The notes under the pieces are model-generated. The model did not search any database and had not been told where the DNA came from. It saw nothing but the letters and a program-made list of their open reading frames with translations. This document shows, one piece after another, positions 1-40,343 of a DNA stretch of 40,343 bases; positions within the stretch are counted from its first letter, which is position 1, and every line of letters starts with the position of its first letter. Both the position numbers and the translations under genes were made by a program. The stretch is from a virus (lineage: Duplodnaviria; Heunggongvirae; Uroviricota; Caudoviricetes): the IMG/VR virus record IMGVR_UViG_2718218360_000013; one strand, given 5' to 3'.

Positions 1-7352: not shown

Positions 7353-8428
7353 GTGATTTCCCCCACGGTCAGCAACTCTGTATCTCCGGCCATCACGGAC
7401 TTCAGCGGGCTGCGAACTTCAAAATCCTCCAGTCCTTTCACCCCTGCAACAGCCCGCCAGAATGATGAAGGCAATACAAGTCCACCCGGCCGCGATTCGT
7501 TATAAAGCAGGTCTGTTAATGCCTGTTTTACGGCAGCCTGATTTTCCGGCGTTTTGGGTACAATCCTGATCTCAAACGCCACCGGCTTATTGGTCAGCTT
7601 AAACACGCTGATTGTCGGCCCAAGTGGCTGACCAACGGGCTGGCCCGTCGCCGGATCATCATGACTGCGGATATAATCCGCCACCCGCTTCACATCACCT
7701 TCTCCGGGGAAAATGTCAGGGTTATTATCCTGAACAAAAGTCACACCAACACTACCCGCCTCAGGCCATTCAGGCTTACACCATGCCCGCGTCACGCCCG
7801 GTACTTCCCGTGCCCAGCGTTCAAAATCATACTGTGTTCCCCCTGATGGCGGGTTCTGTACCCGGAATACCAGCCTGGACAGCAACTCCGGCACCGTTTC
7901 CACATCCGCACCACCGGTGAGTCCCGTGCCGGTGACCGTGGCTGTCTGGTTGATGCCCGCCTGTGGCGTGATAAAGGACAGGCGGGTTCCGGTCGGGGTA
8001 TTTCCAGCGCGCCCCGCACTTTCCGCCTCCACATTAACATTCAGTGTTCCGGCTTTTCCGGTCGCAGAGCCGGTGATGCGGTACACAACCCCATCGCTTC
8101 GCTGAAGGAGTACGCCTTCCGTGATCCCTGCATCCGTGGTCAGCATCAGTTGTACCGGTCCGTCAGCGCGGGAAGCCGGTTTACGGATGACACCCCAGAA
8201 TGCGCAGTGTTTCAGGAGTTCGGCTTCATCAGCTTCTGTCGGAATTATCTGCCGGGAGATCCAGGCCAGATGTTCATGCTCCTGTGCTGACAGACCCGCC
8301 AGTGCATACGCAATGGCATTCAGGGTGGTTTCATTCACGCCCGGCTGCGAACCGGGCAGGCGCTGGCTGATATCCTGTTGTGTCTGTGTGATCAGTTGCG
8401 CCAGTGGTAAGGGCTGATAAGGCATCAT
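7343..8428 (-). CDS. Baseplate J-like protein (Mu gp47-like)
   Basis: 361 aa; position in the baseplate module. Confidence 0.7.
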   Translation of the reverse strand: MMPYQPLPLAQLITQTQQDISQRLPGSQPGVNETTLNAIAYALAGLSAQEHEHLAWISRQIIPTEADEAELLKHCAFWGVIRKPASRADGPVQLMLTTDAGITEGVLLQRSDGVVYRITGSATGKAGTLNVNVEAESAGRAGNTPTGTRLSFITPQAGINQTATVTGTGLTGGADVETVPELLSRLVFRVQNPPSGGTQYDFERWAREVPGVTRAWCKPEWPEAGSVGVTFVQDNNPDIFPGEGDVKRVADYIRSHDDPATGQPVGQPLGPTISVFKLTNKPVAFEIRIVPKTPENQAAVKQALTDLLYNESRPGGLVLPSSFWRAVAGVKGLEDFEVRSPLKSVMAGDTELLTVGEITWL

Positions 8429-8862
8429 TCCCCCTTCATATCAGCATAAAAAATCATCGGATGTCTGCTTCCGTCCGGCAGGGTGATTTTCACGGAAAGC
8501 GAAAGGCGAGCATGCCCCACACGCATGGCATGACATACCACGGATGTGGCAGCACCGCTTTTATGCAGCCACGCCAGCGCTTCATCAGCATAGGCCTGTG
8601 CACGGCTGACCACGGAGGACAGCGTCTTTTCACGGCTTAACAGCCAGAGACGGGAGCCAACGGGGCGCTCCCGGAAACTGTCTCCCCACCATCCCCGACG
8701 GTCACGGGTGCCGTCAGGGATTTCATCGGAATCCAGCGCCCGCCTGTCCGTAAACAGTGAAATAATGACCGCAGTCAGCAGGCTGTTATCCGTCAGAAGA
8801 TCTGCGCCGTTCAGTTGCAGGGAACCGCAACCCTGATCCCAGACGACAGCAATATCAGCCAT
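8425..8862 (-). CDS. Mu gp46-like baseplate protein
   Basis: Internal ATG at 8862 chosen (MADIAVVWDQG...) to avoid a 200-nt overlap with the upstream gene. Confidence 0.6.
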   Translation of the reverse strand: MADIAVVWDQGCGSLQLNGADLLTDNSLLTAVIISLFTDRRALDSDEIPDGTRDRRGWWGDSFRERPVGSRLWLLSREKTLSSVVSRAQAYADEALAWLHKSGAATSVVCHAMRVGHARLSLSVKITLPDGSRHPMIFYADMKGE

Positions 8863-9469
8863 TCTCTGGTCCTCCCGTTTTGCTGCCTTCACCGTTATCG
8901 TGATGCACATGACCTGAATAGGTGATCCCGGCAATAACCGCTTCGGACATCGTGAACGTCCCCTGTGATCTTCCGGTGCCGTCAATGGACACATTGCCTT
9001 TGACATGCAGGTTCTTATCCACTGTGACATTACCGGTAAAGTGAGCCTCCGGTGTATCCACCTGAACACCTTCATCGGCGTAAATCTCCAGCGTCTTACA
9101 GGTCACAATGATCCGGCCGTTCTTTGTCAGACGTATACGGTGCCCCTCATGGTGATACACGCCGGTATCTCCGGCGGTAAGTCCGGTCGGGCGACTGCGG
9201 CGGTCTTCCACCACAAGCACCACGGCCTGATCCCGTTGTCCGCCAGCACAGGCCAGAAAAACTTCCGCACCAGGCAGGGGGACGCTGATTTGCCCGTACT
9301 GCTGGGGGCGTTCAACGTCATCAAAGGTTTCACCATCCATACCGGTGATTTGCACATTCTGGATTTTCAGCGTGTCCGTTGTGCCGGTCAGTACACCACG
9401 CCCGAACAGCAGACGAACACCCCGCATCACGGGGGCCAGAAGGCGGCTGATGACTTCGTCATTCATCAT
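8855..9469 (-). CDS. Baseplate assembly/spike protein (gpV-like, Mu gp45-like)
   Basis: 204 aa; position between the gp44-like and gp46-like genes. Confidence 0.6.
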   Translation of the reverse strand: MMNDEVISRLLAPVMRGVRLLFGRGVLTGTTDTLKIQNVQITGMDGETFDDVERPQQYGQISVPLPGAEVFLACAGGQRDQAVVLVVEDRRSRPTGLTAGDTGVYHHEGHRIRLTKNGRIIVTCKTLEIYADEGVQVDTPEAHFTGNVTVDKNLHVKGNVSIDGTGRSQGTFTMSEAVIAGITYSGHVHHDNGEGSKTGGPENG

Positions 9470-10583
9470 TGAATTTAATCCCCTGTTTTTTCATCTGTGC
9501 CCGCACGAAGGCGTCCACGTCACCCGCATTTCCGCTTCCGCTGTTTCCCGGCTCTGCCGGAACAATAAAGCCGTCACGGGGTGCCAGAATCAGACGGGTG
9601 GTTTCGCCGTGATTTGCATCCAGCGAAAACTCCACCTGACAGACAAGAAGATCACGCTCTTCCACTCCGGTGCGGGGAGCCGTGACAGCCGTCAGCAGGT
9701 TGATATCCCACAACTGGCCGTTCTCCCGAAACCAGTGCCGCACGGTGGCTGTCAGGCGCACAGAGCGGGCAACCGCCCGGCGCATTTCCCGGACAGCCCT
9801 CTGGCGTGCACCGTCTGCATCAACAGCATGATCCGCCAGCACAATTTTCGGTCTGTAACGGTGGATGGCACTGTCTGTCACCGTACCAACGGGTGCGGCC
9901 AGCGTTCCGGCTGTCAGTGCATCCCCGGCATGACCACCACCACGCCCGTGCCCCCGTACACGGTATTCACTGTGGCGCAGACGGTGATCCACGTTGTGAT
10001 CCAAATCCAGCAGATTTTCGCCCAGCGTCAGCGTGTCGCCACGCTGACTGCCGGCCTGAGTGAAAACCAGTTCACCGGCGGCATTACTGGTTACCAGGAC
10101 GCCTCTGTGTCTCGCGGCCCGTGTCAGCGCATCTGCCACGGTTTCTGAGTTTTCCAGTGTGAAGGTGGAAAAGGGCCGGGCTGCCGTTGCATCATTTACC
10201 TGCCAGCGCACCGTGACCCCGAACGGAGCACACAAATCTGAAGCAATGTGCTCCAGCGTGCGGTTCCTCCACTGGCTGCCCGGATGAATGGCTGAACAGT
10301 CCACCAGGTCACCGGTTTTATCCCGTCCGCTGAGCGTGATCTGAAAACGCGTGGCGCTGATGCGCTGCCGGACCTGATCCAGCCAGCCAGTGATCACAGG
10401 CTGACCGTCAATGCGCAATTCCAGAGACTGACCGGCACGGACGGATGACGGAAGGCGTACACCGGGCATCATTACCCCCAGTTCAAAGGAGCCCGCCAGA
10501 TGTTCAAGAGAGCGACGAACACTCACCGTCAGCCAGCCGGAAAAAATCTCACCGCCCAGATACAGTTCAACCCTGCTGCTCAC
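9459..10583 (-). CDS. Mu P (gp44)-like baseplate hub protein
   Basis: 374 aa; position after the N-like gene. Confidence 0.7.
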   Translation of the reverse strand: MSSRVELYLGGEIFSGWLTVSVRRSLEHLAGSFELGVMMPGVRLPSSVRAGQSLELRIDGQPVITGWLDQVRQRISATRFQITLSGRDKTGDLVDCSAIHPGSQWRNRTLEHIASDLCAPFGVTVRWQVNDATAARPFSTFTLENSETVADALTRAARHRGVLVTSNAAGELVFTQAGSQRGDTLTLGENLLDLDHNVDHRLRHSEYRVRGHGRGGGHAGDALTAGTLAAPVGTVTDSAIHRYRPKIVLADHAVDADGARQRAVREMRRAVARSVRLTATVRHWFRENGQLWDINLLTAVTAPRTGVEERDLLVCQVEFSLDANHGETTRLILAPRDGFIVPAEPGNSGSGNAGDVDAFVRAQMKKQGIKFNDE

Positions 10584-11937
10584 TAATCACCTCCACTGAA
10601 TGGCCTCCGGGAATGAACAGCGGATCAACAATACCGTTACGGCGCACAAAACGTTGCCAGCCGGTACTGTTCCCGGTGGCACGGTACAGGGTCACCAGTG
10701 CAGGCTCGGTGGTACGTACAGTCACTACTGTTGCACCGGGTAGCTGAACTCCCCGTGTATTCAGATCCTCTGTCAGTGCCAGTCTGGCATCACGAAGCGT
10801 CAGCGCCGTGGCGGTATACCCCTGCCCGGACAGTGTCATCACCTGCCGTTCGAGCGCTTCGCTTAAGTCACGGTTAATGCGCTGAAGATCAACTGAACTT
10901 TCCAGCCAGACAGGCCAGGTACGGTGGGCTGCGTCACTGTCCGGCAGGGTTTCCTGACTGAGAACCTGATCCAGCAGTTTTCCCACGGTCTGTGCCTGGG
11001 CCACCACGGCAGCACTCTGCATTACCGCCCGTATCAGACGAATATTCTTTTGTGCTGCCGGTGTCAGACCGATGAGAGTCTGCGGATTATCCTGCTCATC
11101 CAGCACGTAACGCAGGGAAGATAATGTCCTGTACAGTTGCGGCATTCCCTGAGAGAAGGCGGATGTCGTCCGGCCGATACTGCCACCGGGCCGGGTATTC
11201 AGGCCTCCTGAAGACAGTGACGGCAGCGATGGCAGGGTGATCAGGGCACTGAAAAGCCCCGCAAAAGATGAGGCCATGCGGGAAGGTGCTGTCAGTAATG
11301 CCGTGGCATTCCCTTTCAGCGCCGTGAACGTGGCAGTAAAGGCACTGATATCCTGTACAATCCCCATGCCGGAAACGGCATTTTCCAGGGCGGACACCTT
11401 ATCGCTGATGGTTTCGGTCATTGCCTGGACATCGTGCATTCCGTCAGAAATCACCGTCCAGCCCGCTTCCAGGGTTTCAAAAACCTTCCCGAGCGCGGTG
11501 GTACTCTTCTGCTCCAGAATGGCGGCCGTGTCCTGTGTGACAGCAGGTGCGGTATCATCACTTACCGGCGTGACATTAATGGTGAACTCAACCACGCCCT
11601 GTTCAGCAGCGTTATAACGACTTTCAAAGCTGTTTATCAGCACATTTAACGTGCCGTAATCCGGGTGAAGCAGCTCCCCGGCACCGGGAGCACGAAGGGC
11701 ATCACGCAGACGATTTCGCTGTGTCTGAACATCATCCCCCATCACAAGTACACTGAACGTAAATTCAGCCAGTTTAGGTCCCAGATCGTCTGCACCACCG
11801 GTTTCCCGTAACGGATATTCCCGACGGACAATGTTTCGCCCGCCACGTTCGCGCTGCTCACGCCAGACGAGGAACGGCACACCACGGAACGCACCACGAC
11901 CGTCACCAGAGGCCATAATTCCCTCCGTTCCAGACAT
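10567..11937 (-). CDS. Mu N (gp43)-like DNA circularization protein
   Basis: 456 aa; immediately downstream of the tape measure gene. Confidence 0.7.
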   Translation of the reverse strand: MSGTEGIMASGDGRGAFRGVPFLVWREQRERGGRNIVRREYPLRETGGADDLGPKLAEFTFSVLVMGDDVQTQRNRLRDALRAPGAGELLHPDYGTLNVLINSFESRYNAAEQGVVEFTINVTPVSDDTAPAVTQDTAAILEQKSTTALGKVFETLEAGWTVISDGMHDVQAMTETISDKVSALENAVSGMGIVQDISAFTATFTALKGNATALLTAPSRMASSFAGLFSALITLPSLPSLSSGGLNTRPGGSIGRTTSAFSQGMPQLYRTLSSLRYVLDEQDNPQTLIGLTPAAQKNIRLIRAVMQSAAVVAQAQTVGKLLDQVLSQETLPDSDAAHRTWPVWLESSVDLQRINRDLSEALERQVMTLSGQGYTATALTLRDARLALTEDLNTRGVQLPGATVVTVRTTEPALVTLYRATGNSTGWQRFVRRNGIVDPLFIPGGHSVEVISEQQG

Positions 11938-13978
11938 TCACATCCAGTCCGTGACCGGACGTGTCATCAATATCAATACTGCGAGCCTGCCACCCTTCCG
12001 GGGCAACCAGCTCCACACGGGCAGAGGCTTTTTGTACCGCCTGTCCACTGCTTTCATCATCACTGCCCCGTAATTTCTGCCAGGCTTCAGTCAGCCATCC
12101 CCCCAGATAGTTACCGAGATAGCTGCCCACCGTAGAACCAATGGCAATCCCCACAGGTCCGGCTGCCGCCCCCAGCGCACCACCGGCAATACTGCCTGCA
12201 AGAGAGCCGACCGCTTCTCCCTTGTCTGTGGCACTGGCGCTGCCATCCAGCAGAACCGGGGCTGCCATCGCGCCAGCCCACAGGGCACCTCCACCCAGCC
12301 GGCCGGCCAGTCCACCGGCACTGCGGAAAAAGCCGGAGAAACGCCCCAGCCCCATGCGGCTACCGACAGACGAAAGTAACCCACCGGCGCGCCCCATCAT
12401 GCGCCCCCAGAACCCTGCCCCACCAGAAGAGGGAGACGGTGGCACTGGGGACGGTGGCAGGGGAGGCGTGACCGGTCTTCCGCGCCCCGGTCCGCGTTTC
12501 CTGCGGCCCCGCCCCTGACGTCCGCCTGAGGATGTATCGGTCGCGCCGGTGCCGGACAGTCCTCCTGTGGGCCAGTTTGTTACAAGTACTGGCTGAACGG
12601 CTGCCGGATTTACCCCGGTAAGAAAGTTTATAAAACGTTGCCCTCGTCCCTGATATGTGCCTGGTGGTGTTCCGGCCGGAGGAGAGCGCCGGAAAGGTGA
12701 GGTCAGGAAGGCCGCCGCTGATAATCCGTATCCCAGCAATGCAGCACCCGGACGTATAATCCCCGTTCCGACAGCCCGCGCCATTTTCAGGGCACGGGTG
12801 GCGAGATACATGTACAGCAGGTATTTCGCGGCGGTCTGTGCCCCCTGACCAATGCGATCCAGCGCATCACCATAGCCCGCATCCCGCAGAGCCTGAAGCG
12901 TGTCGCGTACCTTTCTGATCGCCTGATAAAACCCAGTCACTGCATCACGGGCATACTCAAAGCCCTGGTTCATGGCTGATGCCGTGCTTTCCGCCAGGGA
13001 ATGGTAACTGCCATCAGATTTGGCACTGTCAACCCATGAAAGAAATCCCCTGAGATTACCCTTCAGTTTTTCAAATGGCCCACTGTCCATCACATCCCGG
13101 GCAAACTGGTCCCAGACGTCACCCATCATGGCCGTCAGGCCACTCCAGGAATTCATTGCGTCCTTTTGTGCTCCCCTGGCCTGTTCCGCCAGCGTCTGAA
13201 ATAACAGGCGAATACTGTCCGGCCCAAGCAGCCCTTTTTCACCAAGTTTTCTGACCACTTTCTGGTCCACACCCAGACGATCAGCCAGCACGCGGTAGGC
13301 ATTAATGCCGTAGGTGGCAAGAATATTTGCATCCGCCGCCTGAATACTGCCTCTTGCATACATCTGTTTCAGTTGCAGGGATGCCCCCTGTGCATCGGAC
13401 AGTGACCAGCCGCCCACGGCACCCTGATCCTGAAGCATGGTGACAAAATTTCGGGCCTCCCTGTCACTCATACCAAAGCCCAGACTGGACGTATATTCCT
13501 GCATGACGCCAGCCAGCCCCCAGGTGGTTTCCTTCGCATTCTGTATTGCCCACCTGCGGACATCATCAGTTTTCGCCCGATCCCCTTTGTAAAGGGAGTT
13601 CAGGCGAATCATATAGGTTTCCATCTCCGCTGCCGGGCGAATAAATCCCCGGTTAAAGCCATATACAGCAGCACCACCGGCCAGCATTCCGTAAAGATTG
13701 CTGATCCGCCCGATGGTGCCGGTAATACTGCCCTGAAGACGGTCAAAATCAGAAGTGACATGGCGGATACTGCCCCGCACCCCGGCCAGCGTGCGCTGCA
13801 TCCTGCTTCCGAGTACATCTGTTTCCTGCCCGGCACGGCGGGCAGCATTTCCCAGGCCACCCAGCCCCGCCTGGCCGGAGCGTGAGAATGCCCCCAGCTC
13901 CTGTGACCACTGGCGGGATTTGGCTGAGATATTGCCGAGCAAATCAACTATCAGAGATGCTCTGAGATTTCGGGCCAT
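11903..13978 (-). CDS. Tail tape measure protein
   Basis: 691 aa; Gly/Pro-rich low-complexity C-terminal part; preceded by a chaperone gene pair. Confidence 0.85.
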   Translation of the reverse strand: MARNLRASLIVDLLGNISAKSRQWSQELGAFSRSGQAGLGGLGNAARRAGQETDVLGSRMQRTLAGVRGSIRHVTSDFDRLQGSITGTIGRISNLYGMLAGGAAVYGFNRGFIRPAAEMETYMIRLNSLYKGDRAKTDDVRRWAIQNAKETTWGLAGVMQEYTSSLGFGMSDREARNFVTMLQDQGAVGGWSLSDAQGASLQLKQMYARGSIQAADANILATYGINAYRVLADRLGVDQKVVRKLGEKGLLGPDSIRLLFQTLAEQARGAQKDAMNSWSGLTAMMGDVWDQFARDVMDSGPFEKLKGNLRGFLSWVDSAKSDGSYHSLAESTASAMNQGFEYARDAVTGFYQAIRKVRDTLQALRDAGYGDALDRIGQGAQTAAKYLLYMYLATRALKMARAVGTGIIRPGAALLGYGLSAAAFLTSPFRRSPPAGTPPGTYQGRGQRFINFLTGVNPAAVQPVLVTNWPTGGLSGTGATDTSSGGRQGRGRRKRGPGRGRPVTPPLPPSPVPPSPSSGGAGFWGRMMGRAGGLLSSVGSRMGLGRFSGFFRSAGGLAGRLGGGALWAGAMAAPVLLDGSASATDKGEAVGSLAGSIAGGALGAAAGPVGIAIGSTVGSYLGNYLGGWLTEAWQKLRGSDDESSGQAVQKASARVELVAPEGWQARSIDIDDTSGHGLDVNVWNGGNYGLW

Positions 13979-13980
13979 AC

Positions 13981-14163
13981 TTACTGCTTCGTTCTGATGA
14001 TTTTTTCTGTCTGTCGGCAGTGCCGGTAAAGTTGCGACAGGGGGAGGTTAAGCGCCCATTCCGGACCGCTTTTTGTCACCATCCCCAGGATAATTGCCGC
14101 TTCTTCAATCTGATCCCGACACTGCGCCTGATCGCCCCCGGTCAGCTGCCAGCTTTCCGGCAA
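13981..14163 (-). CDS. Possible frameshift extension of the tail assembly chaperone
   Basis: 60-aa ORF in another frame overlapping the last ~59 nt of the chaperone ORF, directly upstream of the tape measure gene. Confidence 0.3.
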   Translation of the reverse strand: MPESWQLTGGDQAQCRDQIEEAAIILGMVTKSGPEWALNLPLSQLYRHCRQTEKIIRTKQ

Positions 14164-14599
14164 GCGCGGTATCCAGCAGGCTGACCGCTGCCATCAGGCG
14201 GGAGAGATCGCGCTCGCTTAACTGTCCAATCTGACGGGGTGACAACGGACCTTCAATGTCTCCCACTGCGGCAATCTGACGGCGCAGCAGTGCAACACCG
14301 CGTAACGACGGAGACGCTATCAGCATCGGGCCATTGTTTGTCTCCACCACGCGCTCGGCTTCTGCTTCTGCGTCAATACTGTCTTTCGCTGTCAGTTCCC
14401 GGAACGTGACACGATATTCACGGGTCTCACCAAACGGCAGACCATCAAGCAGATCCACATATCCCTTTGCCAGTTGCTCTGTCAGCCCGGCAGTGCGTGG
14501 ATCAGCCCCCTCAAGTGCTTCCCGGATTGCCTCCATCACGGCTGCCTCGGAAACTGCCGTTTTTTTCTTACGTGTGGTCATTTTATTTTTCCTGATCAC
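14105..14599 (-). CDS. Tail assembly chaperone-like protein (Mu gp41-like)
   Basis: 164 aa between the tail tube and tape measure genes; GTG start in ORF track. Confidence 0.55.
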   Translation of the reverse strand: MIRKNKMTTRKKKTAVSEAAVMEAIREALEGADPRTAGLTEQLAKGYVDLLDGLPFGETREYRVTFRELTAKDSIDAEAEAERVVETNNGPMLIASPSLRGVALLRRQIAAVGDIEGPLSPRQIGQLSERDLSRLMAAVSLLDTALAGKLAADRGRSGAVSGSD

Positions 14600-14961
14600 T
14601 GAACACGGGTACTGGAGGCGCTGGCGAACTTCACGGAGATCTCCCCGCCACCGTCAAGCGAGGCCGGTTCACTGCTCCAGGCCTTCGTCATCATGTGGAC
14701 TTCGCCGGTATCCGCCACAAACTCGATAGTGACCGCAGTCCAGTTGTTGATTTCATCGGCGGCTGGTGAACCTTCTCCGCCTGCCGGAAATTTGCAGTCC
14801 AGCGTCGCTTCACGTGGTTTCTGGCGGTAACCATAGACTTTCGCGCCTTTCACCACTTCACGTTCAAAACCAGACGGAGAAAATGTAGCCCCCTCAAGCG
14901 TCTCGTATTCCTGACCGTTCACACGGATAGTGGCCGTACCCTGATACTGTTTTCCGCTCAT
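14596..14961 (-). CDS. Tail tube protein (Mu M-like)
   Basis: 121 aa directly after the sheath gene. Confidence 0.7.
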   Translation of the reverse strand: MSGKQYQGTATIRVNGQEYETLEGATFSPSGFEREVVKGAKVYGYRQKPREATLDCKFPAGGEGSPAADEINNWTAVTIEFVADTGEVHMMTKAWSSEPASLDGGGEISVKFASASSTRVQ

Positions 14962-14969
14962 GCCTTACC

Positions 14970-16472
14970 TCACAAAATGAAACGGATCTGTGCTGCCAGG
15001 AAGCGGAACTGGTTAACCAGATCCGGCGTGCATAACACGTCAAGACGGTTTCGATCTGACGCATTACGCTCCACAAGCAGATTCTTTTTAAAGGTGTCCA
15101 GATTTTCGACCAGCCCGAGTTCCACCCACTCTTCACCCAGCGAAATTAACTGAAGCTTCATGATCTCCGGCGTCACGATATTCTGACCGGCACGAACGGG
15201 CGTCCCGTCATCAGCCAGTTTATGGCGCGGAAAACGTTGTGTGATAAAAGTACGCAGGGAATAACGCAGCCAGGAGAGGGTGTAGATGGTTTCCACATCC
15301 AGATAGCTGGGATCACTTTCGCCGTACACGTTCTGGCGATACATGGTCACCTGACGTTCGATCTGAACCACATCACCGGCAGCCACACTGACCGTGGCAA
15401 TCCCTCCCCACAGCAGACTGTTACGCTCTTCACGCGTCAGACGATCGGCCGGAGCCGGGGCCATGCGTGACGGAAGCGCCAGCGTCTGAAGCGGACGCGC
15501 AGGATCTGCTCCCAGAGAGGGTGCACAGGTGGCACAGACCGCCGCTGCCCAGAGGTAATCCGGTTCAGGGGCTTTGGGAATGGATGTGCAGGTCGCCAGA
15601 AAATCATTGCGTTTTGCCCCGAATGCCTGCACCTCACCAAACGTGCCGGTATGTGCCAGCCACAGCACGCCGTCAGACATTTTGGCCGGTCCCCAGCGTT
15701 TCAGAAGCTCATCACTGATGATTTTCAGGTTTGCATCATCCTTATAGGGCATGACGACATAGTTGTACTGGCGATCGCCCATACCCGCCACGCTTCGGGT
15801 GATATCCGGGTTAGCCGCTTTTTGTTTCGGATAGGCTATAGCGACCTGTATTCCTTCCGGGGTTGCTTCCCCGTCGTGATAGTTCAGGCGCACATCATGA
15901 ACGGAGCATTCACCGGTAAAGCGGGCGGTGATCCCCAGAGACCCTTTCAGACCTGCGCCATTATCACCACTTCCTGCACCAGAGGAGGCCGTGAAGGGCG
16001 CGTCAGGATCGGCATTGATCAGCGCGGCCAGCTCGTCGGTCAGTTCTTTGCCTTTCTTACCTTTTGGTGCCGGGAGTGTATAACGCCGCCCCCCCACGCA
16101 GGCATAAACAATCCCGTCACGGGTGACCGTTCCGGTCAGATTCATGGCCGCAGCCGTTGCCTGTCCGGTGCCGTTCCCCTGAGCAATGGCATACAGTTCA
16201 GCATCAGGATTGATGGCGATAAATTCCGCCACCATCAGGGCAATCATGGAGCCGCGCCCCCAGAGTTCTGTTGCCTGAGACGCACGGGTGATCCTGACCG
16301 GAACATCCAGAACACCGGCACCGTCCACGGCATTCTCTTTCATTCTCGCCTGACCAAACAGCAGCACACACTGACGCTGTGCCGGAGTGCCGGTGACAGC
16401 CATGGAGTTATTAAACTCAACCTCAATCAGCGGTATACGGCGGTCATTACCGATCCCGTCAAAATTAATCAT
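14970..16472 (-). CDS. Contractile tail sheath protein (Mu L-like)
   Basis: 500 aa; position. Confidence 0.8.
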   Translation of the reverse strand: MINFDGIGNDRRIPLIEVEFNNSMAVTGTPAQRQCVLLFGQARMKENAVDGAGVLDVPVRITRASQATELWGRGSMIALMVAEFIAINPDAELYAIAQGNGTGQATAAAMNLTGTVTRDGIVYACVGGRRYTLPAPKGKKGKELTDELAALINADPDAPFTASSGAGSGDNGAGLKGSLGITARFTGECSVHDVRLNYHDGEATPEGIQVAIAYPKQKAANPDITRSVAGMGDRQYNYVVMPYKDDANLKIISDELLKRWGPAKMSDGVLWLAHTGTFGEVQAFGAKRNDFLATCTSIPKAPEPDYLWAAAVCATCAPSLGADPARPLQTLALPSRMAPAPADRLTREERNSLLWGGIATVSVAAGDVVQIERQVTMYRQNVYGESDPSYLDVETIYTLSWLRYSLRTFITQRFPRHKLADDGTPVRAGQNIVTPEIMKLQLISLGEEWVELGLVENLDTFKKNLLVERNASDRNRLDVLCTPDLVNQFRFLAAQIRFIL

Positions 16473-16714
16473 TGCGGTTTCTCCTTATCGGATGCCGGTT
16501 GGGCGACCGGTTTTTCTGTCGCAGTCGTTGCATCCGCAGATACAGCCGGAGCCTCTTCAGCGGCTTTTTCAGCCTGAATGACATCGCCGTCATCAAGACG
16601 CCGACACCAGAACGGCGTAAAGGGCTTTTCCTCCCCCTCCTGTGCCAGCGGGCGCATTGTGTCGGGATCACGAATCAGGCGTCCCGGCGCGGGTTTGATA
16701 AAGATGGTTTTCAT
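16469..16714 (-). CDS. Mu gp38-like small protein
   Basis: 81 aa; position. Confidence 0.55.
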   Translation of the reverse strand: MKTIFIKPAPGRLIRDPDTMRPLAQEGEEKPFTPFWCRRLDDGDVIQAEKAAEEAPAVSADATTATEKPVAQPASDKEKPQ

Positions 16715-17275
16715 TTACAGTTCCTCCGGCGGTTCGACCGCCGTTGTCGTGTTCCCCGGCAAATCAATATGTGCCTCAAACGGCGGCGTACCGGGCGGCT
16801 CCACAAAGGTTTCGTAATGACGCAGGAAGTCGTCCAGCGAGCTGGTATCGGTCAGCGGTGCGATCATTTCCTCGCAGGAGAAATAAAGCGCATACATCAC
16901 CGCACCACTGTCCGCCTGGGTTTCGGTGTAACCGTTGACCGCCTTTTCAAAGTAAAGCGGTGAGGTTTTTTCTGTTCTGAAGCCGTTAAGCACGGCAATC
17001 AGCCGGGCCACAATCTGATACAGTCCGGGACGGCTGGCCTCACGCCCGTTGAGCATGTCGCCGATGACGTAGAACACCCAGTGACTGACCAGGCGACCAC
17101 GGGTACGGCCTTCACCGGCACCCAGCCAGGCAACGTAGATCGCCGGGGCGTTAATCAGCATGGTGCGCAGTACGCTGTCGCTCCAGTCGCCGGGATGCGT
17201 GTCAACAGACACCAGTTCATTCCCGAAATACTCACGGATACGGGCGATGTATGCCTGTTCGGTTTCCGTAATCAT
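16715..17275 (-). CDS. Mu gp37-like protein
   Basis: 186 aa; position. Confidence 0.6.
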   Translation of the reverse strand: MITETEQAYIARIREYFGNELVSVDTHPGDWSDSVLRTMLINAPAIYVAWLGAGEGRTRGRLVSHWVFYVIGDMLNGREASRPGLYQIVARLIAVLNGFRTEKTSPLYFEKAVNGYTETQADSGAVMYALYFSCEEMIAPLTDTSSLDDFLRHYETFVEPPGTPPFEAHIDLPGNTTTAVEPPEEL

Positions 17276-17691
17276 ATGAAGCCCTTCTGGTTGCGCCCGA
17301 ATACCGCTGCATCAGACTGAACCTGTGGTAAATCCCCGGATTCAGGGGCCGCACCGTTCGTATCCACACCGACCGGCACATTGCCGTTCATGACATCTTT
17401 CAGCCAGGCCAGCGCTTCACGGTAACGGTCACGCGCCTGATCGGAGGCTCGCTGATCGCACAGGTAATAAAAGGCAATCGCGCAACAGTGCTGAACAAGA
17501 ACGGCCGGAATAACCTCCAGCGGCAACGTGTAACGGGCGGACAGATAGCTGTCGATAAGGGCTGACGCATCTGTCAGCGCCCGGTTCAGCTTGCGCGTGT
17601 CCGGCTCATCCGAACGGGGCACAGCCAGTAACGGCCTGAGCAAATCCTCGCGGTAACGCGCCCGCATATCGGTTTCAGTGGCGTAATTCAT
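17272..17691 (-). CDS. Mu gp36-like protein
   Basis: 139 aa; position. Confidence 0.6.
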   Translation of the reverse strand: MNYATETDMRARYREDLLRPLLAVPRSDEPDTRKLNRALTDASALIDSYLSARYTLPLEVIPAVLVQHCCAIAFYYLCDQRASDQARDRYREALAWLKDVMNGNVPVGVDTNGAAPESGDLPQVQSDAAVFGRNQKGFI

Positions 17692-18056
17692 GCACGGGCC
17701 TGTTCCGCTTTGTTACCGGTCTTTTTCCGGGGAGCATCCTGTCCGGCTTCGGCTTCGGCTTCGGCTTCGGCTTCGGCTAAATCTGTACCGGCCACTGCAT
17801 GAACCACACCCGCCACGCTCCCCGCATCATCAGCAGACGTCTGTAGTATTCGCACAGTGAGGCATGGCTCCTCCTCCAGTCGGGCAAGCTGCTCCGGGGT
17901 GACCTCAACCTGCTGACGTCCACGCGTGAACAGGAACCCCGCACGACGAAACGCCGAACGACTGCAACGCACTTCTGCCAGCACCGTGACAGAATTGTCA
18001 CCACTGACCTGAAGACCTGAATCATCTGTTGCTGCCACAGTGTGATGTTCATTCAT
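17688..18056 (-). CDS. Small head-associated protein with (EA)n repeat near the C-terminus
   Basis: 122 aa; directly downstream of the major head gene; contains AEAEAEAEAEAG. Confidence 0.55.
   Translation of the reverse strand: MNEHHTVAATDDSGLQVSGDNSVTVLAEVRCSRSAFRRAGFLFTRGRQQVEVTPEQLARLEEEPCLTVRILQTSADDAGSVAGVVHAVAGTDLAEAEAEAEAEAGQDAPRKKTGNKAEQARA
17745..17777. repeat. Hexanucleotide microsatellite (GGCTTC) x5.5 inside a coding sequence
   Basis: ggcttcggcttcggcttcggcttcggcttcggc read directly from the sequence. Confidence 0.95.
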
Positions 18057-18099
18057 ATTTGCCCTCCGCAGGGGCCGGGCCGTAAGCCCGGCTCACCGT

Positions 18100-19047
18100 T
18101 TACAGATAATCCGCGACAACCAGCTCCAGCTTACCCTTCATCTCGTTAGAGACGGTTGCGTTTCCGTCTGCGAACAGTTCACGCTCCAGCAGCTGCACCG
18201 CCTGTTTTTCCAGCGAGGTGGGGACAACAATATGGGTGGGTTTAATGCCGAGTTTGCGGCCACCGTCAGCGGTAAATTCGCGCATGGCTGACCAGCCGTG
18301 CCACAGTGCATCCAGCGTCAGCGGTGACTGCATCATGTAGGCCATCTGCCAGAAGCCGTAGCCCACATTGCGACGGGCGGATGCACCAAACACAAATTCG
18401 TTATCGGTGAATGCGCGACCTTCATCGACTTTGGTCTGGGCAACCAGTTCAGCCTTACGGCGATCCTGATAAATCAGCGGTTTTACCGCGCGGGAGCAGT
18501 CAAGCAGATACCAGGCCGGACCGCTGTAATCAGCCTGTGCGCCGACAGAGCCGGTTTTTGCCACAAACATATTGCTGACCATCTGCGCATCCCCGGAGCC
18601 ATCCACTTTGGGGTAAACCGGATGTTCGGTATCAAAGAAGTTCTGACCGTCATAGCAGGCCGCACTGATCCCGTCACGCAGGGCAGCAAAGACCAGCTCA
18701 TCCGGTTGTACCGCCGCAGCGCGCCCCATCTCCTGGAACAACGGGGAATAAATACCGAGGTTGTCGTCTTCGAAGTCATCGCGGCTAATGGCGACAGTGC
18801 CTTCAAAAGTTTTGTTCACGATGGCATAGCCATAGGCTTTCATCTTCTCGATGACGCGGGAGCCGATCCACTCACGGAACTGCGGGAACTGCCCCAGCCA
18901 GCCGTAGGTGTTGGATTTCGATGTGGAGGGCACGGTCATCGCAATTTTTTTATACTGCGACGGGGCCATGGACATCCCGGCCTGAAAATCAGAACGGTAG
19001 CCCGTCATCAGGGCTGTGATCATCGCCGGTGTAATCGGGGTAGGCAT
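18100..19047 (-). CDS. Major head subunit (Mu T-like)
   Basis: 315 aa; follows the protease/scaffold gene. Confidence 0.8.
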   Translation of the reverse strand: MPTPITPAMITALMTGYRSDFQAGMSMAPSQYKKIAMTVPSTSKSNTYGWLGQFPQFREWIGSRVIEKMKAYGYAIVNKTFEGTVAISRDDFEDDNLGIYSPLFQEMGRAAAVQPDELVFAALRDGISAACYDGQNFFDTEHPVYPKVDGSGDAQMVSNMFVAKTGSVGAQADYSGPAWYLLDCSRAVKPLIYQDRRKAELVAQTKVDEGRAFTDNEFVFGASARRNVGYGFWQMAYMMQSPLTLDALWHGWSAMREFTADGGRKLGIKPTHIVVPTSLEKQAVQLLERELFADGNATVSNEMKGKLELVVADYL

Positions 19048-20171
19048 TATTGCATTTCCTCTTTCATTTTCAGGAACTCGGCTTCGGTTTTACCCAGCAG
19101 TTTGGCGGCCGCGATATCTTCAGCCGACAGCGCAGCGGTGGCAGTCTTTTTATCCGGCACGGTCACGGTGTCGGTCTGAAGAGAGGTCAGGGCCGCAACC
19201 GGCTGGCGGGCGTCAAGCTGTGCAGAAAGTGCCGCAACGCCAATCTGCCCGCCCAGTTGTTCCAGATAGCCGCGTTCGCTTTTGAAGATGCGCCCTTCGG
19301 ATTCAGCCTTGTCCAGCACCTGCTCCAGCGTGGTGCTGCCGTGCTGCGCCGACAGCGCAACGTATTCGGTACGCAGGGCGTTATACGTTTCAACGGGCAC
19401 GTATTTCGTCAGATCAATAATGCCGCCAGCCGGTGTGCCTTTTGCGGTTTCCAGCTCTGCCGACAGACTGGCGACCTGTGTTTTCAGGTTGTCGTGTGCA
19501 TCCGCACGGGTTTTGATCCCGGTGAGGGCAGACAGCGCCGCCGTGCCCAGCTCCGGCGTAAATTCGTCACCGTCAGCCACGGTCAGACCGAGCGCCGTCA
19601 GCAACTGGCGTAATTGCTCATTCATGGAGGTATCCTTTAAAGGAGGGTTTAAGGCGTTATAAAGGTCATCCGCCGACAGCGCGGCGACAGGATTCATGCC
19701 GGTCAGACCGGGGTCACCGGTAATAGCCAGCATCCGAAGTTCGACAGGTTCGCCGGTGTTCTCGTCATAGCCAATCACCGGTGAAAACCAGGGGAATTCG
19801 TTATTACGCAGATGTTCAAGGGCCGGAGGGTTCCACTTCGGGCGCACCTCGAAGCCACGCTCTTCACTGAAGCGAAAATTCTCCGGTGAGGCCATCACAA
19901 AACCGGCAGCCGGTGCCTGATGCCCCTTAATCAGGGTCTGGTGGTTGTAGTCAATTTTCACCGGCTGATTGAGCGCCACAACCCGGGATACCATGCGCTC
20001 AACGGTCGCACGGTTAATCAGCCAGCCCTCGGCCGGTTTTTCCGGGCGACCGTCACGGGCCTTTACCCGACCGGCTGGCATGATCTGACACCAGTCACCG
20101 TCCCCGTCTGCGGACAGGCTGATGGCATTCAGAATGGCATAAGCAAGTTTGGGCGTGTTTTTCGTCTTCAT
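19047..20171 (-). CDS. Head protease/scaffold protein (Mu I-like)
   Basis: 374 aa; position between the G-like and T-like genes. Confidence 0.8.
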   Translation of the reverse strand: MKTKNTPKLAYAILNAISLSADGDGDWCQIMPAGRVKARDGRPEKPAEGWLINRATVERMVSRVVALNQPVKIDYNHQTLIKGHQAPAAGFVMASPENFRFSEERGFEVRPKWNPPALEHLRNNEFPWFSPVIGYDENTGEPVELRMLAITGDPGLTGMNPVAALSADDLYNALNPPLKDTSMNEQLRQLLTALGLTVADGDEFTPELGTAALSALTGIKTRADAHDNLKTQVASLSAELETAKGTPAGGIIDLTKYVPVETYNALRTEYVALSAQHGSTTLEQVLDKAESEGRIFKSERGYLEQLGGQIGVAALSAQLDARQPVAALTSLQTDTVTVPDKKTATAALSAEDIAAAKLLGKTEAEFLKMKEEMQ

Positions 20172-20347
20172 TCCGGCAGCATAAGCCGGGAATTTTCAGG
20201 GCGGGTTTTGCGGGATTTCAGGAAGTGCTTCCAGGGGAAAAATACAAAGGCGCTTCACGCAGATTTTAAAGCCCGTTAAATACAGGTTAGAAAATCACGA
20301 CACGCGCCTGAAGGGGGTAAGGTAATGCATTTGCATACCTTAAACAA
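20172..20347. promoter_or_regulatory. Central G-I intergenic region: candidate late promoter and strong gyrase site equivalent
   Basis: 176-bp non-coding gap near the middle of the prophage; near-palindrome AAGGTAATGCATTTGCATACCTT at 20319-20341. Confidence 0.35.
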
Positions 20348-20821
20348 TTAAGGCGTTTCTGTGGCCTTTTTAAAGCGTTTTCTGATTTCGTCCATGATCT
20401 CCTGCTCTGCCACCTGATCAAAGCCCATATACGGGCGTGCGCCAATGGCCGCCGGTCCCGGTGGCATACCAGGCAGGCCACCCCACTGATGAATGGCCGC
20501 ATAAGGCTCATTTGATCCAATCAGCGCCCAGGTATCGCCATAATCCGTGGTCAGGCGTCGGGCCAGATCGCCGTTCAGCGTCAGGATTTTGCCGGGCATG
20601 TATCCCTTACGGGTACGCCACTTGCGGTAAGGATCTGACCAGTCATGCCAGCGTTCGCCGTCCGGCTCTTTTTCCTGTTCAAACGCCATTTCTGACGATG
20701 ACAGAAGACTCGCCGCCACACTGCGGGCCAGGTCTTTCCCTCCACCCACAAACTGAAGCCGGGCAAAGACCCGCTGGAGACGCGTAACGTCAACAACGAC
20801 AGCGGCATCAATGGATGACAT
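20348..20821 (-). CDS. Virion morphogenesis protein (Mu G-like)
   Basis: 157 aa; position. Confidence 0.7.
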   Translation of the reverse strand: MSSIDAAVVVDVTRLQRVFARLQFVGGGKDLARSVAASLLSSSEMAFEQEKEPDGERWHDWSDPYRKWRTRKGYMPGKILTLNGDLARRLTTDYGDTWALIGSNEPYAAIHQWGGLPGMPPGPAAIGARPYMGFDQVAEQEIMDEIRKRFKKATETP

Positions 20822-20942
20822 ATTGCCTCCGCATAAAGGATGAATATAAAATAAACAGGCGGTCAGTGTACGCTTAACTGGTAAAGTCGGTGCCTGCCTC
20901 CGGGTGGATCATGTATGCGGGTTCAACCCCCGCCACTGACCG

Positions 20943-22274
20943 TTAATCAATATCTCCTTCCAGTACCTCAAGCATTCCACCCCGGATATCCGATTTCAGC
21001 TTATCCATATTGATAACCCGGTAAGCATTCACAATCACATCCAGTTTATCCGGCTGACGCTTCAGGCTGTACGGCGCATTAACGGCAATCTGCACACTGC
21101 TATCCTTACTTTCCACGATATACATCAGATTGTTGTGGCGTTTGTCCCACAGCACCGCTTTTGGCTTTGCCAGCATTGCCGGTAATCGACCGAAATCCTC
21201 CGGCGTCAGGGCGATACCGTCATTCTGATGTTTCATGCTGTCCGCATGGAGCACATTTTTACCGCTCATCGCCAGCAGGCGGGCCGGTGGCGTTCCCGTC
21301 CGGCTTTCCACCGCCTGCGCAATGCTTTCGGTCATAAAGCCCAGCGTGCGGATATCGTTACCGCCTCGCCGGGTTTTCATGATGTTTTTTGCCCAGATGC
21401 GGAACGCCAGCTGCCGCTCCGGGCTGTTGTTCATCTCCTGCACTACCATTTCCCGCAGCGCCGGGCTTTTCACCTCGATCAGTTTACGGATCAACGCCTG
21501 GTCTGTGCCGAACGCCGCCGAGCCGGGGTTATATGACCAGCCCACATCCGGTGTCATGGTTCTGGTGCCATCTGAATATGTGGTCACCGGCATTTCTCTG
21601 ACTTCTCCGGTCTGCTTATCCACGCCAGCCTCAACATTGCGGGTGGAAAGATGATCCTGACCGGATGAAACGGATAACCCCATTGCATCCAGACGGGTCT
21701 GAGACAATGGCCGGACACGGCAGCGGCAGTTCCAGCCATTGGGTGGGTAGTGTGTATTCCAGAACGGATCGTCATAGCGGAATACCTGCCCGTTAAGGGC
21801 GGAATGCGCCGGGCGGGTGCGGCTGTCCATCACCGCCACATACTGCCAGAACGGATGCGTGTCCGTGTTGTTCATCATCTGCGTGTAACGCCCGGCATTG
21901 TAAGCCACGCGGGTGTTCACGTTGTAAATCAGCGCCAGACGGCGGGGACTGCCCAGTTGCACTTCTTCTGCGTTACCGGCGCTGTCCACCACAATCTGCT
22001 TTCCCCACCATCCCAGCTTTTGCAGGCGGGGTGTCAGTGTGCGGATAAATGCTTTCTGTGAAATCCCCTCATCAACAGCACGCTGCACTTCCGCCTGTAG
22101 TGTGGTCAGTACGTCCAGGCGTGCCACTTTTGCCGCCGTGAATGAACGGGCATGAACATCCGCGTCTGTTTCGAACCAGTTCCAGCTGATATGCGCCCCT
22201 TTGGCGCGGAAGTATGCCACCGCCTCTTTTGAGGGAAGCGTGGCGGCATAACCTAAATCAATCCCCTGTGCCAT
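20943..22274 (-). CDS. Head morphogenesis protein (Mu F-like)
   Basis: 443 aa downstream of the portal gene. Confidence 0.75.
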   Translation of the reverse strand: MAQGIDLGYAATLPSKEAVAYFRAKGAHISWNWFETDADVHARSFTAAKVARLDVLTTLQAEVQRAVDEGISQKAFIRTLTPRLQKLGWWGKQIVVDSAGNAEEVQLGSPRRLALIYNVNTRVAYNAGRYTQMMNNTDTHPFWQYVAVMDSRTRPAHSALNGQVFRYDDPFWNTHYPPNGWNCRCRVRPLSQTRLDAMGLSVSSGQDHLSTRNVEAGVDKQTGEVREMPVTTYSDGTRTMTPDVGWSYNPGSAAFGTDQALIRKLIEVKSPALREMVVQEMNNSPERQLAFRIWAKNIMKTRRGGNDIRTLGFMTESIAQAVESRTGTPPARLLAMSGKNVLHADSMKHQNDGIALTPEDFGRLPAMLAKPKAVLWDKRHNNLMYIVESKDSSVQIAVNAPYSLKRQPDKLDVIVNAYRVINMDKLKSDIRGGMLEVLEGDID

Positions 22275-23856
22275 CCAGCATCCCCTTCATTTCCGCAGCA
22301 AACATGGCATCACTGAGCAGCGTCATCAGGCGGGAATCATCCATTTCACGGTAAAGGGCAGGCAGGTCTGCCAGTGCCTCCGCCAGCCCCCGCGTTCTGA
22401 TGGCTTCAATGACCGGCTCCAGTACCGGGTCGATGGCCTCCTGTAACCGGCGGGCAGGCACCGCATCCCCCATGTCGTCCAGTTCATCTCGGGGGCTGCT
22501 CTTCGCTTCCGGCAGTCTGGCAGCCAGCGCTGTCTGCTCTGTCTTCTCCTGTTTTTCCGGTGGCATCTCTTTGTCTGTCTGAGCAGGTTCATTGCCACTC
22601 TGACGGACACGGAAGATGGCTTCACCGGGGGCAGGCTGTGGAATACCGGTCTGCTCCCGCACCCAGGGATCAGGAATATCCATCCCCGTACTGAGCTGCA
22701 TCACCGCACTGGTGATTTTGGTGATATCCCCCGGCTCTTTTGTCTGGAAACAGATACGCGGCAGGCGACGGATATCAATGGCGTGGGCGGTGTTCAGGGC
22801 ATACAGCGGATACACCAGATCGCGGTTCAGCGTGGCGGCCAGCTGACGTAAATCAGAATCCCTGATTTCCCGGCGCACCTCGTTATGCACTTCACCCAGC
22901 GAACGTGCGCCCTTGTCTCCGGCTTCCGTGGTCAGCGTGCCGCCGAGGATAGCTTTGGAGATGGAACGCTCCCCCCACGAAATCATGGTTTCAAACGGAT
23001 CGGCCTGACCGTTCGCTGCCGCCTGAAACTCCAGCGACATCCCGGCCGGGATGATCCCGCCTGTACGTCGCCCGATATCCATCACCGCCCGCATCAGGGC
23101 GCTTTTCTGCTCCGGTGTTGCCCCGGACGGGTATTTACCGACCTTCATCGGCAGGCCGTACACCTCCAGAAATTCAGCCAGATCGCGCACGGAATAGTTT
23201 TTGAAAATGAACGGCCAGATAAGCGTTCTGACAAGCCCCGTCGCACCACCGTAGCCAGTGCGTGAACGCGACTGATGCACTATCCAGCCAAAGGGCTGAA
23301 ACGCCACCCCGGCATGGCTGCCGTCACGCAGCCGCAGTTCGCTCAAATCATCCGGGTTAAGGCAGAAATGCCCGCTGTCACGCCAGCGGATGGCGCGGAT
23401 GATGTGCATTTTACCGAGCATCCCGTGCTCAATCTCCATACAGGAATAGCCCTTCAGGATGGCATCGGTGGCATCAAACAGCATGGCATCAAACCAGTCG
23501 GCGGAATGCAGATATTCGTCGAGCATTTCCGCGTCCTTTTTCTCATTCGCGCTGGCGTTCGGGGGCGGCTCAATACTCCAGGACACCCCCTGAATGGCAA
23601 GGCGTCGCTTGCCCAGCTCTGCAAAAAGGTGGGTATCCTTTTCTTCAATGTCAGCGGCCAGATCGGACTGGGCAATCAGATCGCCACGTTCAGCTCCGCG
23701 AAGGCACTGTGCCGCCCGGTTCGGGGTGATACCCGAGGCCGGATGTTCAATATAACGGCTGGCAATCTGCGGAATATCCAGCACGGCACTCTGCATCTCC
23801 GGGTCAAAGGAGAAAGGTTTTCCGTCAAGATCAATTATGCGTCCCACTACCAGCAC
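22258..23856 (-). CDS. Portal protein (Mu gp29-like)
   Basis: 532 aa directly downstream of the terminase large subunit. Confidence 0.8.
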   Translation of the reverse strand: MLVVGRIIDLDGKPFSFDPEMQSAVLDIPQIASRYIEHPASGITPNRAAQCLRGAERGDLIAQSDLAADIEEKDTHLFAELGKRRLAIQGVSWSIEPPPNASANEKKDAEMLDEYLHSADWFDAMLFDATDAILKGYSCMEIEHGMLGKMHIIRAIRWRDSGHFCLNPDDLSELRLRDGSHAGVAFQPFGWIVHQSRSRTGYGGATGLVRTLIWPFIFKNYSVRDLAEFLEVYGLPMKVGKYPSGATPEQKSALMRAVMDIGRRTGGIIPAGMSLEFQAAANGQADPFETMISWGERSISKAILGGTLTTEAGDKGARSLGEVHNEVRREIRDSDLRQLAATLNRDLVYPLYALNTAHAIDIRRLPRICFQTKEPGDITKITSAVMQLSTGMDIPDPWVREQTGIPQPAPGEAIFRVRQSGNEPAQTDKEMPPEKQEKTEQTALAARLPEAKSSPRDELDDMGDAVPARRLQEAIDPVLEPVIEAIRTRGLAEALADLPALYREMDDSRLMTLLSDAMFAAEMKGMLDGTGD

Positions 23857-25511
23857 CCCCGATCAAATTCATGATATGCCTCATCGTCATCACGATAACC
23901 GCCCTCCATTGCCCGCGACCGCTCCGGCAGCGCCTGACAGGCTGATTCATCCAGGATGAAGCCCTCCATGTATGACGCCCGGTTTGCCATACAGAGCGCC
24001 ACGGCAAAATCACCATGGCGGCGGGCGTTCACAGCCGTTGCGTTCTGGTCCTTCGTACGCCCCTTGTCGATTTGCGGGATACCGTTCACCACCTTCACAT
24101 GGCGCAAATCATCAAGCGTGGTCTGATGGCGGGCGACGAGGATATTCTGATCCTCAAACTCGGCCTTCAGTTTTGGCATCCACTCGCCATACCACTTCGG
24201 CGATAACATCACGCAGTCGATGATGTCCGGGCCAAAGGCCAGCAGCGCGGCTTCGGCCAGATAGCCGCCGTTACCGGTGGCGTCGAACGCCGCACCGACC
24301 AGCGCCGGAACGCGGGTCAGGATGTACATCATCACCTGCTCCTGCTGGGCATACGGCAGGTTGCGCAGCTCCACGCGAAACACCTCGCGTTTTGCCAGGG
24401 ATTCAGTGATTTCCAGCAGCACAAAGCAGGACAGGTCTCCGGTGCGGGCAAAGTCTTCCCCGAAGCTGAAGCGGGAACGGGGATTTAACGCCTCTAAAAG
24501 CGGTTTTAAATGTTCTTCACACCAGGTTAAAACCTCCGATTCACGCAGCCATGCGGCACGGCTGATGAAGTCGTCCGGGGCTTCAAACGTCAGAATCGGG
24601 ATGTCGCGGATCATCGCCATTTCAATAAGCGCGTGAGGAATATAGGCACCGCCGGATTTTTTCGGGATACAGCCGTATTCCTCGTCGGCATCCTCACGGG
24701 TCGGGGCGTTTTTGTAGAGATCATCACGCCACTTCTGCTCGCTTTCCGGTGACCATTCGCGGCCGGTGACATAACAGATACGACGGTACAGCCCGTCCGC
24801 AATGGCATCATCCAGGGTAATGCGGTGGACGCTGTAATCCTTGCGCCCCTCGCGGGCTTCCTGAATGTACTGATTAAACAGATTATCGACGCCGTTATGC
24901 GTGGAGATAATACGCACGCGCGCGCCCCACATGGTAAGCGCCATTGCCGCCTTGAGAAGCTCATCCAGTGACTCGTGGAACGCGGCTTCATCAATCACCA
25001 CATCCCCCTGAAGGCCGCGCAGGTTTGACGGACGGGAAGACAGTGCCTGAATTTTGAATCCACTGTTCGGAAAGCGGATCATGTAGGTCAGAATTTCTTC
25101 TTTTTTATCCCGATCCCAGAAGGTCTGCTCATACACATCAGCATCTGCCAGCTGGTTAAAGGCACGGGAGAACAGTGCGCAGGCAGAAATATATTCCAGC
25201 GCCATCTCCTGCTTTGACCCCACATAAAACACATTGCGGCCACCACGCCGCTTCGGTTTTGCAGCGGTAATGACGTTACGCCCGGCTTCCGCCCAGGTAA
25301 GCCCGGTGCGGCGGGATTTTTCCGCGATGCAGACCTCGCTTTCATCCTCAAACCAGCGGGCCTGATAATCCAGAAACACCGGCATATCACCGGGCAAATC
25401 AAGGCTGTCCGGCACATCCACGCCCAGCAGGGCTTTTTCACCGGCCAGATCAATTTTGCGGGTGGAGACGGTATTCGTCAGTAAGGGTGAGAGTTCTTCG
25501 GCGTTATTCAT
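23847..25511 (-). CDS. Terminase large subunit (Mu gp28-like)
   Basis: 554 aa; DVVIDEAAF Walker B-like motif; position. Confidence 0.85.
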   Translation of the reverse strand: MNNAEELSPLLTNTVSTRKIDLAGEKALLGVDVPDSLDLPGDMPVFLDYQARWFEDESEVCIAEKSRRTGLTWAEAGRNVITAAKPKRRGGRNVFYVGSKQEMALEYISACALFSRAFNQLADADVYEQTFWDRDKKEEILTYMIRFPNSGFKIQALSSRPSNLRGLQGDVVIDEAAFHESLDELLKAAMALTMWGARVRIISTHNGVDNLFNQYIQEAREGRKDYSVHRITLDDAIADGLYRRICYVTGREWSPESEQKWRDDLYKNAPTREDADEEYGCIPKKSGGAYIPHALIEMAMIRDIPILTFEAPDDFISRAAWLRESEVLTWCEEHLKPLLEALNPRSRFSFGEDFARTGDLSCFVLLEITESLAKREVFRVELRNLPYAQQEQVMMYILTRVPALVGAAFDATGNGGYLAEAALLAFGPDIIDCVMLSPKWYGEWMPKLKAEFEDQNILVARHQTTLDDLRHVKVVNGIPQIDKGRTKDQNATAVNARRHGDFAVALCMANRASYMEGFILDESACQALPERSRAMEGGYRDDDEAYHEFDRGCW

Positions 25512-26092
25512 CAGGCTTTACCCAACAGAATCCCCTTAATACGGGACTCAAGCTGTTCACTCATCCCGTCCACGCCGCGCAGCTCGTCGGTGACCGCGTT
25601 TGCCATCTCTTCAGCAAATGCGGCCCGGATTTCTTTTTCACGCTTAATGCTGCGCTCGGCGGCACTTTCCGCACGCTGTGCTGACAGGAGGATGTCTTTG
25701 ATGAGGCGCATATCCACGTCGCTGTCGCTGTTCAGAGATTCGGTCGCGGCACGCAGGCGGCGGTACATCAGGGCGCGGGACATTTCCAGAATCAGCGCTG
25801 TGGTTTCACCGGTTGGCTTGTCCCCCAGTTCGGCCATCATGGCTTTTGTCTGCTCGCGTAAATCACGCAGGTTACGGGCAATCAGCTCATTACGGGAGGC
25901 TTCCCGGCTGATGGCCGCCGGTGAAAGCTGCTGCTCTTCCGGCAGGCCCGCCTCTCGGATCAGACGGTTGATTTCCTCGCGGATCTGGACCTGCGTCAGA
26001 CGTTTTTCACGCAGCATTTCCAGCAGCGGCTTACGGATGCTGTCGGGGAGCAAATCCACCTTGCGTACACGACCACGCGTCGGCTTGTCCAT
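25511..26092 (-). CDS. Mu gp27-like protein (putative small terminase subunit)
   Basis: 193 aa; helical, charged; directly upstream of the large terminase. Confidence 0.6.
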   Translation of the reverse strand: MDKPTRGRVRKVDLLPDSIRKPLLEMLREKRLTQVQIREEINRLIREAGLPEEQQLSPAAISREASRNELIARNLRDLREQTKAMMAELGDKPTGETTALILEMSRALMYRRLRAATESLNSDSDVDMRLIKDILLSAQRAESAAERSIKREKEIRAAFAEEMANAVTDELRGVDGMSEQLESRIKGILLGKA

Positions 26093-26094
26093 CG

Positions 26095-26385
26095 TTACCC
26101 CCTTGCGCGTGGTTTCTTCACACCCGGAACGCAGGCCCGGCCTTCCGCCACATCCTGCCCACGACCGGTCAGTTCCGCGATGAAATAACCGTTAATCAGA
26201 ACGCGTTTGCGCACCAGTCCCTGCTCGGCAAGCCAGGCAATGTGGGTGTGAACGGTGTCGCGGGACACGCGGTGGCCGTAATCATCCAGACAGTCCTGGA
26301 GCACGGATTCACCCAGTTCACCGTTGTAATCTGCCAGCGACCGCAGAATGACCAGACGCTGATCTTCAGTAATGAAATCACTCAT
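26095..26385 (-). CDS. Mu gp26-like small protein
   Basis: 96 aa; position. Confidence 0.5.
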   Translation of the reverse strand: MSDFITEDQRLVILRSLADYNGELGESVLQDCLDDYGHRVSRDTVHTHIAWLAEQGLVRKRVLINGYFIAELTGRGQDVAEGRACVPGVKKPRARG

Positions 26386-26690
26386 TGCGTTTTTTTCCTT
26401 ACAGCCTGCTCCAGCAGCAGTTCGTTCTGATAGGAGACAGAGCGGAGCGTGGCGTTCGTGGTTTTCAGTTCACCCCGCAGGGTCACGATTTCCACATTCA
26501 GACGGTTGACCTCGGCTTCTGTCGGCAGTGACGACAGGCGGGTTTCCACCTTCTCAACGCGGTCGGAGAGTTTTTCAAAGGCCTCGCGGGGGACAAACGT
26601 TTTGCGCATCAGCGCCATGAATATCCCGCCAGCGGTTGCCGTCGCCGAAAGGATCGGCACAACATAATCTTTAACGATGCTGACCCACAT
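26382..26690 (-). CDS. Mu gp25-like membrane/coiled-coil protein
   Basis: 102 aa; N-terminal hydrophobic helix. Confidence 0.5.
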   Translation of the reverse strand: MWVSIVKDYVVPILSATATAGGIFMALMRKTFVPREAFEKLSDRVEKVETRLSSLPTEAEVNRLNVEIVTLRGELKTTNATLRSVSYQNELLLEQAVRKKTQ

Positions 26691-26898
26691 TACGGGCCTC
26701 CATGATGTTCTGGCAGTTCACACAACGGATGGCATCAGGCACAGCAACAAGACGTGCGGCGGGGATCTCTCCACCACAGTCCGCGCAGACACGTCTGCCC
26801 GGCGTATCCACTGCCTGGCGCTTACGTGTCAGCCGGTTACAAAGGGCGCGTTCTGATCCCCGCTCCATCACAGCCTGAGCACGATCTGAATCATCCAT
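26671..26898 (-). CDS. TraR/DksA-family C4 zinc-finger protein
   Basis: CADCGG...17 aa...CVNC four-cysteine pattern; 75 aa. Confidence 0.65.
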   Translation of the reverse strand: MDDSDRAQAVMERGSERALCNRLTRKRQAVDTPGRRVCADCGGEIPAARLVAVPDAIRCVNCQNIMEARNVGQHR

Positions 26899-26907
26899 AC
26901 CTTTTCC

Positions 26908-27279
26908 TTACTTCGTTTTTCCTGCCGGAACAGCAGGCGTTCCGGCCATATCAGTAAATTCATGTTGTCGCCGCGTCTCCAGACGACGAATACTGGCCTT
27001 GTCCACGTTGCAGTTCTTGATCACCGCCAGCAGTTGCAGGTTGTAAGTGACCGATGCCCCAAACGTGAACGGCTCCGGCGCAGGAGGGACTAGGCAGTCA
27101 GCCAGCCATTCAGCGGGGATCGGCACCGGCTTCACAGGCACGTATTTCACAGACGGCCCGGCGCACCCGATCAGCCACATCATCAGGAACAGGGGCAGAG
27201 GCCGCAGGCACTGCTGCCAGCGACCGGCGGACAACGCTCTGCTGCCCCTCGCTGTGCTGAATGTTCTGTTGTTTTTCAT
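26908..27279 (-). CDS. Putative o-spanin (outer-membrane lipoprotein), overlapping the i-spanin gene in another frame
   Basis: Lipobox-like LIGC after a hydrophobic stretch; Pro-rich mature part; start uncertain. Confidence 0.5.
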   Translation of the reverse strand: MKNNRTFSTARGSRALSAGRWQQCLRPLPLFLMMWLIGCAGPSVKYVPVKPVPIPAEWLADCLVPPAPEPFTFGASVTYNLQLLAVIKNCNVDKASIRRLETRRQHEFTDMAGTPAVPAGKTK

Positions 27280-27460
27280 TCGTGGCCGCCTCACTGATTT
27301 GTGAAATGAGTTGCAGGGTGTGCTGCTGATTTGCCAGCACCTGACGCGCCTCATCCCGCTCACGCACAAGCACCTGATTATTGTCTTCAAGGCGCTGCGT
27401 CTTCTGGTGCATTCCCCATATCGCGGCAACCAGTACAGCGATAATCCCCAGCGCCGCCAT
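27110..27460 (-). CDS. Putative i-spanin (N-terminal TM helix then coiled coil); start uncertain, alternative at 27610
   Basis: MAALGIIAVLVAAIWG followed by Gln/Glu-rich helical sequence; downstream of the endolysin. Confidence 0.5.
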   Translation of the reverse strand: MAALGIIAVLVAAIWGMHQKTQRLEDNNQVLVRERDEARQVLANQQHTLQLISQISEAATNEKQQNIQHSEGQQSVVRRSLAAVPAASAPVPDDVADRVRRAVCEIRACEAGADPR

Positions 27461-27572
27461 GCACGCCCCGGCAATCAGGGCCGGTAAGGCATTATTCACC
27501 GCAGCCACAGGACACCCCGTAACAGCAGTACCGCACACAGCAGCGCTATCATGATCGGTCGCCAGAAGCGGT

Positions 27573-28073
27573 TCAGACTTTCGGCAAATCGTAGCGACAT
27601 AACCATTCATCCGCCGAACGGCGGGCCTCAAGGCCGGGGAGCTTCACCCCCTTTGAATAAATCCAGCGGATATACTGCTTACAGGACGCGGGCATCTGCC
27701 CGGCATTGATCAGGCGCAGAAGCGTGGAGTTGCGAAAGTTCGTTTCACCGGCCCAGAAGATCCACGAAGCCAGCGCCACCGTCTGACCACGGGTAAGCGG
27801 CACCTGAACACGCCGATCAATGGCCGCAAAGGCCCATTTCATGTCCTTTTCCAGTAGTTCCAGGCATTCTTCATCCGTCAGGGTCATACCCGGTTTCACA
27901 TCCGGGCCGGTATGGCCGTAACAGATGGTGGGTGTACCGGTGGGATCGATATACGTGGAGTTTTCTTTCCCTTCCCAGTAACCGGTGTAATGCGTGGCAA
28001 TCGTGAACGTCCCGGCACCGGCCAGAACAAGGGCAATCAGCTTTTTACGCAGTGGTGCGGGGAGTTTTGGCAT
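27573..28073 (-). CDS. Endolysin, T4-lysozyme-like with signal-anchor-release N-terminus
   Basis: Gly/Ala-rich weakly hydrophobic N-terminus LIALVLAGAGTFTIA; catalytic E-x8-D-x5-T pattern in YWEGKENSTYIDPTGTPT. Confidence 0.8.
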   Translation of the reverse strand: MPKLPAPLRKKLIALVLAGAGTFTIATHYTGYWEGKENSTYIDPTGTPTICYGHTGPDVKPGMTLTDEECLELLEKDMKWAFAAIDRRVQVPLTRGQTVALASWIFWAGETNFRNSTLLRLINAGQMPASCKQYIRWIYSKGVKLPGLEARRSADEWLCRYDLPKV

Positions 28074-28144
28074 TGTTACGCTGTCTCATGATGTTCTCTG
28101 AGTCAGCGTAACGGTGAAGGAAAGGCGGCAGGCTTTGCGGAATA

Positions 28145-28570
28145 TCAGAAAAGTGGCGGTTGTGTTCTTGCCAGATGCAGACGGCGCTGTTCACGTATGA
28201 CGGTATAAATCTGGGTTTCTGACATCCGGTAATGGCGGCGAAGGGATTCAATTTTCTCGCCCCGGTCCCAGCGCGAAAATATCTCATTGTTTCGCAGCTC
28301 GGCAAAGAGAGATTCCCCGACCGGCAGGTAATAACCCCGTCCGCCCATATAGGCTGCCTGAGCCGCAGCCACCTTGCGTGCCAGTTTGCCGGCCAGTACC
28401 GGCTCAATCCCCTGACGCTGAAGTTCTGCGCCGGTGACTTCAACCAGTTCTGACAGGGTCCGCGGCCAGTTCTTTTTGAGAACATCATCAGGGATGTCAT
28501 CAAGGCGGTCGATAAGGGCGTGCAGTTGCTCACTGTCACCACCAAACATGCTCATCTGAGTTTCTGCCAT
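28145..28570 (-). CDS. Mor/C-family transcriptional activator
   Basis: C-terminal HTH RRHYRMSETQIYTVIREQRRL resembles Mu Mor/C; lies between gemA and the lysis genes. Confidence 0.7.
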   Translation of the reverse strand: MAETQMSMFGGDSEQLHALIDRLDDIPDDVLKKNWPRTLSELVEVTGAELQRQGIEPVLAGKLARKVAAAQAAYMGGRGYYLPVGESLFAELRNNEIFSRWDRGEKIESLRRHYRMSETQIYTVIREQRRLHLARTQPPLF

Positions 28571-28611
28571 ATCAGCCTCCGGTTCTCGCGTTCCCGGTAA
28601 GTTTAAAATAA

Positions 28612-28635
28612 AAATCCCGCGTTGTGGCGGGATTT
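28612..28635 (-). terminator. Terminator-like hairpin between gemA and the Mor/C gene
   Basis: Perfect 9-bp stem AAATCCCGC-GTTGTG-GCGGGATTT; minus-strand transcript continues UAUUUUAAAC. Confidence 0.45.
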
Positions 28636-28639
28636 GGGG

Positions 28640-29149
28640 TTAACGGGGAAGTGATTTTTCATACTGCCTGCAAACGGCGTCATACCCCATCAGCGTGCGT
28701 TCGGGCATTCCCATCGCGGCCAGCATTTTGCGGCGGTGCCATCGCTTGAGACGCTCCAGCACATCTGAGGCCAGGGCGGGGTGTTGCTCCAGCCACTGCC
28801 AGTTTGCCACACCTTCGCCGCCGTTTTGCGCGGCCGTCTGCGATTTCACCCAGCGGTTAAGGGCGGTTTCCGCACCATCAGAGATAAAGCCCTGCCGGTG
28901 CATCACCTTCCAGATGGCGCGAATTTTAGCGGTCACCGTACCCGGTTTTAAGGCCCGGTTAACCGGGTTCTGACGCACTTTAAAACCGCGTTTTTTGAAA
29001 ACATCCAGCACGCGGGATAACTCATCCGGTGACATATCCCGGCAGCTGGTTTTGCCGGTGACCGCCAGTAGTACGGATGTGTAGGTTTCATCATCCAGGG
29101 CAAGCTCGCGTTTTGCCACATGAATGGCAGATATCAGTTTCCCTCTCAT
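28640..29149 (-). CDS. gemA: GemA (Mu gp16)-like regulatory protein
   Basis: MRGKLISAIHVAKRELALDDETYTSVLL... matches the conserved N-terminus of Mu gp16-like proteins. Confidence 0.7.
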   Translation of the reverse strand: MRGKLISAIHVAKRELALDDETYTSVLLAVTGKTSCRDMSPDELSRVLDVFKKRGFKVRQNPVNRALKPGTVTAKIRAIWKVMHRQGFISDGAETALNRWVKSQTAAQNGGEGVANWQWLEQHPALASDVLERLKRWHRRKMLAAMGMPERTLMGYDAVCRQYEKSLPR

Positions 29150-29442
29150 GCTGTATCAACACTCCTGCGGATATGATAGGTATTATTTTCCCGATCGAGC
29201 TGAACCCGATACTCCGGAGGAATCACAAAAATATTAAAACCATCATCAGTTTTTATTCTTGAGTAGCATTCCCCCTTATGATATCTGGCCAGTGCATTAA
29301 TCAGAGAAGTCGCAGCCTGCCCAATCAGGTATTTTTTATGAAAAATACTGATAACTTTCCGGCACAGCCATCGTGTAATGACGAATGCACCGAAAAAGGA
29401 TGTGATATATAAATACCAGAACAACTGCGAACTACTGTCCAT
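29146..29442 (-). CDS. Hypothetical membrane protein (98 aa), low-GC cassette
   Basis: N-terminal TM helix LFWYLYITSFFGAFVITRWL; AT-rich codons. Confidence 0.45.
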   Translation of the reverse strand: MDSSSQLFWYLYITSFFGAFVITRWLCRKVISIFHKKYLIGQAATSLINALARYHKGECYSRIKTDDGFNIFVIPPEYRVQLDRENNTYHIRRSVDTA

Positions 29443-29629
29443 TATCTTTCTCCTTATTCAGTCTTCTGCGGCATTCGGCACAGTCATCAGGGCTTTCAAA
29501 TGTATCCGGCTCGCGATTATGAGCCAGATATAACCACCGTCCACATATACTGATATTTTCGCCTGTTTTAAAAAAATGATGCTTCCTGGCCATTAGTGGC
29601 CGCGCCCATCCAGCGGGTAGACTATTCAT
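29432..29629 (-). CDS. Hypothetical small Cys-containing protein (65 aa), low-GC cassette
   Basis: ICGRW ... CAEC spacing suggests a metal-binding knuckle; AT-rich. Confidence 0.4.
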   Translation of the reverse strand: MNSLPAGWARPLMARKHHFFKTGENISICGRWLYLAHNREPDTFESPDDCAECRRRLNKEKDNGQ

Positions 29630-29957
29630 TTGCTTTATCCTCCATGCTGGACAGAATCATATGTATTAATGTCGGGCGTGGAGATATACGCATTTCATTA
29701 AGCGTCTGAAGGGCAGCAACAGCTGCCTGTTTATCGGTGCCTTTGGCAATTTCAGCAAGAGAATGCACAATCCATAATGGGCTTAACGCTACGGCTGAAT
29801 GCAGAATCATGTCATCCATAATAATTTCTGGCATATCCCGTTTGTCACATTCTTTATCCATAAAAGAAACGATTTTTTCTGCATCTTCCGGTTTCATGCC
29901 TCCGGCGATGAGAATTTTACGATATTCATAAGACGATCTTAATTCAATACTCATCAT
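29622..29957 (-). CDS. Hypothetical protein (111 aa), low-GC cassette
   Basis: ORF with overlapping start/stop coupling to neighbours; no recognisable motif. Confidence 0.45.
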   Translation of the reverse strand: MMSIELRSSYEYRKILIAGGMKPEDAEKIVSFMDKECDKRDMPEIIMDDMILHSAVALSPLWIVHSLAEIAKGTDKQAAVAALQTLNEMRISPRPTLIHMILSSMEDKANE

Positions 29958-29969
29958 TCACCTGCCTGT

Positions 29970-30362
29970 TTAATCAGTTTCCAGTGCTTTGCTACGGGCA
30001 ACAGCCTCACACTCAAAAAATACCGACTCCGGCACACGCTCCTTTAATTCACGAACAAGAAAATCATTAACGAGTTCATGACGTCTTATATTTCTTTCCT
30101 TTTCCTCCTGGCGCAATACAGCAAGGCGGTATTCAACAGTCCGGCGTTGTTTCTGAAAGACAGCCAGTGCTTTTCTGGCAGAGTTACGCAATGTATCATC
30201 GCCACAGGGTTCGTATTCAAGCTGAAATTTAATCTCTTCAATGGTTTCTTTTATTTTTGCCAGCAAGCTAAGACAGTCGCTGATTGTCTTCAGTTTTTCA
30301 TTATCAATATAACTTCTCACGCATTCACCTCCCGTCATTCCGGTAAAGCTGAAATATGGCAC
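29970..30362 (-). CDS. Hypothetical coiled-coil protein (130 aa), low-GC cassette
   Basis: Charged helical repeats (EEIKFQLEYE, RLAVLRQEEKERNIRRHEL). Confidence 0.45.
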   Translation of the reverse strand: MPYFSFTGMTGGECVRSYIDNEKLKTISDCLSLLAKIKETIEEIKFQLEYEPCGDDTLRNSARKALAVFQKQRRTVEYRLAVLRQEEKERNIRRHELVNDFLVRELKERVPESVFFECEAVARSKALETD

Positions 30363-30646
30363 CAGTGCGTCACCTGTCCGTCCTCATCTTCAAGGCAGGC
30401 TCCGGTTTCTTCATCAATAAAAAAGCCTTCATACCCCATATGGCCGATGCGCAGTTCCTGTTGGTCACCATACTGAACAATCAGCACGACAGCCTCCATA
30501 TCAGGCGGGAAAGCATCATTCAGTGAATGCCAGGGATAACCGCGCAAATCCCCGAAATAAACACCGGTCAGCGTTCCGCCACAGACCGGCATTCCGACGG
30601 CACACACAAGGGGTTCATCTGATTCAACAAATAATGTCGTTATCAT
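30335..30646 (-). CDS. Hypothetical protein (103 aa)
   Basis: ORF in the early accessory operon. Confidence 0.45.
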   Translation of the reverse strand: MITTLFVESDEPLVCAVGMPVCGGTLTGVYFGDLRGYPWHSLNDAFPPDMEAVVLIVQYGDQQELRIGHMGYEGFFIDEETGACLEDEDGQVTHWCHISALPE

Positions 30647-31194
30647 GGCATTAATTCCCGTAATACAACATCTTCGGCAGTCCGACGACGGTGATAAATA
30701 AAACTCACCGTGCCCTCGGATAATTCAAATTTCTCGCCGATTTCCCTAAAGGTAAGACGCCGTGGTGATTCAGCATCCCGTAATTCACGAATAAGACGAA
30801 CATCATCGTCAGGTATGCGGGTGAAGGGCAGCAACTCTCCGTATTTTTTCATGCTTACGCCAATATATCGCGCCCGATTGTGGACAGAATCCCGGTCTCG
30901 CCCCAGATATTCTCCTATTTGCTTACCGGTCATTGTTCTGGCATTTTTTCGGATAAATTTATCTTCATCAGGTTTAAATCTGAGGCGTTTGCATTTGAGC
31001 AACTCCGGGTAAGTACCGCGTAATAAAACAATCCGGTTATGTACACCCCAGAAACTTCTTTTTATCCTGACAGCAATATCCTTAACCGGGGTGGATGGAT
31101 AAAGCGCAATCAGCAGCGCATCTTCTTCAGGTGTCCATGCGCGAACATGAGCGGGTGCACGGCCTTTTCTCCCCATGGGTTGTAATATCATCAT
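30643..31194 (-). CDS. Putative DNA-binding protein with up to three HTH-like segments
   Basis: WTPEEDALLIALY (Myb/SANT-like), TGKQIGEYLGRDRDSVHNRARYIG, LTFREIGEKFELSEGTVSFIYHRR. Confidence 0.5.
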   Translation of the reverse strand: MMILQPMGRKGRAPAHVRAWTPEEDALLIALYPSTPVKDIAVRIKRSFWGVHNRIVLLRGTYPELLKCKRLRFKPDEDKFIRKNARTMTGKQIGEYLGRDRDSVHNRARYIGVSMKKYGELLPFTRIPDDDVRLIRELRDAESPRRLTFREIGEKFELSEGTVSFIYHRRRTAEDVVLRELMP

Positions 31195-31197
31195 GCA

Positions 31198-31713
31198 TCA
31201 CCCCCTGACTCGCTTTTCAGCAGCATAAAACTCATCAGACAGAATTTCGGTCATTTTCTGATTTGCGGGTTTTACGCCGCACTCAAGGTAAATCACATCG
31301 TCAACGCAGAACCACTTCACAGGGCCAAACATGATTGCCGAGAAATCAATACCCAGCCAGAACAACAGTGCATCGGTTCTGGCATACGTGACGGGCGAAT
31401 ATTCACGCCACAGACTGTTAAGTTCGTCAGAGGCAACGCGCAGGGCTTTGGGAATACGTGATGTGCGCGGTGTGCAGCTCCAGCCATTCGACGCAGTCGG
31501 TTTTCGCCATAAGTCGCGATGAAAAGGATATTTGTCATCCATAAAGCGCAGCCCTTTAAAACAAAAGCCACTGATACCGGATACAAATACCGACCGGCAC
31601 GCAACATTCAGCACGGCCTCAAGGCGTTTTGCCTCATCCTTAACTTTCTGGCAGTCCTGCTGATATTTTTGCCACGCGGCCAGCGCGGAAGGGTTTGATG
31701 TTTTAAAGAACAT
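31198..31713 (-). CDS. Hypothetical protein (171 aa)
   Basis: ORF in the early accessory operon. Confidence 0.45.
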   Translation of the reverse strand: MFFKTSNPSALAAWQKYQQDCQKVKDEAKRLEAVLNVACRSVFVSGISGFCFKGLRFMDDKYPFHRDLWRKPTASNGWSCTPRTSRIPKALRVASDELNSLWREYSPVTYARTDALLFWLGIDFSAIMFGPVKWFCVDDVIYLECGVKPANQKMTEILSDEFYAAEKRVRG

Positions 31714-32246
31714 TACGCCACCTCCGCAGATATCCCGGCAGGCGCGGCCGTCCGGTCAACAATCAGGTAACGCAGAACGCGCGAGGTGATATTCCAGCCG
31801 CTTAAACCGCAGATAATGACACCCAGGCGTATGTCGATATACGCCATCACAAACTGGGGCACGCCTTCTTTCATGGCCTGCTCATCAACTTCAGCCACCA
31901 CATAAACGGTTTCACAGGTCAGAACGCCCTGAGCAAATTCCCACGCCATTGACGGAATATCATGCCCCTCAATCCACGGCAGGGATTTTCTGAAGCTGCA
32001 CCACTGAACATCATCAGCCGCACCTTCCTGGCTGCATTTGCGACGAACCGGCTGCACCGGGCGGGGACGCGGAATATCATAAAAACCGTTACATTCCGTC
32101 AGCACCCCGGCATCGACCGCATCACGCAGAAAATAAACCATCGAGGATGGCGGCATATTCATTTTTTCAGCCAGAATGCCGCAGGTCAGACGCCCGTAAA
32201 TACTCAGCCAGTTTTTAACCCCTTCAAGCACTTTTGCACCAATCAT
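31713..32246 (-). CDS. Hypothetical protein (177 aa) with possible N-terminal winged-helix
   Basis: ORF; LSIYGRLTCGILAEKMNMPPSSMVYFLRDAVDAGVL. Confidence 0.45.
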   Translation of the reverse strand: MIGAKVLEGVKNWLSIYGRLTCGILAEKMNMPPSSMVYFLRDAVDAGVLTECNGFYDIPRPRPVQPVRRKCSQEGAADDVQWCSFRKSLPWIEGHDIPSMAWEFAQGVLTCETVYVVAEVDEQAMKEGVPQFVMAYIDIRLGVIICGLSGWNITSRVLRYLIVDRTAAPAGISAEVA

Positions 32247-32249
32247 GAA

Positions 32250-32792
32250 TTATTCCTCCGTCAGCGCCACATATTCAGAATGTTTAATCTCCTGGCATTC
32301 TTCAGGAATACCCCCTTTTATTTCCCTGCCATAAGCGCCTACTTTAAACACCACGCACAGGGCATCACGGGAGAGCGACGGGGTCCACCAGGAGTCCATG
32401 TTAAACATGGAGGGGATTCTCATTACCCCCAGCTTTTCACAGAGCCAGACAAGGAAATCAGGACGCTTTCTTAACTCGCGTTCAGCGGCTTCAATCATTG
32501 CGGCAATCGCCGGTCCTTCAGGGCATGACTCATCAGGTCTGGCAATAAAGCACGGTCCGTCCCCGATAAAAGCCACATCATCGCGCTTACGCCAGCCCGC
32601 AGGCAGAGCACCAGAAAAATAAAACTCACTGATTACGTCCATGGCAAACGGCTTTAAGCGCAATCCGGCAGCGCCTGTATTTTTCAGTAATGCCCGAAGA
32701 ATACTGTTGCGTAGCGGTAAAACAGTCTGTTGATATTTGGTGAAATATTTATTTGTCTGCACACGGTCTAATTTGAAATAAAAATATGCCAT
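32250..32792 (-). CDS. Hypothetical protein (180 aa)
   Basis: ORF immediately downstream of gam. Confidence 0.45.
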   Translation of the reverse strand: MAYFYFKLDRVQTNKYFTKYQQTVLPLRNSILRALLKNTGAAGLRLKPFAMDVISEFYFSGALPAGWRKRDDVAFIGDGPCFIARPDESCPEGPAIAAMIEAAERELRKRPDFLVWLCEKLGVMRIPSMFNMDSWWTPSLSRDALCVVFKVGAYGREIKGGIPEECQEIKHSEYVALTEE

Positions 32793-32889
32793 ATATCCTG
32801 TTCCTTATTTTCAGTTTACAGGCGCAGGCAGTCCCCTGACGCGAGCGCCATACTTAAAACGATGTGATATTTAAAGATTTAATGCGGTG

Positions 32890-33420
32890 TTATTTATTCA
32901 GTCCGGCGTCCTGTTCAAAAGGCTCGACATAAAAACTTTCAGCGCCTTTATTCACCTTAATACCGGCAATGCCTTTCACTGCATCCGGCTCCGCTAGGAC
33001 CGCTTCCTTGTTCACTTCCTCTTTCGTGCGGATGAATCGCTCAAGCCCCATACGGCGCAGCATTTCAATCACACCTTCCACATCACGGCTGACGCTGCAT
33101 GATGGATTTCCCAGCCGCCATGACACTGTTCCGGTGGTCAGATTGGCTGTTTTGGTTTTGCCGCCGTTCGTCAGCTCATCGCGGTTGGTTTTGCACCAGT
33201 CCTGAATCCCCTTAAAAAGCACTTTGATTTCTTTTTTAAGGTTTTCAATCTGCGGCGTATAACGGGCGGTGATTTCTGCCACTTCATCATTCATCGCCGT
33301 TTCCAGCCGTAGCGCCTCTCGCTGAATATCGCCCAGGGTACGGATATCGCGGCTGACTTCTTCGCGGGTCTGCGGTGCAGCCTCGGCTGCGGCCTTTAAT
33401 TTTGTAACACGTTTAGCCAT
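32890..33420 (-). CDS. gam: Gam host-nuclease inhibitor (Ku-like DNA end-binding protein)
   Basis: RLETAMNDEVAEITARY...ANRDELTNGGKTKTANLTTGTVSWR...RFIRTKEEVNKEAVLAEP closely parallels Mu Gam. Confidence 0.85.
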   Translation of the reverse strand: MAKRVTKLKAAAEAAPQTREEVSRDIRTLGDIQREALRLETAMNDEVAEITARYTPQIENLKKEIKVLFKGIQDWCKTNRDELTNGGKTKTANLTTGTVSWRLGNPSCSVSRDVEGVIEMLRRMGLERFIRTKEEVNKEAVLAEPDAVKGIAGIKVNKGAESFYVEPFEQDAGLNK

Positions 33421-33431
33421 TTTGTTTTTCC

Positions 33432-33725
33432 TTATTGCAGTGTGCCTGATGCTTTATGCACGCGGTGGCGTTTAATGATGGCATCCGCCCCAAAAGCCTG
33501 TACAGATGCCTGAAATTCCGCTGAGAGAAACTGAATAATTTCAGGACTGTGATACTGGAGAATACTTGCATAAACGCCACAGAGTGACGTCGGCCTGTTA
33601 TTCGTATCACGTTCTGTTTTTACATCCACACCAATCTTTTCATGCACTTCAACACAGTCATTGCCTGCCGGTTTTTCGTCATGCGAAACATGCTTAAATT
33701 CAAAAATAACGCGTACTTTGCTCAT
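33432..33725 (-). CDS. Hypothetical protein, paralogue B (N-terminus MSKVRVIFEFKH)
   Basis: Shares N-terminal ~14 aa with the upstream gene; AGGGG SD-like sequence 8 nt upstream. Confidence 0.5.
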   Translation of the reverse strand: MSKVRVIFEFKHVSHDEKPAGNDCVEVHEKIGVDVKTERDTNNRPTSLCGVYASILQYHSPEIIQFLSAEFQASVQAFGADAIIKRHRVHKASGTLQ

Positions 33726-33729
33726 GGAA

Positions 33730-34002
33730 TTACCCCTGCTGATTAAATTCATTACCTTTAATAACCCCGGAACGCATGCTCATATCTTTCATGAGCGCAC
33801 TGGCTTTCATTGCCACAAGTTCAGCAAAGTCTCTGCTTTCCGCGAGCATAACCACCCCAAAAATCATGGCGGGTCCATCACCTTTCTGCTTTATCCCGGT
33901 TGAACGTATGTCCAGACTTACCCCCATGCGCACTGTTCCATCAGCGTTTTTATGGATAACGTGCTCCTTGTATTCGAAAATAATGCGTACGACTTTACTC
34001 AT
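33730..34002 (-). CDS. Hypothetical protein, paralogue A (N-terminus MSKVVRIIFEYKEH)
   Basis: Tandem paralogue of 33432-33725. Confidence 0.5.
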   Translation of the reverse strand: MSKVVRIIFEYKEHVIHKNADGTVRMGVSLDIRSTGIKQKGDGPAMIFGVVMLAESRDFAELVAMKASALMKDMSMRSGVIKGNEFNQQG

Positions 34003-34280
34003 CCTCTGGTCCTCGTTCTGTTTGGATAACTGACCCGGCGTCTGACCTCACGGCAGAACCGAATCATGGCATTAAAGGCTTCTTCCTCCGTCACCGCTTC
34101 CGGTATCCCCGGAACCAGTAACTGCTCCTGTTCATCACGTCCATGACGCGCCATAACCTCAATCACATGCCGTACCGTGGCAGGCTTTCCGGCAACTATC
34201 GGCAATGCACCTTCCGGCAGGACGTAACCAAACTCAATAAGACCACTCGACCACGCCCATGCAATGAGATTTTTTTTCAC
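33999..34280 (-). CDS. Hypothetical early protein (93 aa)
   Basis: ORF with start/stop coupling. Confidence 0.4.
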   Translation of the reverse strand: MKKNLIAWAWSSGLIEFGYVLPEGALPIVAGKPATVRHVIEVMARHGRDEQEQLLVPGIPEAVTEEEAFNAMIRFCREVRRRVSYPNRTRTRG

Positions 34281-34281
34281 C

Positions 34282-34548
34282 TCACACCTCCCAGTAAACC
34301 GTGCAGCCGCTGATGCGGGTGGCCTTCACACGGCGGCGCAGGCCGTTGGTCTGTATGGTGATTTCAATTTCACCGGTTCCCTGCACGTTGCCTACCGGCG
34401 GCGTGGTTTTCAGTGCAAAACGTTGCGGATAGCGCTTACTGCGTTCCAGTACCGCACCGGCAAGTTCGGTCAGACGGCGCGCGCTGTTCAGGGAGTCGAA
34501 TAAATTCATTTTGTTACCGCAGGATTGCATATTCATATAACACCTCAT
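34282..34548 (-). CDS. Hypothetical early protein (88 aa)
   Basis: ORF. Confidence 0.4.
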   Translation of the reverse strand: MRCYMNMQSCGNKMNLFDSLNSARRLTELAGAVLERSKRYPQRFALKTTPPVGNVQGTGEIEITIQTNGLRRRVKATRISGCTVYWEV

Positions 34549-34776
34549 TTAGCTGACTTGTTTCGCACCAACAGAACGGCATATTCCGCTGTAAACGTCT
34601 GTCGCACCTTCGCGATCAAGTCCGGCAGATATCACCATTCGTGTGCGGTCATTAAATTCAAAAAGTAAATCGCCACATTCTTTATTTTCGGCCAGTGAAA
34701 TCACCTTCACGTTATCGAAATTAACCAGGTAAAAGCGTCCGTAAATATCAGGAATATTAAATACCGCCATAATCAC
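34549..34776 (-). CDS. Hypothetical early protein at the position of Mu kil (75 aa)
   Basis: Immediately downstream of the B-like gene with ATGA overlap. Confidence 0.4.
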   Translation of the reverse strand: MIMAVFNIPDIYGRFYLVNFDNVKVISLAENKECGDLLFEFNDRTRMVISAGLDREGATDVYSGICRSVGAKQVS

Positions 34777-35705
34777 ACCTGTGAGAGTAATTCAGGGTTG
34801 GTATAAACCTCTTTAAAGGCCGCATTAATATGTTTTTCTGTCAGCGCCGCGCCTTCACCGCTGGCGGTGAGCCACGCCTGGTTAAGCGTATGTGTCAGAA
34901 CGCGTAACGCTCCCGGCTTTTCAGCGATAGCCTGCATGACGGCCAGCTCGGCCTCACCACTGATCCCCCACGCCCTGGCAATGGCCAGCACATCCGCCTT
35001 TTTGGCCTTGCGAAGTTGTTTTGTACGGGCAAGACGGCTGAACAGGCGCGATAAATCATCAAAGGCGCGGCGTCCACCTTTAAACAATCCGCGCGGGTTA
35101 CCAATAAGCACCATCCCGATCCCCGTGGCGTCCTGAATTGCCCGGAGTTGCTCCAGACCGTCAATACCCAGATGATCCGCCTCATCCACAATCACCAGTC
35201 CACGCGTTCCCATCAGGCGACGGCGGATGGCGCGGGATAATGCCCCTTTGTTCGCGCGGGTGTAATCAATCCCCAGCGCATCGGCCAGCTCCAGCAGACA
35301 CTCCGTGACGCTGGAGTGCGCGGGTGACAGGGTGATCATCCAGGTGTTTGGTTGCTCCTGGCAGTAATTACGGGCAGTGGCCGTTTTACCCACACCCGGT
35401 ACGCCCACAATAACGTTAATACAGCCCATCAGACGAACCGCCTGAAACAGTGCGCGCAGCTCCTGGACTGTCTGCGTTTCCACAAACTGCGGCGGTTCCG
35501 GCAGTGCGCTTTGTTTATTCCAGTTTTCATACCAGGAACGCAGGGAAGCAGCCACAGCGGCGTTATCGCCTTTATATTTCCCCTTGCGGAAAGCCGATAA
35601 TGTGCCGTCGGAAATTCCCGCCTCTCTGGCGATGGCATACTGCGTCAGTACGCCGCCATCAATAAGTTCATCAATGGTCTTGATTACATCGTTAATATCA
35701 GTCAT
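34773..35705 (-). CDS. MuB-like transposition ATPase
   Basis: Walker A GVPGVGKT and Walker B LVIVDEADHL; N-terminal HTH; directly after the transposase gene. Confidence 0.9.
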   Translation of the reverse strand: MTDINDVIKTIDELIDGGVLTQYAIAREAGISDGTLSAFRKGKYKGDNAAVAASLRSWYENWNKQSALPEPPQFVETQTVQELRALFQAVRLMGCINVIVGVPGVGKTATARNYCQEQPNTWMITLSPAHSSVTECLLELADALGIDYTRANKGALSRAIRRRLMGTRGLVIVDEADHLGIDGLEQLRAIQDATGIGMVLIGNPRGLFKGGRRAFDDLSRLFSRLARTKQLRKAKKADVLAIARAWGISGEAELAVMQAIAEKPGALRVLTHTLNQAWLTASGEGAALTEKHINAAFKEVYTNPELLSQV

Positions 35706-35776
35706 ATTATTAACCTCTCATTTGATACCTTGTTTAATCAAATAACCTGAGTCGCCGCTCGGGTTATTTTTTTATT

Positions 35777-40343: not shown

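What the first reader, a model, noticed from the sequence alone, without database searches (positions are those of the whole stretch)
20172..20347. Central non-coding region between G and I as a strong-gyrase-site candidate
Mu carries a strong gyrase site in the G-I intergenic region at the genome centre that promotes end synapsis during replicative transposition. This prophage has a 176-bp gap at the same place, about 19 kb from the c end of a ~39-kb element, with a near-palindrome AAGGTAATGCATTTGCATACCTT. It probably also holds the late promoter for the head operon.
Basis: partly seen in the sequence, partly recalled or inferred. Interest (0 to 1): 0.45.

Follow-up and report, generated by a model that had tools for sequence, protein, structure and literature searches.

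The report
Known central gyrase site of Sp18-type Mu-like prophage

Summary
Window 20172..20347 is a 176-bp non-coding gap between Mu G-like (20348..20821, -) and Mu I-like (19047..20171, -) genes. The quoted near-palindrome is at 20319..20341. The gap lies 18.8-19.0 kb from the c end (window 39140) of a ~39.3-kb transposable prophage, 48% of its length; in Mu the gyrase cut is at 48.7%.

The prophage is 98-99% identical to Sp18 of E. coli O157:H7 Sakai. The gap differs from Sp18 at 1 of 176 bases (20184), outside the gyrase part. A 2023 review states that the SGS of the Sakai Mu-like prophage was the only tested site that could replace the Mu SGS (Oram & Pato 2004).

A 34-nt block (20306..20273) is 79% identical to the Mu SGS right arm, at the same offset from the G stop. 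This places the expected 4-bp cut at about 20328..20331, in the palindrome centre.

The gap also carries a terminator-like hairpin with a T-run (20309..20238, -) and a late-promoter element (20221..20200, -) repeated upstream of the lysis gene.

The palindrome is not statistically unusual, is absent from Mu, and its inner part varies among relatives.

Verdict: interpretation supported, already known, low interest.

The parts
20172..20347 (-). G-I intergenic region (176 bp) of the Mu-like prophage. It holds the SGS core and right arm, a terminator-like hairpin and the late promoter for I.
   Evidence: ORFs; Pfam of the flanking genes; 175/176 identical to the Sakai Sp18 gap; same layout as Mu 17860..18055, annotated with a gyrase cut site, a terminator and the late promoter.
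20318..20342 (.). Near-palindrome TAAGGTATGCAAATGCATTACCTTA (minus strand), the presumed G-segment core of the gyrase site.
   Evidence: Sequence; folds; aligns with the Mu core AGGCATAAAATCAGCC. Not statistically unusual. The inner part varies among E. coli variants without compensation.
20328..20331 (.). Predicted 4-bp staggered gyrase cut, inferred by homology and not resolved.
   Evidence: The Mu overhang 17876..17879 is gap index 16-19 after the G stop and 22 nt before the conserved block. The same indices in the window give 20331..20328. A recalled Lockshon-Morris consensus instead prefers 20321..20324.
20245..20311 (-). SGS right arm, on the I-proximal side. It contains the 34-nt block 20306..20273 homologous to Mu 17901..17934, with A/T tracts at about +36, +48, +61 and +84 from the predicted cut.
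   Evidence: Ungapped 27/34 match at an identical offset; local score 20 against shuffles 9.2 +/- 1.3, maximum 16, 0 of 1000 reaching it. 94-100% identical in five divergent E. coli variants. Tract positions read directly.
20238..20309 (-). Terminator-like element for the upstream late (lys-to-G) transcript: long imperfect hairpin 20309..20248, then TTTGTATTTTT 20248..20238. It overlaps the right arm.
   Evidence: RNA fold -35.7 kcal/mol, z = -3.63, 0 of 200 shuffles as stable. Mu has a TransTermHP-predicted terminator at the same place, 17908..17953. The simple terminator scan found nothing.
20200..20221 (-). 22-nt late-promoter element CTGAAATCCCGCAAAACCCGCC, a candidate binding site for the prophage's C-like activator or core of PI.
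   Evidence: Second copy CTGATATTCCGCAAAGCCTGCC at 28127..28148 (-), upstream of the lysis gene; no other copy at up to 3 mismatches. Aligns with the Mu PI/Plys stretch TTTTCCCGCACCTCCCGC / TAATCCCGCACCTGCC. Conserved in variants.
20178..20183 (-). Candidate -10 hexamer TATGCT, 16 nt downstream of the 22-nt element.
   Evidence: The same spacing to TACGCT is seen at the lys copy. It is invariant in all E. coli variants, whereas the alternative GAAAAT is not. No consensus sigma-70 promoter was found, as expected for an activator-dependent promoter. The transcription start is not determined.
20348..20821 (-). Mu G homologue (virion morphogenesis), last gene of the upstream late operon.
   Evidence: Pfam Phage_tail_S 9.4e-34; 54.6% amino-acid identity to Mu G.
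19047..20171 (-). Mu I homologue (protease/scaffold), first gene of the head operon.
   Evidence: Pfam Mu-like_Pro 1.5e-76.
28127..28148 (-). Second copy of the 22-nt late element, between the C-like activator gene and the lysozyme gene (Plys position).
28145..28570 (-). C-like late activator (Mor/C family), the presumed factor acting at the late promoters.
   Evidence: Pfam Mor 2.8e-32; 39% identical to Mu C, E = 4e-35.
35777..37867 (-). MuA-type transposase, whose end synapsis the SGS is thought to assist.
   Evidence: Pfam Mu-transpos_C and HTH_Tnp_Mu_1.

Best explanation
The gap is the central strong gyrase site (SGS) region of an Sp18-type Mu-like transposable prophage.

Proposed mechanism: DNA gyrase binds the core just after the G stop codon and cuts with a 4-bp stagger, most likely near 20328..20331. 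The I-proximal 'right arm' (about 20311..20245, with A/T tracts roughly once per helical turn) wraps on a GyrA C-terminal domain and supplies the T segment. This makes supercoiling unusually processive. Because the site sits at the middle of the ~39-kb element, the plectonemic loop that grows from it brings the two prophage ends together. The MuA-type transposase can then synapse them, so that replicative transposition starts promptly after induction.

The same 176 bp also does ordinary regulatory work. A hairpin with a T-run ends the lys-to-G late transcript, and an activator-dependent late promoter (22-nt element plus TATGCT) starts the I/head transcript.

Shown here: position, anatomy, homology with the Mu SGS right arm, near-identity with the Sakai site, and conservation.
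Shown in the literature for the Sakai sequence: it substitutes for the Mu SGS in replication.
Inferred: the exact cut position, right-arm wrapping in this element, the terminator, and the promoter start site.
For: Gene order H-F-G-gap-I-T, with MuA, MuB, C and Mom homologues.

Mu annotation: gyrase cut site 20 nt after the G stop, then a terminator, then PI, then I. The cut was cross-checked against the 133-bp Mu SGS fragment of Sutormin et al. 2018.

Central position: 47.9% of the element length against 48.7% in Mu.

The gap is 175/176 identical to Sakai Sp18, with core and right arm 100% identical.

Review PMC10052514: the Sakai prophage SGS was the one site that could replace the Mu SGS, and the right arm is essential. 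[quoted passage not shown] PMC13284261: removing the right arm abolishes preferential gyrase activity, and the right arm carries the T segment.

The 34-nt right-arm block is 79% identical to Mu at an identical offset from the G stop, with 0 of 1000 shuffles reaching its score. The G coding DNA is only ~68.5% identical.

The right-arm block is 94-100% identical in five variants, even where gene I has been replaced by a 56%-identical allele.

From my own knowledge of the abstract of Oram & Pato 2004 (not held in the library): the E. coli prophage site was cleaved specifically by gyrase in vitro and in vivo, enhanced processive supercoiling, and markedly enhanced replication and lysis of a Mu lacking its SGS.
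Against: No gyrase assay can be run here. The primary paper could not be read, so the exact PCR fragment tested from Sakai and its mapped cut site are not verified.

The two computational surrogates for gyrase preference were not informative. Matching to the published 133-bp Topo-Seq consensus put even the known Mu SGS at rank ~2000 in Mu. A 10-11 bp A/T periodicity score put the Mu right arm at only the 75th-95th percentile and the window right arm at the 56th-89th.

The window lacks Mu's first A/T tract (ATTTTTTAAAA at about +15).

Conservation of the right-arm block could equally reflect its terminator hairpin.

The recalled Lockshon-Morris consensus favours a cut 7 bp away from the homology-based one.
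Confidence: 0.85

Rival explanations
1. The gap is only an ordinary regulatory spacer: the terminator of the lys-to-G late operon plus the C-dependent promoter of the head operon. Any gyrase binding is incidental and without a role in transposition.
For: A terminator-like hairpin with a T-run folds well (z = -3.63) and overlaps the conserved block. A 22-nt element is shared with the lys promoter region. Mu has a predicted terminator and PI at the same place. The computational gyrase surrogates were uninformative.
Against: The literature reports that the Sakai prophage site, identical here over the core and right arm, functionally replaces the Mu SGS. The CGCG...GATTTT part of the conserved block lies outside the Mu terminator hairpin yet is conserved between Mu and the window. 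The central position is kept in both phages. The two roles are not exclusive.
Confidence: 0.08
2. The near-palindrome is the functional unit: an operator for a dimeric DNA-binding protein, or an RNA hairpin protecting the 3' end of the G message.
For: 7-bp outer arms plus a bulged inner stem directly after the G stop. The hairpin is predicted in both RNA and DNA folds (z = -3.36 for the chosen 37-mer). The outer arms are kept in most variants.
Against: 213 loci in the window fold at least as stably. The inner stem changes in three variants are not compensatory: TACAAACGCA twice, and TGCAAACGTA, which only preserves a G-T wobble. Mu has no palindrome at the homologous place. No second copy of the palindrome was seen, so there is no hint of a repeated operator.
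Confidence: 0.07

Closest known systems
SGS of prophage Sp18, E. coli O157:H7 Sakai (NC_002695.2 5059233..5059408, between ECs_4972 and ECs_4973)
   Same: Same prophage type (98-99% identity over 37.5 kb). The gap is 176 bp in both and 175/176 identical. Core and right arm are identical. Same central position. Reported to substitute for the Mu SGS.
   Different: One base differs (window 20184 T, Sakai C), just upstream of the candidate -10. The window copy is inserted in ureC rather than sorM. It has an unrelated repressor region and some early-region replacements.
Bacteriophage Mu strong gyrase site (AF083977 cut at 17876..17879, G-I intergenic)
   Same: Same location between G and I, at 48-49% of the genome. 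Same order: cut, terminator, PI, I. A core AGG(C/T)AT sits 9-10 nt after the G stop. The 34-nt right-arm block is 79% identical at the same offset, with A/T tracts in the same phase at about +36, +49, +61 and +84.
   Different: The gap is 196 bp in Mu against 176 bp here. Mu has no palindrome at the core. Mu has an extra A/T tract (ATTTTTTAAAA) at about +15. The rest of the gap is not alignable with confidence. The proteins are only ~55% (G) and 39% (C) identical.
Mu late promoter PI (C-dependent; Margolin, Rao & Howe 1989, as annotated in AF083977 17977..18043)
   Same: Immediately upstream of I, with no sigma-70 consensus -35. A C homologue is encoded in the element. The CCCGCA-rich stretch is shared with Mu PI and Plys.
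   Different: The Mu C-box half-site CATAAyCCC is not present. The window uses its own 22-nt element. The predicted start lies at or next to the I ATG, unlike Mu's roughly 20-26 nt leader, which I estimated from the annotated promoter span (inference).

Membership tests
Mu-type strong gyrase site (SGS) | Lies in the G-I intergenic region at the centre of a transposable Mu-like prophage | tested here: met
   Gap 20172..20347 lies between the G and I homologues. It sits at 47.9% of a ~39.3-kb element, against 48.7% in Mu.
Mu-type strong gyrase site (SGS) | Sequence homology to an experimentally defined SGS | tested here: met
   175/176 identical to the Sakai Sp18 gap. The 34-nt right-arm block is 27/34 identical to Mu at the same offset, with 0 of 1000 shuffles reaching the score.
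Mu-type strong gyrase site (SGS) | Right arm with an extended set of phased A/T (anisotropic bending) signals | tested here: inconclusive
   Direct reading shows A/T tracts at about +36, +48, +61 and +84 from the predicted cut, matching Mu's phase. The periodicity statistic did not single out even the Mu right arm, which scored at the 75th-95th percentile; the window arm scored at the 56th-89th.
Mu-type strong gyrase site (SGS) | High score with the Topo-Seq gyrase position-weight matrix | not testable with these tools
   The matrix (Table DS10) is cut off in the held supplement. Matching to the consensus string failed the Mu positive control.
Mu-type strong gyrase site (SGS) | Efficient, specific quinolone-induced gyrase cleavage and processive supercoiling | not testable with these tools
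   Reported for the Sakai prophage site by Oram & Pato 2004 (own knowledge of the abstract; paper not held). The review calls it an SGS.
Mu-type strong gyrase site (SGS) | Supports rapid Mu replication when placed at the Mu centre | not testable with these tools
   The literature reports this only for the Sakai site: it was the 'one exception' among all sites tested (PMC10052514).
Mu C-dependent late promoter (PI) | Upstream of I, no -35 consensus, a shared upstream element with the other late promoters, and a C-family activator in the element | tested here: met
   No sigma-70 consensus was found. The 22-nt element occurs upstream of I and of lys only. The C homologue is 39% identical to Mu C. 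No copies were found at the P or mom positions.
Mu C-dependent late promoter (PI) | Mu C-box CATAAyCCC about 37-43 bp upstream of the start | tested here: not met
   All four Mu promoters have a close form of it, with the last bases varying at Pmom; the window regions do not. This fits a diverged activator specificity, so the window element works like PI but is not a Mu-C-box promoter.
Intrinsic (Rho-independent) terminator | GC-rich hairpin directly followed by a U-run at the end of an operon | tested here: inconclusive
   A 62-nt imperfect hairpin is followed by UUUGUAUUUUU (z = -3.63). The pattern scan reported none. The Mu counterpart is only a TransTermHP prediction.

The most novel reading that the evidence does not exclude
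The gap may be a tightly overlapped triple-function module. The gyrase right arm would be the same DNA as the terminator hairpin of the upstream late operon. The late promoter for I, made of a prophage-specific 22-nt activator element plus TATGCT, would fire at or within a base of the I start codon and give a leaderless or nearly leaderless head-gene message. If true, Sp18-type phages would use a different late-activator recognition sequence and a different translation-initiation mode for the head operon than Mu.
Probability: 0.12. Interest if true: 0.35.

Novelty: already known. Interest (0 to 1): 0.12.

Why it matters
The Mu SGS is the strongest natural gyrase site known. It is a standard substrate for gyrase structural and single-molecule work, and it explains how a 37-39-kb transposon finds its own two ends. 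The Sp18-type site is the only natural sequence reported to replace it. The short list of features the two share (offset from G, the 34-nt right-arm block, tract phasing) is therefore a useful minimal comparison for what makes a gyrase site 'strong'. For this window the practical value is annotation. The prophage occurs in 227 of 5426 complete E. coli genomes, mostly STEC, with up to four copies per genome and at different insertion sites. It carries an intact central SGS, consistent with a still mobile element. Nothing here changes current understanding.

Tried and rejected
1. Scoring with the published 133-bp Topo-Seq gyrase consensus, by base matches and by S/W matches. The known Mu SGS ranked only ~1300-3900 in Mu, so the surrogate fails its positive control and says nothing about the window. 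The real matrix is not in the held supplement.

2. A 10-11 bp A/T periodicity (Fourier) score for 50-100 bp arms. It was not discriminating for Mu or the window.

3. The Lockshon-Morris cleavage consensus, recalled from memory. It is a weak control (Mu site in the top 3.2%). It prefers a cut at 20321..20324 rather than the homology-based 20328..20331, so the cut site is left unresolved.

4. The simple promoter/terminator pattern scan found nothing in 19900..20600.

5. The Rfam scan of the region found nothing.

6. I sought more distant relatives through genome contigs with the G protein. Only two loci came back. tblastn against phages gave only Mu, D108, SfMu and Yersinia Mu-like phages, the inserted Mu-like element in two Stx phages, and one partial Pasteurella phage match. 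Deep phylogenetic footprinting was therefore not possible.

7. I tried to read Oram & Pato 2004, Oram et al. 2006 and Harshey's Mu review. None is held.

8. I considered the palindrome as the defining feature and rejected it. It is not unusual in stability, not conserved in its inner part, and absent from Mu.

Full report
OBSERVATION

All genes around the finding are on the minus strand. The I-like protease/scaffold gene is 19047..20171. The G-like gene is 20348..20821, with its stop TAA at 20350..20348. F is 20943..22274, the portal is 22258..23856 and the major head protein T is 18100..19047. Pfam confirms each: Mu-like_Pro 1.5e-76, Phage_tail_S 9.4e-34, Phage_Mu_F, Portal_Mu and gpT. The gap 20172..20347 is therefore exactly 176 bp.

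The quoted near-palindrome is present at 20319..20341 on the + strand. With one more pair it becomes TAAGGTA/TACCTTA, 20318..20342. The gap is also a local GC minimum, 43% against 56-65% in most of the adjoining 100-bp windows.

WHAT ELEMENT THIS IS

The window holds MuA (35777..37867) and MuB (34773..35705), a C/Mor-family activator (28145..28570), GemA, Gin and Mom (1..738). The G-I region is 100% identical to a large number of complete E. coli genomes, mostly O157:H7 and other STEC. In total 227 of 5426 genomes carry it, with up to four copies per genome.

I fetched E. coli O157:H7 Sakai and found the annotated 'prophage Sp18, Mu-like phage' at 5040971..5079729. Its G is ECs_4972, its I is ECs_4973, and the gap between them is 176 bp. 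BLAST of the window against Sp18 gives 98-99% identity over 37.5 kb. The c end (attL) falls at window 39140, and window base 1 corresponds to Sp18 position 38626 of 38759. The element is thus ~39,273 bp long, and its last 133 bp lie outside the window.

The palindrome centre (20330) is 18.8 kb from the c end, 47.9% of the length. The window gap differs from the Sakai gap at a single base, 20184 (T here, C in Sakai). This lies next to the candidate -10, far from the core and right arm.

COMPARISON WITH MU

The Mu record annotates the following in order:
- G ends at 17859.
- Gyrase cut site at 17879/17880.
- Predicted terminator at 17908..17953.
- Late promoter PI at 17977..18043.
- I starts at 18056.

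The 133-bp 'Mu SGS' fragment in the supplement of Sutormin et al. 2018 (PMC6379681) maps to Mu 17812..17944 with one mismatch. It is centred so that the 4-bp overhang is 17876..17879 (AATC), which agrees with the annotation. The Mu cut is at 48.7% of the genome.

A local alignment of the two gaps gives one ungapped block. Mu gap index 41-75 is CGCGCCACGGGATTTTTAAACCGGTATTTAACGG. Window gap index 41-75 is CGCGTGTCGTGATTTTCTAACCTGTATTTAACGG (20306..20273). The match is 27/34, at the same distance from the G stop in both. The score is 20 against 9.2 +/- 1.3 (maximum 16) in 1000 dinucleotide shuffles. That is more conserved than the G coding DNA, which is ~68.5% identical. [quoted passage not shown]

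A core AGG(C/T)AT follows the G stop by 9-10 nt in both. Carrying the Mu overhang over by either anchor (the G stop or the conserved block) gives 20331..20328, the centre of the palindrome.

Reading the sequences directly, A/T tracts sit at about +36.5, +48.5, +61 and +84.5 from that cut in the window. In Mu they sit at +36.5, +49.5, +60.5, +72 and +82.5. Mu has an additional tract at about +15 that the window lacks.

LITERATURE

- PMC10052514 recounts that Pato tried many gyrase sites at the Mu centre. [quoted passage not shown]' It adds that the left arm is dispensable while the right arm is essential.
- PMC13284261 confirms that removing the right arm abolishes preferential gyrase activity, and that the right arm carries the T segment in the cryo-EM structure.
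- The primary paper (Oram & Pato 2004) is not held. From my own knowledge of its abstract, the E. coli prophage site was cleaved by gyrase in vitro and in vivo, enhanced processive supercoiling, and markedly enhanced replication and lysis. The Haemophilus and Salmonella sites did not, and the Neisseria sites helped only slightly.

CONSERVATION

I aligned the window with five E. coli variants whose 421-bp G-I stretch (the query) is 86-97% identical to the window, plus Sakai and Mu.
- The right-arm/terminator block 20311..20245 is 94-100% identical. This holds even in two prophages where gene I has been replaced by a 56%-identical allele, with the mosaic junction at the I start.
- The stretch 20244..20222 is the most variable, at 70-87%.
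- In the palindrome, the outer arms are mostly kept. The inner part changes to TACAAACGCA or TGCAAACGTA without compensation, so a hairpin is not what is being conserved.
- As single-stranded DNA the palindrome folds at about -5.5 kcal/mol, and 213 separate loci in the window do at least as well.

A more distant relative, an Edwardsiella anguillarum prophage (G 61% identical), has CGTCACGGCGTTTTTGAAAGG and phased TTTGAAAG repeats downstream of G. This is reminiscent of the same right-arm design.

OTHER FUNCTIONS IN THE GAP

Terminator. Folding the minus-strand RNA gives the palindrome hairpin and a 62-nt imperfect hairpin at 20309..20248, followed by UUUGUAUUUUU. The energy is -35.7 kcal/mol, z = -3.63, and 0 of 200 shuffles are as stable. 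This sits where Mu has its predicted terminator, so the right arm and the terminator overlap in both phages.

Promoter. Upstream of I there is a 22-nt element CTGAAATCCCGCAAAACCCGCC (20221..20200). Its only other copy in the window is CTGATATTCCGCAAAGCCTGCC at 28148..28127, between the C-like gene and the lysozyme gene, which is the Plys position. Both copies are followed after 16 nt by TAyGCT. Among the variants TATGCT is invariant, while the alternative GAAAAT is not. The element aligns with the CCCGCAC stretch of Mu PI and Plys. The Mu C-box CATAAyCCC is absent, which fits a C homologue only 39% identical to Mu C. With TATGCT as the -10, the start would fall at or next to the I ATG. This is an inference only.

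NEGATIVE OR UNINFORMATIVE TESTS

- The Topo-Seq consensus string and A/T periodicity fail or barely pass the Mu positive control, so they are not used.
- A recalled Lockshon-Morris consensus prefers 20321..20324, so the cut position is stated only as within about 20320..20335.
- The pattern scan for promoters and terminators and Rfam found nothing.

CONCLUSION

The site is the Sp18-type SGS, identical over its functional part to the Sakai sequence that has already been tested as a substitute for the Mu SGS. The emphasis on the palindrome is misplaced. The informative features are the position and the right arm shared with Mu. Novelty: already known. Interest: low.

Noticed in passing
window 39129..40343 (-), junction at 39140: The prophage c end abuts a truncated urease alpha-subunit gene: ureC is 404 aa here, with Urease_alpha and Amidohydro_1 domains. 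This copy is therefore inserted in ureC, whereas Sakai Sp18 interrupts sorM. Together with up to four copies per genome, this points to recent transposition.
   Followed up: partly
window about 38278..38968 (c repressor region; ORF 38156..38869 +): There is no BLAST similarity to Sp18 across the repressor region, although the first 172 bp of the end and everything from ner/A onward match at 98-100%. This looks like a heteroimmune variant, as with Mu and D108. The repressor ORF has no Pfam hit.
   Followed up: no
window 20200..20221 and 28127..28148 (-), with TAyGCT 16 nt downstream of each: A 22-nt element is shared by the presumed PI and Plys promoters. With TATGCT as the -10, the I transcript would start at or next to its ATG, a possibly leaderless head-operon message. 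No matching copies were found at the expected PP or Pmom positions.
   Followed up: partly
window 20822..20942: A 121-bp non-coding gap lies between F and G. In Mu these genes overlap. It contains a GC-rich inverted repeat (GGCGGGGGTTGAACCCGC). Its function was not examined.
   Followed up: no
window 2120..4159 (-): A 679-aa cargo gene lies between gin and com/mom, carrying SASA (sialate O-acetylesterase) and DUF6645 domains. It is a NanS-p-like esterase typical of STEC prophages and is absent from Mu.
   Followed up: no
L005 and L006 (E. coli 2015C-3121 and 23CRST049), gene I from its start codon: In these variants G and the whole intergenic region are of the Sp18 type (96-100% identical), but gene I is a different allele (~56% identical). 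The mosaic junction lies at or next to the I start codon.
   Followed up: partly
window about 20143..20247: This is one of the two to four strongest 10-11 bp A/T-periodic stretches in the whole window. It spans the late promoter and the I start, 80-180 bp from the predicted cut. It might be an extension of the right arm or promoter curvature. The statistic was not validated on Mu.
   Followed up: no
L010 1981..2160 (Edwardsiella anguillarum prophage): Downstream of a G homologue lie phased TTTTTGAAAG repeats and a CGTCACGGCGTTTTTGAAAGG stretch resembling the Mu/Sp18 right arm. A minus-strand gene (2159..2512) is inserted before the expected I gene.
   Followed up: partly
window about 29150..29970 and 30640..31310 (early region): Two stretches of the early/semi-essential region have no or lower similarity to Sp18. 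The BLAST pieces break at reverse-complement positions 9704..10375 and 11010..11188, and the piece between them is 95.6% identical. These are replaced accessory early genes.
   Followed up: no

Follow-up and report, generated by a model that had tools for sequence, protein, structure and literature searches.

Four small AT-rich genes of a Mu-like prophage of Shiga-toxigenic Escherichia coli likely belong to a variable accessory slot upstream of gemA

Introduction

In phage Mu, the semi-essential early region extends from B/kil to gemA-mor and includes gp13, gp14, and gp54, and the Mu early operon is repressed in lysogens. Other phages also carry accessory genes: lambdoid phages have accessory early regions of the ea and exo-xis type, and morons, as defined by Hendrix and colleagues, are extra genes that deviate in base composition and that only some relatives carry. 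Classical morons bring a promoter and terminator of their own and are frequently active in the prophage state. Among Mu-like phages, Sp18 of E. coli Sakai (O157:H7) is predicted to be intact (PMC2669165), and ORF14 and ORF11 of Shigella phage SfMu have been called unique to SfMu (PMC4406740). Here, we describe four genes between gp12 and gemA of a Mu-like prophage and assess whether they form a unit.

Gene order and base composition of the early region

The window analyzed here is a stretch of 40,343 nucleotides (IMG/VR record IMGVR_UViG_2718218360_000013), and the prophage in it is Mu-like and belongs to the Sp18 family of Shiga-toxigenic E. coli. On the minus strand, its genes run in the order transposase, B-type ATPase, small ORFs, gam, p180, gp11, gp12, p183, p103, p116, p110, p65, p98, gemA, and a Mor/C-family gene, and are syntenic with Mu (gam, gp11, gp12 ... 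gemA). The initial annotation had described a low-GC cassette of four minus-strand ORFs (98, 65, 111, and 130 aa), and all four are present at positions 29146–30362, directly upstream of the gemA homolog. They share the strand of the early operon and lie between the transposition genes/gam and gemA-mor, as in a Mu-like semi-essential early region. The four-gene interval is 100% identical to several RefSeq E. coli genomes, in which all four genes are annotated as hypothetical proteins. The features of the region are as follows:

28612..28635, minus strand: terminator-like hairpin with a T-run (9-bp stem, 5 GC pairs, then TTATTTT), directly after gemA
28640..29149, minus strand: gemA homolog (Pfam GemA, E 2e-30), the conserved downstream anchor of the slot
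29146..29442, minus strand: p98, ORF of 98 aa (phrog_17269, E 1e-68)
29432..29629, minus strand: p65, small basic protein of 65 aa (phrog_2358, E 4e-34)
29622..29957, minus strand: p111, acidic, all-helical protein of 111 aa (phrog_1988, E 6e-45)
29970..30320, minus strand: p116 (maximal ORF 29970–30362, 130 aa; phrog_6158, E 4e-56)
30335..30646, minus strand: p103, small, very acidic protein (pI 4.05; phrog_6925), in the same variable slot but outside the interval of the initial annotation
30643..31194, minus strand: p183, HTH DNA-binding protein, conserved, which anchors the variable slot on its upstream side

The gemA product is 43% identical to Mu GemA. The p183 product has weak Sigma70_r4/HTH Pfam matches and matches phrog_323 ("transcriptional regulator, D5-like") at E 6e-58, and p183 is kept in every sister prophage examined. 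The hairpin after gemA is likely the end of the transcription unit that holds the four genes. Each of these genes has its own ribosome-binding site, and start and stop codons overlap or are closely spaced: the p65 ORF shares 8 nt with p111 and 11 nt with p98, and the p98 stop overlaps the gemA start (ATGA). RefSeq/PGAP places the start of the third gene at the second Met, at 29954, which gives 110 aa (p110), and that of the fourth gene at a GTG at 30320, which gives 116 aa (p116). A GGGAGGTGA ribosome-binding site precedes this GTG, and the phrog_6158 profile alignment begins only at residue 15 of the 130-aa ORF.

The AT-richness that had been noticed by eye is borne out by computation. GC content is non-uniform, and the 1217-bp interval (42.2% GC) is clearly below its flanks and below the window mean of 53.4% (sd 4.9 for 1217-bp windows, only 1.5% of which are as low or lower). 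The two AT-rich strings quoted as examples lie at 29227–29241 and 29250–29263, and GC3 of the four genes is 0.36–0.41 compared to 0.63–0.64 for gemA and lysozyme. The slot is AT-richer than its flanks also in Mu, SfMu, and a Salmonella Mu-like prophage; the GC dip is no peculiarity of this phage.

Gene content of the slot in related prophages

Counts for E. coli refer to 271 gemA-type places in 231 genomes. p111 is found at 248 of these places, p65 at 241, p116 at 135, and the "a" allele of p98 (C-terminal part) at 67. Seven different gene contents occur in the slot among E. coli prophages, with breakpoints that fall at and inside genes. Sakai Sp18, 2012C-4502, and DLI.5a lack both p103 and p116; M18 has p98 and p116 and lacks p111 and most of p65; JE86-ST05 has p116 and part of p111 and lacks p65 and p98. 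Presence and absence across related Mu-like prophages are therefore variable, and the genes are not a universally conserved core. As far as these sequence comparisons indicate, the four genes are dispensable, as related phages that appear intact lack them or carry other genes in their place. Each gene assorts independently among sister prophages and unrelated phage groups, and the distributions argue that the four travel separately between phages. We thus consider it likely that these are four unrelated small accessory early genes in a hypervariable slot between the gp12/HTH genes and gemA, and not a functional four-gene cassette.

The initial annotation had instead proposed one co-functional module (anti-defense, toxin-like, or exclusion) that was acquired as a unit. 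In its favor, the genes adjoin one another on one strand with coupled translation, low GC is common to all four, and a DNA block with p65, p111, and the N-terminal part of p98 (query positions 189–824) moves together in most E. coli Sp18-family prophages. p65 and p111 occur together in about 90% of E. coli Sp18-family copies, a co-occurrence that linkage within a closely related, heavily sampled STEC lineage would also yield; the two may be functionally linked. Outside the E. coli Sp18 lineage, however, the four genes never co-occur, based on phage matches and homolog neighborhoods, and an alignment-based scan gave 24 GemA loci of other species, none of which has any of the four within 5 kb. 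M18, JE86-ST05, and Sakai Sp18 each carry only subsets, and neither flanking repeats nor an own promoter was found at the interval. A single module is thus improbable, and there is no evidence for a mechanism in which all four genes take part. The cassette itself does not hold up: each gene has its own distribution and its own neighbors in other phages, and no repeats, promoter, or terminator mark a mobile unit. Its suggested separate acquisition stands in part, as a slot that differs among related phages fits acquisition or exchange by recombination, though not as a single unit.

Database searches, expression signals, and p98

The lack of an assignable motif, noted earlier from the letters alone, extends to database searches: in Pfam, NCBIfam, and PADLOC, and by sequence in the PDB, all four proteins were without a match. 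The four genes fall into four different PHROGs with full-length significant matches, and every one of these families is labeled as of unknown function. PADLOC-DB defense profiles gave zero matches below E 0.01 across the four proteins, and no toxin or antitoxin domains were found in Pfam or NCBIfam; with regard to toxin-antitoxin systems, neither an own promoter nor a conserved gene pairing across phages was found. No sequence or fold similarity of the four to solved anti-defense proteins in the PDB (Acr, Ocr/Ard, Tad, Gad, Acb, and others) was found. Single-sequence PDB searches gave chance-level matches only, fold searches yielded nothing specific, and no RNA families lie within the interval. 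Word-indexed homolog searches recovered close enterobacterial relatives only, and no functional study emerged from the literature, whether searched by locus tag, protein accession, or topic.

A crude consensus scan, which could miss a non-canonical internal promoter, found six promoter-like sites compared to 7.3 expected from shuffled sequence. Terminator-like sites number nine in the scanned region (shuffled mean, 5.8), some of them within the interval, and no flanking repeats or mobile-element signatures were found there. The lack of a promoter-like excess and of flanking repeats, together with the overlapping start and stop codons, suggests that the four genes are probably read with the early lytic transcript. 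Transcription only from the early lytic promoter would make the products available after infection or induction and leave them absent in the lysogen. Because the genes lie inside an early lytic transcription unit without a promoter-like excess, superinfection exclusion in the lysogen is disfavored.

This bears on p98 above all. The initial annotation had called it a TM protein, and residues 7–25 are indeed strongly membrane-prone (Wimley-White octanol sum, −13 kcal/mol), so p98 is predicted to be a single-pass membrane protein with a TM segment at about residues 7–25 and a C-terminal domain of roughly 65 aa. It would be anchored in the inner membrane, and by the positive-inside rule the fast-diverging C-terminal domain would be cytoplasmic. 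Two alleles exist, in which the N-terminal ~30 aa are identical and the remainder is roughly 30% identical (about 50% overall). An exhaustive HMMER search of 1.84 billion representatives returned only about four credible relatives; multi-stretch matches in long proteins look like low-complexity noise and were rejected.

Alternatively, the host cell might be protected by one or more of the genes, most obviously p98, expressed in the lysogen as a defense or superinfection-exclusion factor. Exclusion is often the work of small prophage membrane proteins, two divergent C-terminal alleles are expected of arms-race proteins, and the neighborhood can hold opposite-strand cargo (DUF2513 in JE86-ST05; extra genes in JNEC-KY203). 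However, p98 lies on the strand of the early operon, shares nucleotides with both p65 and gemA, and lacks an own promoter-like site beyond chance expectation; PADLOC matches are absent, and in Mu this operon is repressed in lysogens. Such a factor is quite improbable.

Properties of p65, p111, and p116

p65 had been described as a Cys-containing protein, and it has three conserved Cys plus one conserved His. Conservation of His18, Cys29, Cys50, and Cys53 extends from E. coli copies to the homologs in PB1-like, Sf11, and Wifcevirus phages, and these four residues, with a single CxxC knuckle, make up a putative zinc site. Outside Mu-like phages, lambdoid prophages and lytic phages of the PB1-like and Wifcevirus groups carry homologs, and further ones lie in early arrays of non-Mu prophages, beside Lar, Ead/Ea22, ParB, Cro, and Q. 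The Salmonella homolog stands alone before GemA, and the PB1-like homolog is an unannotated 69-aa ORF. We rejected p65 as the N-terminal domain of a 280-aa PB1-like protein, since that CDS uses another frame, and three seemingly distant matches, which are frameshifted E. coli copies. The p65 profile gave chance-level matches only against the PDB. p65 may be a His-Cys3 zinc-stabilized mini-domain whose binding target is a macromolecule that many hosts share; a target of this breadth is suggested by its occurrence in phages of E. coli, Salmonella, and Pseudomonas.

p111 is 34% identical to SfMu_14, with homologs in SfMu and Yersinia Mu-like phages, and its C-terminal ~35 aa vary among E. coli copies. 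Its profile matches the designed helical repeat DHR14 in the PDB (E 1.6e-8, residues 62–108), which we read as reflecting helical-repeat composition and not homology. The C-terminal half resembles HEAT-like helical repeats, and p110 could thus be a HEAT-like helical-repeat adaptor for protein binding.

The coiled coil proposed for the fourth protein agrees with the model of p116, which predicts a long helical hairpin and gives more than 10,000 generic helical fold matches; its profile against the PDB gave chance-level matches only. p116 homologs adjoin xis-int in HK97-like Hendrixvirinae phages and in a Serratia prophage. The protein may be an oligomerizing helical hairpin.

Selection and relation to Mu early genes

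The shared position between gp12 and gemA, similar sizes, and the likewise small and Cys-rich Mu gp13 might suggest that the four genes correspond to gp13, gp14, and gp54 of the Mu early core and have diverged strongly from them. We rejected this homology, as tblastn was empty and profile comparisons gave probabilities below 1%; homology to characterized Mu early proteins, which would have spoken against the earlier proposal, is thus not seen for these three. Moreover, SfMu has its p111 homolog besides gene-13 and gene-15 ORFs that match Mu gp13/gp14 in size and position. Common descent with the Mu genes is very improbable.

dN/dS is 0.05–0.27 for p65, p110, and p116 (0.07–0.16 for p111), a range equal to that of gemA, gp11, and gp12, which indicates that these three genes are under purifying selection; for p98 it is 0.45–0.55, from very few substitutions. 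The least credible reading, that this AT-rich stretch is filler DNA with gene remnants that have no function or with ORFs that arose by chance, fits the absent family annotation and the very few p98 relatives but not these ratios (weaker for p98), the homologs in distant phages, the ribosome-binding sites and coupled junctions throughout, or the AF2 models, which are confident to moderately confident.

Potential roles of the accessory genes

If the genes are four unrelated accessory early genes, each protein would act singly on a host target, as a host-takeover or counter-defense factor. By position and by analogy, such a role is probably that of the four proteins. The slot would then be a defined place to seek new host-takeover and counter-defense factors, and p65 would be the most general lead, since very different phages carry it. 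A bolder and rather doubtful proposal is that at least one of the four founds an uncharacterized family of phage inhibitors of host defense or of a core process of the host. The best candidate would be p65, a His-Cys3 mini-protein common to Mu-like, lambdoid, PB1-like (Pseudomonas), and Wifcevirus phages. In that case, the slot between gp12 and gemA of Mu-like phages would be an anti-defense/host-takeover hotspot, open to mining in the same way as accessory hotspots already known from other phages. As things stand, this known prophage family has here an ordinary region of variable accessory genes, which are already annotated as hypothetical.

Comparison with known systems

The slot has the same position and strand as the Mu semi-essential early region, between gp12 and gemA, and both hold small, tightly packed ORFs, mostly of unknown function, that are AT-richer than gemA. 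In contrast to the three genes of Mu, the slot here has five or six, the first of which is an HTH regulator that Mu lacks, and sequence or profile similarity of the four genes to gp13, gp14, and gp54 is undetectable.

Sakai Sp18 (ECs_4957, ECs_4958, ECs_4959) belongs to the same phage family, with 99% identical p110 and p65 DNA and the same gemA, Mor/C-family gene, and lysozyme downstream. It differs in carrying the other p98 allele (50% protein identity) and a 61-aa ORF (ECs_5772) in place of p103 and p116. In SfMu, the p111 homolog SfMu_14 occupies the same slot, while Mu-type gp13 and gp14 are retained around ORF14 and homologs of p65, p98, and p116 are lacking. SfMu_11 is a 40% identical homolog of the 180-aa gene between gam and gp11 of the window, so that both SfMu_14 and SfMu_11 have homologs in this prophage.

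The four genes resemble morons in their deviant base composition and patchy presence but differ in being embedded in an early operon, with no own promoter or terminator by consensus scan. Lambdoid phages have a differing backbone and regulation, and homology to named lambda ea or exo-xis proteins was not found. However, p116 homologs lie just upstream of xis-int in Hendrixvirinae phages, which is where the ea/exo-xis type region lies in lambdoid phages, and that of SaltyDalty (Hendrixvirinae) has a Lar-like gene and an antirepressor gene nearby. Lar and Ead/Ea22 genes adjoin a p65 homolog. These contexts of p116 and p65 fit a picture of interchangeable small early genes.

The prophage and its early region

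The window carries, on its minus strand, a Mu-like prophage. In order, the early region encodes a transposase, a B-type ATPase and several small ORFs; Gam, a 180-aa gene, gp11, gp12 and a 183-aa HTH protein follow, and after them an acidic protein of 103 aa, the four ORFs under study, a GemA homologue, a Mor/C-family regulator and lysozyme. The gp11, gp12 and GemA homologues share 67%, 55% and 43% identity with those of Mu, and the last matches Pfam GemA (E 2e-30). The prophage belongs to the family of Sp18 from E. coli O157:H7 Sakai, which is described as Mu-like and predicted intact (PMC2669165). We refer to the space from the HTH gene (or gp12) to gemA as the slot; its genes and neighbors are as follows.

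28640-29149 (-), gemA
29146-29442 (-), p98, with alleles p98a and p98b
29432-29629 (-), p65
29622-29957 (-), p111; p110 from its second Met
29970-30320 (-), p116; the maximal ORF, p130, extends to 30362
30335-30646 (-), p103, the acidic protein
30643-31194 (-), the HTH gene

Several RefSeq E. coli genomes, among them 2014C-3011 and a number of O157:H7 and O111:H8 strains, have the four-gene interval (29146-30362) at 100% identity and label all four genes "hypothetical protein"; a "Mu-like phage" lying within an Stx2c phage record (LC727881) matches it at 96.5% identity. That phage has the other p98 allele and ~385 bp between its p103 and HTH genes (~10048-10433 of its own sequence) that are absent from the window.

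Identity with 2014C-3011 stops at 39142, apparently where the prophage ends on its repressor side. The flank beyond it (39143-40343), especially 39915-40193 (+), matches the Rfam family 5_ureB_sRNA (86.5 bits, E 3e-21), so this copy seems to be inserted beside a urease gene cluster, a different site from that in the reference genome. At ~1000-4200, between com/mom and a gin-like invertase, DUF826, DUF1378 and DUF6645 genes and an opposite-strand ORF, with partly low GC (0.38-0.47), form extra cargo that Mu lacks at that position; cargo of this type is associated with lambdoid prophages.

Slot contents and distribution of the four genes

The four ORFs are independent accessory genes in a hypervariable slot. 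Related prophages carry them variably: seven gene contents are seen among sister prophages of complete E. coli genomes, and the breakpoints fall at gene borders as well as inside p98, p65 and p111.

Table. Slot contents, from the HTH gene to gemA
This window: p103, p116, p110, p65, p98a
Strain 121: p103, p116, p110, p65, p98b
Sakai Sp18 and 2012C-4502: 61-aa ORF, p110, p65, p98b
DLI.5a: 61-aa ORF, p110, p65, p98a
M18: p103-like, p116-like, p98a; p111 and most of p65 deleted
JE86-ST05: p103-like, p116, truncated p111 variant, then a DUF2513 gene on the opposite strand
JNEC-KY203: p103 and a p98-like 103-aa ORF only; gemA and the Mor/C gene are separated by two additional genes

Separate megablast searches of E. 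coli complete genomes located gemA-type sequence at 271 places in 231 genomes, p111 at 248 places, p65 at 241, p116 at 135 and the C-terminal part of p98a at 67, counts that reflect sampling as much as biology because the collection is rich in clonal STEC.

Outside the Sp18 lineage, the genes separate into different phages with different neighbors. For p98 there is one phage match, to the other allele, and ~4 credible relatives among 1.84 billion representatives. By tblastn, p65 matches 185 phage records: 153 are named Pseudomonas phage, PB1-like wherever sampled, and the rest include Wifcevirus phages and Shigella phage Sf11. In enterobacterial genomes, another Mu-like prophage, from Salmonella, has a lone p65 homologue immediately upstream of GemA, and further homologues lie in early arrays of non-Mu prophages, with Lar, Ead/Ea22 and ParB-HTH genes as neighbors or with Cro, Q-like and RNase T genes. 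Homologues of p111 occur only in SfMu and Yersinia Mu-like phages (34% identity, same slot). Those of p116 have several settings: the temperate phages SaltyDalty and Fraca (Hendrixvirinae) have one just upstream of xis-int, a Salmonella Mu-like prophage has one following gp12, and in a Serratia prophage it lies at the end. None of the four genes was found within 5 kb of 24 GemA-encoding loci from other species.

The initial annotation had treated the four genes as one cassette, which the subsets, breakpoints, per-gene counts, separate distributions and GemA loci together contradict. They are adjacent, and p65 and p111 are linked in one lineage, but a single co-functional module is an improbable reading of genes distributed in this way.

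SfMu ORF11 and ORF14 have been termed unique to SfMu (PMC4406740); both have homologues in this prophage, since the 180-aa gene (32250-32792 (-), between gam and gp11) resembles ORF11 (40% identity) and p111 resembles ORF14. We found no Mu homologue of the 180-aa gene, which is absent from DLI.5a and JE86-ST05.

The JE86-ST05 DUF2513 gene (2065-2475 (+) of that sequence) stands in place of p65 and p98, and of the two extra genes in JNEC-KY203 (1992-2649 of that sequence) one is likewise on the opposite strand; the surroundings of gemA thus also take cargo that could be prophage-expressed. In Pseudomonas phage Victoria (OR805296), the PB1-like p65 homologue is an unannotated 69-aa ORF (2483-2692) overlapped in another frame by Victoria_0091, an annotated 280-aa CDS whose start is probably placed too far upstream.

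Base composition

The interval is AT-rich relative to its phage flanks, and the AT-rich strings quoted in the initial annotation are present. GC is 42.2% over 1217 bp against a window mean of 53.4%, with only 1.5% of equal-length windows as low or lower, and GC3 is 0.36-0.41 against 0.63-0.64 in gemA and lysozyme. This dip had been taken to suggest separate acquisition, which holds only in part: it is real and the deepest of those compared, but the slot is also AT-richer in Mu (gp13-gp54 0.455-0.48, gemA 0.553), SfMu (0.457, flanks 0.54) and a Salmonella Mu-like prophage (0.43, flanks 0.52-0.53). The dip is therefore best read as the mark of a conserved accessory slot with changing contents.

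Operon structure and expression

On the minus strand, the p103 stop and the first in-frame ATG of the p130 ORF form an ATGA overlap, the p116 stop and p111 start lie 12 nt apart, p111 and p65 overlap by 8 nt, p65 and p98 by 11 nt, and p98 and gemA share another ATGA. Promoter-like sites show no excess across 28.0-33.6 kb (6, vs 7.3 in shuffled sequence), and the clearest terminator-like hairpin (28635-28612 (-)) follows gemA. These features suggest that the four genes are read within the early lytic transcript. In Mu this transcript is off in the lysogen, so the four genes would be silent there. Lysogen-expressed exclusion or defence, chiefly by p98, is decidedly improbable for genes embedded in this operon and without PADLOC matches. 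No notable repeats, direct or inverted, flank the interval, and no Rfam match lies within it.

The same strong hairpin divides gemA from the sole Mor/C-family regulator before lysozyme (28145-28570 (-); 39% identity to Mu C, 27% to Mu Mor), which lysozyme directly follows. The Mu counterpart of this region has mor, then four small genes, then C; the window has one Mor/C-family gene. The single C-like gene and the hairpin suggest that the middle/late regulatory cascade may be shortened in Sp18-type phages.

Coding evidence and predicted proteins

All four minus-strand ORFs are present where first placed. The third and fourth proteins are likely 110 and 116 aa long; for the latter, GGGAGGTGA precedes the GTG start at 30320 and the PHROG alignment begins at residue 15 of the 130-aa ORF. 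Each ORF matches its own PHROG family over its full length (E 1e-34 to 1e-68), all four of unknown function. The initial finding of no assignable motif was borne out by Pfam, NCBIfam, PADLOC and PDB sequence searches, and the testable defence, anti-defence and toxin families gave no match.

The strongly membrane-prone segment of p98 (residues 7-25) is followed by basic residues, which by the positive-inside rule suggests a single-pass, N-out/C-in protein with a ~65-aa cytoplasmic domain. Between its two alleles the first ~30 residues do not differ, and the remainder is ~30% identical and still alignable (~50% overall). The basic p65 (pI 8.6) keeps His18, Cys29, Cys50 and Cys53 even in PB1-like, Sf11 and Wifcevirus homologues, and we read these as a putative zinc site; its AF2 model (pLDDT 76) has short strands and a C-terminal helix, and a BFVD fold search returned only uncharacterised PB1-like phage proteins. 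The acidic p110 (pI 5.2) has ~75 conserved N-terminal residues and a variable C-terminus, and in a profile search residues 62-108 match designed helical repeat proteins (E 1.6e-8), which may reflect HEAT-like repeat character, homology not being implied. The confident p116 model (pLDDT 86; helices 13-35, 42-95 and 98-115) resembles thousands of generic helical hairpins.

That the four are diverged forms of Mu gp13, gp14 and gp54 is very improbable, as none resembles these proteins. Mu gp13 (7471-7653 of Mu, in the equivalent slot; 60 aa) has four CxxC motifs (CPTC, CPHC, CNHC, CMNC) and is probably a double zinc-binding mini-protein, similar to p65 in type but not homologous. Sakai Sp18, 2012C-4502 and DLI.5a lack both p116 and the neighboring p103 (phrog_6925). 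The latter is extremely acidic (pI 4.05; 18 Asp+Glu vs 2 Lys+Arg; 4 Cys), a composition reminiscent of anti-restriction proteins that mimic DNA, and Pfam, NCBIfam and PADLOC gave no match for it.

A Shine-Dalgarno-like sequence precedes each ORF, and dN/dS against sister prophages is 0.05-0.25 for p65, 0.07-0.16 for p110 and 0.15-0.27 for p116, in the range of gemA, gp11 and gp12; p98 is the weakest case, with very few relatives and 0.45-0.55 from only a handful of changes. From their sequences we judge all four to be real genes, and non-functional ORFs to be the least credible explanation.

Comparison with known systems

We consider it likely that the interval holds four accessory early genes, independent of one another, in the hypervariable gp12-gemA slot of an Sp18-family Mu-like prophage, and that the early lytic transcript includes them. 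They probably act one by one, each on a host target, which would place them in host takeover or counter-defence. We found no paper that studies these genes, which databases already list as hypothetical proteins; the region is of a known kind, and this set of its genes is uncharacterised. The slot as a minable hotspot, with one of the four (p65 the foremost candidate) founding a new family of inhibitors, is a tentative prospect, rather unlikely on balance.

The closest known counterparts are the Mu semi-essential early region, Sakai Sp18 ECs_4957-4959 and SfMu ORF14, together with the small, interchangeable early genes that lambdoid phages have near xis-int. Classical morons have their own promoter and terminator, signals that were not found for the four genes, whereas in both position and dispensability they agree with Mu-type accessory early genes.

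Follow-up and report, generated by a model that had tools for sequence, protein, structure and literature searches.

A phage early-operon protein with three Myb/SANT-like repeats is related to Mu gp9 and shared by Mu-like and P2-like prophages

The early operon of a Mu-like prophage found in Shiga-toxin-producing Escherichia coli contains a gene for a 183-aa protein with several helix-turn-helix (HTH) segments, in a genome that carries just one gene of the Mor/C activator family. What this protein is, and whether it is the functional counterpart of the apparently missing second Mor/C-family gene, as a first-pass annotation had suggested, are the questions that this locus raises. The window, i.e. 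the whole stretch of 40,343 nt that was analysed (IMG/VR record IMGVR_UViG_2718218360_000013), is a Mu-like prophage of the Sp18 type, found in E. coli O157 and in other strains that produce Shiga toxin. Sp18 has been described as an apparently intact Mu-like prophage (PMC2669165), and the window region is 95–97% identical to the segments labelled "inserted Mu-like phage" in two Stx-phage records. The minus strand codes, in this order, for a ner-like gene, A, B, a kil-like gene with small ORFs, Gam, a 180-aa ORF, and the gp11 and gp12 homologues, followed by the 183-aa gene, five small unknown ORFs, GemA, a hairpin and the single Mor/C-family gene, and then by lysozyme, the late genes, the invertible segment and com-mom. 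The 183-aa gene is a member of the early (Pe-type) operon (Table 1).

Table 1. Features of the 183-aa gene, its product and its surroundings in the window
Feature	Position	Strand	Remarks and evidence
Only Mor/C-family gene in the window	28145..28570	-	Nearer Mu C (39%, E 1e-33) than Mor (27%, E 7e-13)
Perfect hairpin/dyad AAATCCCGC-CACAAC-GCGGGATTT, then T-run	28612..28635	-	Terminator-like; between gemA stop and Mor/C ATG
GemA/gp16 homologue	28640..29149	-	Final gene ahead of the hairpin; comparison with Mu proteins
Downstream 103-aa gene, phrog_6925	30335..30646	-	No assigned function; start overlaps stop of 183-aa gene (ATGA); ORF and PHROG
CDS of 183-aa three-repeat HTH protein	30643..31194	-	Stop codon 30643-30645; phrog_323, dN/dS
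Repeat 3, residues 121-183	30646..30834	-	Sigma-70-region-4-like HTH plus C-terminal helix; matches Mu gp9 second module
Repeat 2, residues 67-120	30835..30996	-	Duplicate of repeat 1 (FKPDED...); matches Mu gp9 first module; model, profiles
Repeat 1, residues 19-66	30997..31140	-	Myb/SANT-like three-helix module, begins WTPEED; Pfam, model, profiles
N-terminal basic arm, residues 1-18	31141..31194	-	pI 12; G11 and H16 invariant; low model confidence
Mu gp12 homologue (54% identity)	31198..31713	-	Directly upstream of 183-aa gene; comparison with Mu proteins
Shine-Dalgarno AGGGGG	31201..31206	-	6 bases 5' of ATG; overlaps 3' end of gp12-like gene; read from sequence
Mu gp11 homologue (67% identity)	31713..32246	-	Pfam Gp11_C; comparison with Mu proteins

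The ORF of the 183-aa protein runs from ATG to stop on the minus strand, and the plus-strand frame over the same positions is interrupted by many stops. A gap of 3 bases separates its ATG from the end of the gp12-like gene, and the ATGA at 30643–30646 joins its stop to the start of the next gene. Close homologues, at 42–100% identity, come from E. coli, Salmonella and Citrobacter alone, and comparison with four relatives at 73–92% amino-acid identity gave a dN/dS of 0.14–0.23; on these two grounds, the ORF is a real gene under purifying selection. The same DNA occurs, letter for letter, in E. coli O157 FDAARGOS_293, where the product is annotated as a "DNA-binding protein" (WP_000973023.1), and the DNA of the gene is present in 228 of the 5,426 complete E. 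coli genomes. The protein is already catalogued, as a RefSeq "DNA-binding protein" and in PHROG 323, and various sources have named its close relatives "DNA-binding protein", "AsnC family protein" or "SANT/Myb domain-containing protein". New here are the division of the protein into three Myb-like repeats, its tie to Mu gp9, the sharing of the gene between Mu-like and P2-like early operons, and the evidence against a role as a substitute for Mor.

An AlphaFold2 model built on an alignment of 19 family sequences predicted three three-helix bundles (mean pLDDT 83.5), with helices at residues 22–31, 37–43 and 48–59 in repeat 1, at 75–84, 90–97 and 101–110 in repeat 2, and at 129–140, 149–156 and 160–169 in repeat 3, the last of which is followed by a C-terminal helix at 173–181. 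Residues 1–13 were modelled with low confidence, and at a pTM of 0.52 the model does not fix how the three modules are placed relative to one another. The repeat period is 53 residues, as marked by W20, F73 and about residue 126/127. Profile-profile comparison of slices of the family alignment matched repeat 1 to repeat 2 with 98% probability (E 2e-13) and repeat 2 to repeat 3, in register, with 57% probability (E 1e-4); judged by these profiles, repeats 1 and 2 clearly arose by duplication, and repeat 3, which keeps the register of repeat 2, is a diverged copy. Repeat 3 is also the most conserved part of the family, with the signatures DVxLIRxLRD and TFxEIGEKF. The segments WTPEEDALLIALY and LTFREIGEKFELSEGTVSFIYHRR correspond to residues 20–32 and 147–170 of the protein, respectively. 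The whole chain is basic, with a pI of 10.17 and 38 K+R against 25 D+E.

As to family, residues 2–182 aligned with positions 80–256 of the phrog_323 profile ("transcriptional regulator, D5-like") with an E-value of 6.3e-58 and 197.8 bits. As to fold, single repeats of the predicted model superpose on Myb, SANT and GcrA DNA-binding domains, and the three-helix fold in tandem repeats of ~52–53 aa, in register with R2R3, is that of the Myb/SANT class. Comparison of the family profile with PDB sequences recovered c-Myb R2R3 (1h88_C; E 7.5e-6, profile positions 19–106, two repeats in register) and the two-HTH CRISPR-repeat-binding protein 2lvs (E 3.7e-4), while a single-sequence phmmer search of the 183-aa protein against PDB sequences returned only noise. 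The Pfam Myb models (PF00249 / PF13921) remained below their gathering cut-offs for this sequence (16.9 bits vs 24.4 and 22.9), and PF00249 Myb_DNA-binding matched 16 of the 19 family members at E <= 0.01 (best 6.3e-9). From the tryptophan triad of Myb, W20 alone is invariant; aliphatic residues (I40, L58) take the place of the other two tryptophans, and repeat 2 opens with F73, where some relatives have W. Because the triad is not kept, we call the modules Myb-like and do not regard the protein as a canonical Myb. It further differs from c-Myb and the R2R3-MYB proteins (PDB 1h88, 6kks) in being phage-borne, in scoring below the Pfam cut-offs, and in having a third repeat that resembles sigma-70 region 4.

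The character of repeat 3 would suit a protein that mimics sigma-70 region 4, docks on RNA polymerase or a sigma partner, and redirects host transcription without a specific DNA site. The Sigma70_r4 model (PF04545), whose cut-off is 24.1 bits, reached 23.3 on residues 145–169 and matched 12 of the 19 family members at E <= 0.01, and helices 1–2 of repeat 3 are the most conserved across the Mu-like and P2-like members, as expected for a conserved host partner. In addition, TFREIGEKFELS resembles, by eye, the stretch TLEEVGKQFDVT of sigma-70 region 4.2. However, region-4-like matches are commonplace in HTH proteins, that stretch of repeat 3 matches the AsnC-type, MarR and HTH_24 models as well, and sigma region 2 is missing (TIGR02937 18.9 bits vs 42.9); we consider such a mode of action highly unlikely. 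The label of a sigma factor was rejected on the same two scores, the lack of region 2 and a length of just 183 aa. Three more labels were tried and rejected. For AsnC/Lrp, the HTH_AsnC-type model scored 21.5 against 27, no AsnC_trans_reg (RAM) domain was found, and the model consists of all-helical HTH repeats. For GcrA (PF07750), neither the 183-aa protein nor any of the 19 family members gave a match, the likeness being confined to the fold of one repeat. For the Mor/C family (PF08765), there was no Mor HMM match at E <= 10, and phmmer gave E 2.4 vs Mor and 2.6 vs C. Taken together, the AlphaFold2 bundles, the repeat profiles, the Pfam matches of the family and the fold superposition bear out the multi-HTH protein of the early accessory operon described in the first-pass annotation, together with its very probable DNA binding; the Myb-like first segment and the sigma-70-region-4-like last segment also hold across the family.

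The same annotation saw no obvious equivalent in Mu, and here a comparison that covered the 22 products annotated in the initial 11 kb of the Mu genome gave a different answer. Mu gp9/E8 (Mup09, 99 aa) aligned with residues 66–167, i.e. with repeats 2 and 3 (BLASTP 32% identity, E 7e-8), scored 38.5 bits with the profile of the 183-aa family, and itself belongs to phrog_323 (E 5.2e-29). The two proteins are thus homologous, and the genes of both belong to the semi-essential early region of their Mu-type phages. Mu gp9, however, has two repeats and is encoded upstream of gam, whereas the window protein, lengthened at its N-terminus by a further Myb-like repeat and a basic arm, is encoded after the gp12 homologue. 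In Mu, D108, SfMu and the Yersinia Mu-like phages, which belong to the classic Mu lineage, gp9 is kept just upstream of gam; a gp9-type gene was sought upstream of gam in the window and was not found. This finding and the homology together identify the 183-aa protein as the gp9 relative of its own lineage. A search of the literature for the function of Mu gp9/E8 and for "D5-like" regulators returned nothing relevant.

Beyond these phages, an exhaustive profile search recovered about 13,000 proteins at E <= 0.001, including some 25 full-length representatives with three repeats and many long ones in which the repeat occurs 3–10 times; among the multi-repeat relatives, P0034 also bears helicase-type domains and P0079 exceeds the Pfam GcrA cut-off. 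The BFVD models that matched include numerous phage multi-HTH proteins of the uncharacterised kind, endonucleases, entries labelled "Myb-like" or "GcrA", and a "D5 protein" of a Vibrio phage, which may be the source of the "D5-like" label in PHROG. A scan of genome contigs for relatives yielded just two distant loci and added nothing. Phage endonucleases of the HNH and other types have DNA-binding modules built from kindred repeats (phrog_1891, phrog_6156; mycobacteriophage and BFVD matches), as would be expected if the 183-aa protein were what is left of a homing endonuclease, a DNA-binding module that persists with no role of its own. The purifying selection on the gene argues against a relic, as do its full-length conservation and fixed operon position in two phage families, its carriage by 228 E. 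coli genomes, and the lack of any nuclease remnant nearby, and we find this origin barely credible as an account of the present gene.

The genomic contexts of the family were compared at 66 IMG/VR loci with a relative of the 183-aa protein. Mu-like loci, all near the lineage of the window, make up 43 of them, and wherever enough sequence was available they share the order Gam, (180-aa ORF), gp11, gp12, 183-aa gene, (variable small ORFs), GemA, single Mor/C gene, lys. Across these loci the identity of the 183-aa protein falls from 73 to 54 and 48%, in step with that of GemA (89/62/57%) and of the Mor/C protein (83/67-55/55%). This parallel divergence indicates that the 183-aa gene is a long-standing member of the lineage and not a recent insertion. 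Another 20 loci (L048-L065, L067, L068) are P2-like prophages with an integrase, a CI-type repressor, GPA and a portal gene; their full-length orthologue, at 42–48% identity, lies in the early operon before GPA, and no Mor/C homologue was found in the stretches examined. A third backbone, Mu-like with DUF3164, is represented by two loci (L066, L069), in which the gene lies shortly before GemA and a weak Mor-family match is present. The family also includes an orthologue, annotated as "DNA binding protein", in the isolated Citrobacter phage Shae_phiSM (Peduoviridae).

In all 20 P2-like loci a gene for a D12 N6-adenine methyltransferase ends at most about 0.6 kb upstream of the orthologue, even though the D12 enzymes have themselves diverged to 53–58% identity, and in 8 of the 20 a homologue of a C5 cytosine methylase follows directly (fragmented in L063); DUF4406 or Ash-family genes are neighbours in some of these loci. 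Such company would fit a factor linked to DNA modification, which reads or regulates methylation in the manner of GcrA or as a controller of modification genes, and travels with methyltransferase cassettes. Other observations point the same way: mycobacteriophage matches to repeats 1–2 fall within or next to genes whose annotation is DNA methylase or HNH endonuclease, the superposition of one repeat on the GcrA DNA-binding domain gives 1.0 A, the multi-repeat relative P0079 passes the Pfam GcrA cut-off as noted above, and the window phage carries com-mom. However, the neighbours in the window and the other Mu-like loci are gp11/gp12 homologues and small unknown ORFs with no methyltransferases among them, and the Shae_phiSM orthologue has no methylase neighbour either. 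Moreover, kinship among the P2-like loci means that their synteny may be merely inherited. GcrA itself (PDB 5yiu) has one module and a sigma-interaction domain, whereas the window protein has three modules and no such domain, and the family gives no Pfam GcrA match. A role tied to DNA modification is therefore, in our judgement, unlikely.

The remaining question concerns the Mor/C cascade. The first-pass annotation was right that the window contains just one Mor/C-family gene, and this gene is MuC-like. Its product has QMSMF at residues 5–9 and QPPLF at the C-terminus, which correspond to the two reported clamp-binding motifs of MuC, QHDLF and QPDLF (PMC12867686). The core of the hairpin ahead of the gene, CCCGC-N6-GCGGG, forms a 16-bp element of two 5-bp inverted repeats, and this 5-N6-5 geometry is that of the Mor-dimer site in the Mu Pm promoter, which spans −51 to −36 and is centred at −43.5 (PMC4390567, PMC4287176). 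Mu has AAAGCCGG-TTAAT-CCGGCTTT immediately 3' of the mor stop. The hairpin is kept in all Mu-like relatives, down to loci in which the 183-aa protein retains 48% identity. At one Mu-like locus an IS lies inside the hairpin, and at four loci (L020, L022, L044, L045) reverse-strand cargo lies between two copies of it. The insertion of cargo between hairpin copies indicates that the sequence just 5' of the hairpin is not required, and a separate promoter for the Mor/C gene therefore probably lies at the hairpin or downstream of it.

A sigma-70 scan of 26500-39200 did not locate this promoter, as it found fewer sites than shuffled sequences contained (9 vs 14.2). With the dyad centred at −43.5, a −10 at Mor-type spacing could be read by eye in the relatives with 72–73% identity (TGTAAT at about −12 to −7); the window itself does not fit, having AACGCG there. 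The half-site AATCCCGC was also tried, and rejected, as an activator site shared across the window: it gave 60 matches with at most one mismatch against 45.6 ± 6.8 expected, a number reached by 3 of 100 shuffles, and its exact copies near 20210 and 2109 are not part of the same dyad.

If the 183-aa protein took the place of Mor, it would be an early-encoded, non-homologous activator of the terminator-insulated MuC-like gene, and would rebuild the early-middle-late cascade with a Myb-type factor. The locus is laid out as such a scheme would have it: the sole Mor/C gene is C-like, a strong hairpin with a T-run separates it from the gemA stop, and the cargo between hairpin copies makes read-through from the early promoter unlikely and a promoter of its own necessary. 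A single Mor/C gene is found in every Mu-like locus that has a three-repeat protein and enough downstream sequence. Among the ORFs scanned, the 183-aa protein is the only predicted HTH protein encoded between B and the insulated Mor/C gene, which leaves room for a role in the cascade. Mor/C proteins and the 183-aa protein are also alike in being small phage-encoded HTH proteins from the same genome region; yet Mor and C act as dimers with one HTH each and bind palindromes, whereas the 183-aa protein has three HTH modules in one chain and no sequence relationship to them.

The distribution of the family and the nature of the dyad speak against this scheme. Mu, D108 and SfMu retain gp9; Mu itself has both Mor and C. 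The P2-like orthologues have no Mor/C homologue to control in the stretches examined. Mu-like phages with a single Mor/C gene are common. Immediately 5' of the Mor/C gene, the one element that has been kept is a perfect palindrome with the geometry of a Mor-dimer site, and it is invariant down to the 48%-identity loci, whereas the putative recognition (third) helices of the 183-aa protein vary between lineages. A palindrome suits a Mor/C dimer and not a three-repeat monomer, suggesting autoactivation by the Mor/C protein. The palindromic dyad, the presence of gp9 in Mu and the P2-like orthologues thus leave the idea of a Mor substitute, and with it that of a counterpart to the missing Mor/C gene, unsupported; we rate it as very unlikely.

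The reading that we prefer, and consider probable as a whole, is that of an accessory product of the early operon, whose single chain carries three Myb/SANT-type modules in tandem and uses them to bind double-stranded DNA. DNA binding is the firmest part of it, being very probable; Myb/SANT folds, in particular SANT domains, can also mediate protein contacts, and for this reason DNA binding is called probable and not proven. A transcription-regulatory role is a tentative suggestion, about which we are nearly evenly divided. Both c-Myb R2R3 and the archaeal multi-HTH CRISPR-repeat-binding (Cbp) proteins read extended asymmetric sites through successive grooves of the DNA. By analogy with them, the 183-aa protein would bind as a monomer, with its modules inserting their third helices into one major groove after another, and the three modules would together read an extended asymmetric site of roughly 15–20 bp. 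The analogy has its bounds: Cbp1/Cbp2 (PDB 2lvs) are archaeal chromosomal proteins that act on CRISPR repeats and are only distantly related to the window phage protein, for which no repeat array was found as a candidate target.

In this mode of binding, the variable recognition helices would give each phage lineage its own specificity, and the invariant surface of repeat 3 (helices 1–2; DxDVxLIRxLRD, TFxEIGEKF) may form a conserved contact with the DNA backbone or with a host partner, e.g. RNA polymerase. Synthesised early after induction, the protein could modulate transcription or another DNA transaction of the phage or the host. The core Mu cascade could presumably do without it, and the protein would not be a replacement for Mor.

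Through these results a conserved early gene of Mu-type phages can be placed, both by predicted structure and by descent. Mu gp9/E8 and its three-repeat relative form one family, which is also present in P2-like prophages of E. coli, Salmonella and Citrobacter, and its carriers include prophages from strains that produce Shiga toxin. Within the wider set of relatives, the Myb-type tandem repeat emerges as a portable DNA-binding unit of phages, which is found free-standing, in arrays of up to ten copies, or fused to helicase-type or nuclease domains. A tempting but unsupported tie to the Mor/C cascade is removed, and the conserved dyad before the single MuC-like gene becomes the place to study how two-tier Mu-like cascades start.

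The hairpin located between the gemA-like stop codon (28640) and the ATG of the Mor/C-family gene (28570) was kept in all Mu-like relatives, down to those sharing 48% identity in the 183-aa protein with three tandem Myb-like HTH repeats. Its 16-bp core contains two 5-bp inverted repeats, a geometry shared with the Mor site of the Mu Pm promoter, and a dyad resembling this hairpin directly follows the mor stop codon in Mu. The hairpin may terminate early transcription, serve as the site at which the single Mor/C protein activates its own expression, or do both. In this protein, QMSMF (residues 5–9) and QPPLF (residues 137–141), both kept in relatives, match the reported N- and C-terminal beta-clamp-binding motifs of MuC (PMC12867686).

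In four relatives the hairpin was present twice, with cargo genes carried on the reverse strand between the two copies, and in a fifth it was interrupted by an IS-type transposase; the site between the gemA-like and Mor/C genes resembles an insertion hot spot for morons.

Features identified in the prophage and in related IMG/VR loci (L numbers, loci encoding a relative of the 183-aa protein)
Feature	Source	Position	Strand	Remark
com-mom module	prophage	1-738, about 690-890	minus (1-738)	
Gin-type recombinase	prophage	4259-4819	minus	
Sole Mor/C-family gene	prophage	28145-28570	minus	MuC-like product
Hairpin AAATCCCGC-CACAAC-GCGGGATTT + T-run	prophage	28612-28635	minus	perfect hairpin
A-rich direct repeat, AAYAGAACAAACAAAAGAAC-like	prophage	38180-38203 and 38551-38592		
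Inverted pair, 16 nt	prophage	38212-38227 and 38569-38584		
Duplicated hairpin + cargo	L020	about 8830-9546		
Duplicated hairpin + cargo	L022	about 2566-3356		
Duplicated hairpin + cargo	L044	about 9140-9774		
Duplicated hairpin + cargo	L045	about 9105-9648		
IS-type transposase in hairpin	L024	about 9950-11462		
Example P2-like locus	L061	4993-5958, 5937-6455, 6452-7471		

One copy of the A-rich repeat lies in the intergenic region separating the divergent ner-like and repressor-like genes, and the repressor-like ORF itself contains three overlapping copies. Together with the 16-nt inverted pair, these repeats may constitute operator or IHF-type sites.

The com-mom module was retained at the right end of the prophage. 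The Gin-type recombinase gene adjoins alternative tail-fibre genes, which indicates that this prophage, like Mu, carries an invertible segment; part of the tail-fibre end is shifted by 47–48 bp compared with the RefSeq strain from which the annotation was taken.

The ~50-aa Myb-like HTH repeat also occurred as 3–10 tandem copies in hundreds of long proteins (300–1,340 aa), represented by P0033–P0179 in our library of representative proteins; in one of these, P0034, the array was fused to ResIII/Helicase_C helicase-type domains.

In P2-like prophages, a D12 N6-adenine methyltransferase gene was found just upstream of the orthologue of the 183-aa protein in 20 of the 20 loci (L048–L065, L067 and L068). 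A C5 cytosine methylase homologue lay directly downstream in 8 of these loci (fragmented in L063), and DUF4406 or Ash-family genes were occasional neighbours. The cluster may represent an island for DNA modification within the P2-type early operon.

Follow-up and report, generated by a model that had tools for sequence, protein, structure and literature searches.

The semi-essential (SE) early region of phage Mu has been known for decades. It is dispensable and comprises 14 ORFs, most of them without an assigned function, and host-lethal functions have also been ascribed to it (PMC3325207); furthermore, the arm and cim phenotypes have been attributed to it, and the searchable sources do not tie them to particular ORFs (PMC4553209). 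Within Mu, gp11 lies between gam and gp12, and the start of gp12, located right after gp11, overlaps the gp11 stop. Phage SfMu carries an additional gene, ORF11, in the slot behind gam. With regard to gam itself, Mu-type Gam proteins were described as licensing targeting by the Gabija system (PMC12407980).

Here, we analyzed a stretch of 40,343 nucleotides (the window) from a Caudoviricetes virus, recorded in IMG/VR as IMGVR_UViG_2718218360_000013, and in particular three genes located between gam and gemA (Table 1). The initial annotation had reported three consecutive ORFs downstream of gam, and their positions, all on the minus strand, proved to be exact. Gam encoded in the window was 57% identical to Mu Gam. 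The RefSeq annotation contains the same three CDS, a Shine-Dalgarno sequence precedes each of them, and they are tightly spaced, with 3 nt between ORF1 and ORF2, an overlap of 1 nt (TAATG) between ORF2 and ORF3, and 3 nt between the ORF3 stop and the start of the following gene. When natural alleles were compared, median dN/dS values were 0.34 for ORF1, 0.16 for ORF2 and 0.20 for ORF3 (gam, 0.10; MuB, 0.05), i.e., purifying selection acts on each of the three genes. Moreover, the 1.6-kb block was present in 213 of 5426 complete Escherichia coli genomes (about 4%; at least 90% identity over at least 80% of the block length). Based on the Shine-Dalgarno sequences and spacing, the RefSeq calls, the dN/dS values and this distribution, the three ORFs are genuine genes from the early region of a Mu-like prophage and not chance ORFs. 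The gene that follows ORF3 showed matches to Sigma70_r4, HTH_AsnC and MarR_2, all of them sub-threshold, and is the first of a lower-GC cassette whose gene content forms a mosaic of presence and absence across related prophages.

Table 1. Position of the three genes, their neighbours and associated elements in the window.
Feature	Position	Strand	Description
gam	32890-33420	minus	Mu Gam/Ku-like DNA-end-binding protein; upstream boundary of the block; Pfam Phage_Mu_Gam 1.5e-41, phrog_491 3.5e-70
Hairpin GGCGC...GCGCC	32821-32849	minus	Immediately 3' of gam and directly followed by the variable slot
ORF1	32250-32792	minus	180 aa; divergent DUF5420/phrog_2260 protein and putative remote paralogue of gp12, in the gam-gp11 slot
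Shine-Dalgarno sequence GGAGGA of ORF2	32254-32259	minus	Inside the last ORF1 codons (T-E-E); reads ACGGAGGAATAATTCATG
ORF2	31713-32246	minus	177 aa; Mu gp11 orthologue
Winged-helix-like head (predicted)	32073-32246	minus	ORF2 residues 1-58; most conserved part of the family
Gp11_C domain, small alpha/beta	31746-31979	minus	ORF2 residues 90-167; Pfam PF25754 8e-40
ORF3	31198-31713	minus	171 aa; Mu gp12 orthologue (PF26885, phrog_2314)
Gene after ORF3	30643-31194	minus	183 aa; multiple HTH-like stretches; phrog_323 6.3e-58
gemA	28640-29149		Pfam GemA 2e-30

The product of ORF2 was 66.7% identical to Mu gp11 (Mup11, NP_050615) over 100% of its length (177 vs 176 aa), and that of ORF3 was 54.8% identical to Mu gp12 (Mup12, NP_050616; also 176 aa) over 98% of its length and about 55% identical to gp12 of phage D108. 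Both genes lie in the same place as in Mu, and no structural difference was found between either protein and its Mu counterpart; the matching lengths and positions contradict the earlier impression that the ORFs are larger than the small early proteins of Mu. ORF2 passed the PF25754 (Gp11_C) profile with 135.5 bits (cutoff 27) across profile positions 1-78 of 78 and belongs to phrog_1949; 222 homologues were found, and PF25754 was present on all 120 of those listed. ORF3 matched phrog_2314 (1.4e-85, residues 1-170) and is named 'Mu-Gp12 family protein' in RefSeq. PF26885 was recorded, as a precomputed assignment, on P0015, the cluster representative with 98% identity to ORF3, and likewise on each of the 46 homologues. 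Overall, we place high confidence in the assignment of ORF2 and ORF3 as orthologues of Mu gp11 and gp12 and of ORF1 as a protein of the DUF5420 type.

A possible N-terminal winged helix had been noticed in one of the ORFs; this turned out to be ORF2, in which the AlphaFold2 model gives it tentative support at the fold level. The head, nearly invariant within the family, has as its closest structural neighbours, in the predicted model, regulators of the Lrp/AsnC, MarR and ArsR types, and it is followed by a variable linker (residues 63-80). Confidence of the model was only moderate (pLDDT 61), with a poorly modelled wing and linker, and reached 74-87 over most of the Gp11_C domain, predicted as one helix and four strands. 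Its two-domain layout of head, linker and small alpha/beta domain is similar to that of Lrp/AsnC proteins; however, the RAM fold of the latter follows the order beta-alpha-beta-beta-alpha-beta, while that predicted for the gp11 C-domain is alpha-beta-alpha-beta-beta-beta. Furthermore, gp11 lacks a family match at the sequence level, both to these winged-helix regulators and to Z-alpha domains, and no HTH family was found in Pfam at E values up to 1. Since gp11 is also acidic (pI 5.2), the modelled head could be a protein-binding winged helix.

The gp12 family extends to phages of Klebsiella, Pseudomonas, Acinetobacter and Vibrio at 26-34% identity, and these phages do not carry gp11; small ORFs beside their gp12-like genes were considered as gp11 relatives and discarded (best E, 0.2). 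The distant gp12-like genes are situated in early regions, near genes for CI-type repressors, DUF3164, Rad52, Bet, DNA ligase and GemA. The AlphaFold2 model of gp12 reached a pLDDT of 72, with low confidence in the middle third.

Regarding ORF1, it matched phrog_2260 at 1.1e-74 and was 40% identical, over 99% of its length, to SfMu ORF11 (YP_009152197), its known counterpart (PMC4406740), which RefSeq names 'DUF5420 family protein'. ORF1 has the same position behind gam as SfMu ORF11 and shares the N-terminal YFK and an invariant C-terminus, IKHSE[FY][IV]A[LI]TEE, but has PDESCPEGP at the place where canonical DUF5420 members carry PDRRYKEGK. When compared directly with the Pfam profile of DUF5420 (PF17457; gathering threshold, 26 bits), ORF1 gave no match at E values up to 1, and its closest relatives scored 13-15 bits. 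A profile built from ORF1 retrieved a series of proteins (P0185-P0202) at 1e-9 to 1e-4; among the members scanned, P0185, P0187, P0190 and P0202 matched PF17457 at 4.7e-10 to 5.6e-23, with only weak matches for P0196 and P0199. Likewise, phrog_2260 spans both the ORF1 group and the group that matches PF17457, and EIK[HK]SE[FY][IV]A[LI]TEE is the C-terminal motif common to ORF1 and DUF5420 members. By this transitive profile search and these common motifs, ORF1 is classified as a divergent member of DUF5420. The DUF5420/phrog_2260 group is rare: 1.84 billion proteins contained 26 of its cluster representatives, and 185,579 species genomes contained three loci.

We also compared ORF1 with the gp12 family. 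Neither BLASTP nor hhalign with shallow alignments (probability 0.13%) gave a significant match between ORF1 and ORF3, and the relationship became visible only with broadened alignments. With these, reciprocal hhalign comparisons yielded probabilities of 87.7% and 92.9% (E values of 3.4e-6 and 3.7e-7) over 152-154 collinear columns, and controls with the gp11 profile and with reversed profiles remained at 0.2-0.3%. These profile alignments indicate that ORF1 and gp12 are remote homologues, for which we propose a gp12/DUF5420 superfamily.

In 69 IMG/VR loci, together with Mu and SfMu, gp11 and gp12 were adjacent wherever the locus reached far enough for both genes, a statement that covers related Mu-type (enterobacterial) loci; their upstream neighbour was Gam, or DUF3164 in its place. 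The gam-gp11 slot, by contrast, varied in related prophages: it was empty, held two genes in tandem or contained a single DUF5420 gene, of which at least four divergent types occur. Even prophages with gam and gp11 at least 96% identical differed in this respect, with an empty slot, the ORF1 type or a 196-aa type that is only 23% identical to ORF1. In Mu, a vestige of the slot gene is retained as ITEE-stop (ATT ACT GAG GAA TAA AAC ATG). From these sequence comparisons, the slot was probably occupied ancestrally and then repeatedly deleted or swapped, and ORF1 appears to be a distant gp12 copy that Mu has lost, keeping its last codons.

From gam through ORF1 and ORF2 to ORF3, the genes are separated neither by a promoter-like nor by a terminator-like site. 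Inside ORF2 there is one weak match to a terminator, a number within the expectation from shuffled sequences, and the first strong terminator is located on the 3' side of gemA. The placement of the ORF2 Shine-Dalgarno sequence within the last codons of ORF1 was also observed in SfMu, in Citrobacter and in a further locus (L014). Judged by this arrangement, ORF1, ORF2 and ORF3 are translationally coupled and form part of the early (Pe) operon. The sequence of the hairpin behind gam is kept in Mu, in SfMu and in all slot types, and RNAalifold predicted 10 pairs at -12 kcal/mol; with neither compensatory changes nor a T-run, we do not interpret it as structured RNA or as a terminator.

None of the three proteins matched a named functional family in Pfam and NCBIfam, or a defence system in PADLOC at E values up to 0.1. 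In searches of PDB sequences, for which both single sequences and profiles served as queries, no match fell below an E value of 0.38, and Foldseek against BFVD returned only uncharacterised phage proteins. Both PHROG families are labelled 'unknown function', and no functional data were found in the searchable literature for gp11, gp12, DUF5420, the corresponding PF numbers or the arm and cim phenotypes. Hence, the initial view that the ORFs carry no assignable motif stands with respect to a functional family and falls with respect to family membership, given Gp11_C in ORF2, Mu-Gp12 in ORF3 and the phrog_2260 counterpart of SfMu ORF11 in ORF1; none of the Mu early genes to which homology was uncovered has itself been assigned a function. 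Two specific assignments were considered as well and rejected. A PD-(D/E)XK nuclease had been suggested for gp12/DUF5420 by the EIK motif, but the residues of this motif vary within the superfamily, and the combination of conserved D...(D/E)xK catalytic residues on a beta-hairpin with the nuclease fold was not seen; acidic DNA-mimic anti-restriction proteins do not agree with the pI values of 7.6, 5.2 and 9.0 for ORF1, ORF2 and ORF3, respectively.

The best explanation overall, which we favour tentatively and at just under even confidence, is that gp11, gp12 and its DUF5420 paralogue form a non-enzymatic module of the early operon, accessory or for host takeover. This dispensable module would be made within minutes of induction along with Gam. 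The winged-helix head of gp11 would bind nucleic acid or a partner protein, next to its small alpha/beta C-terminal domain, and gp12 and the DUF5420 paralogue, with a predicted alpha/beta fold, would act by binding and not by catalysis, because no PDB match and no conserved catalytic residues were found. Their targets may be found in phage or host DNA transactions, either in the handling of DNA ends and of intermediates of transposition or among the repair and immune factors of the host; such a Gam-linked role in DNA transactions is possible, if on balance doubtful. We infer the joint action of the three proteins, their binding targets and any link to Gam. Their location next to gam may be no more than a matter of operon order. 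As for ORF1, the variability of its slot and its higher dN/dS suit a role in an arms race at least as well as one in DNA transactions.

Such an arms race would be the setting if the proteins, primarily ORF1 and perhaps gp11 and gp12 as well, were counter-defence factors that inhibit host immunity (for example, host systems triggered when Gam blocks RecBCD) and the slot were a diversifying anti-defence hotspot. This reading, which we regard as rather unlikely, would account for the presence/absence and allele replacement of the slot gene between gam and gp11 genes conserved at 96% or more, for the tandem copies and the number of divergent DUF5420 types (at least four) and for an ORF1 dN/dS that is the maximum of the neighbourhood; the genes are also early, dispensable and free of enzyme motifs, and a countermeasure linked to Gam would make sense given that Gam licenses Gabija targeting (PMC12407980). 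However, typical anti-defence cargo differs from gp11 and gp12, which belong to the constant core and have low dN/dS; by their pI values, the proteins do not qualify as acidic DNA mimics, they resemble no named family, and the slot gene is absent from Mu and many STEC prophages. An extended version, in which the gp12/DUF5420 proteins would constitute a new counter-defence superfamily linked to Gam and gp11 and gp12 the fixed core of the same machinery, seems quite improbable to us. If it were true, the slot after gam (or DUF3164) would be a diversifying hotspot whose alleles neutralise different host systems, with sensors of RecBCD blockade or of protected DNA ends (Gabija-, retron- and Old-type guards) as their targets.

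It is also improbable that gp11 is a sequence-specific transcription regulator, for instance of the historically mapped 'control of immunity' type of SE function, with gp12 and ORF1 as co-factors. The nearly invariant head with its modelled resemblance to Lrp/AsnC, MarR and ArsR proteins, the Lrp/AsnC-like layout and the arm and cim phenotypes credited to the SE region (PMC4553209) would fit such a regulator; against it stand the lack of an HTH family in Pfam at E up to 1, the acidity of gp11, the poorly modelled wing and linker and the lack of an identified candidate operator. Finally, prophage-expressed 'morons' that guard the lysogen through superinfection exclusion or anti-phage defence would be in line with a variable slot and with the accessory cargo common in prophages. 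This alternative is disfavoured as extremely improbable: the genes lie inside a repressor-controlled early lytic operon with no promoter-like site upstream of ORF1, ORF2 or ORF3, the only terminator-like match of the block is the weak one in ORF2, no more than in shuffled sequence, and the genes are translationally coupled to their neighbours and lack PADLOC matches.

The protein families themselves were already known and the block is an ordinary one, ORF1 included, as SfMu ORF11 and phrog_2260 precede it. The kinship between ORF1 and gp12, the variation of the slot, the ITEE-stop vestige in Mu and the purifying selection on all three genes are added here. The three genes belong to the functionally unexplained set of ORFs of the Mu SE region, and their carriers include Shiga-toxin-producing E. 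coli strains of serogroups O26, O111, O121 and O157. The present analysis reduces three unknowns to two kinds of protein, gp11 and the gp12/DUF5420 superfamily that we propose. Furthermore, the polymorphic slot next to gam provides natural knock-outs and allele swaps, i.e., ready isogenic comparisons, which serve the question of whether these genes work in favour of Mu replication and integration or against the immunity of the host.

The window holds a near-complete Mu-like prophage with its early operon on the minus strand, in which the block delimited in the initial annotation is flanked by gam (Phage_Mu_Gam, 1.5e-41) and gemA (GemA, 2e-30). The three ORFs downstream of gam matched their earlier description exactly in position, size and strand, and RefSeq carries the identical three CDS. 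Ribosome-binding sites were strong and of the GGAGG type for ORF2 and ORF3, and AAGGAA for ORF1; only 3 nt separate the ORF1 stop from the ORF2 start, the ORF3 start overlaps the ORF2 stop (TAATG), and the gap from the ORF3 stop to the following gene is again 3 nt. Median pairwise dN/dS values among natural alleles were 0.34, 0.16 and 0.20 for ORF1, ORF2 and ORF3, respectively, compared with 0.10 (gam) and 0.05 (MuB). All three ORFs are real genes. No promoter-like site was found upstream of any of them, the only terminator-like match within the block was weak and lay inside ORF2 (the regional number being at shuffled-sequence level), and the first strong terminator comes after gemA; therefore, ORF1–ORF3 belong to a long early transcript. 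Of 5426 complete E. coli genomes, 213 carry the 1.6-kb block (at least 90% identity, at least 80% of length); O111:H8 and other E. coli genomes from humans and cattle match it at 100% identity. In LC727881.1 and LC727895.1, this Mu-like element (three ORFs 95–96% identical) is annotated as an insertion within Stx2c- and Stx1a-converting phage genomes.

Coordinates of features in the window and in related loci
Feature	Sequence	Coordinates	Strand	Product
Mom-family gene	window	1-738
679-aa protein gene	window	2120-4159	minus	679 aa
Gin-type invertase	window	4259-4819
gemA	window	28640-29149
Lower-GC block	window	29146-31194	minus
ORF3	window	31198-31713	minus	171 aa
ORF2	window	31713-32246	minus	177 aa
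ORF1	window	32250-32792	minus	180 aa
Post-gam hairpin	window	32821-32849	minus
gam	window	32890-33420
MuB	window	34773-35705
MuA transposase	window	35777-37867
Ner-like gene	window	37869-38117
Truncated host ureC	window	39129-40343	minus	404 aa
I-T-E-E-stop	Mu (L001, NC_000929)	about 6406-6426
14-codon remnant	STEC-type phage (L007)	about 1076-1126
DUF3164 at Gam position (6e-79)	Salmonella- and Citrobacter-type Mu-like prophages (L045, L047, L048, L064, L065, L067, L069)
DUF3164 at Gam position (6e-79)	Salmonella/Citrobacter-type Mu-like prophage (L110)	about 4270-4908
DUF3164 at Gam position (6e-79)	Pseudomonas phage VW-6B (L074)	2472-3101
154-aa protein gene	Pseudomonas phage VW-6B (L074)	4006-4470		154 aa
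DUF5420 gene	Candidatus Izemoplasma MAG (L111)	4998-5567
DUF5420 gene	Desulfobotulus MAG (L112)	about 4725-5312
Three-ORF block	LC727881.1	67754-69348
Three-ORF block	LC727895.1	13123-14186

Other features of the prophage were also recorded. At its repressor-side end, it adjoins a fragment of the urease alpha-subunit gene ureC (junction near 39144/39145; phage end 5'-TGTAACCAGGTGAATC), whose Amidohydro_1 match ends at profile position 280 of 345; given this truncation, the Mu-like element appears to be inserted in ureC. The lower-GC block downstream of ORF3 (43–47% GC) begins with a gene for a 183-aa protein of phrog_323 with multiple HTH-like stretches, and goes on with five small ORFs whose presence is mosaic among prophages otherwise more than 90% identical. 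Beside the Gin invertase, the 679-aa protein has both a sialate O-acetylesterase-like (SASA) domain and DUF6645, and may be a receptor-modifying tail-fibre protein.

Sequence comparison identified ORF2 as the orthologue of Mu gp11 (66.7% identity over 100% of length), with the Pfam "Phage Mu Gp11 C-terminal domain" (PF25754, 8e-40), and ORF3 as that of gp12 (about 55% identity to the Mu and D108 proteins over 98–99% of length). The latter falls in phrog_2314 (1.4e-85), is currently named "Mu-Gp12 family protein" in RefSeq, and shares the precomputed PF26885 with all its homologues. In phage Mu, the order is gam, gp11, gp12; since gp11 and gp12 have 176 aa each, the premise that the ORFs exceed Mu's own early proteins in size was mistaken.

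The AlphaFold2 model of gp11 (pLDDT 61) comprised a three-helix head (residues 4–45), a disordered, proline- and arginine-rich linker (50–88) and a better defined C-domain of one helix and four strands (pLDDT 74–87 over most of the domain). Within the family, conservation is highest in the head, where residues 18–62 are nearly invariant among 71 sequences. The winged helix previously considered possible in one of the ORFs was tentatively supported here at the level of the predicted fold. At the sequence level, no HTH family was detected in gp11, an acidic protein (pI 5.2). In VW-6B, the 154-aa protein encoded directly downstream of the gp12-like gene has an N-terminus resembling a winged helix by eye and could be a gp11 analogue in swapped order; the gp11 HMM did not detect it (E 1.3). 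As for gp12, its AlphaFold2 model (pLDDT 72, pTM 0.64) showed an N-terminal strand, a long helix (8–35) and a poorly defined middle third, followed by three helices, a three-stranded sheet and a C-terminal helix. Distant gp12-like genes (29–34% identity) occur in other temperate phages, again in early regions, where they adjoin CI-type repressors (Peptidase_S24 in six and HTH_3 in seven neighbouring proteins, pooled over nine non-redundant loci) and lie near DUF3164, DUF2303, Rad52, Bet, DNA ligase or GemA.

Neither Mu nor D108 carries a counterpart of ORF1. Its match in SfMu is ORF11 (40% identity over 99% of length), which occupies the same position and was given as unique to SfMu (PMC4406740). 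ORF1 itself falls short of the Pfam DUF5420 model; it belongs to phrog_2260 (1.1e-74), and an exhaustive search with its profile retrieved only 26 cluster representatives in 1.84 billion proteins, the more distant of which match DUF5420 (down to 5.6e-23). ORF1 therefore belongs to a small DUF5420 clade, as a divergent member. At shallow alignment depth, ORF1 and ORF3 showed no significant similarity. Once the ORF1 family had been widened to 27 diverse sequences and the gp12 family extended with homologues from Klebsiella, Pseudomonas, Acinetobacter and Vibrio phages, reciprocal hhalign comparisons gave probabilities of 87.7% and 92.9% (E 3.4e-6 and 3.7e-7) along 152–154 collinear columns, nearly the whole of both proteins, while the controls (gp11 profile, reversed profiles) stayed at 0.2–0.3%. 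ORF1 and ORF3 are, on this evidence, remotely homologous. Both families have in common an N-terminal [YF][YF]K strand, a central LG motif, a beta-hairpin and a C-terminal E-I-x-x-[SD]-E-[FY]-x-A helix. The EIK motif was also checked as a possible PD-(D/E)XK signature; this was rejected, as no catalytic residue is conserved throughout the superfamily. DUF5420 is otherwise very rare (3 loci in 185,579 species genomes); the proteins of the Izemoplasma and Desulfobotulus MAGs, with a EIKKSEFIAITEE C-terminus, come from very distant bacteria, where their genes lie in phage-like regions that are not of the Mu kind; one of these genes is 3.5 kb from a putative ATP-dependent DNA ligase ORF (KxDG by eye).

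Across 69 IMG/VR loci, Mu and SfMu, gp11 and gp12 were adjacent wherever the locus was long enough for both, and the gam-to-gp11 interval, a slot occupied by ORF1 in the window, was polymorphic. It is empty in Mu-type phages (102 nt) and in some STEC-type phages (149 nt), or holds the ORF1 type (180 aa), the SfMu type (184 aa), a Salmonella/Citrobacter type, two tandem genes, or a 196-aa type sharing just 23% identity with ORF1, found in prophages with gam and gp11 at least 96% identical to those of the window. Apart from one frameshifted copy, all DUF5420 slot proteins end in IKHSE[FY][IV]A[LI]TEE or a near variant, and their TEE codons constitute the gp11 ribosome-binding site GGAGGA. In Mu, an in-frame I-T-E-E-stop identical to this C-terminus immediately precedes the gp11 ATG, and the STEC-type empty slot retains the 14-codon remnant MKYVYIVINNVVGK-stop. 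The empty states are deletion scars; the slot gene is therefore probably ancestral, and was lost in Mu. Directly 3' of gam, a GGCGC...GCGCC hairpin of 10 predicted pairs, with neither compensatory changes nor a T-run, is kept in Mu, SfMu and all slot types. In the Gam-less types (Salmonella, Citrobacter, VW-6B and Klebsiella ST405-OXA48phi1.1), a DUF3164 protein takes the place of Gam; in the Salmonella and Citrobacter types and in VW-6B, its gene immediately precedes the DUF5420/gp11/gp12 genes or a gp12-like gene.

In agreement with the initial annotation, neither Pfam, NCBIfam, PHROGs, PADLOC and PDB nor the searchable literature assigns a function to the three ORFs. The semi-essential early region of Mu is deletable and specifies host-lethal functions, and most of its 14 ORFs lack an assigned phenotype or function (PMC3325207). 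The ORF1, gp11 and gp12 genes are co-translated, and our tentative preference is for a dispensable early accessory module acting by binding, in which the gp11 head, the gp11 C-domain and a gp12-type partner would work alongside Gam on DNA ends, transposition intermediates or host repair factors.

Counter-defence, the main rival to this accessory module, would suit ORF1 especially: it draws on the presence/absence pattern and allele replacement in the slot, on the higher dN/dS of ORF1 and on the sensitization of phages to Gabija by Mu-type Gam proteins (PMC12407980), and we rate it only slightly below that module. A regulatory role of gp11 is improbable, and less likely than either the accessory module or counter-defence. 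A lysogen-protecting moron, also less likely than those two, is very improbable, the missing promoter and the translational coupling of the genes speaking against it.

Taken together, the finding is real but ordinary: ORF2 and ORF3 have uncharacterised Mu genes as orthologues and occupy the textbook position, and the ORF1 family, without assigned function, was already known, being annotated in SfMu and hundreds of E. coli genomes. The relationships uncovered in this analysis are the ORF1–gp12 homology, the slot polymorphism, the empty-slot scars and the replacement of Gam by DUF3164. Its useful by-products are the gp12–DUF5420 homology, a polymorphic slot with scars in Mu, and tentative support from the predicted fold for a winged helix in gp11.

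What the first reader, a model, noticed from the sequence alone, without database searches (positions are those of the whole stretch)
33432..34002. Tandem paralogous small genes upstream of gam
Two adjacent ~90-aa ORFs begin MSKVVRIIFEYKEH and MSKVRVIFEFKH (about 75% nucleotide identity over the first ~35 nt) and then diverge completely. The second is translationally coupled to the first. Duplication followed by C-terminal diversification is typical of proteins that target variable host factors such as defence systems or nucleases. They sit next to gam, itself a host-nuclease inhibitor.
Basis: seen in the sequence. Interest (0 to 1): 0.5.

Follow-up and report, generated by a model that had tools for sequence, protein, structure and literature searches.

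The report
Paralogous small early genes, Mu-like prophage
Two neighbouring small genes in the early operon of a Mu-like prophage of E. coli are real, old, full-length duplicates of one uncharacterised phage protein family. The family is probably related to phage Mu gp7, and its function remains untested, so this is a modest, fairly ordinary finding.

Summary
On the minus strand, ORF1 (33730-34002, 90 aa) and ORF2 (33432-33725, 97 aa) lie between kil and gam in the early operon of an Sp18-like Mu-type prophage, found in 231 of 5426 complete E. coli genomes.

They do not "diverge completely". Profile comparison shows homology over 76 columns (hhalign 95.9%, E 5.5e-9) at about 17-20% identity. 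AlphaFold gives ORF2 a long beta-hairpin plus two helices (pLDDT 84.5), and the weak ORF1 model has the same topology.

ORF1 matches PHROG 4107 and ORF2 matches PHROG 2230, both of unknown function. Mu gp7/E6 is a probable remote relative. No Pfam, NCBIfam, PADLOC, PDB or viral-structure match gives a function.

The family is confined to Mu-like prophages of Enterobacterales, in one or two copies. Alleles reassort, dN/dS is 0.2-0.5, and the hairpin tip and C-terminal tail vary most. In relatives, DUF3164 replaces gam, so the link to gam is positional.

Best reading: non-enzymatic accessory early proteins that bind a host or phage partner. An anti-defence role is possible but unsupported.

The parts
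33730..34002 (-). ORF1, 90 aa. It is the divergent, lineage-specific paralogue (PHROG 4107).
   Evidence: ORF list. PGAP calls the same CDS, WP_000049432. phrog_4107 E 1.1e-61, full length. dN/dS 0.23-0.42. Low-confidence AF2 model with strand-strand-helix topology.
33432..33725 (-). ORF2, 97 aa. It belongs to the wider family (PHROG 2230) and is the copy that is kept when only one is present.
   Evidence: ORF list (the longer ATG at 33752 is not used by PGAP or by homologues). PGAP CDS WP_000049306. phrog_2230 E 6.2e-40. AF2 pLDDT 84.5, pTM 0.71: strands 4-21 and 24-39, helices 48-58 and 60-77. dN/dS mostly 0.22-0.75; one near-identical pair with dS 0.03 gives 1.28.
33972..34002 (-). First 31 nt of ORF1, encoding conserved strand 1 (MSKVVRIIFE).
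   Evidence: 25 of 28 aligned bases are identical to the ORF2 5' end; 2 of 500 codon shuffles reach the score. Codon identity 6 of 8 against 3.4 expected, P 0.06.
33698..33725 (-). First 28 nt of ORF2, the counterpart of the ORF1 5' segment (MSKVRVIFE).
33726..33737 (-). ORF1/ORF2 junction. AGGGG (Shine-Dalgarno-like) lies at 33737-33733, the ORF1 stop TAA at 33732-33730, and a 4-nt spacer at 33729-33726.
   Evidence: Read from the sequence. Coupling is inferred, not shown.
33999..34280 (-). 93-aa gene (PHROG 1518). Its stop overlaps the ORF1 start (ATGA). It is a frequent partner of the family in related phages.
   Evidence: phrog_1518 E 3.8e-43. No Pfam or NCBIfam hit. Homologues lie next to family members in L095, L102 and L008.
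34003..34076 (-). 3' end of the 93-aa gene plus the ORF1 ribosome-binding site. This stretch survives as a 74-nt 'spacer' after kil in prophages that lack the 93-aa gene.
   Evidence: 60 of 74 bases identical to the L006 spacer and 53 of 74 to the CI5 spacer. In CI5 it is joined directly to the ORF2 homologue.
32890..33420 (-). gam (Mu Gam-like DNA-end-binding protein), the downstream neighbour.
   Evidence: PF07352 E 1.5e-41. phrog_491 E 3.5e-70.
34282..34548 (-). kil homologue, upstream in the same operon. PGAP start is at 34536.
   Evidence: phrog_2679 E 7.8e-46. PGAP CDS.
34773..37867 (-). Mu B (34773-35705) and transposase A (35777-37867). These define the early operon that also carries ORF1 and ORF2.
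   Evidence: ORFs. PGAP names them 'AAA family ATPase' and 'Mu transposase C-terminal domain-containing protein'. No convincing promoter or terminator on the minus strand between B and gam.

Best explanation
ORF1 and ORF2 are two real, co-transcribed, full-length paralogues of a small family (about 90-100 aa). The family is confined to Mu-like transposable prophages of Enterobacterales: PHROG 2230 for ORF2, PHROG 4107 for ORF1, and probably PHROG 10252 (Mu gp7/E6) as a remote branch.

They lie in the repressor-controlled early operon (ner-A-B-...-kil-93aa-ORF1-ORF2-gam). They would therefore be made only on induction or infection, together with the transposition proteins, Kil and Gam.

The predicted fold is a long two-stranded beta-hairpin packed on a kinked, roughly 30-residue helix, followed by a disordered tail. 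The conserved positions are core, turn and helix-cap residues. No polar residue is invariant.

The most likely mechanism is therefore non-enzymatic. A small, probably dimeric scaffold binds a host or phage macromolecule through its fast-evolving hairpin tip and C-terminal tail. It would act as a dispensable 'semi-essential early' accessory function, and the two copies would have different partners or specificities.

Shown: gene reality, paralogy, fold prediction, operon position, distribution, and the variability pattern. Inferred: expression timing, dimerisation, binding function, and dispensability.
For: Coding and selection:
- PGAP calls both CDSs.
- dN/dS is 0.2-0.5 for well-diverged allele pairs.

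Paralogy:
- BLASTP E 8e-4.
- hhalign of the close families gives prob 84%.
- The ORF1 family against the ORF2-plus-bridging family, with no shared sequences, gives prob 95.9%, E 5.5e-9 over 76 columns.
- Bridging sequences came from the exhaustive profile search.

Fold:
- ORF2 AF2 model: pLDDT 84.5, pTM 0.71.
- The ORF1 model has the same strand-strand-helix order.

No enzyme signature:
- The family alignments have no invariant polar residues.

Context:
- The genes lie between kil and gam, inside the A-B early operon, tightly packed, with no internal promoter or terminator.
- The literature describes this B-to-C region of Mu as the semi-essential early region, holding kil, gam and other mostly unassigned genes (PMC4553209).

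Accessory character:
- E. coli CI5 has only ORF2.
- Serratia, Edwardsiella and Kluyvera prophages have a single copy.
- Among 80 gam loci from other species only 3 carry the family, and the slot upstream of gam holds many unrelated small ORFs.

Variable surfaces:
- Hairpin tip and tail are 35-48% identical between alleles, against 92-100% for strand 1.

ORF1 and ORF2 alleles occur in all combinations.
Against: - There are no functional data of any kind for this family or for Mu gp7 (literature searches).
- Binding, dimerisation and dispensability therefore rest on analogy and on the absence of catalytic residues.
- ORF1 is basic (pI 9.45), so nucleic-acid binding is not excluded.
- The ORF1 model alone is poor (pLDDT 54).
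Confidence: 0.5

Rival explanations
1. The two proteins are inhibitors of host defence systems or nucleases. They are duplicated and diversified to cover variable targets, and they act alongside Gam.
For: - They are early-operon neighbours of kil and gam.
- Copy number is variable and alleles are divergent.
- The hairpin tip and tail are the most variable parts.
- The upstream partner gene carries the PHROG label 'host nuclease inhibitor'. No curated family supports that label.
Against: - dN/dS is 0.2-0.5, with no sign of diversifying selection at gene level.
- They are not strongly acidic, so they are not DNA mimics (pI 9.45 and 7.0).
- They resemble no solved structure, and the PDB includes the solved anti-CRISPR and other anti-defence proteins.
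- gam is replaced by DUF3164 in close relatives that keep the family member.
- No anti-defence profile library was available for a direct test.
Confidence: 0.17
2. The proteins serve the phage's own DNA transactions or regulation. Examples are a nucleic-acid- or transpososome-binding factor that boosts replicative transposition, or a regulator of early gene expression. On this view they do not target host factors.
For: - They are co-transcribed with A and B.
- ORF1 is basic (pI 9.45).
- A long beta-hairpin plus helices is compatible with a nucleic-acid-binding arm.
- Strand 1 is strongly conserved across the family.
Against: - The family is absent from most Mu-like prophages that have the same A, B and Gam (77 of 80 gam loci).
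- ORF1 is dispensable in natural variants.
- ORF2 and other members are neutral or acidic.
Confidence: 0.2
3. ORF1 and ORF2 form an obligate heterodimer: one functional unit made from two diverged subunits, kept adjacent and translationally coupled for stoichiometry.
For: - The pair is adjacent, with a 4-nt gap and a Shine-Dalgarno-like motif inside the ORF1 3' end.
- The tandem pair is present in at least 226 of 232 matching E. coli records.
- The fold has only two strands and a helix, so it probably needs a partner.
Against: - Single-copy prophages exist in E. coli CI5, Serratia, Edwardsiella, Kluyvera and IMG/VR contigs.
- Divergent ORF1 and ORF2 alleles are found in all combinations, which argues against tight co-evolution.
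- Multimer prediction could not be run.
Confidence: 0.12
4. The similarity is chance or a shared translation-initiation signal, and one or both ORFs are not genes.
For: By eye, visible identity is limited to about 12 residues. The synonymous-codon excess at the 5' end is only marginal (P 0.06).
Against: - Profile-profile comparison gives E 5.5e-9 over 76 columns.
- The ORFs are conserved at dN/dS below 0.5 across prophages with dS up to about 1.
- PGAP calls both, and each has a PHROG family.
Confidence: 0.01

Closest known systems
Phage Mu gp7 (old name E6; AAF01086, Mu 4784-5047; PHROG 10252), function unknown
   Same: - Similar size (87 aa).
- Same operon segment between kil and gam.
- The N-terminus MAKVIIEIK resembles MSKVRVIFEF and is identical to that of the Kluyvera and L008 family members.
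- Weak but full-length collinear matches: phrog_2230 E 0.009, hhalign E 4.5e-4 over 72 columns, iterated HMM E 8e-4. Control small proteins give E > 0.1.
   Different: - hhalign probability is only 15-33%.
- ORF1 and ORF2 do not hit phrog_10252 at E <= 1.
- Mu has one copy, separated from gam by gp8 and gp9.
- Membership is probable, not demonstrated.
PHROG 2230 and PHROG 4107 (phage protein families, 'unknown function')
   Same: ORF2 matches phrog_2230 (E 6.2e-40) and ORF1 matches phrog_4107 (E 1.1e-61), both over full length. The bridging proteins from Serratia and the IMG/VR contigs also hit phrog_2230.
   Different: PHROGs treats them as two separate families. Here they are shown to be homologous over their whole length.
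Other small early-operon proteins of transposable phages that act on host processes. These include Mu Kil and Gam (PMC4553209) and, from my own knowledge, Pseudomonas D3112 Tip and DMS3 Aqs1.
   Same: They are small, non-enzymatic, encoded just after the transposition genes, expressed early, often dispensable, and highly variable between related phages.
   Different: There is no sequence or structural similarity to any of them. The comparison is functional analogy only, and no target is known here.

Membership tests
PHROG 4107 (ORF1) | Significant full-length match to the family profile | tested here: met
   E 1.1e-61, residues 1-90 on profile positions 1-90 of 90.
PHROG 2230 (ORF2) | Significant full-length match to the family profile | tested here: met
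   E 6.2e-40, residues 3-97 on profile positions 1-88 of 89.
One superfamily joining ORF1 and ORF2 | Homology over the whole domain, not only the N-terminus | tested here: met
   hhalign of A10 against A9: prob 95.9%, E 5.5e-9, 76 columns. Both AF2 models have the same strand-strand-helix order.
Mu gp7/E6 family (PHROG 10252) | Significant sequence similarity to Mu gp7 | tested here: inconclusive
   gp7 against phrog_2230 gives E 0.009. hhalign gives E 4.5e-4 to 1.7e-3 with prob 15-33%. The iterated HMM gives E 8e-4. ORF1 and ORF2 have no hit to phrog_10252.
Mu gp7/E6 family (PHROG 10252) | Position in the early operon between kil and gam | tested here: met
   Mu order is kil-gp6-gp7-gp8-gp9-gam. 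Window order is kil-93aa-ORF1-ORF2-gam.
Mu Gam / host-nuclease inhibitor (PF07352) | Match to the Gam profile | tested here: not met
   ORF1 and ORF2 have no Pfam hit at E <= 1. Only the downstream gene matches PF07352.
Known anti-defence proteins (anti-CRISPR, anti-restriction and similar) | Sequence or structural similarity to a characterised inhibitor | tested here: not met
Known anti-defence proteins (anti-CRISPR, anti-restriction and similar) | Inhibition of a defence system or nuclease | not testable with these tools
   This needs plating or biochemical assays.
Anti-phage defence system components (PADLOC) | Match to a defence-protein profile | tested here: not met
   No hit at E <= 1 for ORF1, ORF2 or the 93-aa protein.
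DNA-binding beta-arm or ribbon folds (HU/IHF, ribbon-helix-helix, AbrB) | Structural similarity to these folds | tested here: not met

The most novel reading that the evidence does not exclude
The gp7-like hairpin-plus-helix scaffold may be a previously unrecognised class of host-targeting early proteins of Mu-type phages. On this reading the conserved strand and helix core displays a hypervariable hairpin tip and C-tail. The Sp18 lineage would have duplicated the gene to neutralise two different host nucleases or defence systems, in concert with the 93-aa partner and with Gam or DUF3164. That would also give the first function for Mu gene 7, unassigned since the early region was sequenced.
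Probability: 0.15. Interest if true: 0.6.

Novelty: new member of a known kind. Interest (0 to 1): 0.3.

Why it matters
The Mu 'semi-essential early' region has held unassigned small genes for decades.

This work shows that PHROG 2230 and PHROG 4107 are one family, and that PHROG 10252 (Mu gp7) probably belongs with them. The family has a confident predicted fold, a defined variable surface, and natural one-copy and two-copy variants. Together these turn three sets of 'hypothetical proteins' into one testable unit, and they point to Mu gene 7 as a tractable model.

The practical weight is modest. The family is narrow (Enterobacterales Mu-like prophages, including those of EHEC O157), and nothing here indicates an unusual mechanism.

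Tried and rejected
- Pfam, NCBIfam and PADLOC scans of ORF1, ORF2 and their neighbours found nothing for the two ORFs.
- tblastn against 50,697 phage records found only two Stx-phage records that carry an inserted Mu-like element.
- Word-indexed homologue searches returned only close E. coli relatives.
- The exhaustive profile search of 1.84 billion representative proteins gave only 18 hits. Three of them (P0064-P0066) are long proteins matched in 7-13 separate short stretches, and I treated them as spurious.
- AF2 of ORF1 with its shallow family alignment was poor (pLDDT 54), so that model was not used for fold searches.
- The search for related loci with the family alignment failed because no conserved 7-10-column stretch exists. 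I replaced it with a Gam-anchored survey and a scan using the bridging subfamily.
- I tested whether the tandem small ORFs upstream of gam in Erwinia and Pantoea, Mu gp6 and gp9, and the window's 75-aa and 93-aa proteins belong to the family. They do not (hhalign E 0.1-0.8).
- I considered gene conversion or a 'linker' sequence as the cause of the 5' nucleotide identity. It is not supported (P 0.06).
- I first read the 74-nt spacer in CI5 and L006 as ancestral intergenic DNA that the 93-aa gene reads into. I rejected this in favour of a relic of a deleted 93-aa gene, because L095-type homologues have the same C-terminal tail.
- Seven literature searches found no functional study of these genes or of Mu gp7.

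Full report
WHAT IS THERE

All the genes concerned are on the minus strand. The window carries an almost complete Mu-type transposable prophage. Its order is repressor (38156-38869, + strand), ner (37869-38117), transposase A (35777-37867), B (34773-35705), a 73/75-aa gene, kil (34282-34548), a 93-aa gene (33999-34280), ORF1 (33730-34002, 90 aa), ORF2 (33432-33725, 97 aa), gam (32890-33420), then gp10-, gp11- and gp12-like genes. The left end abuts the host ureC gene.

The same 571 bp occur in 231 of 5426 complete E. coli genomes, mostly EHEC strains. RefSeq annotates the same two CDSs there as hypothetical proteins. In the phage collection only two Stx-phage records carrying an inserted Mu-like element match. 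Phage Mu itself does not match at the DNA or tblastn level.

CHECK OF THE OBSERVATION

Both ORFs and their N-termini are as described. The first 31 nt of ORF1 align with the first 28 nt of ORF2 at 25 of 28 identities with one codon gap. Only 2 of 500 codon shuffles reach that local score. BLASTP of the two proteins gives E 8e-4 over 55 residues.

The ORF1 stop TAA is followed by 4 nt and then the ORF2 ATG, with AGGGG at -12 to -8. Coupling is therefore plausible, but it is inferred. The true ATGA overlap is between the 93-aa gene and ORF1. The operon is tightly packed, and no convincing promoter or terminator lies on the minus strand between B and gam.

THEY ARE FULL-LENGTH PARALOGUES

The statement that the proteins 'then diverge completely' does not hold.

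- An exhaustive profile search of 1.84 billion representative proteins found only 18 hits. Among them were 93-98-aa proteins (P0067, P0068, P0070, P0072, P0073) that bridge the two ORFs. The whole set aligns collinearly with few gaps.
- I compared a profile of the ORF1 family alone with a profile of ORF2 plus the bridging sequences, with no ORF1 sequences in the second. The result was hhalign probability 95.9%, E 5.5e-9, over 76 columns, at 17% identity.
- AlphaFold2 on ORF2 with the joint alignment gave pLDDT 84.5 and pTM 0.71. The model has a long beta-hairpin (strands 4-21 and 24-39), helices 48-58 and 60-77, and a disordered tail.
- The low-confidence ORF1 model (pLDDT 54) has the same order of elements.
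- ORF1 is the most divergent branch, at 12-19% identity to all other groups. It was seen only in Sp18-like prophages, all but one from E. coli (the host of L006 was not identified).
- ORF2 belongs to the wider PHROG 2230 family. ORF1 belongs to PHROG 4107.

RELATION TO PHAGE MU

Mu has kil, gp6, gp7, gp8 and gp9 between B and gam. Mu gp7 (old name E6, 87 aa, MAKVIIEIK...) gives weak but full-length collinear matches to the family:

- phrog_2230, E 0.009
- hhalign, E 4.5e-4 over 72 columns
- iterated HMM, E 8e-4

Family members from Kluyvera and another Enterobacteriaceae genome begin with the same MAKVIIE. Five unrelated small early proteins and four Erwinia/Pantoea ORFs used as controls give E 0.1-0.8 over short stretches. 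I regard gp7 as a probable remote homologue, not a demonstrated one. No function is recorded for gp7. It is listed as a hypothetical protein in the Mu record.

DISTRIBUTION AND ARCHITECTURE

I anchored a survey on Gam and fetched 80 loci from other species (47-59% Gam identity). Only three carry a detectable family member: Edwardsiella, Kluyvera and an Enterobacteriaceae isolate. The slot just upstream of gam holds many unrelated small ORFs.

Among close relatives the following arrangements occur:

- kil-93aa-ORF1-ORF2-gam: the window, L087-L090 and L093
- kil-spacer-ORF1-ORF2-gam: L006, L091, L092 and L094
- kil-spacer-ORF2-gam: E. coli CI5
- kil-(177 nt)-single copy-gam: Serratia
- kil-90aa-single copy-DUF3164: IMG/VR contigs L095 and L102, where PF11363 (E 6e-79) replaces gam

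The 74-nt 'spacer' is a relic of the 3' end of the 93-aa gene (60 of 74 and 53 of 74 identities). In CI5 it is fused directly to the ORF2 start. That is what a deletion between the similar 5' ends of ORF1 and ORF2 would leave.

The 5' nucleotide identity itself is mostly explained by conservation of strand 1. Synonymous codons are identical in 6 of 8 positions against 3.4 expected (P 0.06).

EVOLUTIONARY MODE

- Pairwise dN/dS is 0.2-0.5 for all well-diverged pairs of both genes. This is purifying but relaxed selection.
- ORF2 has two allele types in E. coli, about 60% identical. ORF1 has at least three.
- The allele types occur in all combinations, so recombination separates the two genes.
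- Between alleles, strand 1 is 92-100% identical, the distal half of the hairpin 36-48%, and the C-terminal tail 35-36%.
- Across the family there is no invariant polar residue. The conserved positions are hydrophobic core residues, the turn glycine, and the GP and SP helix caps.

WHAT IT DOES NOT RESEMBLE

- No Pfam, NCBIfam or PADLOC hit.
- No PDB sequence relative.
- Foldseek against BFVD and PDB: best E 0.12 and 0.87.
- The proteins have no hydrophobic character suggesting membrane insertion (GRAVY -0.07 and -0.35) and are not strongly charged (pI 9.45 for ORF1 and 7.0 for ORF2). They are not DNA mimics.

MOST LIKELY MECHANISM

The facts are these: early-operon position beside kil and gam, small size, lack of catalytic residues, a conserved core with a variable hairpin tip and tail, patchy distribution, and natural loss of ORF1.

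The best-supported reading is a pair of dispensable accessory early proteins that act by binding a host or phage macromolecule. They are probably dimers formed by sheet extension, and the two copies probably have different specificities. Confidence is about 0.5.

However, the specific claims of C-terminal-only diversification and of a functional tie to gam are not supported. An anti-defence or anti-nuclease role remains a minority possibility (about 0.17).

Other rivals are a role in the phage's own DNA transactions or regulation (about 0.2) and an obligate ORF1-ORF2 heterodimer (about 0.12, weakened by single-copy phages and free allele reassortment). Chance similarity is excluded.

NOVELTY AND VERDICT

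The genes are already catalogued as hypothetical proteins in two PHROGs. Three things appear to be new: the two PHROGs are one full-length family, Mu gp7 probably belongs with them, and the family has a confident fold prediction and a mapped variable surface. I found no literature on their function.

This is a new member of a known kind, namely the small accessory early genes of transposable phages. It is not a new kind of system. Interest is 0.3.

Noticed in passing
window 33999-34280 (-): The 93-aa gene upstream of ORF1 matches PHROG 1518, labelled 'host nuclease inhibitor', but has no Pfam or NCBIfam support. It overlaps the ORF1 start (ATGA). Homologues lie next to a family member in IMG/VR contigs L095 and L102, and in reversed order in L008. 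This suggests a recurring gene pair.
   Followed up: partly
L003 3295-3368; L006 5927-6000; window 34003-34076: A 74-nt 'spacer' after kil in prophages that lack the 93-aa gene is a relic of that gene's 3' end (53-60 of 74 bases identical). In E. coli CI5 it is fused directly to the ORF2 homologue, as a deletion between the similar 5' ends of ORF1 and ORF2 would leave.
   Followed up: yes
L095 4303-4941; L101 4116-4754; L102 4302-4946: In closely related Mu-like viral contigs the gene after the family member is a DUF3164 protein (PF11363, E 6e-79 for the L095 copy; the L101 and L102 copies are near-identical in sequence but were not scanned), not Gam. The genes further downstream are the same as in the window, so the gam slot is exchangeable.
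   Followed up: partly
window 39129-40343 (-) and 39915-40193 (+): The prophage left end abuts the host urease alpha-subunit gene (ureC). Rfam finds the 5' ureB sRNA family antisense within it (86.5 bits, E 3.4e-21).
   Followed up: no
L014 3064-3511; L036 3097-3511: Erwinia and Pantoea Mu-like prophages also carry a tandem pair of small ORFs directly upstream of gam: 69 aa in both genomes, plus 78 aa in Erwinia and 75 aa in Pantoea (each read from an internal Met of the longer listed ORFs where needed). One of the pair has a CxCPxC motif. hhalign detects no relation to the family studied here (E 0.1-0.8).
   Followed up: partly
L054 3179-3475; L058 3242-3478; L060 3223-3477; L065 3224-3478: Serratia, Salmonella and Citrobacter Mu-like prophages have a very acidic small ORF of about 80 aa directly upstream of gam. 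It is unrelated to the family studied here and could be a DNA-mimic-type candidate.
   Followed up: no
L091 2290-2709; L006 5290-5709; L102 3098-3508: Some Sp18-like prophages carry an extra 136-139-aa gene next to kil (upstream of it in L006 and L091). The L102 copy resembles Mu gp8 by eye. It has no Pfam hit.
   Followed up: no
E. coli genomes: Some E. coli genomes hold two to four copies of this prophage region (for example OkiPb01696 with 4 places), and one copy lies on a 167-kb plasmid (NZ_CP074995.1). This is consistent with an actively transposing element.
   Followed up: no
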